From Macrostomum lignano (lineage: Eukaryota), in NCBI GenBank assembly GCA_002269645.1, contig NIVC01000158.1:620001-684000 (forward strand): a stretch of DNA of 64,000 nt, in the 5' to 3' direction. The notes under the pieces were generated by a model. That model searched no databases. It had not been told where the DNA came from and saw nothing but the letters and a program-made list of their open reading frames with translations. The translations under genes were made by a program, and so were the position numbers. Of this stretch, positions 1 to 64,000 are shown piece by piece. The number at the start of each line of letters is the position of its first letter. Positions within the stretch are counted from its first letter, which is position 1.

Positions 1-759
1 CACAGAATCATAAGAACTGACACAGAATCATCAGAACTGACACAGAATCATCAGAACTGACACAGAATCATCAGAACTGACACAGAATTATCAGAACTGA
101 CACAGAATTATCAGAACTGACACAGAATCATCAGAACTGACACAGAATTATCAGAACTGACACAGAATCATCAGAACTGACACAGAATCATCAGAACTGA
201 CACAGAATCATCAGAACTGACACAGAATCATCAGAACTGACACAGAATCATCAGAACTGACACAGAATTATCAGAACTGACACAGAATCATCAGAACTGA
301 CACAGAATCATCAGAACTGACACAGAATCATCAGAACTGACACAGAATTATCAGAACTGACACAGAATCATCAGAACTGACACAGAATTATCAGAACTGA
401 CACAGAATCATCAGAACTGACACAGAATCATCAGAACTGACACAGAATTATCAGAACTGACACAGAATCATCAGAACTGACACAGAATTATCAGAACTGA
501 CACAGAATTATCAGAACTGACACAGAATCATCAGAACTGACACAGAATTATCAGAACTGACACAGAATCATCAGAACTGATACAGAATTATCAGAAGTGA
601 CACAGAATCATCAGAACTGACACAGAATCATCAAACCTGACACAAAATCATCAGAACTGACACAAAATCATCAGAACTGACACAAAATCATCAGAACTGA
701 CACAAAATCATCAGAACTGACACAAAATCATCAGAACTGACACAAAATCATTAGAACTG
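1..759. repeat. 20-bp minisatellite (CACAGAATCATCAGAACTGA)n, intronic in the HECT gene
   Basis: About 38 near-identical units read directly; lies just downstream of the GT donor at 802 on the minus strand. Confidence 0.97.
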
Positions 760-802
760 GCAGGCAGACAATAATGAAAAACATAAAAAATACATTAATC
801 AC

Positions 803-3575
<2,773 letters not shown>

Positions 3576-4149
3576 CTAGTTGGTTTAATCGAAATTTGTA
3601 ATTAATTTACACCTATAGATGGGCCAATAGTTACGTGGGCTAATAGATGTGCTAAATGCTAATAGTGTGAAAAGTTACCTATAACATTAATAGTAGGTGT
3701 GAGTACTGAAGGCCTAAGATGGTTAGCAGCTGTCAGTGAAGGATTAGTAGAAATAGGATTCTAAGAAAGGATTCTAAAAATCAATAACTCTGATTGAAAG
3801 AAAAATTTATCAAATAAAGAATAACTTACTGACAATAGACAGTTGAAATGCATTGTTGTCAGTTGCACTAGTCATTTTTAATACTCACTTAAATCTGGAA
3901 AAAGAGAATACAGTTAACTATTATGAAAAGACATGCATAGAAAGAATTGTTAATATCCAAAGCCTATAAACTAGCAGGATCTTATTGTATGATTTGTAGG
4001 ATTTTATTATAGTTAAAATAACATACAAATAAATATAAATCGGGTTAAAATCTTATAAAATAGATCTTTTGTAATGATTTTTATTATTAGTTGATAAAAA
4101 GTTTCTAGTATAAATTTGAATTTACAACTAGGTTTGTATATATGCCCAT

Positions 4150-4353
4150 TGTTGTGGGTGCGCGACCATACGTACTTAACTCTGTGTTCAGTTTGCGGCC
4201 CGTCGGGCACGTTGATTTGCGAAACGCGTTACGCAATAATCTAACATCCAATTTTTCTCACAGCGTGCATGTTAATATATAAATACAGGCCGTGGTCCGG
4301 CGAAACTCACTAAGTTTTTCTAGCAACCAAACCTACGCGTTCAATACACAACA
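4150..4353 (+). repeat. 5' LTR (204 bp)
   Basis: Matches 8310-8513 except C4210/T8370 and A4304/G8464; TATA-like TATATAAATA inside. Confidence 0.98.
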
Positions 4354-4354
4354 T

Positions 4355-4369
4355 TGGCGACGAAGATGG
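4355..4369 (+). promoter_or_regulatory. Primer-binding site TGGCGACGAAGATGG, tRNA-Ser-like
   Basis: Directly follows the 5' LTR. Matches the complement of the metazoan tRNA-Ser(GCU) 3' end as I recall it (TGGCGACGAGGATGG) at 14/15. Confidence 0.75.
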
Positions 4370-7300
4370 CAGACCTCAGTCTCAACCCACCAACGCCGTA
4401 CCTGGCTAGCCCGGGCGAGCCAAGCTGCCCGTGGCCAAGGTGGAAAAGTCAGTTCGCGATCTATTCAACAGCAACGGAACTGGACAAAACGTCGGAGGCG
4501 AGACAAATGGCCGTCCTTCGACACTGCCTCGGGCCGGAAGGCCAACGGCAGGCGGAAAGCGTGGAGGCGAACGACATGAAGAAGCTGCTCGAAGAACTGG
4601 ACAAAATTTTCGTGCCGAACAAGAGCGTCATCGGAGCTCGCTACAGGTTTCGGTGCAGGGAGCAGCGACCAGGGGAGCCGGTGCAGCAGTTCGTCAGAGA
4701 TCTGCAGCAGCTCGCGGCCGATTGCGCGTTCAAGGACCTGACGAAGGAGATGGTCCGCGATCAGCTTATCGAGAAAACGTGCATGCCACGTATCCGTGAG
4801 AGACTGCTGATGGAACCAGACGACCTGACACTGGAGAAGTCCCTGCAGCTTGCCAACCAAATCGAGACAGCCATCAACGAAGCCAAGGTCCTCAACGGCA
4901 CATCAGGGGCGTCTCAAAAGACTGTGCACGCCGTCTCAAAGCAGAAAGTCAGAGCCAAGCCCAAAACGCGCAAGGACAGCGAGAAGTGCAGGCGATGCGG
5001 CGGCGACTACAGCAAGGAGCACAAGTGCCCAGCAATGGGAAAAAAGTGCAACAACTGTAATAAGCCGAACCACTTTGCCGCTGTATGCCGAAGCAAGACG
5101 GTGGCAACAGTCGGCGAGGAGGTGAGCACCATCCTGCAAGTCGCGAACCAGGATCCGACTGCCGTCCACAACATCGAATGCGCGGTCCGCGACGAGCTGC
5201 TGACGCTGACGCTGGACAGCGGTGCCTCCGTGTCGGTGATCAGCATGTCCGACTTCCAGAGAGTTCGACGACACGCAACCAAGGGAAGCGGAACTCCAGC
5301 ACGGCTCGTGGCCTACGGCGGCTCGCACATCAGGACCTACGGGACAGCGACGCTCCCGATCACGTTCAAGGACAAGACGGCCTCAGTCTGTTTTCAAGTC
5401 GCAGAGGGCAGTTCAAGCCTTCTTGGGCGCTCCGACTTCCCGAAGTTTGGCGTGTCGCTTCAAATCAACCATCTCGGTGACGAGGGCTCAAAACCCCAGG
5501 ACAGCTTCAAGGACCTCTTCGGGCCAATCAGGCGAGCCAAGGGCATCGTGCACCGACCGAAGTTGAAACTGGATGCCCACCCGGTGATCCAGGCTCGCCG
5601 CAAGATCCCTCTCGCCATGAAGGAGGCGGTAAAAGCGGAACTTGACCGAATGGAGGCGGAGAAAATCATCGAGAAGATCAGCGCCAGTGCCTGGGTGAGC
5701 AACATGGTCATCGCCCCCAAGAGCGACGGTAGAATCCGACTCTGCATCGACCTACGAGACGTCAACAAGGCGATCGTCGCGGACGCCTACCCGACACCGA
5801 CTATCGATGAGTTGGCGGCCGAGTTCCGTGGATCACAAGTCTTCTCGAAGCTGGACATGAAGACAGGGTACCTCCAGTTCGAACTTCACCACGACAGTCG
5901 ATACCTAACAGCTTTTATCACGGACGAAGGCCTGTACCAGTTCTGCCGCGTCCCGTTCGGCCTCAGCAGCGCGGCAGGGTTCTTCCAGAAGGCCATGGCT
6001 CGCATCCTGCAAGGCCTGCCAGGAACGGTCAACGCAGTCGATGACATCCTGGTGCACGGCAAGACAAAGAAGGAGCACGACGACAACCTGAGCCGGACAC
6101 TAGAACGTCTTCGAGAGAACAACATCGTGCTCAACGATAAGTGCGTCTTCGCCCAACCGGCAGTGGACTTCCATGGTTTCCGCATTTCCGGCAACGGCAT
6201 CCAAGCGATCGACTCGTACGTGAAGGCAATCAAGGAGACGTCTCAGCCGAGTAACACCAAGGAGGCAGCTGCATTCCTCGGAGCGACAAACTTCTACAGC
6301 CGGTTCGTCCATGCCTACTCGGAAACCACGGAGCCGATCCGCCGGCTGCTACGCAAAGATGAGCCGTGGTCGTGGGGTCCAGAGCAAGATGGCGCTTTCC
6401 AGAAAATCAAGAGGCAGCTGACCATGGCGCCAGTCCTAAAGGCATTTGACCCCAAATCCGAGACAATCATCCGATGCGACGCCAGTGCCCACGGCATCGG
6501 CGCCGTGCTGGCACAGATACAGCTCGGCGAGGAGCACCCGATTGCCTACAGCTCGCGGTCCCTCACTTCACCGGAGCGGAACTACTCGGTCGGGGAGAAG
6601 GAGGCGCTGGCTGTCGTATGGGCGGTCGAGAAGTGGCACCTGTTCACCTATGGCCGGCCAGTGACCGTCTACACAGACCATAGCACGCTGAGCACTCTGC
6701 TGACCGCGGGCAGTCAAGGAGTCCGGCCGCTGCGCATCCTTCGGTGGACAGAGCGTCTTAGGGCATACCCCCTGGTGACCATTCGCTACGTGCGCGGCCG
6801 AGACAACACTATCGCCGACCTGCTGTCTAGGCAACAACCAAACGTCCAGGAGGATCCGCAGAGCAACACGGACGACCAGGAGATCGGCCGAATCCTGATG
6901 GCGCAGCTGGCTCCAGCAGTCAACCTGGACGAGGTGCGCCAAGAAACGGCCAGCGACAAAGTCCTGCAAGCGGTTTCTCGCTTCATCAAGGAGGGGTGGC
7001 CGGCGTCCAAACAACTGGCACCGGAGCTGCAGGCCTACTACCGCGCAAAGGACGAACTCTACCTGTTCGGCGACGGCTGCGTGGCTCGTGGCCAGGCTAC
7101 CGTCATCCCAGCTACACTGCAGAACCGGGTTCTCAATATGGCGCACGAAGGCCACCACGGAATTGTGCGGACCAAGCAGCGGTGCCGATCTGCAGCTTGG
7201 TGGCCCGGTATCGACAAGGACATCGAGTCGGCGGTGAAGGACTGTACGGCCTGCGCGCTGGCTGGCAAGGCGTCTCGACCAAGCGTTCCGCCCATGACGA

Positions 7301-8249
7301 TCACCAGCACGCCAGCAGGAGCCTCGAGCAACTCGATATCTGCGGAGAGTTCAGAGCGGCGCCGCGTCACCAGCGATTCGCGATCGTGCTCATCGATCAG
7401 TTTAGCCGATGGCCAGAAGTCGCGCTCGTAGAATCGGTCACAACCAAGGTAGTCGTCGACTTCCTCGAGGTCATCTGGTCGAGGTGGGGCATCCCGAAAA
7501 GCATCACAACCGACAATGGACCCCAGTTCGGCCGCGAGTTCGACGAGTACCTGGCGAGCCTGGCGATCGAACACAAGCGAACGGCAGTGTACTGTCCAGA
7601 ACAAAACGGCAACGTCGAGCGATTCAACCGCACTCTCGGCGAGGGCGTGACAGCGCACTTGGTCGCCGGGTGGAGCTTCTGCAAGGCCGTCCGAGCTGTC
7701 GTCGCGGCCTATAGGGCGACCCCAACGCACGTCACGGGTTCGAGTCCACACGAGCTCATGACTGGCCGACCAATGCGCACCCCGCTGCTCGCACTCCAAC
7801 CGGACTCGGAAGCCAAGCGGCCGACGTCGGCTCATGACCGGGTCGCCACGGCAAAGCAGCGAGCAAAGAGCGACACCGACCGTCGGCGGCATGCATCGGC
7901 GACGCGGACCGCGGTCATCCAAGACGGCTCCTGGGTGCACATCTCCAAGCCGGTGGCACCTGGCAAGCTGGAGCCGAAGCTCGCCGGGCCGTTCCGGGTT
8001 CGCAAGCGATTCAAGACAACTGTGCTGCTCGAAAACGGCAAGCGGTGGCACCTGCGGCGCTGCGTGCCGGCCGGACCGGGCAAAGGCAGCGACGACGACG
8101 GCGACGCGCAGCTCGACGAAGGTGGCGGCGGCCCGGAGGTGGATCCGCCAGGACCGCCTGATGATCTCGCTGGGGAACCGCCGGCACCCCTGCCGGTGCT
8201 GAGAAGGTCAGAGCGCGAGCGTCGCCCGCCAATGCGCTACCCGAACTGA
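4366..8249 (+). CDS. Gag-Pol polyprotein of the LTR element, interrupted by a -1 frameshift near 7320-7330 inside integrase
   Basis: Gag knuckle CNNCNKPNHFAAVC; protease LDSGASVS; RT ..LCIDLRDVNK..NAVDDILV; RNase H CDASAHGIGAVL; IN HHCC (HEGHHG..CTAC). The IN core (LDICG..LIDQFSRWPE..DNGPQF..NGNVERFNR) continues in the ORF ending at 8249. Confidence 0.93.
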
Positions 8250-8301
8250 ACCGTGTATGATGCACTGAACTGACATGCGATTACTTAGGGGAATCTCATG
8301 T

Positions 8302-8309
8302 GGGGAGGA
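8302..8309 (+). promoter_or_regulatory. Polypurine tract GGGGAGGA
   Basis: Immediately precedes the 3' LTR. Confidence 0.85.
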
Positions 8310-8513
8310 TGTTGTGGGTGCGCGACCATACGTACTTAACTCTGTGTTCAGTTTGCGGCCCGTCGGGCATGTTGATTTGCGAAACGCGTTACGCAATAAT
8401 CTAACATCCAATTTTTCTCACAGCGTGCATGTTAATATATAAATACAGGCCGTGGTCCGGCGAGACTCACTAAGTTTTTCTAGCAACCAAACCTACGCGT
8501 TCAATACACAACA
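8310..8513 (+). repeat. 3' LTR (204 bp)
   Basis: Direct repeat of 4150-4353, followed by TSD CCCAT. Confidence 0.98.
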
Positions 8514-10014
8514 CCCATGTAAATTAAAATTGAAGAATATGCTTAGACCTTGGTATTAGCCCCTATATAATTTTATACACTATAGCCTAGAGGGATTAGA
8601 GTTTTGCCATAACCACATTTTTCCCATATCTATATCTATAGACATATCTCAATTTTTTCCTATAGCCTATCTATATATTGTATCTGTATCCATAGTTATA
8701 AACTTTCTATAACTTCCTATAACTTTATTATTATGGTTGTAATGCCACCAATTAGCAATACTTGGCAAGAATATCACAAATGTCACAGAATGTGTCAGAA
8801 TATTTAGCAGAATGTATCTACAATGGCATTGGAGATAGGAAAAGGTAAAATTATTGATTTTGAAAATCTGATAGAAATGATTTAAATATTGAATAATACT
8901 AGATTGCTCATTCCATATAATCATTCGTAACTGATTAACTTATATTAATTAGAATGAAAGATTATTTTGTAAATATATTTATAGCCACCAATTAGACAAT
9001 AACTTGGAAACTAAGAATCTTATCACAACATGTACACTAGAACATCTTTAGTGAATCTCAGAATATTATAACATTATGCAGAATGTAACTCTACATTATG
9101 GCATTGGATGATAGGAAAAGGTAAAAGGTTCTTAATGATGAAAAATGTCCAAATTGAAATTGATCTACGAATCCAGATTGTAATATTGCACAATATTAAA
9201 TAGGCTTTAGGCAATAAGCAAAAATATTGACTTTTTTCTAGATCTTACAGATACAAATATTTCAATCAATAAGATGCCTATCTTACTACTTAACAATCAT
9301 TTGCCAATAGTAATAATTGATAGTTAAATTAGTTCACTCTATATTTAAATTGCTATCAAAGCAATTATAAATAGGAACTAACTTTCATTTTTCCATTTAT
9401 AAATAAAATATATTTAAGGAAACAAGGTAATAAAATATTTATATTCATCAAGATAGAAATTTCAAACAGCTATGAGCAAAATCCTTGCTATATTCATTGC
9501 AAGTTGTTTTATTGTTGCTGTTTTTTCAAAAAACTGCCACACAGATGAAGGCTTTTGGTGAAGCCACAAATTGCAATGATTAAACCTTGCCAATATAGAA
9601 ATAACTATCTATACTCGCTGCTAGAAGCACATTATATTTAATATTTAGCCCTATTCCTTTTAGTAACCTTCCACCAATAGGCTTGCATCTTTACTTCTTA
9701 TCCAAAGAATGGACCTAGACCAATATGCCAACCTTACTCTTCCAAGTTTGTAGGAATTAGTGCCCCTGAATCCATGTTCTATATACTTAATTTTCAATAT
9801 GCTTTATTTTTAAAAAGCATTTAAGGCTCCTAAAGTCCCAAAGCCTCCAAAAGCCCCATTATTCAATCTGAGCATAACATGCTTACAACTGCTCAAGTAT
9901 CCCTGCCTTTCTTCCAGATGTACCACATATTATCCCATCCTAAATTCTCTCCCTCACTTATGAGGCATAATTCTATAACTGCTAAAACTCTTAACTTTTC
10001 AAATAAAAAACTTT

Positions 10015-11114
10015 GGACTTCTTCAAGTTTATGTTGATAAAATACTTCCGATTTTTCAATTTTTCTGAAACTTGCGGTGGAGACTTATGGGGCACCCAAA
10101 ATTACAAAAATGCAAAAAAAAGTGTAGAAAGTTACCTGTACGGTTGATGCAATGACGATTTACTTGATTCCCTATTCTCTTAATGAGGTTCGGTGAAAAA
10201 AGTTTCTACAAATACATTTTTGAAAGTGTATCCACTTGACTTTTAATTTTATGGCACATGTGCTAGAACTTCATTAGGCCAATTAAAGATGAATATTAAT
10301 ATCTACAAATTAATATGCAAATGTTTTTTTTGTTTGCGGATTATAGTTTTTCAATTTAGTTATAATGCATTGACAGTGCCACGTCACTGTGTGCCTTTTT
10401 TTAAAAACTGCCACGTCACAATCCGCTCAATCTTTGCACTTGCACTTTCACTGCACCCAGCCAAAGCAACGTTCAAAACTCGCACTTGTATTTCGCACCT
10501 CAAAACCAACTACTGTACAAGGCTAGATTACTAATTCAATTGTATTAAGGCAGTAACAGCACTTAATTTCGGTAAGCAAATTCATTTCGATAAAGTTATG
10601 TTGATTCAAGTTTATGTTGATATAATTAAACAGAGATTCATTGTCAAATAAATTCCAACTTGTTTCAACCCCCCCCCCTATTAGAATTGGAATTTATCAA
10701 CACAATCTTGAATAGGTCTCTATGCCTCTATTCAAGTTTATGTTGATAAAATCAATCCCCATGAAGAATCTCCCCACCCTAAAAACCCCATTCCCTATGC
10801 CCCGGTGGTTGGTTTTAAGCTACAACCCCCCCCCCTATTAGAATTGGAATTTATCAGCACAATCTTGAATAGGTCTCTATGCCTCTATTCAAGTTTATGT
10901 TGATAAAATCAATCCCCATGAAGAATCTCCCCACCCTAAAACCCCCCATTCCCCATGCCCCGGTGGTTGGTTTTAAGCTACATATAATTGGGTTAAAGCT
11001 ACCTAAAAATGGAGCTCAAATTTGAAATCAGCACCATCAAAAACCCCTATAGAGACAAAATTATGATCCTATCCAAATTGAAACTATTTTATCAACATAA
11101 ACTTGAAGAAGTCC
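10015..11114. mobile_element. Non-autonomous DNA transposon, 1100 bp, perfect 30-bp TIRs, 8-bp TSD AAAACTTT (Merlin-like)
   Basis: GGACTTCTTCAAGTTTATGTTGATAAAATA at 10015-10044 and its reverse complement at 11085-11114; AAAACTTT at 10007-10014 and 11115-11122; no transposase ORF. Superfamily inferred from GG termini plus 8-bp TSD. Confidence 0.88.
10666..10981. repeat. Internal ~157-bp tandem duplication within the TIR element
   Basis: The block CAACCCCCCCC(C)TATTAGAATTGG...TTTTAAGCTACA occurs twice. Confidence 0.9.
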
Positions 11115-13469
11115 AAAACTTTTTAGTCTTTAGTCTTATAATTTTTATTTATCCCTAGGCCTAATGCTTTCCCTTCATTTATAAGTCACAATACAATACC
11201 AATATTTAACTCCTGACTTGCTTTAAATCTTTGCCACATATTAAAGTGACTATTGGATATTTCATTATTTGGATTGATTGTTAACTTTCTGGTTCTATTT
11301 CAAACCAAATACTTGGTTTAATTAATTCAATTTTGAATATTCTATATATTCATCCTACATTTCTACCCTCTATATCAGTATATGGCACCTTATGTCTATC
11401 AACTTGACTGCTTTTTGCCTATTTTTTCTCTTTCTATATTCCCCTCTTCCCTTTTTGTTTAATCTATTTTCTCTTACACTTCTCCTTCAAAACAAGCCTC
11501 CTAAATTGTCTGCAATCTAGTCTTCTTTATGCAGCTAATATTAGGTAGGTTTCTATCTAGCTTCATTCATTTTAACTTAAGCCCCCATCCCAACTACAAT
11601 ATAAATATAGTATCAAAAATATTTTTGAGTGCCAACCCTAGGAACTTAATTAGTTAATAACTCTTTTTGCATTGAAAAAAAGTATTCTTAAACCATAGTT
11701 AGAAAGAAAGCATGCATATCATAAATTTCTGGGGTATATTCAAGAAATTTGGCGTACATGTTGATGATTTTGGGCTTTTGGTGTACATGTTAAATATTTT
11801 GGTATTACATTCTACCATACCAGTTGAAAACAACGAATAAGTTGGAATAAAACAATTTCGTATCCTTCTCAGCAAATCTAAAAATATCATGCTTTCTGTA
11901 TATGCTAAACAAACCTATTTAAATCCGTGATACAACTGTAACTGGACAAAAAACGAAGTTAATTAAGTACGAGTTAATTAATAGGCGTAGTTGCGTATGC
12001 GGTTCAAATTCATCAATGAAGCGACCTTTTCTAGGAACGGCATTAAGTATGACGCGGTTCTACTGTTTTTATTCAATAAATTGATCTAGCTGCTTTAAAG
12101 CACAAATATATTTTATCTTTTAGTTTTAGGCTTTGTCTGGCTTTATTATTATTTAAAAAATATTTTGTTAGTACGGAACAGATTTTGAAAATATATTGTA
12201 CGGAATCTTTAGAGCAGTAAATTAAATCTTTCGCAAGTCATTTGAATATTGTATTTGAAAGTGATTTTAACCGTCATAGTTAAATTTCTAATTGCAGAGA
12301 TCGCGCAACAGCCAAGGCAACTTAAGTAGGCCTTAAAGGCGACGTTAAGTAGACAAATTGCCATACAGGTTTCACTGACTTAAGATCAAGACTTCGTCCT
12401 TTGCCGCATGCTGCGTGGTTTTTAGGCCACAATAATAAACTTGAGTGTATTATTGGCGCTTTATGGTTGAATGAAAAACTGATAAAGTTCATGCAGTAAT
12501 TCTCTGAGCTTTGGAGACATCATCTATAAGCCCTATAACAAAAGCAAGGACTACTACATGTAAACTATAACGAATTGTGTTCCTAGTGGTCCTTGTACAA
12601 AAGTACTCGACTTAAACGACTATGTCACACATCGATCTACAGACACTGGAGTAGGAAAGTTTCAAAAAAGTGGTGTGTGGCACAAAGGTTTTGTGGAATA
12701 AGTCACTGACAAAAATTAATTAAAGCTTCTAGTCTAGACTTTTCAGTGTTTGTGTAATTTCTTTGTAAAGTACATCGATGTATCGCGCATGTACATGTAC
12801 ATGTATTTGACTTTACATGGGCAATTATTTAACCGAACCATTTTGCCAAGGAGCTAGCTTTTTTTTTGTTAAAGGTTTTGTGCACTCAGGCGCACTTTGA
12901 GCAACATCTTCGATCGATCTCACGACCGGGAATTCAGCCGATGGTGCAGCAAAAGCAGAGGCGGCCAGGCCAGGGGTGTGGGCTCGCCGAAGACGTGGTA
13001 TTGATGAAGACACGGCGACGCCAGAAGCACTGTTGCGTGGCGAGATCAGATTTGCTGTCAGTTGCCAGGGCCGCTCTCGCGACCTAGACGTAGGCCCAGT
13101 TTGGCTACCAAGGAGACCGTCAAAGAGGTTGCGGAGGACTGCGTGAAGACATGGCCTGGCCTGTGTGCAGGCGAGCAGGCGGTGGCACCCAGCCAAAAAC
13201 GCTGAACAGGGTGAGGTGCTGGAATCGGCGGTTGCTGGTGTGGCGGTGGCGGACTTGGCAGCCCAAAATTCGTGGCTTGGAGCCACTATTAGCGGCAGTG
13301 AAGACCTTTTTGTAAACTGAAATTTAGAATTTTTTAGTTAACACTCGACTACTCAACAAAAATTCGACCCTCGAAGCACTGAAACTCGGTCAAGTACTCG
13401 ATTCGACTAAAATCCATTGCTCGTCGGTCTCTATAATACGAAGACAATCTTACAGGTACACACTTACAC

Positions 13470-13660
13470 AGGGGTGTGCAACGGCCTTAAGTTTATGTAG
13501 GCATGTACACTTCAAGCTGTGCCTCTCGGGTGTTTGCCCTCAAGGGCGTCAATATTGCTCGAGCAGACCCAAGCCGAGATTAAAATTTAGCCCCCAAATT
13601 AATGCGACTGCACTGGGAATCGAGCCTGGGCCGCTGGCACATCAGAGCACTAGGCTACAG
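13470..13660 (-). mobile_element. SINE-like family 2 copy
   Basis: Minus strand has a B-box-like GGCTCGATTCCC, then TTAATTTGGGGGCT and GTGTACATGCCT..GGCCGTTGCACACCC, shared with 34545-34690 and the shorter copies. Confidence 0.6.
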
Positions 13661-15222
13661 CCGTCAGATACATGCATTGTACGAATTGTACTATTGTACG
13701 AATAGCGAGCCACTGTACGAGAGCGTATGTAAAATTGCATTAAGCTTGTGCATTGCAAATGAAAAAAAACTAGCTATTTGAATGGTCGAACGAATACCTG
13801 ACCGAAATCAGCTATAGGAAAATATTCATATGTGAGAAAACTGATAACTCATTTGTTTATAGAGACAGGCGCTTGCAAAAACATCGCAATGTTATCGCCT
13901 GTTGACAGTTGATGGCAGTTTTTTCCAAGAAGGGGTATGTGGTAGCTGAGACTCGAGAGCATAACATTTGTCTATGGCCCACCCATATGTCGGCTGAACG
14001 TGGGTGTAATGTAAAACAACATATTTGTCATAGACGTCTATAGACGTCGTCGGATTGCTTTACATGTAGGAGCACTCTGCAATATTTGTGTAATATCTCA
14101 GTTGCTGAACACTTCACTTTTCTGCATAGGGTTGGTGACGACGATTATTGAATAGCAAGCATCGACAATAATTTATGAGCGATTTTACATGACACACAGT
14201 TGCATTTACAGCTTCATTTAGATTTCTATCGTACAGGAGGGCCCAATCCAAAGCTGATGGTAGCTGAGGGAACTTCCCCAATTGCAGTTCCAGCCGAGTC
14301 AGAGGAACTCGCTTCGGTCCTGAGGCTACTTCGTATGACCGTTCTCTTTTTTCCCCTATCTCTGCGCCTGCATGGATCTCCTCTTCCTAGCTCGCCGCCT
14401 TCCCGATGGAGCCCTCAGGCTGCCTTCGCCTCCTCTCTCTCTCTCTGCTCCACTCTTTTTTATGTTGGCCGCCTCAGGCCGTCTTGCCGCACAAGCACAG
14501 AGGGGGAATATGAAAAGGGGCGAGTTGGATTGTGTGGTGGCTGGGCGCTTTAATCATCTCGGCCTCTGCACCGAGCGCGCACAATGCAAGGCGCTGCATA
14601 CATGGGAGAAATCGGAGAGATGGATGTAGAGGCGAGTGCGCGAGATGGAGGATCCTGGCCCGGGGGCGCCTTAATTTTATCATGATAATGTGGCCCCTCG
14701 GGCAATCCCGGGCTCACCCATCGTCTCCCCCTCCTCCTATATATAGAACACTGGCTGGATTGGGAGAGCCGCTCTGGGTAGGGCCCCGGGGGCACCCCAT
14801 GGCCCGGGTTTGGGAGGTTGCTTAGGCCTCCCATTCCTCTTTGCACCCCTTCCCCCCAGCTCCGGCTAAGTGAAAGCGCACGGGAACCTTGAGGCGATTC
14901 GGAGAAGCGAGGGGAATGGGAATGAGGTGGTTGGGGAGGAGGCAGCGGAGGAGAGGAGGTGGGACGCGTCAATTCAAGAGTTGTAGCCGGAGGCCTCGCT
15001 TCAGTTCTAAGGCTGCAGGCTGCGAGGCCCCTCCCTGCAGTGCCGTCCGTTTCTATAAAATCCCTCCATCTCTCGACATCCCGAGGGCACCATCCAAGGC
15101 TCCCCTCTGGTCTCTTCCGGCACTCTTTGACATTTTCCAAGCTCGACTAGAGTTATCTCTATCGTCCTGTCTGCGTCTTCGTCCGGTGTTGTTGGAAAAT
15201 TTGCTTCTTCAAAACAACATCG

Positions 15223-16125
15223 ATGGATAACGGCCCGGTGAAGAAGGAGCCAGCTGAATTTTTGCTAACGGCTGCGGCAGCCGCCGCTGCTGCGGCTATG
15301 CGATCCGGCAGCCCACCAAGCAACGGACTGGCCTCAGGTCTAGCAGCAGGGCTACCGTGCTCATCATCATCAGTAACCGTCTCTTCGGCTCATATTAGTT
15401 CGCTGTTTCTGTCCAAAATTAGCGGCGTGCCTTGTCCGGCCACTCCAACTCGCTATACCGCGCCCGTTCACATCGACGTCGGCGGCGTGGCGTACACCTC
15501 CTCGCTGGAGACGCTGACCCGCTATCCTGAATCGCGGCTGGGGAAAATGTTCAACGGATCGGTACCGATAGTACTGGACACGCTAAAGCAGCACTATTTT
15601 ATCGACCGGGACGGGGAGTTGTTTCGCCATGTGCTTAATTACCTGCGCTCAGGACGGGTGACTACGCCACATGACTTCCAGGAGCTTGATCAGCTCATTG
15701 AAGAAGTGAAGTTCTACGAGCTGTCTGGGATGCTACGACAGTTGGAACAATTGCGACGAAGTGCAAGGCCGCAGCAGCAGTCGCAGCTGAACTGGCAACG
15801 GCAGCAGCGGGACTGCGAGTGTGTCACGCTGACCGTGCGACCGGAACTACAGGAGAGAATTCTGATCACCGGTCGGAAGCACCTGCTAGCCGAGCTGTTC
15901 CCGGATGTTACAGACTCCCTGATGGAGCCGCGCAACGCAAGTTGGAATCAGCTTGACTCGGATTACGTAATTCGATTTCCGCTGAACGGTTTCTGTCACC
16001 TCAACTCTGTTCAGGTGCTGCGACTGTTCCTGTCGCACGGTTTTACAGTGGCTGCATCGTCTGGAGGCTGCGCCCCGGACAGCCAACAGTTCACCGAGTA
16101 CCTGCTGTGCAAGTTGCTGGATTGA
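15223..16125 (+). CDS. KCTD15: KCTD1/KCTD15-like BTB/POZ protein, 300 aa, single coding exon
   Basis: BTB APVHIDVGG..YTSSLETLTRYPESRLGKMFNGSVPIVLDTLKQHYFIDRDG and C-terminal domain VIRFPLNGFCHLNSVQVL..QQFTEYLL, both characteristic of KCTD1/15. AATAAA follows near 16300. Confidence 0.92.
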   Translation: MDNGPVKKEPAEFLLTAAAAAAAAAMRSGSPPSNGLASGLAAGLPCSSSSVTVSSAHISSLFLSKISGVPCPATPTRYTAPVHIDVGGVAYTSSLETLTRYPESRLGKMFNGSVPIVLDTLKQHYFIDRDGELFRHVLNYLRSGRVTTPHDFQELDQLIEEVKFYELSGMLRQLEQLRRSARPQQQSQLNWQRQQRDCECVTLTVRPELQERILITGRKHLLAELFPDVTDSLMEPRNASWNQLDSDYVIRFPLNGFCHLNSVQVLRLFLSHGFTVAASSGGCAPDSQQFTEYLLCKLLD

Positions 16126-16987
16126 CTGATTTTTCAATTTCTCAAAATTTTCCTTCATTTTGCCCAGTAAAACGCAACACGCGCTTATAAAATATTGCTC
16201 TCATAACTTGTTAGCAGTAGCAACGATCCCACTGATCCTACTTGTAGTAGTGAGTGATAGAATGTTTTGAAAAACATCAAACCCGATTCTCGATTGTATA
16301 ATAAATAAATTTGTTTGTACACCTGTCAGCATATTTTATGAAGACCACAAATAAATCGTAAAATCAGCATCATTTTTTATTGGCACGTGTTTGATACGAA
16401 GAGCATACGATAAATTTTCAACCTGTTTCTTAGGAATGAATCCTGTTATGAATCCTGTTAAAAAATGAGCAGGTCTGTGCAATTAAGTATCTTACGCGTG
16501 AGGAGAAATTGGAATTGAAACCATTTTGACTATTACGAGCTACTCTAGAAGCAGGTGAAAAATTATCAGTTGAATATATTTATTCCTATCACGTTGTATT
16601 CTGTCGAATTCGTTAAGAAAAAAGTTCGGGTTAGTACAAAGCAGAGTTTTTCAGCAATGGGTGTCGTTTTACAAACCAACAGACATACAAAATAATCCTT
16701 AAATACGAGCTAATAATGCAAATAATAATGCAAACTCCTGAAAATTATTAGAAAGCAGCCTAGGTTGATCTTAAACTTTTTAAAATAGTACAAGTACTCG
16801 TATCTTTTAACAAAAGTTTCGGGCTTATGAATTACTATGATTATTCTAGAGTTGTACTTTTAGTACTCACATAGTACGGTTTGGTAATATCGTAGTTTCT
16901 TGCATAAATAAACGATAGAGCAGCTACACAGCGCTGACCATACCAAACCGATGAGCCAGCAATGATTCATCAGACATTAAGACGCGA

Positions 16988-19920
16988 TCAGCCGAACATG
17001 TTGTACAGAAGGCGCGACCTGCTAGTAAAGTACGACCCAGCCAATTGGTCGGTTTCCCCACCAGCGTTGTCGCCAGTCCGTAGCGGAGCCGCATCCTGTG
17101 CATAGTCCTGCATGATGAGGCCAGTCGCGAACCAGAATCCTTCCGGAGGCTGGGCCGCTTCCAGAGTGATCCAGTTGATGCCCTAGACGGTGGTAGGGAC
17201 AGGGATAGTGCTTAGGACAGTGCCACAAATCAAGGTTGGCTGATTTGACCTCCGAGCACGCAGAATACGTACACAGACACACGCTCGCACAGGGTGTAAA
17301 GCGGTCGAATTTCTCGTCAACTGAAATGTGCTCTTTCTGTGCCTTGGGATTGGCCCTCGTTGGCGAAAGTTTCGCGAGCCCCAGTCCAATTTTTGTGCAC
17401 ATGGGTATCTTACCTTACCTGGGTGTACTTTAGCACGAAATTTAGCCGTGTTAATTGCTGAGCTACGACTGATTCTGCCCCCCCCCCCAGTTGCTGATTT
17501 GGTGGCTCTCTCAACTTCCATAGATTTGCAAAACTTGAATTCGCTCTCACCTCATCCCTTTTAATTAAATTTCCTGATCCCATACAAGAAACCATTTTAA
17601 ACCCGCTATTTATTCCAAAGTTTTATGAGCGAAAAAAATCCTACAGCAAAATAAACATGTCGCATCATCTGCTGATAATCGGAAAACTTGAACTGGTGGT
17701 GATCCGACTTGGCATTGATAGTCGCTGGCTTGCCTTGGTCCATACTGGATGCAGGCAACTGCGTTGGGTTCGCTGGCGGCGCTGTCGGTGGCTTTTTTTG
17801 GTTTTGCTCCTTTGCAGAGGATAAATTGCTAGCCGATTGATTGTGGCCAGCATCGAATACGCACCCCGTATGCTCAGATACAGACACAGAGCTGTTGCTG
17901 GCTGCTGTAAAAAGGCCTTGCCATAGAGTGCTGCTACTGCTGCTTTGCGGCTTCTTGTCGGTGCTGGTATTCGTCTCTACCCGGGATTCCTCATCGCTCA
18001 AGTCGACCCATTGTTGTTGCGCGGACATCGTTGGTGATGACTCAGGTGGCAAAGGCTTCGATTTTTGATCGAATGATGAATTCTTCGTGGAAGGGAAAAC
18101 TTTCGGCGTTGCATTCAGCGATTCAATAGAAGTCTGACGCTTCGAACGATGTACTTTAGGGAGTTCTGGCACTGATGCTGAACGTGACACCAGTTTTGGT
18201 TCAGCATTTTTATTCTGAGACGGCTCCAACGCAGCATCGGATGAAGACTTTCCCAGAACTGATTTGTACGACACTCCCATGCAATTTAAGTTGGAAAGTT
18301 TCACCGACTGGGACGGCTCGGAGAGTAGTTGAGACCCTTGGCTTTGCAACTCTTTTTGGCGCTGCATATTTTGGTGCTTTTTCTTGCTGGTCAAATCGAT
18401 CACGATGCTGGGGTTGCTGGAGTCGCTCTTAGTTCCCGTCGTTTCCGTGTTTTGTGGGGTGCTGGAGGTGCACAGAGATATATGCGATTGTCGCATTGGC
18501 CAATCGATATCTTCGTCGAAATCCTCGTCAATGTCATCGTAGGCATCGTCTGAATACTGTAACTGACTTGGGCCTGTCGAAGAACCCAGCGCACTCTGTT
18601 TCTGCGGAGGAAAATGACTGATCTGTTATCATCTCAAAAAACAGTTCATGGACTACTAAAAGAGCGTGCAGAAATTTACGCTCGCATAATTAATAGCAAC
18701 TTTTAAAGCTTCCTCTACCTTTGGAATACGACTCCATGAGTAGCGAAGATCAGCTTCAATCCATGTGCACTGAAGAGTATCCAGGATGCGGCGCATCGAA
18801 TCCTTATTAATAACTTTGCCTTTGATGTGACGAACTAGCGAACCGAAGTCGTTGCAATTGCATAGCTTCGGTTCCATGCACTCAGCTGTTAGTCGGCACT
18901 TAGGACAAACTCCACTGAAGACGTCTCTGCGTCTATCATCCAGGGATGTAGAGCGCATATGGGAGACACTAAAGTGTCGCAAATTGTCGCAGTGTAAAAC
19001 GCCTAATAAAGCTGCGTACCGCAATACATCAAGCTGGTACGACATTTCGCCAATGGTTTCGAACAGCAACGTGTCTAGATCAGTAACCTGCGGCCTGCCG
19101 TAGTGATCCAACGCTATGCTTGTTAGCGACAGATTTCCGTGATATATTCTCCTGTGGTGCAAAAATTCCAAGGCCAGCAGGATGCAGGCAGCGTAGTAGC
19201 GAACTGTGCTGTGCGTGAGATGCACCATTAACTTCTTGAGATCGCTTAAGTACATGTTACTGGGCAGCGGCGTAATGACCAGCAGATCGTGGCGGTATAC
19301 CTTAGCTGCTAAAACTTTCTGCACAAACGGCGTCAACGAGGCCAAGTCTCTCTGAGCTTTGATAATCCGTTTAAAGTTCTCCAATATTGTTTTGATCTCC
19401 TCTTCTTGCCAGTCGCGTAATGATCGACTAGTGCACATGTACCGGACGCAGTGGCTGTCGCAGCGGATGTGTCTTTGATTTGGAATAAGATAAGGCAGAC
19501 GTTCAGTAAAATACTAAAGCATTATGAATATGGTAGGCTCGTTAACAAGATAGAATAATTTTTCCCTAGTATACACTGTGCTATTTCAATGGATCAGATG
19601 TTTAGGTGTTGAGTTGGTTGGAACAGAATGCCAACTTACCTGCTTCCATTTTGCACGCAGCGCCTTTGGTCGAGCCAGAAATCTCGAGTCAAGTGGCTGA
19701 GATCGAAATCACCGTCGAATAGAATTATTTGGCTTTCTTTGGGGGCACTCTGACCGGCGTTCGCTTCTTCCTCTTTGGGGACATCAGCGTTTGCTTTCAA
19801 GTCGTTGGCTTTATTGCCTTTCTTTGCTCCTGTCTTCTTTTTTTGTACATTTTTCTTCGAGTCGGTCGTGTTTTCACCAGGCGTGTTTTCACGGTGATAT
19901 GATAATGAAGTTGTTTGCAT
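16988..19920 (-). CDS. AGC-derived pseudokinase, about 741 aa. Exons 19920-19640, 19472-18680, 18601-17645, 17182-16988.
   Basis: Kinase-fold segment TVRYYAACILLALEFLHHRRIYHGNLSLTSIAL..QVTDLD (HRD to HGN, DFG to DLD). The exon 3/4 junction reads MMRHVYFA-GINWITLEAAQPP, like the AGC tail HPFFxGIDWxxL..PP. All four exons join with GT-AG in phase. The links of exons 3 and 4 are inferred. Confidence 0.72.
17270..17400 (-). mobile_element. SINE-like family 2 fragment (intronic)
   Basis: Shares the ..ACACCCTGTGCGAGCGTG 3' end and central motifs with the other copies. Confidence 0.5.
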
Positions 19921-20254
19921 CTCTCTTGCTTATAATTTATGGTGTCTCATTGACAGAGTGAAAGTAAAAAGTCAAAGTTAAGACGGTAGCAACACGATCA
20001 GCCAATACTTGGTTGACATAACGAGCTTTAAGGATTTGTCCATAGACAATGCAGGCATTCGCCTAACGTAGGTAAGTAGTAGAATTTTTAGTTCGTTCAT
20101 TTCACCAATAGCTGAATAAAATTGTTTCGCCCTTGTGTGTGCCTTTCGGCTTTGTGCCACAATTTCAGCTTTGGTGGCTATGCAAGCCACTATTTGAGTT
20201 GGCTATATTCCAATGTAGTTCGAAAGGCAGTTAATCATATAAAAAATCTGTCCC

Positions 20255-23200
20255 ATGTCAATGACTCGGAAGGGCCTGCGCGCCTCTGAGGACTGCAATC
20301 CCATGTCGCTGAGCATCGAGGAAAAGAGCTGCAGTTCTCCAAGTCTAGTCTCAGCCGAGTCAGCCGCTGATCGTTTTGGTTGTCCGGTGGTTCGAATCCG
20401 ACTCTGGCCGACGCCTCAAGCGAGGCATAACTGCCTTCACGAGACTCTGGATTGGAACAAGATCGACTGTCCAGACTTTCTACGCATCGCCAGGGAGGTC
20501 TCAGTGGAAGATCTTTTCGAGTGCATCGTCACGGACAAGATGTATTCCAAAACTGGCGAGCGGCCCTGGGATCTGTCCGAGTTTGTGCTGCAGCGAAAGG
20601 ACAGGAGGCTGTTTATCGGGGGTGAGACTCTTTGTTTACAACTGTTGAGAGGTTGTTCTTGAGCAACCTTGAAGAACAGATTAACCCATATCCTGACACC
20701 TGCGCTGTACAAGCAACTGCTATCATTAAAATCAAATTAAACTATACAATAGCGAATAGGCGGGTCAAATGGGATCATAAGTATACATGTAGAAGGAAGT
20801 AAAAAGTAGCAACGCAACAGAGTATAAATCTTGCTAACTCGTCCATTCAGGTCAAGGCGTTGTGATGTTCGTCCGCCGCCAAGGTCACTCCACCAGCCTG
20901 GCAATGAAGGTGTGCTATCACAGACGAGAAGAGAAAAAAGTGGAGCGTCACGTGCAGCGAACCATTTTACACTTGAAAGGCCAGTCAGCCAGTCAGTTTG
21001 TTGGCACAATTCTCGTCAACTACCTCACTCGACGGTTTTTTATTACCATCATGCCGAAAGCGAAGTTTGCCTCGCTAAAGGTAAGGAATAAAAAAAACAT
21101 TGATTTGGAACTTGTGCGCGTTGGTCAGGGGCTGTGCGATCCAAATCCTCATGAGGCACACAGAGTGTACATGCCTGAGGATTAGAAAGTCAGGGCCGCT
21201 GTGCATCCTGGGTGCATGAGTGCGCGCCTGCGTACAGTATTGGCGAAATGGGCAGAACTGCCGTCAGCGCTGGTTGTGGGACCATGTCGCCGAAGGCATT
21301 GCGCCAGGCTGCCCGCAGCCCTCCTGAGATTATTATTATTATTATTAAATATTATTAATATTATTAATATTATTATTATTACATATTATCATCAATTTAA
21401 GAGTCAGAGGTTTTAGGTTATTGTGAATTAAACTTATTGAGTTGCTTCCGGCCCACTGGTGTTTGTAGCCTAGTGGTTAGAGCGTCGGACTCACGACCTG
21501 AAGGACGGGGGTTCGATTCCTGATCCCACTTGGAAAAAAAATTGTGTCCTTGAGCAAGACAATTCATTCTGCATTGCTTCAGCTCACCCAGCTGTAAAAT
21601 GGGTGCCAGCATTAGTTGGGGCAATTGAGGCTGTGTGTGGCGACCCCCAATCCTTGCACTGAACAGCCGTACGCAGCCTTCAGATGCGCCGCGCAATAGC
21701 TGCGGCTGAGCTGTCGGTTGCTCATCTGCCCGAGTGTAGGTGTAATAAATGATTATTACCAGCTGACTATCACATAAATCATAATTGTTCTTCTCCACTC
21801 TCTCTGAAGACTCTAAAGCAGGAACTCGGCACCCTGCCGGAGTCCAGCATCCGCTATTACTTCGCGTGCATCACATCGGCCTTGGTGAAGCTGCACAGTA
21901 TTCAAATTTGTCACCGCGACATCAAGTGCGACAATGTTCTAATTATGCATAATGGCACTCCGGCCCTCATTGACTTCGGCTTGGCCGTGAAAGCGCCCGC
22001 CACAATGGCAGAGTACAAGCCCAATGCGAGGGTGACTCAGATGCAGTACTATCCACCCGAGACCAGACAGATGGGGAACTTTGTCAACGATTATAAGTGA
22101 GTCATTTTAAGATGCGGTTTTAGTGGGCCTTTTTACTCCTTTCTAACTGAAACAGAATTTGTAAGAGATGCTGCTCACCACCTTCCTGATCCAATGCAGA
22201 ATCTAATTGAGATGCTGCTCACCGCCTCCCTCATCCGATGCAGAATCTAATTGAGATGCTGCTCACCACCTCCCTCATCCGATGCAGAATCTAATTGAGA
22301 TGCTGCTCACCATCTCCCTGATCCAATGCAGAATCTAATTGAGATGCTGCTCACCGCCTCCCTCATCCGATGCAGAATCTAATTGAGATGCTGCTCACCA
22401 CCTCCCTCATCCGATGCAGAATCTAATTGAGATGCTGCTCACCATCTCCCTCATCCGATGCAGAATCTAATTGAGATACTGCTCACCACCTCCCTCATCT
22501 GATGCAGAATCTAATTGAGATGCTGCTCACCACCTCCCTCATCCGATGCAGAATCTAATTGAGATGCTGCTCACCATCTCCCTCATCCGATGCAGAATTT
22601 AATTGAGATACTGCTCACCGCCTCCCTCATCTGATGCAGAATCTAATTGAGATGCTGCTCAATTACCCCCTCATCCGATGCAGAATCTAATTGAGATGCT
22701 GCTCACCGCCTCCCTTATCCGATGCAGAATCTAATTGAGATGCTGCTCACCGCCTCCCTCATCCGATGCAGAATCTAATTGAGATGCTGCTCAATTACCC
22801 CCTCATCCGATGCAGAATCTAATTGAGATGCTGCTCACTTACCCCTCATCTAATAGTCAGTTAGTTCTGACCGCAACCTGCTGGTAGACAAAAAATTTAT
22901 GCCCAAACTTATTGAATCCAAAACAGTGCACCGTGTGTGCAGCTTCCATCATCAGGCATGTACACACTGTTTGAGCGCTAGCCCCCATCGGCGTGAGCTT
23001 GAGCCTGAGAGCCCAACTTGTTACCCTTGAGCTACCCTGCCTCCCCACACTGCTCAATGCAGAATCGACAGCTGGCTGCTGGGGTTCTTCATGTGCGAGA
23101 TGCTATTAAGCGACCGGGAGCACCTGTGGGCGAAGTTCCGCGGTTCCAACCAGTCCAACTGGATATTCGCCACCTGCCCGGCCTGCCGAATGCCCAACAT

Positions 23201-23408
23201 TGCCAATGTGCACCCGGTGCTCAACCAGCTGCTCATCAGAGATCCGAAAGCTCGCTGCTACGTGGCAGACATTGTGCAGCAGGACTACCTTAAAGAGGGC
23301 GATTTTTTTGACTCAATTGAGCAGGCAGAGCCGCCACCACTGCAGACCGGAACCATCAACACGTCAACATCGTTAGCTCAGACTGAGAGAAACGCCTCCG
23401 AGGCCTAA
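20255..23408 (+). CDS. Divergent Ser/Thr protein kinase (AGC/CAMK-like), about 409 aa. Exons 20255-20621, 20851-21080, 21810-22096, 23063-23408.
   Basis: The spliced product has IGGQGVV (G-loop), LAMK, CHRDIKCDNVL, IDFGLA, YYPPE, KIDSWLLG and LLIRDPKAR. All junctions GT-AG in phase. The exon 3 acceptor could also be 21822. Confidence 0.88.
21125..21235 (+). mobile_element. SINE-like family 2 fragment (kinase intron 2)
   Basis: GGCACACAGAGTGTACATGCCTGAGGATTAGAAAGTCAGGGCCGCTGTGCATCC matches the reverse complement of 34551-34603. Confidence 0.65.
21458..21750 (+). mobile_element. tRNA-derived SINE, family 1
   Basis: A-box TAGCCTAGTGGTTAG, B-box GGTTCGATTCC, conserved body GTGTCCTTGAGCAAGAC..CCCAGCTGTAAAATGGGTGCCAGC, tail GGTGTAAT; homologous to 31651-31910 and 34712-34960. 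Confidence 0.88.
22164..22852. repeat. 44-bp minisatellite in kinase intron 3
   Basis: About 15 copies of GAGATGCTGCTCACCACCTCCCTCATCCGATGCAGAATCTAATT. Confidence 0.96.
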
Positions 23409-24375
23409 ACACGTCTGCAAGCTCTCGGCTTTGTAGAATGCTTTCTCATCTCCCCGACTGCCTCCGACTTTGTGCCGTCGGCAACTCGCGGTTGTAGCAA
23501 ATATTCTCCATTCTGTAACCTCGCATTTATCCCACCAATCCTCACTCTTCCCTTATTCAATTGTTCGGCATTTTGTGTTCAAAACCCCACAGTCGCCATT
23601 TTTGTTAGTTTTGTATGCCATTTACTTTTCGGCGGAACAGTTAACAAACTTGCTTGCACTGCTGGAGCAGCGAGGGAGAGAGCGGGGCCGTACGCGCCCT
23701 GGAAAATATATTGATCTGAATTGGGAGTCAGCACTGCCGGCTGTTGGGCAGCCAAAGGCAACGCTTATATTTGACAAATCCTCACATTTTGTAATCCATG
23801 GTCGTCTATGGAACTTCTGTCGCTTTATTTGCATTGAACATTCCTGATCAAGGGAGACTAAGAACTCGAGGTCGTCACACTTTTTAAAGCACTCTTTCTT
23901 CGTCCTGAAGATAAAAGAAAATATATATTTGGGAAAATCAGTTTCTACACTGTAATTTCTACATGTACTTACTGTTCACTGCTCAAGTGAGCAAGACTGC
24001 TAACAACAACAGAAGGCTAAAATTAATGGACTATACACACTACTTATGCAGAAACTTGGGGGGGGGCATTACATTTCCCCTCATGTAAACATTACATTGT
24101 TTAGAAGTGTCAGTCGAATAGCATAATAAGGGAGATAATCAGGAAAATTGGAAAATTGAAGAGCTTCTGCTATAGGTTTCCGTTCCAAGTGAAATCTACT
24201 CAAGGACCACTTTGCTTTTTTTTTAAGCCAGTGGAATTACAATACAAAACTCAGTGCAGAATTACGCAGCTTATTGTGTTGGCCGGACACCTTGGAGTGC
24301 ATCCCGCTACTCACTGCAAGCCGGTCTCTCAAAAGCGTGCATCCCATGCATACTACTAGCGGCAGTAATTCCGGT

Positions 24376-29525
<5,150 letters not shown>

Positions 29526-30099
29526 CCCCTCTCTGGCTTTCAGCCTCTACTTTGGAGCCTCTCTCTCTCTCTTACCTGCTTGGTGCTGACCTGCCGGGCA
29601 GGCGCAGCTCAGTAATAAATACGAGAATAGAACCGAGCACCTACTGATAAGGCCAAGGCGAGAGACCCGCGCGCAGGTGACGCATTCGAGTTTTGAGCTG
29701 CTCTCTGCTCAGCGCAGATCAGAGCGATTAGATTTCGATACTAAGATTGAACTGTGTAAAGCTAGCTGGCTGCAACTGCAGGTAAATTATCCGCTGAGTA
29801 GGCTCAGAAGGTGACAATCTTGATTTGTAACTTTCGGGCAAAAAAACTGGCCAGCACGCTCTCAGGACCAGTTGGGCATTTTGCTCTGCTCTAATCCCTT
29901 CTTATGCTTTTTCTAGCTGGTGGTTAAGCTTTAAACTTTAACAAGAAACTTTCACGAAAATGGTTTGCAGAGAGCAAAGCAGCGTTCAGCAGAATATACG
30001 CTTAACAAAAACAACGAATCAATAAATAACTTATCTTACTGTAAATAGACATGAAGAGCGAAAGTGAATAGAAAGTGGAAAAGACAAGCAGGAGAAGAC

Positions 30100-30445
30100 A
30101 AAAAGGGACAAGACAGGACAAGACAAGACAGGACAAGTCACAAGACAGGACAAGACAAGACAGGACAAGTCACAAGACAGGACAAGACAAGACAGGACAA
30201 GACAAGACAGGACAAGTCACAAGACAGGACAAGACAAGACAGGACAAGACAAGACAGGACAAGTCACAAGACAGGACAAGTCACAAGACAGGACAAGACA
30301 AGTCAGGACAAGACAAGACAGGACAAGTCACAAGACAGGACAAGACAAGACAGGACAAGACAAGACAGGACAAGTCACAAGACAGGACAAGACAAGACAG
30401 GACAAGTCACAAGACAGGACAAGTCACAAGACAGGACAAGACAAG
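30100..30445. repeat. Compound ACAAG/ACAGG/TCACAAG satellite
   Basis: Read directly; source of the RQDKT pseudo-ORFs. Confidence 0.93.
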
Positions 30446-31650
30446 AGAAGGGAGGAGAAAAGAAAACAAGAGAAAGAAATTTCCCACAGTGGATTTTACT
30501 AGTTTTCTTCATTAAAAAGACGAGAGTCAAAGCAAAGCGACAGAATTCTATGCCGTCAATGCAAGCGATCGGTTCAGTCCAATTGAATTACAGAGAGTGC
30601 ATTTGTTTGTATTTATTTTTCAAGTGATATGTGCCAGGGATTAAAGCTGGTGCTGAAAAGTCTCATGTGCAGAGGGGGACTACTCTAAGTGGGATGTGAT
30701 ACAACTCCGTAAAACAGGATGCCTTGAGAGTGCCGCACTTGCGCAGTTAATGATCGAAAGCAACTGTCACTTCTTTTGAGAGAGGCGTGGAGGAGAGCAG
30801 GACATGCTTTGACCGCGTCAGCGAAGTCCATCTCTTTGCAGCAAAAAGCATAGCAGAGAAAAAAGCGCAAAAAACTTTCGAATTTTTTAATCGGCAGAAA
30901 AAAGGGCAAGAAAAAAAGCAGAAAAAAAGAAACAAAACTTGATCAGCAAACCGAAGAGAGCTAGCTTAAATAAGAAACACATTGCGAAGGGGTGCATGCT
31001 TCGCTAGTTTACCATTTGCATGCTTTCATTGCCTATAAGCTTCAACCTTCAACCACCCGCCGCCGCCCGAACCGAGGCCGAGGCACTCCTGGACAGCGTC
31101 GGACACCCGGACTGGCCGAATCTGGCCGAGCCCGAGGAACGCTCTCTTAGCAGGAGTCGAACCCGCGACCAATATACGGCCGCATAGGGGAGCTCCGCGG
31201 CAAGTTCGGTCAGCTGGCGAGGTGTTGAATTCGAGGCAACCAAGTCGGATATTAACTATAAAAATCCATAATTAGCAGGAAGCGGCTACCCCTTGCACAA
31301 TTTCACATTGCAGAAAGAAAAACTTCAGACTCAAATTTTCACAAATGTCTCAGCTTTTTCTGTCTGCGGCTAAAAATCGGGGGGGGGGGGGGCTGGAGGG
31401 TTTCAAAAAGAAGTGCCGAGTGTCTGGCAAGTGCACTGAAAAGATGCATAAAGTACACAATGAACCGAGTAAGCGAGTGGCTGATGCAGCCTTTGGAATG
31501 CTTTTTCTGACAGCGGTCAGGTGATTATGTAGATGAGGAACTCAAACACCAATCATTGCAGTTATAAACACGCAGGATATGTTTTCAGCGACTAATTTTT
31601 ATCAAAGTTTCTCAGAAGTTGACTGTTGCCATGCTGCTATTATTGTCAGA

Positions 31651-31910
31651 GGGGGTTGTAGCCTAGTGGTTAGAGCGTCAGCCTCACGACTGAAAGGTCA
31701 GGGGTTCGATTCTCGGCCCACTCTAAACAATCTGTGTCCTTTGAGCAAGACACTTAACTCTGCATTGCTTCAGTTCACCTTGCTGTAAAATGGGTGCCAG
31801 CATTAGCTGGGGTAATTGAGGCTGTGTGTGGCGACCCCCCAGTCCTTGGACTGAACAGCCGTACGCAGCCTTCAGCAGTCCGCGCAACCCATTAGGGCAG
31901 GTGTAATTAA
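31651..31910 (+). mobile_element. tRNA-derived SINE, family 1
   Basis: Same head and body as 21458-21750, with a shorter 3' part. Confidence 0.88.
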
Positions 31911-32158
31911 TTATTTAATTAATATTATTGCCAAAGTCTTTCCAAAGTCGCCGAGTCTCCGATAAAGGTCATTGTGTGCGGGAAATTTTTTTCAGTGGGA
32001 AAACAGACAGGTTTTCTTCTTTTGAATACAAATCAACTCTGATAGTCAATGGATGCGGGATGAACTCATTAAAAATCGATTGCAGCCAATTAATTCTGAA
32101 TAGAATATCCAGCATATCCTACTGACTGTGAGAACAGTAGTGTTTGCAGCTGGCAAAT

Positions 32159-35100
32159 TCACACCGCTAGCAGGTCACCCTCGCCGAGTGCCGACTGGGG
32201 CGAGCTGACGCCGCTCTCCGCGTCCTCGTCCTTCGCCGCCGATGTTGTCGTCTCCGTCGTTGTCGTAGTCGTCACGGACGAAGGCAGCAGAGGCGGCGGC
32301 GGAGGCGTGGAAGCGGACGATGAGTCAGCTGGAGCCGCCTCTCCGACCGGCGCCGCAGGCTTCAGGCGGGCCCGCACAGCCGCCAGCCGCGACTTCACTT
32401 TGGCATCGGTGGAGTCGTCAGACACATTGGTGGAGGAATTGGACACGTCAGCGAGAGACGTCGACGGAGTCAGCAGCGTGTTCTGGCTGCCGCTGCGTCT
32501 GGCGAGGATCTCCGCCGCTTTTGTGCCTTTGAGACGGTCGGCCAGAACGGCCAGGTCGGCTGGCGACTGCGGAGACTGCTGCTTCAGCTCGGCTTCCAGC
32601 ACCGTCGGTGGCATCGACACGGTCATCGATGCGTCACCGGTTGGCGAGGTGGTCGCTGCCGCAGCCGCAGCCGCTGCCTCTGCTGCCGATGAAGCAGCGG
32701 CGTTGGCCGCTCCGGCTGCGGCGAAGGCGGCGGCTGCGGAGGCGGCCGGCTTGACGCGGTGCATGATCGCCTCGAGGCGACGGCGCCGCTCCTGGCGAGC
32801 GGCCTCCTCGGCTGCCAGCTTCTCGGCCAGGGCCGCTTCTTCTCGTTCGCGAGCCTCCTTGGCGGCCTGGGCCTCCTAAAATGTGAATTACCCAGAATGT
32901 ACCGACAGGCCTCACTGAAGATTCAGCTTACAGGCTAGAGGGGGGGGGGGTAAGCAGGAGCTGACGAGGGAGATCGGGCACGAACCTGTCGCAGGCGCTC
33001 CTCCTCCGCACACCTCCGCTCCTCGGCCTCGGCAGCTGCTGCCTGCTCAGCCGCTTCCTGAGCCGCCCGCTCCGCCTCTTCGCGCCGACGCTGCTCCTCG
33101 GCGCGTCGCCGCCGGAACTCCTCTTCAGCGCGGCGGCGCTCCTCCTCGGCGAGGCGCTCCGCTTCGAGCTTCTCCCGGTGCAGCCGACGCTGCTCTTCAA
33201 AACGGCGTTTCGCCTCCTTAGCCGCTGCTGCGGCCGCCGCCTCTTCCTCAGAGTTCGACTCGGCCACGGGGGCGATGGTTGCCGGGGCAACCACGGATCG
33301 TCGCTGCGGCAGCTCGGACACGGACTGCGCCTTCGGCAGGGCCAGCTGGGTTGGTCGAATTGAGCGCGGCTGATTTGTGGGAACACCGACCAGGGAAGTC
33401 GACATGACAGCCGCGGGGGCGGCTCCGGTCTCGTGCGTTGCAGAGTTGTTGGCCTGAATTTCGAAGTTCGGGGCGTTGAAATTGTATTATTAAGCTCTTC
33501 TAGCTTTATTGGTTCATTCAAATGGCTCACCTTGGCCTTTTTAGCCGAAGGCAGCTCAACCATGGATTTCGTCATCAGTGGAGCCGCCGGCGAGCGCTGG
33601 CGACTGGACGCGCTCGCACGTTGAGGCGCCGCCGACGAAGGCGTCTTTTGCGGCTTAGGGGGAGATCGTTTCAGCGCCGCCTGCGCTGGGGAATCTGCGG
33701 CCTGGGCCGGCGTTCGAGGCTGCGCAAGTCGGCTGAGCCGTTCCGCGTTCGGCGCCTTCGGTCGGCGCTTAGCGACTGCGAGATGAGTTTTAAGGGTGTT
33801 TAGTTTGTAAAGACTCGAGTCACTTGTACTGACCCTCCTGCTCCTATGTAGGGAAACCAAGATTTATCCATGATCATGTGCTCAAATCGGCCTAACCCCC
33901 ACTGGCTCACGTTTGAGCTGCGAGTTAAACACAGGGCCGGAGTTGCAACCACTCACAAGCTGTGCACAGGTTTGTTGTCTGCCATATCTGGAGCCACACG
34001 GGGCCTGACGAGGTCCTCGAGTCCTCGTGAACAATGCTAATGAATGCTACTGTCCTAAGTGCTACGAATCAAACTTGACGCAAACAAGCAAATTTCGTAG
34101 AAATTTTTCTCACCAACTGCTTCTTGAGCCGACGAAGACTTTGCTGACGTCGACGACGTTGTTGACAGCTGACTGTCGCGCAGTGAAGCCGGCCGAGGAC
34201 TCGGCGCGGATCCCACAGTCGCGGCCGGACGCCTCAAGCGGACGGCGCCGCTGCTGGCGCCGCTGAGCTCCAGGCTGCTGCTGGCCGAGGCTGCCGGATG
34301 GTGTCGATCGGCGGTTCGCGGTTTCGGAACTGTCATTGTTGGGTTCGAGGGGGCATTTTTGGTCAGTGCTTTTGCCAGGAAATTTGCCCCAAACCCCCAA
34401 AAAAGCAGTAGACAAAGTAGCAACTGAAACTACACAGAAAAAAGCTAAGAACCAATGCGATTTATTTTGCACTTTTGGTTACCATAGAAACAAAAAAAAC
34501 ATATTCAGCTGCGAGATGATTCTGTCCATCCCGCTGACTCCTGAGCATAGGGTGTACAGCGGCCCTGGCTTTCTAATCGTCAGGCATGTGCACTCTCTGT
34601 GTCTTAGGATAAGCCCCAAATTAATGTGGCTGTGCACGCGGAATCGAACTTGGCGGGGGGGGATCGAGGCTTGAGAAGCTGCTCTACCCCGACGATAGAC
34701 CCTATTGTTATGAGGGTTGTAGCCCTCGTGGTTGGAGCGTCGGACTCACGATTTGAAGGTCGGGGGTTCGATTCTCGACCCCACTCGGAACAATTTGTAT
34801 CCTTGAGTAAGACACTTAACTTAACATTGCCCAGCTGTAAAATGGGTGCCAGTATTAGCTGGGGTAATTCAAGGTGTGTGGCGAACCCCCCTCCCCAGCA
34901 ATAGCTGCGGCTGAGCTGTCGGTTGCACATCTGGCCCAATTGGGGCAGGTGTAATCAATAAATAATAAAATTTATTATTATTATGAAAACCAAAAGTAAA
35001 CAAAATCTTCCGATAGTCAACGGTTCAAAAGAGTTCAAAGAGCACACAAGTATTCGGGGCCATACGGGGCATGGACTGGGCTCCTGTTGCTGGCAAATTG

Positions 35101-38100
35101 GCGCCGTCTTCTCCCTCATCTGACGCCCCATCTTGCTGCAGGCCTGTCAGATTGTACAGAGAACTAAGCAAGCTTTTTTCGTTTCATATTCACAACGAAT
35201 TTAGCCTTCATAAGGGTGAACGGATTAATAGGATTATGATGTAACCACGCTCTGGTCGCGGGATAGGGCATGGGAACTTTTTCGAAAGTGCCTCCTATCC
35301 CGTGCACCCTCTGCACAGAGCTGTCGAGACTCGGCCAGGTCTCCGACCGGGCCTGGAGACTCCCGCTCTGCTGCACCCCTCCTGCTGCCTTGGTCCCGTC
35401 TCTCCTGCCGCCACACCTGCCTTTCCGGAGCCCCTACCCCTTTCTGTACCTCCCCCTCTACCCTATCTCTTCTGTTCCCGCCCTATTCTTCCTGTACTTT
35501 CTCTACCTCCTCCTTTTTTTGTCTCCCTCTGCACTCTTTTCCTGCGCTGTCCCCTCTTTCCCTGTGTCTACTTACAGTACTTTGTGTGCTCACCGTCTCC
35601 CCATCCCCTCTCAAACTCCCAAACGGTGACGCAAGTCGTGTGACCCCTTCTCCCCCTCGGTGACTCATCGATGACTCATCCCCCTCTCTTGCGCAACCTT
35701 TTCTCACGCTATTGTTCTCCTTCCCAAATTTCTCATGTGACACCCACCCCACCTCCGCTTCTATTGTTCTCGTTTTTGCTTCTTTTGTTCTCTCGACCCC
35801 CACCAATTATCACATTTTCTCCGATTTTCTCTTTCTTTTGTTCTCGTTTTCGCACCTAATTATCACCTTTTCTCCAATGTTTACTTTTCCATTGTTCTCA
35901 GTTTTCCCCAATTATCCCCGATTTCCAATTCCTTTGTTCTCGACCCCAGCCCTATTGTTCTCAATGTTTGCTTGCGCAACACTTTCGCGACCACCCGCTG
36001 CGCCAATTATCCCCCCACCCCACCTCCGGATTGCGCAATTTCCCGATTTCTCATGTTGCTATGCCGGTCTCATGCTTCTCATCATGACTCATTCTGACGT
36101 CATTCTGCCGGCAGCCAATCAGAGAGAGGGAGCCATGGTAACGACCTTGAGGAGGCGGCTGTGAGGTCTATAAAAGGAAGCGATTTCGGCATGAGAATAC
36201 TCAACTGAGTTTATCTCTGTTCCTCTCCTCGTCCTTCTTTGGACTTGCTGTCAGATTGAGTTCTGACCCATTCGTCTATAAGACGAATCCCTGCCGGTCC
36301 GCGGTCTGTTACCGCCAAGTTATCCTTAGCTCCCCAAGTGAGCTCGCCTATCGGCCAGCGGTCTGATACCGCCCAGCATCATCAGCATCGCCTGATCTAC
36401 ATCAGCGCCTCGTCGCTCCAGCGCATCGCCGCTTCACCGTCTGCCTGACTGCAGCCTACAGCCGCCCTCGGTCACTCCGCCTCTCTCTCTCTCTGTGCAG
36501 CTGCCGGTAAGTTCCTACTACTAATTTGTGCTCTAATTGCCTTTGCTTATCCGGGGTTTGCCTATTTTCCATTGTCTGATTAGAGAGCTGAGCCAATTGT
36601 GATACCGTATCTTTTGCTGTATTTTACTCAATAGTGAAGCCGCCTAATTGCCTGCTTATTTGCCTAAGGGCCTAATTATTAACTATTAACTAACTTCATC
36701 ATTATTCAATCTTTCACCATCATTTCACTCATGGCTTGCTAAGCCTTTCTCCCGGGGTGGCAAAGCATAAGGAAGTTTGGGTAAGCTAATGGCCTCTCCC
36801 CGTGCAAAGCCCGCCTGTGAGTGCGTGCTGCGGGGCCGCGTGTGCGTGCAGTAGAGGGATTAGCGAGTCTTGGCACAGAATGGCAGTAGGAAGGTTGCAA
36901 CCCCATGCTAACGCGTCCCTTCGCCCTGAGCAATCTAAACTGTAGACAGTACATGTTCGCCTCATACTACTCTTAGTAATCAAAGTCGCAAGTCAGCCTC
37001 GCTCACAGCCACAAAGGATCCCCTGCTGAGAAATCCTCCAGGATTGAGCCCAGAGTTCCCGATCATGCCCCAAGCAGAGTCCCTGTACTCGGCTGCATGC
37101 GTCTCCCCTGTTAGCCTAAATCCCCTGGTAACCAATCCAGGCGGGGCTCTAGCCTCGAGAGGTCTGGTAGAAAGATCCAGGTGCGCCAGGTCACATAGAG
37201 TGGTGGCAACCACTCGGTCATACCATGACCGAGTGACCAACTATTGCACCTTGGCTACAGGTGGGGTCCATGTGGGTCCTTGGCCCTCTGGTCACGAAGC
37301 GCTACCAAAGCTACTAATCATGTGGGCGGGACAGTCTGGTGCTGGAGGTCCGTCAGGTCATTGCCCGGTCATAGGCAGCCTACGGTCATTGCCCCCTCTA
37401 GCCATGCGTTCGTCTCTCTACGGAGCGGACAGGCGACAAGGGCGGTTACATCAATTACCGCTTTTTGGATTAAATAAAGGTAAAACTAGGCTAAGCAGTT
37501 GGGTCAAGAGAAATAGGAAGAAGGAGAAAAAATAATCCCCCCACCCCAGCAGAAACTTTCCCTTCGCCCAACTTCCACCCGAGCAGAACAGGCGCTGCCC
37601 GCATCCGGCACGGTCTCGCGCGGCGCTAAGCTGTATAAGCCACGTAAGAGGGATGAGTCAGCGCGTTAGCGACAATGCATTCAAATCGCTCTCTTGAAGA
37701 AGCAAGTTGAGAATGCAGAGCGTCTATTGGGGCTGGGGCATTGTTTCGGATATGGCGAGGGGCGGAGGCACTCAGAATGCGACACGAGCTCTGGATCTGG
37801 AGAGTTGGAGACCCAACATGCAGACAACGACTTTGAAAGCACGCCAACTTATAACTCGCATGCGTGCGGGTATTGTAGTGTCAGTCAGACTGACAGACCG
37901 CTAAACTCAATGCTTTTAGTGTATGGCGGAGCGTATGTTTAGACTTATAAAAACTTTATAGCTTGGGTTTATGACCAGCGTATTAGTACATACACGTGGC
38001 TATGCGTTGCAATGACTCATTGTGGCATTGTAAACCTGACACCAACTTGACACTGTATAGGGGTATGTGCTGGCGCCCCTTGGTGCTGGCGCCCCTTGGT

Positions 38101-41100
38101 GCTGGCGCCCCTTGGTGCTGGCGCCCCTTGGTGCTGGCGCCCCTTGGTGCTGGCGCCCCTTGGTGCTGGCGCCCCTTGGTGCTAAAGCCCCTTGGTGCTA
38201 AAGCCCCTTGGTGCTGGCGCCCCTTGGTGCTGGCGCCCCTTGGTGCTGGCGCCCCTTGGTGCTGGCGCCCCTGAAACTTTGAATTTCTTTAAAAGAATCT
38301 CTAGTTAATCTATGCCTGTTATTTCTTGAGAAAAGCATTCGCATCAGTAGCGAGATCTGCTATCTCGTTAACCTGACTAGCAGTAGTAAGGCCACTTCAC
38401 GCTCGCTATAAGAGCCTACCGAACCCATTTAGAAGTTACGCAACGCTCAGTTCAATTCAGATATGAGTAGACAGACCACTCTAGAATCTAACCTTATCTC
38501 CTTCGACTGCAGTCATGGCTTCGACCAGACTTAATGGTCCAGTAATCACTTACTCTGCGCCCGCACACACCCTTTCCAATACGCCTTCCGGAGTCGCAAC
38601 CCCGCTTGTTAATGACGAAGGAAAGGGTAATGAATGCTTCATGGTTGCCACTGCATTTTCCTTGATCTAAGCTACCTGAGAGTGGATTATACAGCAGCTT
38701 TATTCAGACTTAAGTATCCATATTTTAAGACCCGTTTTATACCAACAGGTCAGGTGTTAAGCTGACAAGCCAGCTAGCTATTTGCATTTTCGCCATTTCC
38801 CGGAGCAGCTTTAGAATGAGTCAGCAGCAGTGAATGAGTTCCCCCTGTGCGTGACTGCAAAGCTCAGCTGACTGTGTGAGGAGAGAAAAGGGGAGAAAAC
38901 AAACAGCACCTCGAATCAAATTTCGTTTGCCAATAAAACCTCTACTCCCAACCAACTTTGGTTTCCTTCCCATGTTGGATCCACTAAATATCCTCTGGGG
39001 AAGGAAGGTTAAAAACTTTTCTGTGCCAGCTCCAACAGCTAAAAATCATAGAAGGTGATCCAATCTATCTGATCCAATCTATCTGATCCAATCTATCTGA
39101 TCCAATCTATCTGATCCAATCTATCTGATCCAATCTATCTGATCCAATCTATCTGATCCAATCTATCTGATCCAATCTATCTGATCCAATCTATCTGATC
39201 CAATCTATCTGATCCAATCTATCTGATCCAATCTATCTGATCCAATCTATCTGATCCAATCTATCTGATCCAATCTATCTGATCCAATCTATCTGATCCA
39301 ATCTATCTGATCCAATCTATCTGATCCAATCTATCTGATCCAATCTATCTGATCCAATCTATCTGATCCAATCTATCTGATCCAATCTATCTGATATAAT
39401 CTATCTGATCCAATCTATCTGATCCAATCTATCTGATCCAATCTATCTGATATAATCTATCTGATCCAATCTATCTGATATAATATATCTGATCCAATCT
39501 ATCTGATCCAATCTATCTGATCCAATCTATCTGATCCAATCCATCTGATCCAATCTATCTGATCCAATCTATCTGATCCAATCTATCTGATCCAATCTAT
39601 CTGATCCAATCTATCTGATCCAATCTATCTGATCCAATCTATCTGATCCAATCTATCTGATCCAATCTATCTGATCCAATCTATCTGATCCAATCTATCT
39701 GATCCAATCTATCTGATATAATCTATCTGATCCAATCTATCTGATATAATCTATCTGATCCAATCTATCTGATCCAATCTATCTGATCCAATCTATCTGA
39801 TCCAATCTATCTGATCCAATCTATCTGATCCAATCTATCTGATCCAATCTATCTGATCCAATCTATCTGATCCAATCTATCTGATCCAATCTATCTGATC
39901 CAATCTATCTGATCCAATCTATCTGATCCAATCTATCTGATCCAATCTATCTGATATAATCTATCTGATCCAATCTATCTGATATAATCTATCTGATCCA
40001 ATCTATCTGATCCAATCTATCTGATCCAATCTATCTGATCCAATCTATCTGATCCAATCTATCTGATCCAATCCATCTGATCCAATCTATCTGATCCAAT
40101 CTATCTGATCCAATCTATCTGATCCAATCTATCTGATCCAATCTATCTGATCCAATCTATCTGATCCAATCTATCTGATCCAATCTATCTGATCCAATCT
40201 ATCTGATCCAATCTATCTGATCCAATAAAGCAGGGGTGGGCAAGCTCGGAGAGAGACGAGGAGAGATGAGAGGAGAGAAAAGAGAGAAGAGGGGAGAGAG
40301 AGGAGAGAACTTAGAAGAGAGCTGAGAAGAGGCACAAACCTGCAATAAAGCATTAAGCAGGTGTCAATTCATTAGCATTGCTTACCTGATGCCTTTGACT
40401 GCTTCATAGCCTCACATTACTTTTGCTAAAAATACTGTTTAGTATGGGAAACTTGTCACGGCTCCTAAAGTGAAAGCGCTCGGGCCAGAGTTGGAGGGGA
40501 GACACTGCGAAGAAAGTTTTAGCATTTTTCTACCCTTTTTTTAAAAAGAAGCATTCGATATGCGAGCTCGTATGCAAGCATTGCTCGAGAAATGTTTGCA
40601 ACACAGACAGACAGAACAGCCGTGTTATTACGGTATTGGTTTATTTTAAGCATATAAAATATAAAATATCGCTTATCTCATTTCTTCCGTGTGAGGACTT
40701 CGGCGATAATGCCTTTGTTTCTTTTCTACAAGACCGAATACCAGAAACTCATCTGCACCCCCCTCAAGGATCTCATCCGCCCCGAAAAGGATTTCATCCG
40801 CCCCGAAAAGGATCTCATCCGCCCCGAAAAGGATTTCATCCGCCCCGAAAAGGATCTCATCCGCCCCGAAAAGGATTTCATCCGCCCCGAAAAGGATTTC
40901 ATCCGCCCCGAAAAGGATTTCATCCGCCCCGAAAAGGATCTCATCCGCCCCGAAAAGGATTTCATCCGCCCCAAAAAAAGGATTTCATCCGCCCCGAAAA
41001 GGATCTCATCCGCCCCGAAAAGGATCTCATCCGCCCCGAAAAGGATCTCATCCGCCCCAAAAAAAGGATTTCATCCGCCCCGAAAAGGATCTCATCCGCC

Positions 41101-42508
41101 CCGAAAAGGATTTCATCCGCCCCGAAAAGAATCTCATCCGCCCCGAAAAGGATTTCATCCGCCCCGAAAAGGATCTCATCCGCCCCGAAAAGGATCTCAT
41201 CCGCCCATAAAAAGGAACTCATCCACCCCTCAAACTCATCCGCCCCCCCTCAAACTCATCCGCCCCCAAAGGAACTCATCCGCCCCCAAACTCATCTGCC
41301 CCCCCCTCAAACTCATCCGCCCCCCTCAAACTCACCCGCCCCCCTCAAACTCATCCGCCCCCAAACTCATCCGCCCCCCCCTCAAACTCATCCGCCCCCC
41401 TCAAACTCATCCGCCCCCCCTCAAACTCATCCACCCCCCCTCAAACTCATCCGCCCCCCCTCAAACTCATCCGCCCCCCCAAACTCATCCGCCCCCCTCA
41501 AACTCATCCGCCCCCTCATCCGCCCCCCTCAAACTCATCCGCCCCCCTCAAACTCATCCGCCCCCCCTAAAACTCATTCGCCCCCCTCCAAACTCATCTG
41601 CCCCCCCCTCAAACTCATCCGCCCCCCCTCAAACTCATCCGCCCCCCCTCAAACTCATCCGCCCCCCCCTCAAACTCATCCGCCCCCCCTCAAACTCATC
41701 CGCCCCCCTCAAACTCATCCGCCCCCAAACTCATCTGCCCACCCCCCTAAAAAACTCATCCGCCCCCCCTCAAACTCATCCGCCCCCCTCAAACTCATCC
41801 GCCCCCTCAAACTCATCCGCCCCCCTCTCCAAACTCATCCGCCCCCCTCAAACTCATCCGCCCCCCTAAAACTCATTCGCCCCCTCCAAACTCATCCGCC
41901 CCCCTAAAACTCATTCGCCCCCCTCCAAACTCATCTGCCCCCCCTCCAAACTCATCCGCCCAGCCCCCAAACTCATCTGCCCCTCCTCCAAGCCAACAAA
42001 GCCTCACCGTCGCGGACGATGCAGCTGACAGCGCGCCTGTGCGAGCGCATGTGGGCGCTCTCTCCATCGCGACAGTCCTGGCCCCCGCCGCCGCCGCCGC
42101 CGCCGCTAGCTGACTGCGAGCGCAGCGCCGCCGGCTGAACAGTCTCGCAGACCTCTCTGGGCGTGCAGCTGCCGAAAGCGAACGGCATCCCAGTGCGACC
42201 TCGGCGTCGCTCCTGATGCTGCTGCTGCTGCTGGTCCTCCGGCTGCGAGCTCTCCGTTAGACGGCGCAGCAGGGCCACCCGGCGCTCCCGGTCCGCTTGC
42301 TCGAGTCGCTTCTTGCGCTCCTCGACAATTCGACGGCGCTCGGCGTCGCGTTGGCGCGCCTCCTCCGCCCGGCGCCGGCGCTCGGCCTCCTGACGCTGGC
42401 GGACCTCCTCGGCGATGCGCTGCGACTCCATCAGGTCGCGAACCCGGCGCCGGTGCTCCTCAGCCTGCAGCTGCCTGGCCAGACGGAGTTTCGCATCGCG
42501 CGGGGAGT
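32159..42508 (-). CDS. MAP7: MAP7/ensconsin-like microtubule-associated protein, partial. Exons 42508-42008, 34329-34114, 33775-33531, 33453-32986, 32875-32159. 5' exon uncertain (candidate 52947-52815).
   Basis: N-terminal E/R coiled coil KLRLARQ..AERRRIVEERKKRLEQ..RRVALLRR followed by FAFGSCTPRE; MAP7-domain-like EAKRRFEEQRRLHREK..ERRRRLEAIMHRVK. All five exons join GT-AG in phase. Confidence 0.72.
34545..34690 (-). mobile_element. SINE-like family 2, best-preserved copy
   Basis: Minus strand: GGTAGAGC..GTTCGATTCC (tRNA-like head), TTAATTTGGGGCT, GTGCACATGCCTGACGATTAGAAAGCCAGGGCCGCTGTACACCC. Confidence 0.68.
34712..34960 (+). mobile_element. tRNA-derived SINE, family 1
   Basis: GGTTCGATTCT B-box; TCCTTGAGTAAGACACTT..CCCAGCTGTAAAATGGGTGCCAG body; GCAGGTGTAAT tail. 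Confidence 0.85.
35655..36512 (+). promoter_or_regulatory. Putative Pol II enhancer/promoter with first non-coding exon, antisense within the MAP7-like intron
   Basis: TGACTCA x3, TTGCGCAA x3, TGACGTCA, CCAAT at 36115, TATAAAAG at 36169, GTAAGT donor at 36507. Confidence 0.45.
38066..38272. repeat. 16-bp minisatellite (GTGCTGGCGCCCCTTG)n
   Basis: About 13 copies read directly. Confidence 0.95.
39056..40225. repeat. 14-bp minisatellite (GATCCAATCTATCT)n
   Basis: About 83 copies, with an occasional GATATAAT variant. Confidence 0.97.
40765..41985. repeat. Compound minisatellite: 21-bp CTCATCCGCCCCGAAAAGGAT switching to ~20-bp CTCATCCGCCCCCCCTCAAA
   Basis: Read directly; abuts the GT donor at 42007. 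Confidence 0.95.
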
Positions 42509-42689
42509 CTGCAGGTGGATCAGTGATTGGCTGCTAGTAAATCCTGTAGTTGCATGAGCTCGAAATCTAACACTCTGTAGGGAGAATCTTGTTGGGGCGA
42601 ATCTCATAAAGGAGTGCGAAAATTACATTTTTAAACAGTTGAATTAATCCTATGAAACACAGGGGGAATGTCGAAGAGACTAGAGATTA

Positions 42690-43960
42690 ATCCTAAAATT
42701 CTAAGAAACAGAAGGTGAATCCAAGAATTCTAAGAAACAGGAGGTGAATGCTAGAATTCTAAGAAACAGGGAAGTGAATGCTAGAGTTCTAAGAAACAGG
42801 GAGGTGAATGCTAGAGTTCTAAGAAACAGGGAAGTGAATGCTAGAGTTCTAAGAAACAGGGAAATGAATGCTAGAACTCTAAGAAACAGGGAGGTGAATG
42901 CTAGAGTTCTAAGAAACAGGGAGGTGAATGCTAGAATTCTAAGAAACAGGGAAGTGAATGCTAGAATTCTAAGAAACAGGGAGGTGAATGCTAGAACTCT
43001 AAGGAACAGGGAAGTGAATGCTAGAATTCTAAGAAACAGGGAGGTGAATGCTAGAGTTCTAAGAAACAGGGAGGTGAATGCTAGAGTTCTAAGAAACAGG
43101 GAAGTGAATGCTAGAGTTCTAAGAAACAGGGAAATGAATGCTAGAACTCTAAGAAACAGGGAGGTGAATGCTAGAGTTCTAAGAAACAGGGAGGTGAATG
43201 CTAGAGTTCTAAGAAACAAGGAGGTGAATGCTAGAATTCTAAGAAACAGGGAAGTGAATGCTAGAACTCTAAGAAACAGGGAGGTGAATGCTAGAACTCT
43301 AAGAAACAGGGAGGTGAATGCTAGAACTCTAAGAAACAGGGAAGTGAATGCTAGAACTCTAAGAAACAGGGAGGTGAATGCTAGAACTCTAAGAAACAGG
43401 GAGGTGAATGCTAGAGTTCTAAGAAACAGGGAAGTGAATGCTAGAGTTCTAAGAAACAGGGATGTGAATGCTAGAATTCTAAGAAACAGGGAGGTGAATG
43501 TTAGAACTCTAAGAAACAGGGAGGTGAATGCTAGAATTCTAAGAAACAGGGAGGTGAATGCTAGAATTCTAAGAAACAGGGAGGTGAATGTTAGAACTCT
43601 AAGAAACAGGGAGGTGAATGCTAGAATTCTAAGAAACAGGGAGGTGAATGCTAGAATTCTAAGAAACAGGGAGGTGAATGCTAGAATTCTAAGAAATAGT
43701 GAGGTGAATGCTAGATTTCTAGGAAACAGGGAAGTAAATGCTAGAGTTCTAAGAAACAGGAGGTGAACCCTAGAACTCTAAGAAACAGGAGGTGAACCCT
43801 AGAACTCTAAGAAACAGGAGGTGAACCCTAGAACTCTAAGAAACAGGAGGTGAACCCTAGAACTCTAAGAAACAGGAGGTGAACCCTAGAACTCTAAGAA
43901 ACAGGATGTGAACCCTAGAACTCTAAGAAACAGGAGGTTAACCCTAGAACTCTAAGAAAC
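42690..43960. repeat. 30-bp minisatellite (CTAGAATTCTAAGAAACAGGGAGGTGAATG)n changing to a 29-bp variant after ~43760
   Basis: Read directly; source of the stop-free ARILRNREVN ORF. Confidence 0.96.
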
Positions 43961-45175
43961 ATAAATAAAATCCCCCGAAAGAGAGGAAGCCTTTAAAAAA
44001 ATCCGAAGAAATCCTGAGACCATCGGAAAATATTGAATAGTTTTAACTTTCAATTTTTTAAGTTTCAACCAACGGCAATCCTTTTTAAAAGTCTCCATGG
44101 AAACGGAGCCATTCTTGACAGTTTCGACTTGCAGCACAAGCCAGCAGTAGACACCCCAAGTTCAAGAAGCTTAATAGATTTTCCCTCAAGAGCAAACCGA
44201 CCAAGGATCGAAAATTGAAATTAGAAACAGGAAATCGAAACTCTTCCCCTAGGATGATACAGATGCTGCATCCATCCAGCATCCCTATGCCCATTAAGAC
44301 CAGTATTATGCAATAAGGCTCAGCCCTAGAACTCAATACATTGGCTGATAATAATTGAAACAGATCAGGCGGAGCTTAGGGTCTGGTGTACCAAACTAGC
44401 TCACCCATGGGCTTGATGCAGGCCCCTGTGTAGCCAAACTTACAGTTAATTGTTGAAGAATATCAAAAGCCTGGGCGTGAATTCAACCGATTTTGCTTTT
44501 ACAAAACTAGAGACGTTGACCTGCAGACTGAAAATGTGTGCTATCGAATTCGGAGTTTCAAAGCGCCAGATTTTAACAAAGTAACTAACTAAAATATAGC
44601 GACAGCCGCACACCCAACCTCCGCGGCAACTACCTTACCAACATTTCTGCCCCCCCCCCCACTTAGCCCCGGATCCCTGTAGGGAAAGCTTTCCCATTGG
44701 CGGTTCACTGCACCGTCGGTTGGGACTGGAGAAAAAGGTTGGGAGTGGAAGTAAAGGGAACTCTTGCTAAAGCCATAGACTATTAGACTACATTGTTGAG
44801 GCTATGGCTTTTTTTCCTATTGAGGCTCTCCTCACACAGCTCTTTGCTCAGACATTGCTACTCAAATTTGTGCGAGGAGAGAGTGAAGGAGAGCGAGATC
44901 GCCCAATCCGACTGTTCTGTCTTTATGGTGCATAGCAGTTTGACTTCCCTGGGCACACACGGCACTGACTGGGGTTTGGGAGTTATTTTAACAGCTGCAA
45001 CTGAGGGCCCAAGCACTTCAACCCTGATAGGCGAAGTCGGGCTGCTCAGTGGAGTGAGCGACTGTAGTGAGTGTAAGTGGGGAGTCGTGGCAGACATTCA
45101 CTGTCTGTGTAAAATTCCTTGGTGGGTAAGGATAAGACTATTAAGCACAATGGGAATCCGCCAGCTCTGAAGGGG

Positions 45176-47248
<2,073 letters not shown>

Positions 47249-47878
47249 GGCAGCTAGGCAGTTATGGCAGGCTCAGCTTTGCTTCGAAATCCAGGTGCGG
47301 AGATTTACCTTGCGGGCAAGACCGTCTGCACCCGATCGATAGAAACACGAGGAGGAGGAAGGCAGGGAGAGCCGATGGGAAGAAGAAGGGCGACCTGCTT
47401 CTCTTGCTCCTGTTTCTGGCCCGTCATTTCGTCCCCAGCCTTCCGGAAATTCCCGTCTGGCAGCGGGGCGGGGGAGCGGACGGTGAGTGACGGACTCGCA
47501 CGGTCTGAGAACGCGCAGAAAAAGAGAGGCCTTAAAGGGCTGCCTTAGACGAGCTATTTTTCCTTTAACAGGCATGTCCAATGTGAGCCCCATGTGTTTT
47601 TTGGCTAATCCCTCTGCTGCACTCGCCCATCAGAGCAGGTGCTTCGCTCGTCTCCAACCTGTGCGGTCCCTGGGATGAATTCTCTTTCACGCATCAGTTG
47701 GTTTTATCAAAGAAACTGTGAGCCTTCTGACAGAGCGAAAAAGACTGCGAAATGAGGACCGAATTCCAGGGGACAGTAGAAGGTTGATTTTTATGCTCTA
47801 GCTGTATTAAATACAATTTTGGGTAAGTAAAGATCGCTACAGAGTGTTTGAGGGTAGACAGTCTAGAGCATTATCGAG

Positions 47879-48500
47879 GTAAGACATGGGGTATGATGGA
47901 GGGTAAGACATGGGATATGATGGAGGGTAAGACATGGGATATGATGGAGGGTAAGACATGGGATATGATGGAGGGTAAAACATGGGGTATGATGGAGGGT
48001 AAGACATGGGGTATGATGGAGGGTAAAACATGGGGTATGATGGAGGGTAAGACATGGGGTATGATGGAGGGTAAAACATGGGGTAAGGCGGAGGGTAAAA
48101 CATGGGGTAAGGCGGAGGGTAAAACATAGGGCATGGCGGAGGGTAAAACATGGGGTATGATGGAGGGTAAGACATGGGGTATGATGGATGGTAAAACATG
48201 GGGTATGATGGAGGGTAAGACATGGGGTATGATGGAGGGTAAGACATGGGGTATGATGGAGGGTAAGACATGGGGTATGATGGAGGGTAAGACATGGAGT
48301 ATGATGGAGGGTAAGACATGGGGTATGATGGAGGGTAAGACATGGGGTATGATGGAGGGTAAGACATGAGATATGATGGAGGGTAAAACATAGGGTATGG
48401 CGGAGGGTAAAACATGGGTTATGATGGAGGGTAAAGCAAGGGATATGATGGAGAGTAAAACATGGGATATGATGGAGGGTAAAGCAAGGGATATGATGGA
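47879..48500. repeat. 24-bp minisatellite (CATGGGGTATGATGGAGGGTAAGA)n
   Basis: About 26 copies read directly. Confidence 0.95.
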
Positions 48501-49224
48501 GGGTAAACAGATGGGCATGTTGGAGGGCTCATGGAGGGAGGCTGAGTTTGCAGAGGCAAGCGAAGACCTGAATGTCTCTATAGCGGCATGCGGGAGGAAG
48601 AGCTGCTGATAAGACGAAGATTAATTTGATGATGGCATTAAAGATAGGCCAAAGCAGCTGTGGCTCTCAAGTTAGTTTGAGTAGCTAGCGGCGGCCTGAC
48701 TCACTCCCCCAGCATCGTCATCAATCCATATCCAGCTGCTGCATCTCAATCGGGGGCGGGGGAGGAAGAGCCGGACCGGAACTGCCTCCGGTGGTGGCGG
48801 CTGCCAGGTCTCCCAGATCCCCATGCGATGCGAAGAGATTGAAGACTGGAGAGCGAAAATCTTATGGAATAATCTAAGGAATATTGGAAGCGATTAGTGA
48901 GGCCTTAGCTGTACCTGCTCGTTAGTTAGATTGGGAAACTGAGGGAGGGGCGAGTAGGACAAGCTCAGGACTGCTGCATCTCCTCTTTGCTGTGTCGCTT
49001 CATCACGCCAGCGCATCTCCCCAATTAGTCTGTTCATCCGTGACCCTCCCGCCCTGCTCCATCCTCTCCCGAGGTCTGAGTCTCCGCCCCATCCTCGAGC
49101 CTAACGAGCAGGCAGTTCCTTGAATGTCTGCTTGTTTCCTGCATCTTTTACGGTTTCTACATGCCTGCAGTAATCTGAGGTTGCGGTTCGTTCTCTCCGT
49201 TTCCTATCTCCTTCCCTCCCCTCT

Positions 49225-49540
49225 GGGTCTCTCAGCCTCCTCTCTCCGTCTCCATGTCTCTCTCCTTCCCCTCTGTGTCTCTCAGCCTCCTCTCTCCATC
49301 TCCACGTCTCTCTCCCTCCCCTCTGTGTCTCTCAGCCTCCTCTCTCCATCTCCACGTCTCTCTCCCTCCCCTCTGTGTCTCTCAGCCTCCTCTCTCCATC
49401 TCCACGTCTCTCTCCCTCCCCTCTGTGTCTCTCAGCCTCCTCTCTACATCTCCTTGTGCCTCTCTCAGCCTCCGCTCTCCATCTCCTTGCCTCCCTCCTT
49501 CTCCACTGTGTCTCTCAGCCTCCTCTCTCCATCTCCTTGT
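49225..49540. repeat. 50-bp pyrimidine-rich minisatellite
   Basis: CTCTGTGTCTCTCAGCCTCCTCTCTCCATCTCCACGTCTCTCTCCCTCCC-like units with a period of 50. Confidence 0.88.
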
Positions 49541-49907
49541 AAAGCTTGCATGACTTATAATACGCATCTTTTAAAACGTAATTCCTAATTCCCAGCAGAC
49601 TTAATTCTGTAAGTCTCGACTTCCCACTGCATATTAGCAGCCTGTCAATCAAGCGGTTTCTTTTTAAATTTTGTTGCGCAATCTCAGAAATTGCTTCACC
49701 ACCCGGATGAGTTGCAGTGATGAATAAAAAACAAGCTTTGAAGCTTTTGCTGTAGAAAATTCTTTTTAAGAGCCTTTGCTGCTATTGTGAAGTGTCTCAA
49801 TAAAGTAAGGAGCTTTCGGCGTGACTCAACTCAAGCCGGTGTTTTTGGGGGTGGTTATTGGCCATGCCAAGCTGGAGGACTGCGGAGCTCCTGGAAATAA
49901 TATGGCA

Positions 49908-50636
49908 ATGAGAATGAGAGTGAGAATGAGAGTGAAATTGAGAATGGGAATGAGAGTGAAAGTGAGAATGAGAGTGAGAATGAGAATGGGAGTGGGAATG
50001 AGAATGAGAATGAGAATGAGAGTGAGAATGAAAATGAGAATGAGATTGTGAATGAGAATGAAAATGAGAATGAGAATGAGAATGAGAATGAGAATGATAA
50101 TGTGAATGAGAATGAAAATGAGAATGAGAATGAGAATGGGAATGAGAATGGGAATGAGAATGGGAATGAGAATGAGAGTGAGAGTGGGAATGAGAGTGAG
50201 AATGAGAGTGAGAATGAGAATGAGAATGAGAGTGAGAGTGGGAATGAGAATGGGAATGAGAGTGGGAATGAGAATGAGAATGAAAATGAGAGTGAGAATG
50301 AGAGTGGGAATGAGAGTGGGAATGAGAATGGGAATGAGAATGAGAGTGGAAATGAGAATGGGAATGAGAATGGGAATGAGAATGAGAATGAGAATGAGAG
50401 TGAGAATGAGAGTGAGAATGAGAGTGAGAATGAGAGTGATAATGAGAGTGAGAATGAGAGTGAGAATGAGAGTGAGAATAAGAGTGAGAATGAGAATGAG
50501 AATGAGAATGAGAGTGGAAATGAGAATGGGAATGAGAATGGGAATGAGAATGGGAATGAGAATGGAAATGAGAATGAGAGTGAGAATGAGAGTGGGAATG
50601 AGAATGGGAATGAGAATGAGAATGAGAATGAGAATT
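49908..50636. repeat. Hexamer repeat GAGAAT/GAGAGT/GGGAAT (poly His-Ser in one minus-strand frame)
   Basis: About 120 units read directly. Confidence 0.95.
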
Positions 50637-51657
50637 TGTAGATTTCCTTTCAGCTGGAGCAGCTGGAGCTGGGAAAGTCTTCTTGGCACTGGGACAGGCC
50701 TGAACTAAGAGCTGCCAACTGGGGGACAGACAGCTGTCAAGGAAGAGAATGAGTTTTTTACTCCTAAGCTGACTCAACCCACTGTTGGGAAGAAATCAAA
50801 TTTGTACCGCAAAAATACTCCCAACCCTCATTGTGTTGAGTTGAGTGGTAAAGGTAGAATGTGGCTGAGCCAAGGAGACCCCACTTTAAAAGTCTGGAGT
50901 GACAGCTTCAAACCTCATAGTTTTGGACAACTGTAGGCTGACGGCAAAAGATTGACAATTGCTTTCTGACAGTCCAGCCTATAGTTGTCTAAAAATGCAG
51001 TGCTTGAGAGGAACTCCAAATTGCTGCTCTAGCTCTCCTTGTCCTCATTTGGTGAGGCCAGGGAAGAGGTGAACTGTGGTGAGCAGGAGGTGAGAACGGG
51101 AAATATTCCCTCCCCTACCCTGCAGAGCCACCGTTGATGAACTTTTTACTGTGTCTGGCCCACCACTAAATAATAAAACCTGGATCGATACTGGAGGCTT
51201 GGACTCTGGGCTCTCTGCCTCTCCCTCTCTCACAATGATGATGGCTTACTCATTGTCACCACCTGGCACAAGTACAGTCAATTCAGTCTGAGCCTCCTCA
51301 CTGAGCGGACTTTATTGTGCTGATTGACAGGTGATGTGATAGATCTGGGAGCCTGTATAGAACCTGGGAGCTTCCAGAACAGGGTGGCAGAGTGCTTAGT
51401 CGGACTAAGCGCCCCCACTCGAAGCAATTCAAGGTTAGAAAATAGAATTGAGCAATAAAGCAGGTGTGAGTCATTGCGCAGCTGGGATCTGGGAATCGGA
51501 CCTCGGTTTCTGCGATACAGATTGCCAGCCTTTGGGTTGATACTGACCGGGATTGGGGCGGTTTATTGCGATTCAATGTTGGTTAAGCCTGTTTTAATAA
51601 AACTGTGGGTTATTTTTAACTGGTGTAATTCAGGGGAATTGTGTACTACTACTAACT

Positions 51658-52800
51658 AATGCTACCGCTACTGCTAATGCTAATGCTAATGCTACTGCTA
51701 CTGCTACTGCTACTGCTACTGCTACTGCTACTGCTACTGCTACTGCTAATGCTAATGCAAATGCTAATGCTACCGCTACTGCTACTGCTACTGCTACTGC
51801 TAATGCTAATGCAAATCTAATGCTACTGGTACTGGTACTGGTACTGCTACTGCTAGTGCTAATGCTAATGCAAATGCTAATGCTACTGCTACTGCTACTG
51901 GTACTGCTACTGCTAATGCTAATGCTAATGCAAATGCAAATGCTACTGCTACTGCTACTGCTACTGCTACTGCTACTGCTAATTCTAATGCTAATGCTAA
52001 TGCTAATGCAAATGCTAATGCTACTGCTAATGCTAATGCTAATGCTAATGCAAATGCGAATGCTACTGCTACTGCTACTGCTAATGCAAATGCTAATGCT
52101 ACTGCTAATGCTAATGCTAATGCTAATGCTAATGCTAGTGCTAATGCTAATGCTACTGCTAATGCTAATGCTAATGATAATGCTACTGCTAATGCTAATG
52201 CTAATGATAATGCTACTGCTACTGCTACTGCTACTGCTACTGCTACTGCTACTGCTAATGCTAATGCAAATGCTAATGCTACCGCTACTGCTACTGCTAC
52301 TGCTACTGCTAATGCTAATGCAAATGCTAATGCTACTGGTACTGGTACTGGTACTGCTACTGCTAGTGCTAATGCTAATGCAAATGCTAATGCTACTGCT
52401 ACTGCTACTGGTACTGCTACTGCTAATGCTAATGCTAATGCAAATGCAAATGCTACTGCTACTGCTACTGCTACTGCTACTGCTACTGCTAATTCTAATG
52501 CTAATGCTAATGCTAATGCAAATGCTAATGCTACTGCTAATGCTAATGCTAATGCTAATGCAAATGCGAATGCTACTGCTACTGCTACTGCTAATGCAAA
52601 TGCTAATGCTACTGCTAATGCTAATGCTAATGCTAATGCTAATGCTAGTGCTAATGCTAATGCTACTGCTAATGCTAATGCTAATGATAATGCTACTGCT
52701 AATGCTAATGCTAATGATAATGCTACTGCTAATGCTAATGCTAATGCTAATGCTAATACTAATGCTAATGCAAATGCTAATGCTACAGCTAATGCTACTG
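51658..52800. repeat. Hexamer repeat GCTAAT/GCTACT/GCAAAT with an internal 510-bp higher-order duplication
   Basis: Read directly; the rare GGTACTx3-GCTAGT block recurs at 51828 and 52338. Confidence 0.95.
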
Positions 52801-54269
52801 CTACAGCAACTCACGCTGCATGCCCTCGCTGTGGCCAGAATTATCATCGCTGCTTGTAGACATTGTCGAAGACTTTCCAGCCGAAGAGCGCAGCATGGCG
52901 CTGCCGCTGGAGCAGCCGTGTCGGTGGCTGCAGTCGGAGTCCGCCATGCAGCAGTCGCCGACCGGCTCCTCGGGAATGGCTGCAATGTGCGACACAGTGG
53001 GAGGGGGGATTCTGATGCTCCGATATGATCTAATATAGATCAAAGGCGGTGACCATAAACTCAGAAGTTTTATTGCAACACAACTGGGCGCTAATGGCAT
53101 TTACCGTGCAGAACATGGTGGCCATGCAGCTTCACCACCATTATTATTCTCTATCTATGATTTAATTGACAGATTCAGCCCTGGTTGAATTCTAGCAACT
53201 TCATGGCCGCCAAGGCCGTGGGTGGCAGTGCGCCGTGCTGCACTTTCTTAGTCAGATGGGATCGTTGCGGGCTGGGCTACGGAGTCGGGTCAGCAGCCCC
53301 GAGGGGATGCGACTGAGTCGCTATTTATTACGGGTCCGTCAACGCGGCCCCGCTCCCCAACTCTCTGTCGTCCCTCGCCGTCAGTCAGCCTCATAGGGCC
53401 GCTACTCTGTGCACTATGGTGATCAACTATAGCTCTGTCAGTGCACTCTCCGGGCGATGGAGATGAGATGCTGGGGCGGACGGAACAGGGGAAGAGCAGT
53501 TTTGGAAGGGGGAACGATGGAGAGAGATGAAGGAAGCTGATGGAAAGAGATGAGAAGACAGGTGTGTTGAGGATAGAAGTGTTTGGGCAGGTGATGAGAG
53601 TGGTTGCTAGGGGAGCCCACGTAGGGAAAAATTATCCAAAAAGCAACGGAGAGCGCGAGAACCGACATCAGGTAGAGGTGTACGGTGTACTCCTACCCAC
53701 CGCGCACAGGTACCTCAGGCAGAAAACTAATCACACGACTTTAACGCATCGCAGCCCAATTAAATCTAGTTACAGTGGGAGCACCTGCTGCTAGAAGCAA
53801 TCCGAAGCCAGAAAACTTCAAATTTGCCCCGAGGAATTTCAAATTAACTTCAGTGCGGTTTCAACAAAAATTTCTAGTAAGACTGGAAGGAGGCTTGCTA
53901 CAGTCAAAGCGGCGACAAAGTGTTCTAGAATATTGCTTCTATAGCTGTGTGTCTTTTTCTCCAAGCAACTTTTAGGGGAAGGCTTTGTTCGTTCGCGGCG
54001 CTATAGACTCAAAAAGGTTGGTCGCACCTTTGCGAAGCAAATGGATACATTTTTTCTGCTGTAACTTCCCCTGCTGCAGCGACTGTTTCGTCGGTAATAT
54101 CGGTAATCTGTTTTGAACTGAAAGCACTTGCTGCAGTGCAACCAAGAATGAGGGGTTCATTCGCAACAGTTGTAAAGACACAACTCCGCCATAACTTCAA
54201 AGGCGGAGTGTCTGCGGAATTGAAAAAATATGCCCCCTTAGCCTTAGCTCGTAAGAATGAGACACTATG

Positions 54270-54461
54270 GGCCGTATGCAGAAAGCTCTGTCTAGGGTAG
54301 TCCGGTCTTGAAAAGCTAGTCTGGACTTGGATTTGGTATGCAGAAACACAAAGTTAGACCAGTCTACTATAGACAGAACTAAGGTAGCTAGACCATAGAC
54401 TATAGACTAAACTACCCAAGTCCGGACTAGCTAGTCTGGACTAAGCTTTCTGCATACGGCC
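54270..54461. mobile_element. MITE-like element, 192 bp, perfect 18-bp TIR GGCCGTATGCAGAAAGCT
   Basis: TIRs at 54270-54287 and 54444-54461; TSD not clean. A GGC terminus would suit PIF/Harbinger (inference). Confidence 0.7.
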
Positions 54462-54495
54462 TTATAGCCAACCAAGTTAAGAATTGCCATTTGGC

Positions 54496-54710
54496 AGCAG
54501 TGGATTTGGTCTTGCCCATAGACATAGACGGAAAAGGCAAGGAAGTTGATAATTCTGATCTACTGCACGGAAATCGATGTTAAGCTCCTGAGAGACAGTC
54601 TATGGGAGAGGTTGCTGCTGGCATTCTTTTTCGTGCTGATGTCTATGGCCAAATTATCAACTTGTTTGCCTCTTCCGTCTATGTCTATGGGCAAGACCAA
54701 ATCCACTGCT
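54496..54710. mobile_element. Foldback/MITE-like element with 59-bp inverted arms (56/59 matched)
   Basis: Arms at 54496-54554 and 54652-54710; weaker outer symmetry reaches about 54465 and 54733. Confidence 0.75.
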
Positions 54711-54947
54711 ACTATTCTCAACTTAGCTGGCTTAACTATACATTTTTGCTTCCTATTTAGTTCGTTGCAAAGAGCCCAGCAAATTTAATATTCACCATAG
54801 ACTAAGAATATAACTTTTCGCTATAAGAATATAACCCATTCTGGCCTCATCATCAGAGCTTCTAGTATGCATACAGAGCTGGTGCCTGCATGTGTTTGAT
54901 TGGGGCTTATCGAAAAATTTGTTGAATTCATTTTGGAGAAATAAGGA

Positions 54948-54994
54948 GACAGACAGACCCTAAGACAGACACTAAGACAGACAGACAGACCCTA

Positions 54995-55035
<41 letters not shown>

Positions 55036-55092
55036 CACAGACAGACAGACAGACAGACACACAGACAGACAGACACACACACACACACACAC

Positions 55093-55161
<69 letters not shown>

Positions 55162-55166
55162 TAGAC

Positions 55167-55230
<64 letters not shown>
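54948..55230. repeat. (GACA)n/(CA)n microsatellite
   Basis: Read directly. Confidence 0.97.
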
Positions 55231-55231
<1 letters not shown>

Positions 55232-55520
55232 TACAAGTGTCTGTGTGTTTAGCTGGACCTCAGAAGTTTTAATGCATTACATGGACCACCGACTTTTTTA
55301 CTTTTAATAGAGCCTTTTTTAAGTTCACGAAAGATCTTCAAAAGTTTGTTTACTTTTGAAGCTGACAGAGGCTCTCATTAGTGGAAATTGCACCAGTATT
55401 TTTATTACTTAAACTGGACCGGTTTATATGGACACCGACAGAACGTGTTTTAGGTGAACCTTCACACCGATTCAAAATCATAGACCAAATTTAGCGTAAA
55501 CCTAACACTGACAGCTAAGG

Positions 55521-58500
55521 TTAAACACAGACCGAGGCAATTGGAAATAATCGATTTAACGTAAAGGAAACAATTTTAAAGAAACACAAAACATTGAATT
55601 TTTTTTGCCGGATTCGTTGATCCTGCTTCTCGGATTCTCGAAGGCCGTATAAATCCGGATTAGTAAAATAGTCGAACACTTGTAGATTTTCAGAAAAAAT
55701 TGGTCCACCCCGACGGCTTGCATCCCCAATAACAACTGCTGTTCCAGACAGGATTTTGCCGTGATTTAATGCAAATGATCCTGCCGCATTAGCTGAGTCG
55801 GCTTGAATAGCAATATAGCCGCGGTCACGTAAATAGTCTCGAACCTCTAGTAGACTGATATTTGGAATTCCAAGGAGCCTTGTTTCTGCAACATCGTCAT
55901 CGGCAGAGCAAAAGCCAGAATATGCACTGGCTGCGGTAGCCATTTTTTGCATCGCACATCCCCGTGGCAACTGCACTGTTGTCGATATGTTCGAAATGGA
56001 CATTTCCGAACAGTTCGCAGGTGTTGAAATTGAGACGACGAAGTCCACCTATGAAATTAATTAAATTACATAAAATACTTTGTATAACGTTCAGTAAAAT
56101 GCAATCAAATTGTTCTATCATTAGGATTAAGAAGCGTTAAAAGATACGCTCGAATACGCTCACTTAAATTGATACCAACAATAGAACTAAAAAACAACTT
56201 AACGTTTACTACCAAAACTAACTTCGACAACAACAAATACTAAAGTCGCTTACCTGATTTGAAAAAAACGAAGCAATAGTGCCACCAAAATACTTCACGC
56301 CTTCTTCACATAGCCGATCACGGTTAAAAGCCTTTGAATATGCGAAAAAAACTTTTTGTCTTGAAACCAATTCGTTGAAAACTCGTTTCTGCTGTCGACT
56401 GCCTAAAATGTAAGTACCACTAAAAACATACAAAGCAAAACAAAAGGGAAACATTCTTATACTATTCACAGGCACTACATTTCAATTTATTTTAAAGAGA
56501 TAATCAGAACTGGCGGAATATCGGACCTTAAGAGAGTCTGAGAATGAGAGCTTATAAGCTGGACCCCAGATCAGGGCACCATCTTACACTGACTGCGTCT
56601 GTCTGTTGGTGTCACGGTGTGTTAGCTGGACCCCAGATCAGGGCACCATCTTACACTGACTGCGTCTGTCTGTTGGTGTCACGGTGTGTTAGCTGGACCC
56701 CAGATCAGGGCACCATCTTACACTGACTGCGTCTGTCTGTTGGTGTCACGGTGTGTTAGCTGGACCAAAGATCAGGGCACCATCTTACACTGACTGCGTC
56801 TGTCTGTTGGTGTCACGGTGTGTTAGCTGGACCCCAGATCAGGGCACCATCTTACACTGACTGCGTCTGTCTGTTGGTGTCACGGTGTGTTAGCTGGACC
56901 CCAGATCAGGGCACCATCTTAAACTGACTGCGTCTGTCTGTTGGTGTCACGGTGTGTTAGCTGGACCACAGATCAGGGCACCATCTTACACTGACTGCGT
57001 CTGTCTGTTGTGTCACGGTGTGTTAGCTGGACCCCAGATCGGGCCACCATCTTAAACTGACTGCGTCTGTCTGTTGGTGTCACGGTGTGTTAGCTGGACC
57101 CCAGATCAGGGCACCATCTTACACTGACTGCGTCTGTCTGTTGGTGTCACGGTGTGTTAGCTGGACCCCAGATCGGGCCACCATCTTAAACTGACTGCGT
57201 CTGTCTGTTGGTGTCACGGTGTGTTAGCTGGACCCCAGATCGGGCCACCATCTTAAACTGACTGCGTGTGTCCGTTGGTGTCACGGTGTGTTAGCTGGAC
57301 CCCAGATCAGGGCACCATCTTACACTGACTGCGTCTGTCTGTTGGTGTCACGGTGTGTTAGCTGGACCCCAGATCGGGCCACCATCTTAAACTGACTGCG
57401 TCTGTCTGTTGGTGTCACGGTGTGTTAGCTGGACCCCAGATCGGGCCACCATCTTAAACTGACTGCTTCTGTCTGTTGGTGTCACGGTGTGTTAGCTGGA
57501 CCCCAGATCGGGCCACCATCTTAAACTGACTGCGTCTGTCTGTTGGTGTCACGGTGTGTTAGCTGGACCTTAGATAAGGGCAAAATCTAAGACTGTCTTC
57601 TTTAAATTCAAACACTATTAGGAGGAATAATTGTGCGAGTTGCAGTGCAGTTATGAACAAAGGCGTAAAAGTGCAACGCAACAAAGTACTTACAGCAGAA
57701 GAGTTGCCTTTAGCAGTGGCTTGATGAGAGGAGCCAGCTTCACACGAGTCAGCACTTCCACATCGGGACTGCTTGCTTCCTTTCCTCTTGACCTATCTGG
57801 ACTTGTTTCGAGCTCTCTTGGCCGATTCGTGCTGCTCTGGAGAAAAACTGGCCGAGTCTTGATGCTGCTTCTGCTGAATGGCCGAGTCTTGATGCTGCTT
57901 CTGCTGACTGGTCGAGCGACGTTGCTTCTTTGACTTATTGGCCGAGTTCTGCTGCAGCTGAGGAGAGTGACTGGCCGAGTTTTGATGCGGCTTCTGCTGA
58001 CTGGCCGAGTCTTGATGCGGCTTCTGCTGACTGGCCGAGTCTTGATGCGGCTTCTGCTGACTGGCCGAGTTTTGATGCGGCTTCTGCTGACTGGCCGTGT
58101 CTTGATGCGGCTGAGGAGACTGAGTGGCCGGGTTCTGTTGCTGCTTCTGCTGACTGGCCGTGTCTTGTTGCAGCTGAGAAGACTGACTGGTTGAGTCTTG
58201 CTGCTTGGTGTGTATATTAAAAATTCCTTCCGTTAAAACGAAAGCTCTTATTGCGAACTAATATTTTGTAAGTTGGCTAGACTTTTTGTGTCTGTCTCTA
58301 GTTGTCAGTCTCACGTCATGGTGTGTTAGCTGGACCCCAGATCGGGCCACCATCTTAAACTGACTGCGTCTGTCCGTTGGTGTCACGGTGTGTTAGCTGG
58401 ACCCCAGATCGGGGCACCATCTTAAACTGACTGCGTCTGTCTGTTGGTGTCACGGTGTGTTAGCTGGACCCCAGATCAGGGCACCATCTTAAACTGACTG

Positions 58501-59508
58501 CGTCTGTCTGTTGGTGTCACGGTGTGTTAGCTGGACCACAGATCAGGGCACCATCTTACACTGACTGCGTCTGTCTGTTGGTGTCACGGTGTGTTAGCTG
58601 GACCCCAGATCAGGGCACCATCTTAAACTGACTGCGTCTGTCTGTTGGTGTCACGGTGTGTTAGCTGGACCCCAGGTCGGGGCACCATCTTAAACTGACT
58701 GCGTCTGTCTGTTGGTGTCACGGTGTGTTAGCTGGACCCCAGATCAGGGCACCATCTTAAACTGACTGCGTCTGTCTGTTGGTGTCACGGTGTGTTAGCT
58801 GGACCCCAGATCGGGGCACCATCTTAAACTGACTGCGTCTGTCTGTTGGTGTCACGGTGTGTTAGCTGGACCCCAGATCAGGGCACCATCTTACACTGAC
58901 TGCGTCTGTCTGTTGGTGTCACGGTGTGTTAGCTGGACCCTAATCAATTACTGTTTGTTTACTTTGAAGCACGAGTATGAAGCTAATCATTTTGTAGCTG
59001 TATAGGAATTTCGAATCAAAGAAAAACATAAAGGAGAATTGTGTCCACAATATTTGTTCATAGTTTAAGTAAAGCGCAAAAACCAGAAATTTTAATAACA
59101 CGTTACAACAAAACTTACTGACTTGTCCTTAGCTTTTGTTCCAGGGAAGCACTTGCCTGAAATGTATAAAATAATGTAATACTGTATAAGTTGTTGATGC
59201 AAATGTGCTATTGTTTGCTATTGATATTGACTGTAGAGTATAGCTTACCGCACTCAGAGTGCAGAGCCTTTAGGATGTTCTCGGGGATATTTTTTTTCGG
59301 CTCCCATGTGTTTTTACTCCTACAAAGCATGTTAAAAATGAAAAGCAGTAAAGCCTTAATTTTTTTACAAGTTAAGTAAAATATTATTTAGAATTAGAAG
59401 TAATTCTTTTTGAAAATTTTCTTACCTGGGATAGCCAGTCCACTTTATAAAAAACTTCTTTTTGCAGCACTTCTCAATCCTTTCGAAGTAAAATATTTTG
59501 GCCGTTTT
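55521..59508 (-). CDS. DBF4: Chromodomain + basic 10-aa repeat + Dbf4/ASK/Chiffon motifs N (BRCT-like) and M. Exons 59508-59426, 59319-59249, 59156-59119, 58226-57694, 56419-56254, 56048-55521. 5' end and true 3' end unresolved.
   Basis: Chromodomain: IFYFERIEKCCKKKFFIKWTGYP-RSKNTWEPKKNI. Dbf4-like: QKVFFAY..VKYFGGTIASFFSNQ-VDFVVS; TVQLPRGCAMQKMA; LLGIPNISLLEVRDYL; LSGTAVVIGDASRRGGPIFSE. These match human DBF4 as recalled (KVFYL..LGGRVEEFLSKDISYLIS; TVCLSRGKLLVEKA; WGVKILHIDDIRYYI; LKKPFVKVEDMSQLYRPFY). Splice phases are consistent across all six exons. Confidence 0.68.
56556..57569. repeat. 67-bp minisatellite, array 1 (about 15 copies), intronic
   Basis: GTGTGTTAGCTGGACCCCAGATCAGGGCACCATCTTACACTGACTGCGTCTGTCTGTTGGTGTCACG. 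Confidence 0.96.
58318..58940. repeat. 67-bp minisatellite, array 2 (about 9 copies), same unit and orientation as array 1
   Basis: Read directly. Confidence 0.96.
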
Positions 59509-60789
59509 CTACAGGATATTCTTCCTATATACTTGCAGTTGCAATTGCAACGGGGCCTAAACAAACTCTGGTCTTAGTAAGTCTGGGTTTAAATGGACCT
59601 GATTGCGAGGCTTCTATAGGCAAGCAACCCCACCCAATTTCGTTAGACCTTTTCCTATTGGTTAGCGAGATTCTGTGGCTGGCAAATGTACAGTGCCCAT
59701 TGAGATACCCCACTGGTTGGCCAGTGTCTATTCACACTGTACAGTCTTGAAACAGAAAATTCTAGAATTCTTATCTCCCGACATCAGCTGTTTTAATAAA
59801 AAGCAAACAACTAGTGTACATTGCTGTGTACAATGAGACAAGCAGTCATGCTAAAATAAGGGGGTAGAGATTAGTCTGTGCTACAGGACATCGTTTTAGG
59901 GGAACCACTGGAGGCCGCTATCTTTCAAGGAGTGTGAGGCTCCTTTAAGCATAAGAGCGGCTCACAGTCCAATCACACGATGTACTCCGGATTTTCCGTC
60001 CAATGAATTTGGTTAAAAGGCACTTAAATGTTCGGATAAGCTACGACTTTCAAAGATAGCGATACAAATATGGCTTTCGTTTTGGCTTTGACATAATAAG
60101 ATACAGGTATATAGCTCGTACGAAACAGCCTGTTATCAATCATTACTTCATAGTGTGTGATTGTGTAAATACATCATTCCCTGCAGCACAGGTGGCCAGT
60201 TGCATCACTTACAATTGCGATCTTAGAAGAATTTTTAGTAGCTCAAGGTGGAGAGGAGACTCAATGCTGTGATGCAATATCGTGATTTTTTAAAAAAATT
60301 GTCTTGAAATTAATAGCATATAATAGTTCCGTCTTTGTCGTCCAAGCCCCAAATCCATTATACATATTGTTGCTTACAAATTTGTTATTTTATCGCAAAA
60401 AACAACGTTTTCACGATTACAACAAATCGACAAATTCAGCTACCAATTTACCTAACAGACACAAAACAGACACCAAACAGACAGTTTTTGAAAATGGGTC
60501 ATGTGAAATTTCGATTTACGTGGACCTCGAAAATCGGTTTAGGTGGACCGAGTGAAAGGTCCAGGTAAACTGAAACCGTTGTAACTTGGAACCAAAAGAA
60601 CTTCGAGTGAGCAACTTTAGGGACCACGATCGCTTTCTGCTAGACTCCATCATAGGTCTATGTAAAACATCTTTAACCTTTCATGTAGAAATATATATGG
60701 TGGTCCACGTAAGGGGTCCAGTTAAAACGGGTGGTCCATGTAAGGAGGGAAAAATACTGACGAAAGGTCCAACTAAACACACAGACATT

Positions 60790-61543
<754 letters not shown>

Positions 61544-61826
61544 ACGCAAGTCAATGCAAGAGTACGCGAACTAGCTTAGAGAAGTAGAGAAGTGCTTAAC
61601 AAGATACCGCAAAAAAGTGTCAATCAACACAGTCTCTTTGCTTAAACACATTGTCAATAAATACTTAGTACGAATCGATAGATTAAGCAAATATATGACA
61701 GAGAACTATACCGGAGTCTTCGAAGTTGGCAAATGAGTCAACAATGACAGACAGGTTCTCCAGTGAGTTCATTGCTGATCTCTGAAATTCCTACAAGGAA
61801 TGTAAAGTTCCTTGCTATCTTTGCAG

Positions 61827-63969
61827 CCTGAGAACGATGGAATGCTTGAGAACTTGAGATCGGAATTCGCGCTCTTAATGGAGAGAGGATGTTTCAGCTT
61901 TCGGCTGCTGCAGCACTGCAGGACAGTTTTGTATTACAGCCGTCCTCGAAAGAGTGGGCGACAGCAGCTCAGTTCAGAATGGGAACGGTGAGTCACGGTG
62001 GGGCAGCGGTTGGCGAGCGAATGGCTGCATGCCGTCTGGGATTCGCAGGCTTCATGGCTTCAACTCAAGGCTCCGAGCGAATGGCTATGAACTAAGAAAA
62101 GAATTGAAGCAAAAGACAGCAATTCCTGCAGCATCTACAAGCGTGTTTCATCATTCATTCTAAGAAAAACTTTAGACAATAGCATCTAATTCTTGCTAAT
62201 GCTTTGCTAATTTTACCCAAGTGAAAAACAGGTTGCCATGACACTCCTCGGTACATTTTATTTTCTCATTGATTTCATTATTAATTCAAGGATTCAGATT
62301 CTAAGTGTACTACTAAAAGTAATTGTGCGAAGTACGAGCTATCTATCAAGCTTAACCTAACCGACTGTAGATATAGAGATAAAAATGTAAGATGTAAAAA
62401 TTTAAATCTTGAGAAGGGAAGAGAAGAGGGAATAGAAACGAGAGAAGAGGGAAGGGAGATAGGAAGGAGAGGCGAGAGAATAAAGGAGAAGAGAGGAGAG
62501 AGGAGAGAGGAAAGAGGAGAGAGGAGAGAGGAGAGAGGAGAGAGGAGAGAGGAGAGAGGAGAGAGGAGAGAGGAGAGAGGAGAGAGGAGGAGGAGAGAGG
62601 AGAGAGGAGAGAGGAGAGAGGAGAGAGGAGAGAGGAGGGAGGAGAGAGGAGAGAGGAGAAGTTAAAAAACAAAGGGTAGAGAGAATATAGATATGAGACA
62701 CGAGAGCAGAGAGGAGAGAGAAAAGAAAAGAAAGAGAGGACCGGGTAGAGGAGAGACAATAGATGAGAGAGTAGAGAGTAGAGAGGAGAGATGGGAGAGG
62801 AAAAAAGAGATAAGAGAGAGCAGGAGAAAGGAGAGGAGAGGAGAGGAGAGGAGAGGAGAGGAGAGGAGAGGAGAGGAGAGGAGAGGAGAGGAGAGGAGAG
62901 GAGAGGAGAGGAGAGGAGAGGAGAGGAGAGGAGAGGAGAGGAGAGGAGAGAGAGAGAGGAGAGGAGAGGAGAGGAGAGGAGAGGAGAGGAGAGGAGAGGA
63001 GAGGAGAGGAGAGGAGAGGAGAGGAGAGGAGAGGAGAGGAGAGGAGAGGAGAGGAGAGGAGAGGAGAGGAGAGGAGAGGAGAGGAGAGGAGAGGAGAGGA
63101 GAGGAGAGGAGAGATTGAGCGGGCCGGCTTGCCGGTTGAAGTTTCAACCTACTCGAGGGCCGGATAGAGAGGCTTTGCGGGCTGCATGTGGGCTGTGGGC
63201 GGAGTTGGCCGAAACTGGTGTAGAGAAACTCCGTGTAAGAACGCGCTGTACTTTCGCTTTTTCCTGCTTCCAGCAGATTGAAGAAAATGATTTTTTTAAA
63301 CTTTCAGATCCACCTTAATAAAACGCAGACAAGCTTAATATGCTTACCAGAAGCTTTGAATTTGAGAGATTAAAAATTTAGTGCGAAAAACTAAAGTTCC
63401 CTATCTTTCTGCTGCATTTTAAGCGAAATTAGGCTTTCGAATAAAGTTGCGTGCTGATACAATGCATGGTAACTTCGAGTTCGAGTGGTACTTTCATATC
63501 AGACTGCATCCAGGTTTAAAAGCTAGATGTTTTCTATAATTGCTGTTGAATTGAACTGATTCATGTGCACTCTTCCACAAGGTTGACTCGCAAGTCATTC
63601 GAGAGAAAAAGGTTAAAATGAATATAATTGCCTATTGAAAAACACAAATGCATGAGTTGTGTTTAATTGTTATGAGCGAATTTCTGCTTAGACATGGGCC
63701 GGTAAACTTATTCGGGTAGCAACAAGAGATAGAGATGATTCTCAGTAGCATTTCTTATTAATAGCTTGATAAAACGTGAGTAGCAACTTCGGACACAACT
63801 CATACTGGCTTCAGTTGAAAATAGATTTAACAAATCAGATCAAGTACAAATTGAACTTTATTTCCTCAATTTCTATCTCCCAACCAGAGCGCTCACCTTT
63901 TAATCTTTCGCTGTTCATTCTGCAGCTGCTGCAAACGGTGGTTGCCGCCCTTCGCTTAGAGTACTTTAG
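61827..63969 (+). CDS. Unidentified plus-strand gene, candidate exons 61827-61987, ~63140-63234 and 63926-63969; runs off the right edge
   Basis: Strong polypyrimidine-CAG acceptors at 61826 and 63925, donors GTGAGT/GTAAGA/GTAGTA and open frames (PENDGMLENLRSEFALL.., LLQTVVAALRLEYFR). The acceptor of the middle exon is unresolved and I recognise no domain. Confidence 0.35.
62470..63113. repeat. Polypurine (AGAGG)n/(GAGAGGA)n satellites, two blocks (62470-62660, 62830-63113)
   Basis: Read directly. Confidence 0.95.
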
Positions 63970-64000
63970 GTAGTACCTGCACATTATTGACCTGGCCAGG

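What the first reader, a model, noticed from the sequence alone, without database searches (positions are those of the whole stretch)
16988..23408. Head-to-head kinase/pseudokinase paralog pair sharing a CPxCR motif
The start codons are 334 bp apart (19920 minus, 20255 plus), with three CCAAT boxes between them (20002, 20105, 20210), suggesting a bidirectional promoter. The proteins share features: FDLSHL/WDLSEF before the kinase fold, VRYYAACI/IRYYFACI, SYQLD/DYKID, and an unusual C-lobe CPKCR/CPACR. An inverted duplication in which one copy lost catalysis would give a co-expressed kinase plus pseudokinase module. The two CxxC motifs might bind a shared metal ion or form a redox switch (inference).
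Basis: partly seen in the sequence, partly recalled or inferred. Interest (0 to 1): 0.74.

Follow-up and report, generated by a model that had tools for sequence, protein, structure and literature searches.

The report
Flatworm kinase and pseudokinase gene neighbours
Two back-to-back genes of the flatworm Macrostomum lignano encode an apparently active protein kinase and a catalytically dead kinase look-alike; the pair is real, but nothing here shows that they are duplicates of each other or work together, so it is a modest curiosity.

Summary
The window is Macrostomum lignano DNA. A 728-aa gene on the minus strand (16988-19920, BOX15_Mlig006990) and a 409-aa gene on the plus strand (20255-23408, BOX15_Mlig019684) lie head to head, with 334 bp between their start codons. 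The plus protein keeps every catalytic motif of a Ser/Thr kinase. The minus protein has lost the Gly loop, the beta3 Lys, HRD-Asp/Lys/Asn and about 20 residues of activation segment. Its kinase-like domain is still under purifying selection (dN/dS about 0.13), so it is a maintained pseudokinase.

The "inverted duplicate paralogs" reading is not supported. Only about 90 central residues align (30-32% identity). A profile of the pseudokinase, searched against 1.84 billion proteins, ranks at least 17 unrelated kinases above its neighbour. The N- and C-lobes show no similarity once Cys is masked. Introns do not coincide. The pseudokinase's own paralog sits elsewhere with no partner kinase nearby. 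Three of the four "shared motifs" are generic AGC-kinase signatures.

The CxxC is real, conserved within each family and 31-32 residues after the alphaF glycine in both proteins. In the pseudokinase it belongs to a conserved five-Cys cluster. Structure prediction failed (pLDDT about 30). The three CCAAT boxes are a mild excess. Both families appear restricted to Macrostomum.

The parts
16988..19920 (-). Pseudokinase gene (BOX15_Mlig006990g1, 728 aa). Exons: 19920-19640, 19472-18719, 18601-17645, 17182-16988. An alternative donor at 17657 gives the 724-aa UniRef model.
   Evidence: Spliced translation is identical to P0030/PAA50768.1. Called as a 728-aa gene in both assembly copies.
18719..19740 (-). 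Degenerate kinase-like domain (about aa 61-345). It has HGNLSLTS in place of HRDxKxxN and DLD in place of DFG. It lacks the Gly loop and the beta3 Lys, and the activation segment is about 20 residues short.
   Evidence: Pfam Pkinase 18-20 bits, below the cut-off. Best PDB matches are AGC kinases at 22 bits or less. Alignment A2. dN 0.20 / dS 1.5 against paralog P0004.
18871..18924 (-). It lies in the presumed alphaG-alphaH loop.
   Evidence: All five Cys are invariant between P0003 and P0004, which are 68% identical over the domain. Cys positions. Window coordinates were derived from the exon 2 frame by arithmetic.
17646..18601 (-). Ser-rich, low-complexity linker of about 310 aa (aa 346 to about 655). 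It starts with an acidic patch, DDAYDDIDEDFDEDID.
   Evidence: Long open frame. Poorly conserved between the paralogs. No secondary structure in the AF2 model, which is of low confidence.
16988..17182 (-). Conserved C-terminal module (aa about 650-728; the motif starts at the end of exon 3): H.YF...NW..LE.AQPPEG.WFA ... GSYFTSRSR.LY..FG. Its start resembles the alphaI/tail junction of AGC kinases.
   Evidence: 51% identity between paralogs, with long invariant runs. A mini-HMM of the AGC tail junction hits aa 658-672 (9.3 bits) and the homologous place in P0004 (8.4 bits); the best of 2000 shuffles scored 5.1. Pfam and PDB searches found nothing.
19921..20254 (.). Shared 334-bp 5' intergenic region with CCAAT at 20002, 20105 and 20210 (+ strand, 103 and 105 bp apart). 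Candidate divergent promoter.
   Evidence: Identical in the second assembly copy L003. No similarity to the ortholog's 5' UTR.
20255..23408 (+). Active-looking Ser/Thr kinase gene (BOX15_Mlig019684g1, 409 aa). Exons: 20255-20621, 20851-21080, 21810-22096, 23063-23408.
   Evidence: 100% identical to P0001. Junctions confirmed by ortholog cDNA L004. Pfam Pkinase 93.8 bits. Best PDB matches are PKG, Aurora A and MSK1 at about 61 bits.
23174..23188 (+). CPACR (aa 333-337) in the alphaG-alphaH loop of the plus kinase.
   Evidence: Aligns to MSK1 'KSEPPYP', PAK4 'NLPPRL' and PKA 'SGKVRFP'. CxxC is kept as CSECH in ortholog P0002, but the P and R are not.
22165..22838 (.). 44-bp minisatellite, 15.3 copies, inside intron 3 of the plus gene. 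Not functional in the finding.
   Evidence: Its copy number differs between the two assembly copies.

Best explanation
This is a genuine divergent gene pair in Macrostomum lignano. Both genes are lineage-restricted members of the eukaryotic protein kinase superfamily with AGC-like cores.

The plus gene encodes a 409-aa enzyme with a complete catalytic apparatus. It has a conserved N-terminal extension of about 60 aa and no AGC hydrophobic-motif tail. I infer that it is an active Ser/Thr kinase.

The minus gene encodes a 728-aa protein. Its kinase-like domain has lost the catalytic residues and most of the activation segment, yet it evolves under strong purifying selection. I infer that it is a non-catalytic scaffold or regulator. 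Its conserved five-Cys cluster (CxxC-x5-C-x5-CxC), inserted in the alphaG-alphaH loop, most likely forms a small structural zinc site or a thiol-sensitive docking surface. The core is followed by a disordered Ser-rich linker and a conserved C-terminal module that begins like an AGC tail.

The 334 bp between the start codons leave little room for two independent promoters, so some shared regulation is likely. This is an inference.

The two proteins are demonstrably homologous only at the level of the kinase superfamily and its AGC-like core. A common origin by an old local duplication is possible, and the aligned CxxC is the only specific hint for it, but it is not shown. A dedicated kinase-pseudokinase partnership is a hypothesis, not a result.
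For: - Gene models match the NCBI proteins exactly.
- cDNA of an ortholog confirms the splicing of the plus gene.
- The catalytic motifs are complete in the plus protein and lost in the minus protein.
- The best solved relatives of both are AGC or AGC-like kinases: PKG, MSK1 and Aurora for plus; PKC-theta, GRK2, PKN and STK32A for minus.
- Purifying selection: minus domain versus its paralog, dN 0.20 and dS about 1.5; plus versus its ortholog, dN 0.15 and dS about 2. All four exon differences between the two assembly copies are synonymous.
- The Cys cluster is invariant between the paralogs.
- Both families are restricted. The minus family was found only in M. lignano among 1.84 billion representatives. 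The plus family has only P0001, P0002 and one weak hit.
- The same head-to-head layout occurs in both assembly copies.
- The C-terminal module carries an AGC-junction-like motif.
Against: - There is no expression, TSS or interaction data. About 30% of M. lignano genes are SL trans-spliced and many lie in operons (PMC8629364), so the spacing of start codons does not locate promoters.
- Zinc binding is inferred from the Cys pattern only, and both AlphaFold models were unusable (pLDDT 32 and 30).
- Assigning the minus CxxC to the alphaG-alphaH loop rests on its distance from alphaF and on a MAFFT alignment that is driven by the cysteines themselves.
- The pseudokinase's C-lobe has no PDB match at all.
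- 'Inactive' is a prediction from sequence, and some pseudokinases retain unusual activities.
Confidence: 0.55

Rival explanations
1. An inverted local duplication of one AGC-like kinase gene produced the pair. One copy lost catalysis. The two are co-expressed from a bidirectional promoter and act as a kinase plus pseudokinase module, in which the two CxxC motifs share a metal ion or form a redox switch.
For: - The genes are adjacent and head to head, 334 bp apart.
- Both are orphans with AGC-like cores.
- The plus kinase scores 32-33 bits against the minus profile, against 22 bits or less for every solved kinase and 15 bits for PKA. It therefore lies in the extreme upper tail of all kinases.
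- Each protein has a single CxxC (CP.CR), 31 and 32 residues after the alphaF Gly, conserved as CxxC in relatives.
- Both have RYY rather than the usual RFY in alphaE.
- Each has one intron in the Gly-loop region.
- Three CCAAT boxes against 0.53 expected.
Against: - The neighbour is not the best or near-best hit: at least 17 unrelated kinases from fungi, protists and environmental samples score higher.
- Plus-to-minus similarity equals plus-to-PKA similarity.
- Only 92 columns align.
- The N-lobes and the Cys-masked C-lobes show no similarity.
- The Gly-loop introns differ in phase (1 versus 2) and lie 2-9 codons apart, depending on the alignment. The other plus introns have no counterpart.
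- The minus-type paralog lives without a plus-type neighbour, and no second plus-type gene was found.
- The P and R of CP.CR are not conserved in the plus ortholog.
- The minus protein has five Cys of its own, enough for a private metal site.
Confidence: 0.2
2. Chance neighbours. Two unrelated, fast-evolving AGC-like genes happen to sit head to head, as roughly a quarter of adjacent gene pairs do. They have no functional link, and the CxxC coincidence is convergence or chance.
For: - No specific sequence relationship was detected beyond the generic kinase core.
- The minus paralog sits at an unrelated locus.
- Each protein is expected to hold about 0.3-0.5 CxxC by composition (3-4% Cys in the domains).
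- The CCAAT excess is weak.
Against: - Two orphan kinase-fold genes being neighbours is itself unusual.
- The CxxC offset matches to within one residue, with P and R also matching in this species.
- The short 334-bp spacer makes independent regulation hard.
Confidence: 0.22
3. The minus gene is a decaying pseudogene or an annotation artefact rather than a functional pseudokinase.
For: Loss of nearly all catalytic motifs, a Pfam score below the cut-off, and a low-complexity middle region.
Against: - The 728-codon frame is open across four exons with canonical splice sites.
- dN/dS is about 0.13 over 250 codons against a 68%-identical paralog.
- The Cys cluster and the C-terminal module are conserved.
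- The proteins are identical in the two assembly copies.
Confidence: 0.03

Closest known systems
AGC-group Ser/Thr kinases (PKG, MSK1 N-terminal domain, PKC-theta, PKN, GRK2, STK32A) and Aurora A
   Same: These are the best solved matches of both proteins. Both have an alphaE motif of the xR(F/Y)YxA(C/E)I type, and both domains start with a D(F/L)-type motif. The minus C-terminal module begins like the AGC alphaI/tail junction.
   Different: Identity is only about 25-30%, with scores of 61 bits (plus) and 22 bits (minus). Neither has a Pfam Pkinase_C match or an FxxF[ST][FY] hydrophobic motif. The plus protein ends about 37 aa after the core. In the minus protein, about 310 aa of low-complexity sequence lie between the core and the tail-like motif. 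No orthologs were found outside Macrostomum.
Kinase-pseudokinase regulatory pairs (LKB1-STRAD, RAF-KSR, HER2-HER3, JAK JH1-JH2, Toxoplasma ROP18-ROP5); from general knowledge
   Same: An active kinase together with a catalytically degraded relative that is kept by selection.
   Different: In the known pairs the partnership is shown biochemically, and the partners are clear paralogs or lie in one polypeptide. Here, neither interaction nor close paralogy is shown, and the only link is genomic adjacency.
Src C-lobe cysteine cluster (Cys483/487/496/498)
   Same: A cluster of four cysteines in the C-terminal lobe of a kinase whose modification changes activity (thiol reagents, Hg2+, S-nitrosylation of Cys498; PMC3835079). 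From memory, the Src sequence there reads CPPECPESLHDLMCQC, in the alphaG-alphaH region. That gives the pattern C-P-x-x-C ... C-x-C, like the minus protein's CPKC ... CNC.
   Different: Src is an active tyrosine kinase, and its last two Cys lie in helix alphaH. The spacings differ (CxxxC-x8-CxC versus CxxC-x5-C-x5-CxC). No homology was tested or is claimed. The position of the cluster in Src was recalled from memory and not checked with a tool.
Mycobacterial PknG rubredoxin module and the Rad50 / Lck-CD4 inter-chain zinc sites (general knowledge)
   Same: CxxC pairs that bind a metal and regulate a kinase (PknG), or bridge two polypeptides with two Cys from each (Rad50 hook, Lck-CD4 clasp).
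   Different: Those modules lie outside the kinase C-lobe. Nothing here shows metal binding or contact between the two proteins.
Vertebrate bidirectional promoters with NF-Y/CCAAT boxes (general knowledge)
   Same: Head-to-head genes less than 1 kb apart, with several CCAAT boxes in the spacer.
   Different: TSSs are unmapped. The CCAAT excess is weak (2.3% of control windows reach it). There is no conservation test. Flatworm promoter architecture and SL trans-splicing (PMC8629364) complicate the analogy.

Membership tests
Eukaryotic protein kinase, catalytically competent (plus gene) | Pfam Pkinase above the gathering score, and all key residues present: Gly loop, beta3 Lys, HRD, catalytic-loop Lys/Asn, DFG, APE, alphaF Asp, alphaH-I Arg. 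| tested here: met
   Pkinase 93.8 bits against a 31.7 cut-off. G123-Q-G125 (the third Gly is Met), K142, H234-R-D236, K238, N241, D254-F-G, P-P-E283, D297, R359. Enzymatic activity itself was not tested.
AGC kinase group (both genes) | Core most similar to AGC kinases, including the alphaE R(F/Y)YxAE/C motif. | tested here: met
   Top PDB hits are PKG and MSK1 (plus) and PKC-theta, GRK2, PKN and STK32A (minus). The scores are low: 61 and 22 bits.
AGC kinase group (both genes) | C-terminal AGC tail with a turn motif and the hydrophobic motif FxxF[ST][FY] (Pfam Pkinase_C). | tested here: not met
   No Pkinase_C hit for either protein or for the minus C-terminal module. No FxxF[ST][FY] was seen. 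Only a tail-junction-like HxYFxxxNWxxLE is present in the minus protein. I therefore call them AGC-like and do not file them as AGC members.
Pseudokinase (minus gene) | Recognisable kinase-fold homology. | tested here: met
   hhalign probability 96.7% against the plus family over 92 columns. Pfam Pkinase E = 4.5e-4 to 2e-3, but below the gathering score. AGC kinases in the PDB match at E about 1e-3. The C-lobe alone has no PDB match.
Pseudokinase (minus gene) | Loss of residues needed for phosphotransfer. | tested here: met
   HRD Asp is N207. The catalytic-loop Lys and Asn are S209 and S212. DFG is DLD (DFD in the paralog). There is no GxGxxG, no beta3 Lys (VRYMC) and no APE, and the activation segment is about 20 residues short.
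Pseudokinase (minus gene) | Maintained by selection and actually devoid of activity. | tested here: inconclusive
   Selection is met: dN/dS about 0.13. Lack of activity or of nucleotide binding cannot be tested with these tools.
Paralog pair from a local inverted duplication | Each is the other's closest relative (reciprocal best similarity, or sister position in a tree). | tested here: not met
   The plus protein is absent from the 23 hits of the minus profile in 1.84 billion proteins. It scores 31.9-33.3 bits, against 35-47 bits for 17 unrelated kinases. From the plus protein, minus scores 31.8 and PKA 30.3 bits. No full kinome tree could be built.
Paralog pair from a local inverted duplication | Similarity along the whole domain, and shared intron positions. 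| tested here: not met
   Only beta4 to DFG aligns. N-lobe z = -0.8 and Cys-masked C-lobe z = -0.3. The plus introns are at codon 123 (phase 1), after codon 199 (phase 0) and in codon 295 (phase 2). The only intron inside the minus domain is in codon 94 (phase 2), which is 2-9 codons from the first plus intron depending on the alignment.
Bidirectional-promoter gene pair | Head-to-head genes less than 1 kb apart. | tested here: met
   334 bp between the start codons, in both assembly copies.
Bidirectional-promoter gene pair | Divergent TSSs within the spacer, and correlated expression. | not testable with these tools
   No CAGE or RNA-seq data were available. Gene identifiers were not found in the searchable literature. 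SL trans-splicing is common in this species (PMC8629364).
Zinc- or redox-active Cys site | Four conserved ligands in spatial proximity. | tested here: inconclusive
   The minus protein has five invariant Cys within 18 residues. The plus protein has only the two CxxC Cys conserved in that loop. The geometry is unknown because both AF2 models failed.

The most novel reading that the evidence does not exclude
The pair is a dedicated, co-expressed regulatory module confined to Macrostomum. In this reading, an AGC-like kinase that has lost its own hydrophobic-motif tail is controlled in trans by the neighbouring pseudokinase. Control would work through the pseudokinase's Cys-cluster loop (an inter-chain or redox-sensitive metal site shared with the kinase's CxxC), through its displaced AGC-tail-like C-terminal module docking on the kinase N-lobe, or both. 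This would resemble the way TPX2 or a substrate's hydrophobic motif activates Aurora A or PDK1.
Probability: 0.1. Interest if true: 0.6.

Novelty: new member of a known kind. Interest (0 to 1): 0.3.

Why it matters
If the two proteins do work together, this would be a compact example of a kinase and its pseudokinase regulator that can be studied genetically. They sit next to each other, M. lignano allows RNAi and transgenesis, and the cysteine cluster in the alphaG-alphaH loop is unusual. On present evidence the value is mainly in annotation. Two 'hypothetical proteins' can now be described as an AGC-like orphan kinase and a selected-for orphan pseudokinase family with a conserved Cys cluster and a conserved C-terminal module. 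The analysis also shows that three of the four motifs that suggested paralogy are generic AGC signatures.

Tried and rejected
1. AlphaFold2 on the plus protein (3-sequence alignment) and on the full minus protein (3 sequences) gave pLDDT 32.4 and 30.5. The models were unusable, so no fold search and no Cys geometry were possible.
2. The minus C-terminal module found nothing in Pfam or the PDB. Only a home-made AGC-junction mini-HMM gave a signal. That test is post hoc.
3. The minus C-lobe alone had no PDB hit at E<=10.
4. I compared the two assembly copies (L002 and L003) to look for constrained non-coding sequence. They are about 99% identical and the spacer is 100% identical, so the comparison is uninformative.
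5. I compared the spacer with the 5' UTR of the ortholog cDNA and found no similarity.
6. I looked for CCAAT boxes upstream of the minus paralog. There are none within 560 bp.
7. I looked for a plus-type kinase, KCTD or NCKX near the paralog. None was found; the upstream region holds tandem-repeat ORFs and an NHL-like ORF.
8. A literature search for Mlig019684, Mlig006990 and Mlig007152 gave no papers.
9. A profile search with the plus family added only one weak hit, P0026 at 44 bits.
10. I rejected the pseudogene reading for the minus gene (dN/dS 0.13).
11. I rejected the idea that ARAGORN-detectable tRNA genes lie in the plus introns. The tRNA-like stretch is a degenerate repeat.


Full report
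**What the window is.** The plus-strand protein is 100% identical over 409 aa to NCBI 'hypothetical protein BOX15_Mlig019684g1 [Macrostomum lignano]'. The minus-strand protein is identical to PAA50768.1 / BOX15_Mlig006990g1, 728 aa. The window is part of contig NIVC01000158.1 of assembly GCA_002269645.1; L002 equals window coordinates minus 10254. This is therefore eukaryotic DNA with introns, from a free-living flatworm, and it is rich in repeats.

**Gene models.**
- The plus gene has four exons: 20255-20621, 20851-21080, 21810-22096 and 23063-23408. A 1550-nt intronless contig from RNA-seq run SRR30276812 encodes a 64%-identical ortholog, P0002. It aligns exon by exon to exactly these segments.
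- The minus gene has four exons: 19920-19640, 19472-18719, 18601-17645 and 17182-16988. A UniRef model of 724 aa uses a donor 12 nt further upstream.

**Kinase and pseudokinase.**
- The plus protein scores 93.8 bits on Pfam Pkinase. It has the beta3 Lys (K142), HRDIKCDN (234-241), DFG (254-256), PPE (281-283), the alphaF Asp (D297) and the alphaH-I Arg (R359).
- Its best solved relatives are PKG, Aurora A and the MSK1 N-terminal domain, at about 61 bits. That makes it a distant, AGC-like kinase.
- It has no AGC tail: there is no Pkinase_C hit and the protein ends 37 residues after the core.
- The minus protein reaches only 18-20 bits on Pkinase, below the cut-off. It reads YHGNLSLTS where HRDxKxxN should be, and DLD (DFD in its paralog) for DFG. 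It lacks a Gly loop, a beta3 Lys and an APE. Only 23 residues separate DLD from the alphaF glycine, against 45 in the plus protein.
- Its best solved matches are PKC-theta, GRK2, PKN1/2 and STK32A, at 22 bits or less over about 50 residues. It is therefore an AGC-like pseudokinase by sequence.

**The pseudokinase is not decaying.** Over 250 codons against its 68%-identical paralog P0004 (Mlig007152g1), dN = 0.20 and dS is about 1.5, giving omega of about 0.13. The plus kinase against its ortholog gives dN 0.15 and dS about 2. The four exon differences between the two assembly copies are all synonymous, since the encoded proteins are identical.

- BLASTP and hhalign align only the central 88-92 residues (beta4 to DFG) at 30-32% identity. 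This is the most conserved part of any protein kinase.
- I spent the one exhaustive search on a profile of the pseudokinase domain, run against 1.84 billion representative proteins. Only 23 proteins reached E<=1e-3. Six belong to its own M. lignano family. The other 17 are unrelated kinases or fragments at 35-47 bits. They include a Mycena protein and environmental or protist-like sequences.
- The neighbour is not among those hits. Rescored locally on the same scale, it gets 31.9 bits, its ortholog 33.3 and PKA 14.9.
- The plus kinase therefore sits in the extreme upper tail of all kinases, and above every kinase with a solved structure. But it falls within the same noise band as many unrelated AGC-like proteins.
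- In the reverse direction, the plus kinase matches the pseudokinase (31.8 bits) no better than PKA (30.3 bits).
- Semi-global alignments of the N-lobes (z = -0.8) and of the C-lobes with Cys masked (z = -0.3) are no better than shuffles.
- The plus gene has introns in codon 123 (phase 1), after codon 199 (phase 0) and in codon 295 (phase 2). The pseudokinase domain has one, in codon 94 (phase 2). That lies 2-9 codons from the first plus intron, depending on the alignment, and is in a different phase.
- The pseudokinase's own paralog lies on another contig. It has no plus-type kinase within 10 kb and neither KCTD nor NCKX as a neighbour. No second plus-type gene was found in the species.
- An ancient local duplication followed by extreme divergence of one copy cannot be excluded, but nothing measured here requires it.

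**The shared motifs.** The PKG and PKC-theta alignments printed by the tools show the same alphaE motif: TRFYTACV and ATFYAAEI. xRYYxACI is therefore an AGC signature, not a private one. FDLSHL/WDLSEF corresponds to the usual 'l.dF..l' start of AGC domains and sits in N-lobes that do not otherwise align. SYQLD/DYKID is the generic Y...D of subdomain IX.

**The CxxC is the one non-generic feature.**
- Each protein has exactly one CxxC. C333 lies 31 residues after the alphaF glycine G302 in the plus protein. C283 lies 32 residues after G251 in the minus protein.
- In the plus protein it maps to the alphaG-alphaH loop of MSK1, PAK4 and PKA.
- It is conserved as CPKCR in the minus paralog and as CSECH in the plus ortholog. 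The two Cys are therefore constrained, but the P and R are not.
- The positional match has perhaps a few per cent probability by chance, given one CxxC in each protein. It is the best hint of a specific relationship. However, the MAFFT and Needleman-Wunsch alignments that superpose the two motifs are driven by the cysteines themselves.
- In the pseudokinase the CxxC opens a five-Cys cluster, C283, C286, C292, C298 and C300, all invariant between the paralogs. The cluster sits on a 13-residue insertion relative to the plus protein. That is enough for a private zinc site, which weakens the idea of a metal shared between the two proteins.
- A known precedent for a functional C-lobe Cys cluster is Src Cys483/487/496/498 (PMC3835079). 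Its position in the fold is from my memory.

**The spacer.** Three CCAAT boxes occur in 334 bp, against 0.53 expected. Of equal-sized control windows, 2.3% do as well. The window-wide count is inflated by a 14-bp satellite at 39056-40226 that carries CCAAT in every unit. The spacer is identical in the second assembly copy, which is uninformative. It shows no similarity to the ortholog's 5' UTR. The paralog has no CCAAT within 560 bp upstream. About 30% of M. lignano genes are SL trans-spliced and many are in operons (PMC8629364), so the distance between start codons does not by itself define promoters. A shared divergent promoter is plausible because of the short distance, but it is untested.

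**Other anatomy of the pseudokinase.** After the core come an acidic patch, about 310 aa of Ser-rich low-complexity sequence, and a C-terminal module of about 75 aa that is 51% identical between the paralogs. The module starts with HVYFAGINWITLEAAQPPEG. This resembles the HxFFxxxxWxxLxxxxxxPPFxP junction between helix alphaI and the AGC tail.
- Pfam and the PDB gave nothing for it.
- A mini-HMM built from six natural AGC junctions hits this spot in both paralogs (9.3 and 8.4 bits). The best of 2000 shuffles scored 5.1.
- This is a post-hoc test and is recorded as a lead.

**Limits.**
- Both AlphaFold2 runs failed because only three homologous sequences could be supplied (pLDDT 32 and 30). No structural test of the CxxC positions or of a heterodimer was possible.
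- No expression data or gene-specific literature could be found.

**Verdict.**
- The kinase/pseudokinase contrast is confirmed and strengthened by the selection analysis.
- The inverted-duplication paralogy is not supported by reciprocal similarity, whole-domain alignability, intron positions or the paralogous locus.
- The bidirectional promoter and the CxxC metal/redox ideas remain untested hypotheses.
- Both genes are Macrostomum-restricted members of a well-known superfamily, so interest is modest.

Noticed in passing
window 16988-17182 and 17646-17690 (minus strand); P0030 aa 650-728; P0004 aa 606-684: The pseudokinase has a conserved C-terminal module. Its start (H.YF...NW..LE.AQPPEG) resembles the alphaI/tail junction of AGC kinases, but it lies about 310 aa downstream of the kinase-like core. 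It ends in an invariant GSYFTSRSR.LY..FG of unknown nature.
   Followed up: partly
window 17645 versus 17657 (minus strand): Two donor sites are used for the last intron of the minus gene in public models. One gives 728 aa (NCBI) and the other 724 aa (UniRef). The 728-aa form matches the paralog better (HVYFAGINW versus HNYFINTNW).
   Followed up: partly
window 22165-22838: A 44-bp minisatellite of 15.3 copies lies in intron 3 of the plus gene. The second assembly copy (L003) has a gene span 166 bp shorter, consistent with a difference in copy number.
   Followed up: partly
window about 21418-21800 (intron 2 of the plus gene): A tRNA-like, SINE-type repeat; ARAGORN calls no tRNA here. Its translation (…QPTAQPQLLRGASE.CVRL…) also appears inside the chimeric UniRef protein P0006. 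This shows that the repeat is dispersed and contaminates gene predictions. An (ATT)n microsatellite lies at 21329-21381.
   Followed up: no
window 15223-16125 (+): A single-exon KCTD1/15-like gene (BTB_2 plus KCTD1-15_CTD, E = 1.7e-35). It is convergent with the 3' end of the pseudokinase gene, about 860 bp away.
   Followed up: no
window 24376-29525 (-): A Na+/Ca2+ exchanger (Na_Ca_ex, 555-aa product) lies downstream of the plus kinase and is convergent with it. Its introns hold long (TAAC)n and (TCTA)n arrays at 25275-26074 and 28202-29305.
   Followed up: no
window 39056-40226: A 14-bp satellite (TGATCCAATCTATC, 84 copies) carries CCAAT in each unit. It accounts for most of the apparent window-wide excess of CCAAT. 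The window as a whole contains more than 25 large tandem arrays.
   Followed up: partly
window 20238-20245 (+) and about 19925-19945 (minus strand): TATA-like A/T-rich elements (TATAAAAA; ATAAATTATAA) lie only about 10-15 bp upstream of both annotated start codons. If they are real TATA boxes, transcription would start inside the annotated coding regions and the true start codons would be further downstream. The N-termini are not conserved in the relatives.
   Followed up: no
L001 5600-8460 (+), upstream of paralog P0004: A long tandem repeat is translated as (QDIAEQ.RILQSRAGYCRA)n, followed by an NHL-repeat-like ORF on the same strand as the pseudokinase paralog. Public model P0006 fuses these with the pseudokinase, probably as an artefact.
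   Followed up: no
P0004 aa 78-81; P0030 aa 88-107: The N-lobe of the pseudokinase family, where the Gly loop should be, is also Cys-rich. The paralog has CVRC. The window protein has C88, C98, C102 and C107, of which C98 and C107 are conserved.
   Followed up: no

What the first reader, a model, noticed from the sequence alone, without database searches (positions are those of the whole stretch)
55521..59508. Candidate chromodomain-Dbf4 fusion gene hidden from the ORF track
Three tiny exons (83, 71 and 38 nt) splice into a chromodomain with its aromatic positions kept (F/Y..IKWTGYP..NTWEP..NI). A 533-nt basic repeat exon follows, then exons with four ordered Dbf4 signatures: the motif N strands, the xRG insert motif, the GIPxI..EVRDYL BRCT end and motif M with exact spacing. 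Every junction is GT-AG and in phase. I know of no Dbf4/ASK/Chiffon with an N-terminal chromodomain. Such a protein could tether Cdc7 (DDK) directly to methyl-lysine chromatin, a link that fission yeast makes in trans through Swi6-Dfp1 binding. The single-transcript connection is inferred from phase only.
Basis: partly seen in the sequence, partly recalled or inferred. Interest (0 to 1): 0.86.

Follow-up and report, generated by a model that had tools for sequence, protein, structure and literature searches.

The report
Chromodomain exons upstream of truncated Dbf4 copy
A flatworm (Macrostomum) locus holds real chromodomain exons followed on the same strand by a real but zinc-finger-less copy of the replication-kinase activator Dbf4; whether they make one working fusion protein is possible but unproven, and the locus may be decaying.

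Summary
On the minus strand, six GT-AG exons (59508-55521) join in phase into a 465-codon ORF. Exons 1-3 encode a chromodomain (Pfam Chromo E=7.6e-9; best solved relatives SUV39H1 and HP1). Exons 5-6 get no direct Pfam or PDB hit. An exhaustive HMMER search finds three relatives, all Macrostomum lignano (E=1.6e-15 to 9e-10). Two of them carry the DBF zinc finger just after the aligned region. The intron of the canonical M. lignano Dbf4 gene sits at the same codon boundary (FFSKQ|VDC against FFSNQ|VDF). So exons 5-6 are a genuine, old, divergent third Dbf4 paralogue with motifs N and M.

Motif C, the zinc finger, is absent from the whole window. No exon has an in-frame ATG; only the AUG at the end of the flatworm spliced leader could start the ORF. 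The linking exon is a 30-nt repeat with a weak AAG acceptor. A better CAG acceptor gives another frame, which stops at 57795. The only closely related database model uses that other frame, skips exon 5 and is frameshifted in exon 6. No protein on record contains these exons.

The domains are real. The fusion is plausible but unproven. A canonical role as a Cdc7 activator is unlikely.

The parts
59509..59511 (-). TAG directly upstream of exon 1. It is an in-frame stop, and its AG (59510-59509) is the candidate 3' splice or SL trans-splice acceptor (cctgtAG|AAAACG).
   Evidence: The M. lignano spliced leader ends in ...TTGCATG (PMC8629364). Spliced onto 59508 it reads ATG|AAA ACG GCC, in frame with the chromodomain (inference).
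59426..59508 (-). Exon 1 (83 nt): KTAKIFYFERIEKCCKKKFFIKWTGYP(R), chromodomain strands 1-3. Donor GTAAGA.
59249..59319 (-). Exon 2 (71 nt): (R)SKNTWEPKKNIPENILKALHSECG, the rest of the chromodomain. Acceptor tttgTAG, donor GTAAGC.
59119..59156 (-). Exon 3 (38 nt): KCFPGTKAKDKS. Acceptor atttCAG, donor GTAAGT. It ends in phase 0.
58315..58940 (-). 67-bp satellite array (9.3 copies) inside intron 3.
57694..58226 (-). Exon 4 (533 nt), the linker built on a 30/33-nt tandem repeat. The alternative CAG acceptor (exon start 58200) gives the Q-rich frame (QQKPHQDSAS...). That is the frame used by the sister-copy model P0001, and in this window it hits TAG at 57795-57793. Donor GTAAGT at 57693.
56557..57582 (-). 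67-bp satellite array (15.3 copies, same family and orientation) inside intron 4.
56254..56398 (-). Exon 5 (145 nt; an alternative acceptor lies 4 nt upstream at 56402): RQQKRVFNELVSRQKVFFAYSKAFNRDRLCEEGVKYFGGTIASFFSNQ. This is the first half of Dbf4 motif N (BRCT strand 1, helix 1, strands 2-3). It has no in-frame ATG. Donor GTAAGC, phase 0.
   Evidence: The intron position is identical to the canonical M. lignano Dbf4 gene.
55521..56048 (-). Exon 6 (terminal; 175 codons plus TAA at 55523-55521). It holds the rest of motif N: RG at 55964-55959 and GIPNISLLEVRDYL at 55871-55830. Motif M follows (about 55751-55659). After that comes a 30-residue hydrophobic tail with no homology and no zinc finger.
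55401..55406 (-). AATAAA, 115 nt downstream of the stop: candidate polyadenylation signal.

Best explanation
The window comes from Macrostomum lignano or a sibling species. The locus holds a lineage-specific third paralogue of Dbf4, the regulatory subunit of the Cdc7 kinase. This paralogue keeps the BRCT-type motif N and the Cdc7-binding motif M but has lost the motif C zinc finger. On the same strand, 5' of it, lie three exons for an HP1/SUV39-type chromodomain and a repeat-built linker exon. The most likely reading is one transcription unit, a chimeric gene. Each of the first five exons ends in a consensus GTAAG donor. Exon 5 has no start codon and cannot use the spliced-leader AUG in frame. 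If the protein is made, the chromodomain would bind methylated histone tails, the BRCT would dock MCM2 and motif M would hold Cdc7. Without motif C it should not be a full kinase activator. It would act as a chromatin-bound adaptor or decoy for DDK rather than a canonical Dbf4. Shown: both domain identities, paralogy, the conserved intron, loss of motif C, splice-site quality and phase. Inferred: the single transcript, the SL-AUG start, expression and all biochemistry. The locus may already be sliding towards pseudogenisation, because its sister copy is frameshifted.
For: Chromo passes its Pfam threshold and matches PDB chromodomains. The exon 5+6 product hits three M. lignano proteins at 1.6e-15, 3.9e-15 and 9.3e-10 across the exon junction. 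Two of them carry zf-DBF at 6.5e-16 and 4.2e-12. The intron sits at the identical codon boundary and phase in the canonical gene, L001 10178|11055. The three paralogue lineages are 30-39% identical to one another and share invariant motif residues, so the window lineage stayed under selection for a long time. All five GTAAG sites in the gene span are exon ends and match the species consensus. The SL ends in ATG and is in frame at 59508 (sequence). Exon 5 has no in-frame ATG, and the SL-ATG is out of frame at each of its acceptors (sequence). AATAAA lies 115 nt after the stop. The complete 1.4-kb ORF and all ten splice sites are intact in this copy.
Against: There is no expression evidence of any kind. 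No protein in 5.8 to 15 billion database sequences contains the chromodomain exons, the exon 5+6 ORF or either linker frame, apart from one model, P0001. P0001, from a sister copy, reads the linker in the other frame, skips exon 5 and carries a frameshift best explained by a 14-nt insertion, inferred from its protein sequence, in exon 6. The differences inferred between the window and P0001 in exon 6 are 6 non-synonymous to 3 synonymous in the Dbf4 frame. They amount to roughly 4-6% at nucleotide level. That matches non-coding divergence between canonical Dbf4 homeologues (4.5-10%) rather than their coding exon (2.1%). The linker exon's in-phase acceptor is AAG, while the consensus-type CAG acceptor leads to a stop. 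Frames stay open in a 30-nt repeat largely by construction. No motif C exists anywhere in 64 kb.
Confidence: 0.4

Rival explanations
1. Decaying relic. The locus is a non-functional, unexpressed duplicate. It would be a Dbf4 paralogue truncated at both ends (no start, no zinc finger), stranded among satellites next to chromodomain exons. The in-phase chain is then a leftover or a coincidence.
For: No protein is on record for any copy of this locus family except one model. The sister copy is frameshifted. There is no sign of purifying selection in the small sample of inferred substitutions, and divergence is at the non-coding level. Motif C and the ATG are missing. Satellite arrays fill both introns that flank the linker.
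Against: This copy keeps a 465-codon ORF, ten consensus-compatible splice sites and all residues invariant among the paralogues. By my rough estimate that is unlikely (a few per cent or less) if it had drifted neutrally for about 3% divergence. The frameshift can be charged entirely to the sister copy. The substitution sample has n = 9.
Confidence: 0.3
2. Two genes. A small chromodomain protein is made from exons 1-3 plus the Q-rich reading of the repeat exon entered at the CAG acceptor (58200), ending at TAG 57795-57793, about 199 residues. The Dbf4 exons downstream are a separate, start-less remnant or untranslated 3' sequence.
For: The CAG acceptor at 58203-58201 fits the species consensus better than AAG at 58227. 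P0001 starts exactly at QDSTSQ, which corresponds to 58200, and uses the Q-rich frame. That path is also in phase with exon 3.
Against: A consensus GTAAGT donor sits 100 nt downstream of that stop, and no AATAAA or ATTAAA follows before the satellite.
Confidence: 0.15
3. A functional chromodomain-Dbf4 fusion recruits catalytically active Cdc7 (DDK) directly to methyl-lysine chromatin.
For: Everything that supports the single ORF (see the best explanation). An engineered Swi6-chromodomain-Dfp1 tether restores early centromere replication in fission yeast lacking Swi6 (PMC5295031), so the design works in principle.
Against: Motif C is absent, and removing it markedly compromises DDK activity on MCM (PMC8927117). 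M. lignano already has two zinc-finger-bearing Dbf4 lineages for the canonical role. There is no expression evidence.
Confidence: 0.12

Closest known systems
Macrostomum lignano Dbf4 paralogues: PAA77783.1 / Mlig017237 (P0004, P0006) and A0A1I8HXN8 / A0A1I8FWK5 (P0003, P0005)
   Same: They share the BRCT-like motif N with a long insert containing RG...Q..A, the R.L...RD..R end and motif M (V..D...PI...V.D.F.N), at 32-39% identity. The phase-0 intron between FFS.Q and VD is identical. Their models also lack an initiator Met.
   Different: They continue in the same exon into a DBF zinc finger (Pfam PF07535) and a long tail. The window copy ends 30 residues after motif M with no zinc finger. No chromodomain match was found within 10 kb upstream of the P0004 gene.
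Canonical Dbf4/ASK/Dfp1/Chiffon (DDK regulatory subunit)
   Same: The order N (BRCT) then M is the same. In the yeast and human structures motif N docks MCM2 and motif M binds Cdc7 (PMC8927117).
   Different: The window copy has no motif C. No Pfam DBF4_BRCT, Dfp1_Him1_M or zf-DBF hit was reported for the window product, and there is no direct sequence match to solved Dbf4 chains. The link to Dbf4 is transitive, through the M. lignano paralogues.
Engineered Swi6-chromodomain-Dfp1 tether in fission yeast (Hayashi et al. 2009, as summarised in PMC5295031), and the natural Swi6-Dfp1 interaction (Bailis et al. 2003)
   Same: The logic is the same: a chromodomain brings the Dbf4 subunit to methylated heterochromatin.
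   Different: That construct is artificial and carries a complete Dfp1. The natural yeast link is made in trans by HP1/Swi6. Here the link would be in cis, and to a Dbf4 without its zinc finger.
HP1 / SUV39H1 / Polycomb-CBX chromodomains
   Same: There is a Pfam Chromo match, the cage is F/Y..W..Y and the NTWEP motif is present. The best PDB matches are SUV39H1 and Drosophila HP1.
   Different: The hairpin between strands 1 and 2 is shorter (ERIEKCCKKKFFIKW). No chromoshadow, SET or Pc-box partner domain was found. No database protein shares even three 5-residue words with it.
UniRef A0A1I8HLP1 (P0001), a M. lignano gene model from a sister copy of this locus
   Same: It covers the same repeat exon (the aligned stretch is about 70% identical with repeat-number gaps; the non-repeat tail matches at 29 of 34 positions). 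It uses the same donor at the end of that exon and the same exon 6 start (21 of 21 identical residues).
   Different: It reads the repeat exon in the Q-rich frame, has a sense codon where the window has TAG, skips exon 5, carries a 3n+2 insertion after ...MSISNI and then runs in the +1 frame. Its model contains no chromodomain.

Membership tests
Chromodomain (Pfam PF00385; HP1/Pc/SUV39 type) | Match to the family HMM above the curated threshold | tested here: met
   Exons 1-3 product: 35.8 bits against a cut-off of 25.1, E=7.6e-9. 67 PDB chromodomain sequences match at E<=1, best SUV39H1 1.4e-6.
Chromodomain (Pfam PF00385; HP1/Pc/SUV39 type) | Three aromatic cage positions for methyl-lysine | tested here: met
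   My reading of the sequence against the HP1 consensus places F/Y in IFYFERI. The HP1 and SUV39H1 alignments place W in IKW and Y in GYP at the cage columns. This is presence in sequence only.
Chromodomain (Pfam PF00385; HP1/Pc/SUV39 type) | Binding of methylated histone peptides | not testable with these tools
   Needs a peptide-binding assay.
HP1 proper | C-terminal chromoshadow domain | tested here: not met
   No Pfam hit other than Chromo in exons 1-3, and none in either open frame of exon 4.
Dbf4/ASK/Dfp1 (DDK regulatory subunit) | Motif N: BRCT-like domain | tested here: inconclusive
   No Pfam BRCT or DBF4_BRCT hit on the window product. It is homologous at 1e-15 to M. lignano proteins with a weak BRCT hit (E=8e-4, below the cut-off). 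The profile of the three lineages best matches the XRCC1 BRCT at E=0.15. The AlphaFold models were too poor to use (pLDDT 34 and 38).
Dbf4/ASK/Dfp1 (DDK regulatory subunit) | Motif M (Cdc7-binding) | tested here: inconclusive
   The block AVVIGDASRRGGPIFSENLQVFDYFTN aligns with invariant V, D, PI, V.D.F.N in both zf-DBF-bearing paralogue lineages, directly upstream of their zinc finger. No Pfam Dfp1_Him1_M hit was reported in the window or in the paralogues.
Dbf4/ASK/Dfp1 (DDK regulatory subunit) | Motif C: DBF-type CCHH zinc finger (PF07535) | tested here: not met
   It is present in P0003 and P0004 (6.5e-16, 4.2e-12). It is absent from the window ORF and from all six frames of the 64-kb window: tblastn (the hit at 47.2 kb is a microsatellite artefact), the CxxC...H...H pattern and an HMM of the paralogues' fingers (best E=0.5).
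Dbf4/ASK/Dfp1 (DDK regulatory subunit) | Common descent with a bona fide Dbf4 gene (shared gene structure) | tested here: met
   The phase-0 intron lies between Q and V of FFS(K/N)Q|VD in both the window (56254|56048) and the Mlig017237 gene (L001 10178|11055).
Dbf4/ASK/Dfp1 (DDK regulatory subunit) | Binds and activates Cdc7 | not testable with these tools
   Needs co-expression or a kinase assay. The absence of motif C argues against full activation (PMC8927117).

The most novel reading that the evidence does not exclude
A naturally occurring, expressed chromodomain-Dbf4(N+M) fusion in a regenerating flatworm. It would wire the DDK/MCM docking machinery in cis to methylated histone tails. 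That makes it a natural counterpart of the engineered Swi6-chromodomain-Dfp1 tether. It would either time replication of heterochromatin or satellites, or, lacking motif C, sequester Cdc7 there as a brake.
Probability: 0.2. Interest if true: 0.8.

Novelty: new variant of a known kind. Interest (0 to 1): 0.45.

Why it matters
How replication timing is coupled to heterochromatin is known mainly from fission yeast, where HP1/Swi6 recruits Dfp1-Hsk1 in trans and an artificial chromodomain-Dfp1 fusion can replace that link. A natural in-cis version in an animal would show that evolution found the same solution. It would also give a direct handle on DDK targeting in a stem-cell-rich model organism, using RNAi, ChIP and replication timing. 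Even the conservative result is useful. M. lignano has at least three Dbf4-like lineages, one of them without the zinc finger and absent from the protein sets searched here. The case also shows that Dbf4 homology can be invisible to Pfam yet recoverable through lineage-specific paralogues and intron positions.

Tried and rejected
Pfam (E<=10) and NCBIfam on the exon 5+6 product gave no BRCT or Dbf4 hit. A PDB phmmer search with the same product gave nothing at E<=10.

A PDB search with the three-lineage profile gave only the XRCC1 BRCT at E=0.15. AlphaFold2 on the single sequence and on the 3-row alignment gave pLDDT 34 and 38, so I ran no fold search.

The word-indexed search with the chromodomain found no candidates. 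The same search with P0001 found only P0001 itself.

I looked for a downstream zinc-finger exon. The tblastn hits at 47.19-47.32 kb turned out to be a CxxC-like string at the edge of an (ATCT)n-type microsatellite. The regex and HMM scans of all six frames were negative.

I looked for an upstream ATG-bearing exon between 59.5 and 64 kb. There is no convincing ORF. Two extra GTAAG donors (60377, 60212) have no in-frame ATG ahead of them.

The SL-AUG cannot start the Dbf4 exons alone, because it is out of frame at 56419, 56402 and 56398. The upstream in-frame ATG (about 56455) lies in the polypyrimidine tract and gives MFPFCFALYVF..., which I judged to be intron.

I tried to fetch the sister locus and to place the window in an assembly. 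P0001 and the KCTD ORF are not on record as exact products. The window shares no DNA with the 22-kb canonical Dbf4 locus.

An origin of the chromodomain in a chromovirus integrase is unlikely. It is split by two consensus introns, and no chromodomain hit was reported for the window's own Ty3/gypsy integrase.
Full report
**What is in the sequence**

The window is eukaryotic and rich in repeats. The finding lies on the minus strand. The exons are 59508-59426 (83 nt), 59319-59249 (71), 59156-59119 (38), 58226-57694 (533), 56398-56254 (145) and 56048-55521 (528, including TAA). All junctions are GT-AG, and the phases fit into a 465-codon ORF.

All five donors read GTAAG. The published M. lignano cis-donor consensus is GT[G/A]AG (PMC8629364). 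On this strand, outside the satellites, the only GTAAG sites between 59508 and 55236 are these five exon ends. An AATAAA lies 115 nt after the stop. Two arrays of one 67-bp satellite fill the introns on either side of the 533-nt exon, and that exon is itself built on a 30/33-nt tandem repeat.

**Chromodomain**

The product of exons 1-3 passes Pfam Chromo at 35.8 bits (cut-off 25.1, E=7.6e-9). It matches 67 solved chromodomain sequences, best SUV39H1 (1.4e-6) and Drosophila HP1 (3.4e-6). The W and Y cage positions align in those matches, and I place the first aromatic in IFYFERI by comparison with the HP1 consensus. The NTWEP motif is in place. The hairpin between the first two strands is shorter than usual.

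No protein among 5.8 billion shares even three 5-residue words with it. It is therefore a divergent chromodomain that matches no close protein on record.

**Dbf4 part**

Direct tests failed. Pfam at E<=10 gave no BRCT, DBF4_BRCT, Dfp1_Him1_M or zf-DBF hit. NCBIfam gave nothing, and so did the PDB sequence search.

The exhaustive HMMER search of 1.84 billion representatives found exactly three relatives, at 1.6e-15, 3.9e-15 and 9.3e-10. Each aligns in one stretch across the exon 5/6 junction. All three are Macrostomum lignano proteins.
- Two of them (A0A1I8HXN8, annotated as a 'DBF4-type domain-containing protein', and PAA77783.1/Mlig017237) carry the DBF zinc finger at 6.5e-16 and 4.2e-12, immediately after the aligned region.
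- I fetched the Mlig017237 gene (L001). Its single intron lies between FFSKQ and VDCL in phase 0. That is exactly where the window has FFSNQ|VDFV.
- The three lineages are 30-39% identical to one another.

Exons 5-6 are therefore a real, old, divergent Dbf4 paralogue. It must have been kept by selection for most of its history.

**What is missing**

In Mlig017237, motif M, the zinc finger and the tail lie in one exon. The window ORF instead runs 30 hydrophobic residues past motif M and stops. No zinc finger exists in any frame of the 64-kb window by tblastn, pattern or HMM. The apparent hit at 47.2 kb is a microsatellite edge. Removing motif C markedly compromises DDK activity on MCM in vitro (PMC8927117). 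This product therefore fails a defining Dbf4 feature and should not be called a canonical Dbf4.

No exon contains an in-frame ATG, and a TAG sits directly before exon 1. The M. lignano spliced leader ends in ...TTGCATG, and about 30% of genes are trans-spliced (PMC8629364). Spliced onto 59508, that AUG is in frame (ATG|AAA ACG...). This is my inference, and the acceptor is TAG rather than the preferred YTNCAG. At each possible acceptor of exon 5 the SL-AUG is out of frame. The Dbf4 exons can therefore be translated only if joined to an upstream coding exon.

**Is it one gene?**

For:
- Exons 3 and 4 end in consensus donors that need a downstream partner.
- The whole 1.4-kb ORF and all its splice sites are intact.

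Against, or neutral:
- The in-phase acceptor of the linker exon is AAG, whereas a consensus-type CAG acceptor 26 nt downstream (exon start 58200) is also in phase with exon 3. That second path runs in the Q-rich frame and meets TAG at 57795-57793.
- Two of three frames are nearly open in the repeat by construction.
- With two alternative exon 5 acceptors, two of three phases can be satisfied. 'In phase' is therefore weak evidence; I put it at about a five-fold likelihood ratio.

The only closely related database entry, A0A1I8HLP1 (P0001), is a gene model from a sister copy. It starts exactly at 58200 in the Q-rich frame and has a sense codon where the window has TAG. It splices from the same donor straight to exon 6, skipping exon 5. 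After 21 identical residues it shifts frame, which I attribute to a 14-nt insertion inferred from its protein sequence. Searching with it returns only itself. So no protein on record contains any part of this locus family other than that model.

**Constraint**

I back-inferred the nucleotide differences between the window and P0001. In exon 6 they fall 5:1:3 on codon positions 2:1:3 of the Dbf4 frame, which is 6 non-synonymous to 3 synonymous. The overall level is about 4-6%.

The canonical Dbf4 homeologues give a calibration: 2.1% divergence in the coding exon and 4.5-10% in flanking non-coding DNA. The pair therefore shows no sign of purifying selection. But n = 9, and the frameshifted sister copy may carry all the changes.

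Conversely, an intact 465-codon ORF with ten good splice sites would be unlikely after about 3% neutral drift. I estimate a few per cent or less. The functional state of this copy is unresolved.

**Verdict**

The best reading (0.4) is a chimeric transcription unit: chromodomain, repeat linker and Dbf4 motifs N+M without the zinc finger, possibly started by the spliced-leader AUG. If the protein is made, it would be a chromatin-bound DDK/MCM adaptor or decoy, not a canonical activator.

The rivals are:
- a decaying, unexpressed relic (0.3);
- two genes, with a chromodomain/Q-rich protein ending at 57795 (0.15);

The nearest functional precedent is the engineered Swi6-chromodomain-Dfp1 tether, which restores early centromere replication in fission yeast (PMC5295031). 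Public RNA-seq and SL-read mapping would settle the matter.

Noticed in passing
window 56557-57582 and 58315-58940; also 54947-55235 and 60793-61587: Two arrays of the same 67-bp satellite, in the same orientation, fill the introns on either side of the repeat exon. Long (AGAC)n/(ACAG)n microsatellites bracket the whole locus. A GGTCCAGCTAA... motif like the satellite's start also abuts the 55.2-kb microsatellite.
   Followed up: partly
window 4354-8249 (+): A Ty3/gypsy-type retroelement. One ORF carries RVT_1, RNase H and Integrase_H2C2. The integrase core (rve) lies in an overlapping ORF in another frame. No chromodomain hit was reported.
   Followed up: partly
window 15223-16125 (+): A single-exon KCTD1/15-like gene (BTB_2 plus KCTD1-15_CTD, E=1.7e-35). 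Its exact product is not on record in the gene-position collection, so the window may come from another assembly, haplotype or sibling species than GCA_002269645.1.
   Followed up: partly
window 1687-2079 (-), 24376-24741 (-), 18656-19438 (-): Exon-like ORFs with a WW domain (4.4e-15), a Na/Ca-exchanger domain (3.3e-15) and a weak protein-kinase match (4.5e-4).
   Followed up: no
P0002 (UniRef A0A1I8JFC0) versus P0003: A second M. lignano Dbf4 model is identical to P0003 up to ...KEKRKGR and diverges exactly where the zinc finger begins. The window's homology ends at the same point (...RIRQKK). This could be a recurrent breakpoint or an exon boundary just before motif C.
   Followed up: no
L001 9990-10001; P0003-P0006: All the M. 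lignano Dbf4-like protein models lack an initiator Met, and P0004 has none in its first roughly 440 residues. A TTGCAG acceptor 9 nt upstream of the annotated P0004 CDS would put the spliced-leader AUG in frame, so these genes may start on the SL AUG.
   Followed up: partly
L001 about 10200-11050 (intron of the canonical Dbf4 gene): This intron also holds a roughly 29-nt tandem repeat array whose copy number differs between homeologues. Satellite-filled introns seem usual in this genome.
   Followed up: no
window 28.0-29.6 kb, 45.1-47.1 kb, 49.8-53.0 kb, 62.3-63.3 kb: Kilobase-scale microsatellite and minisatellite tracts produce long spurious ORFs in several frames (SIYL, HSHS, SISI and EERRG repeats).
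   Followed up: no
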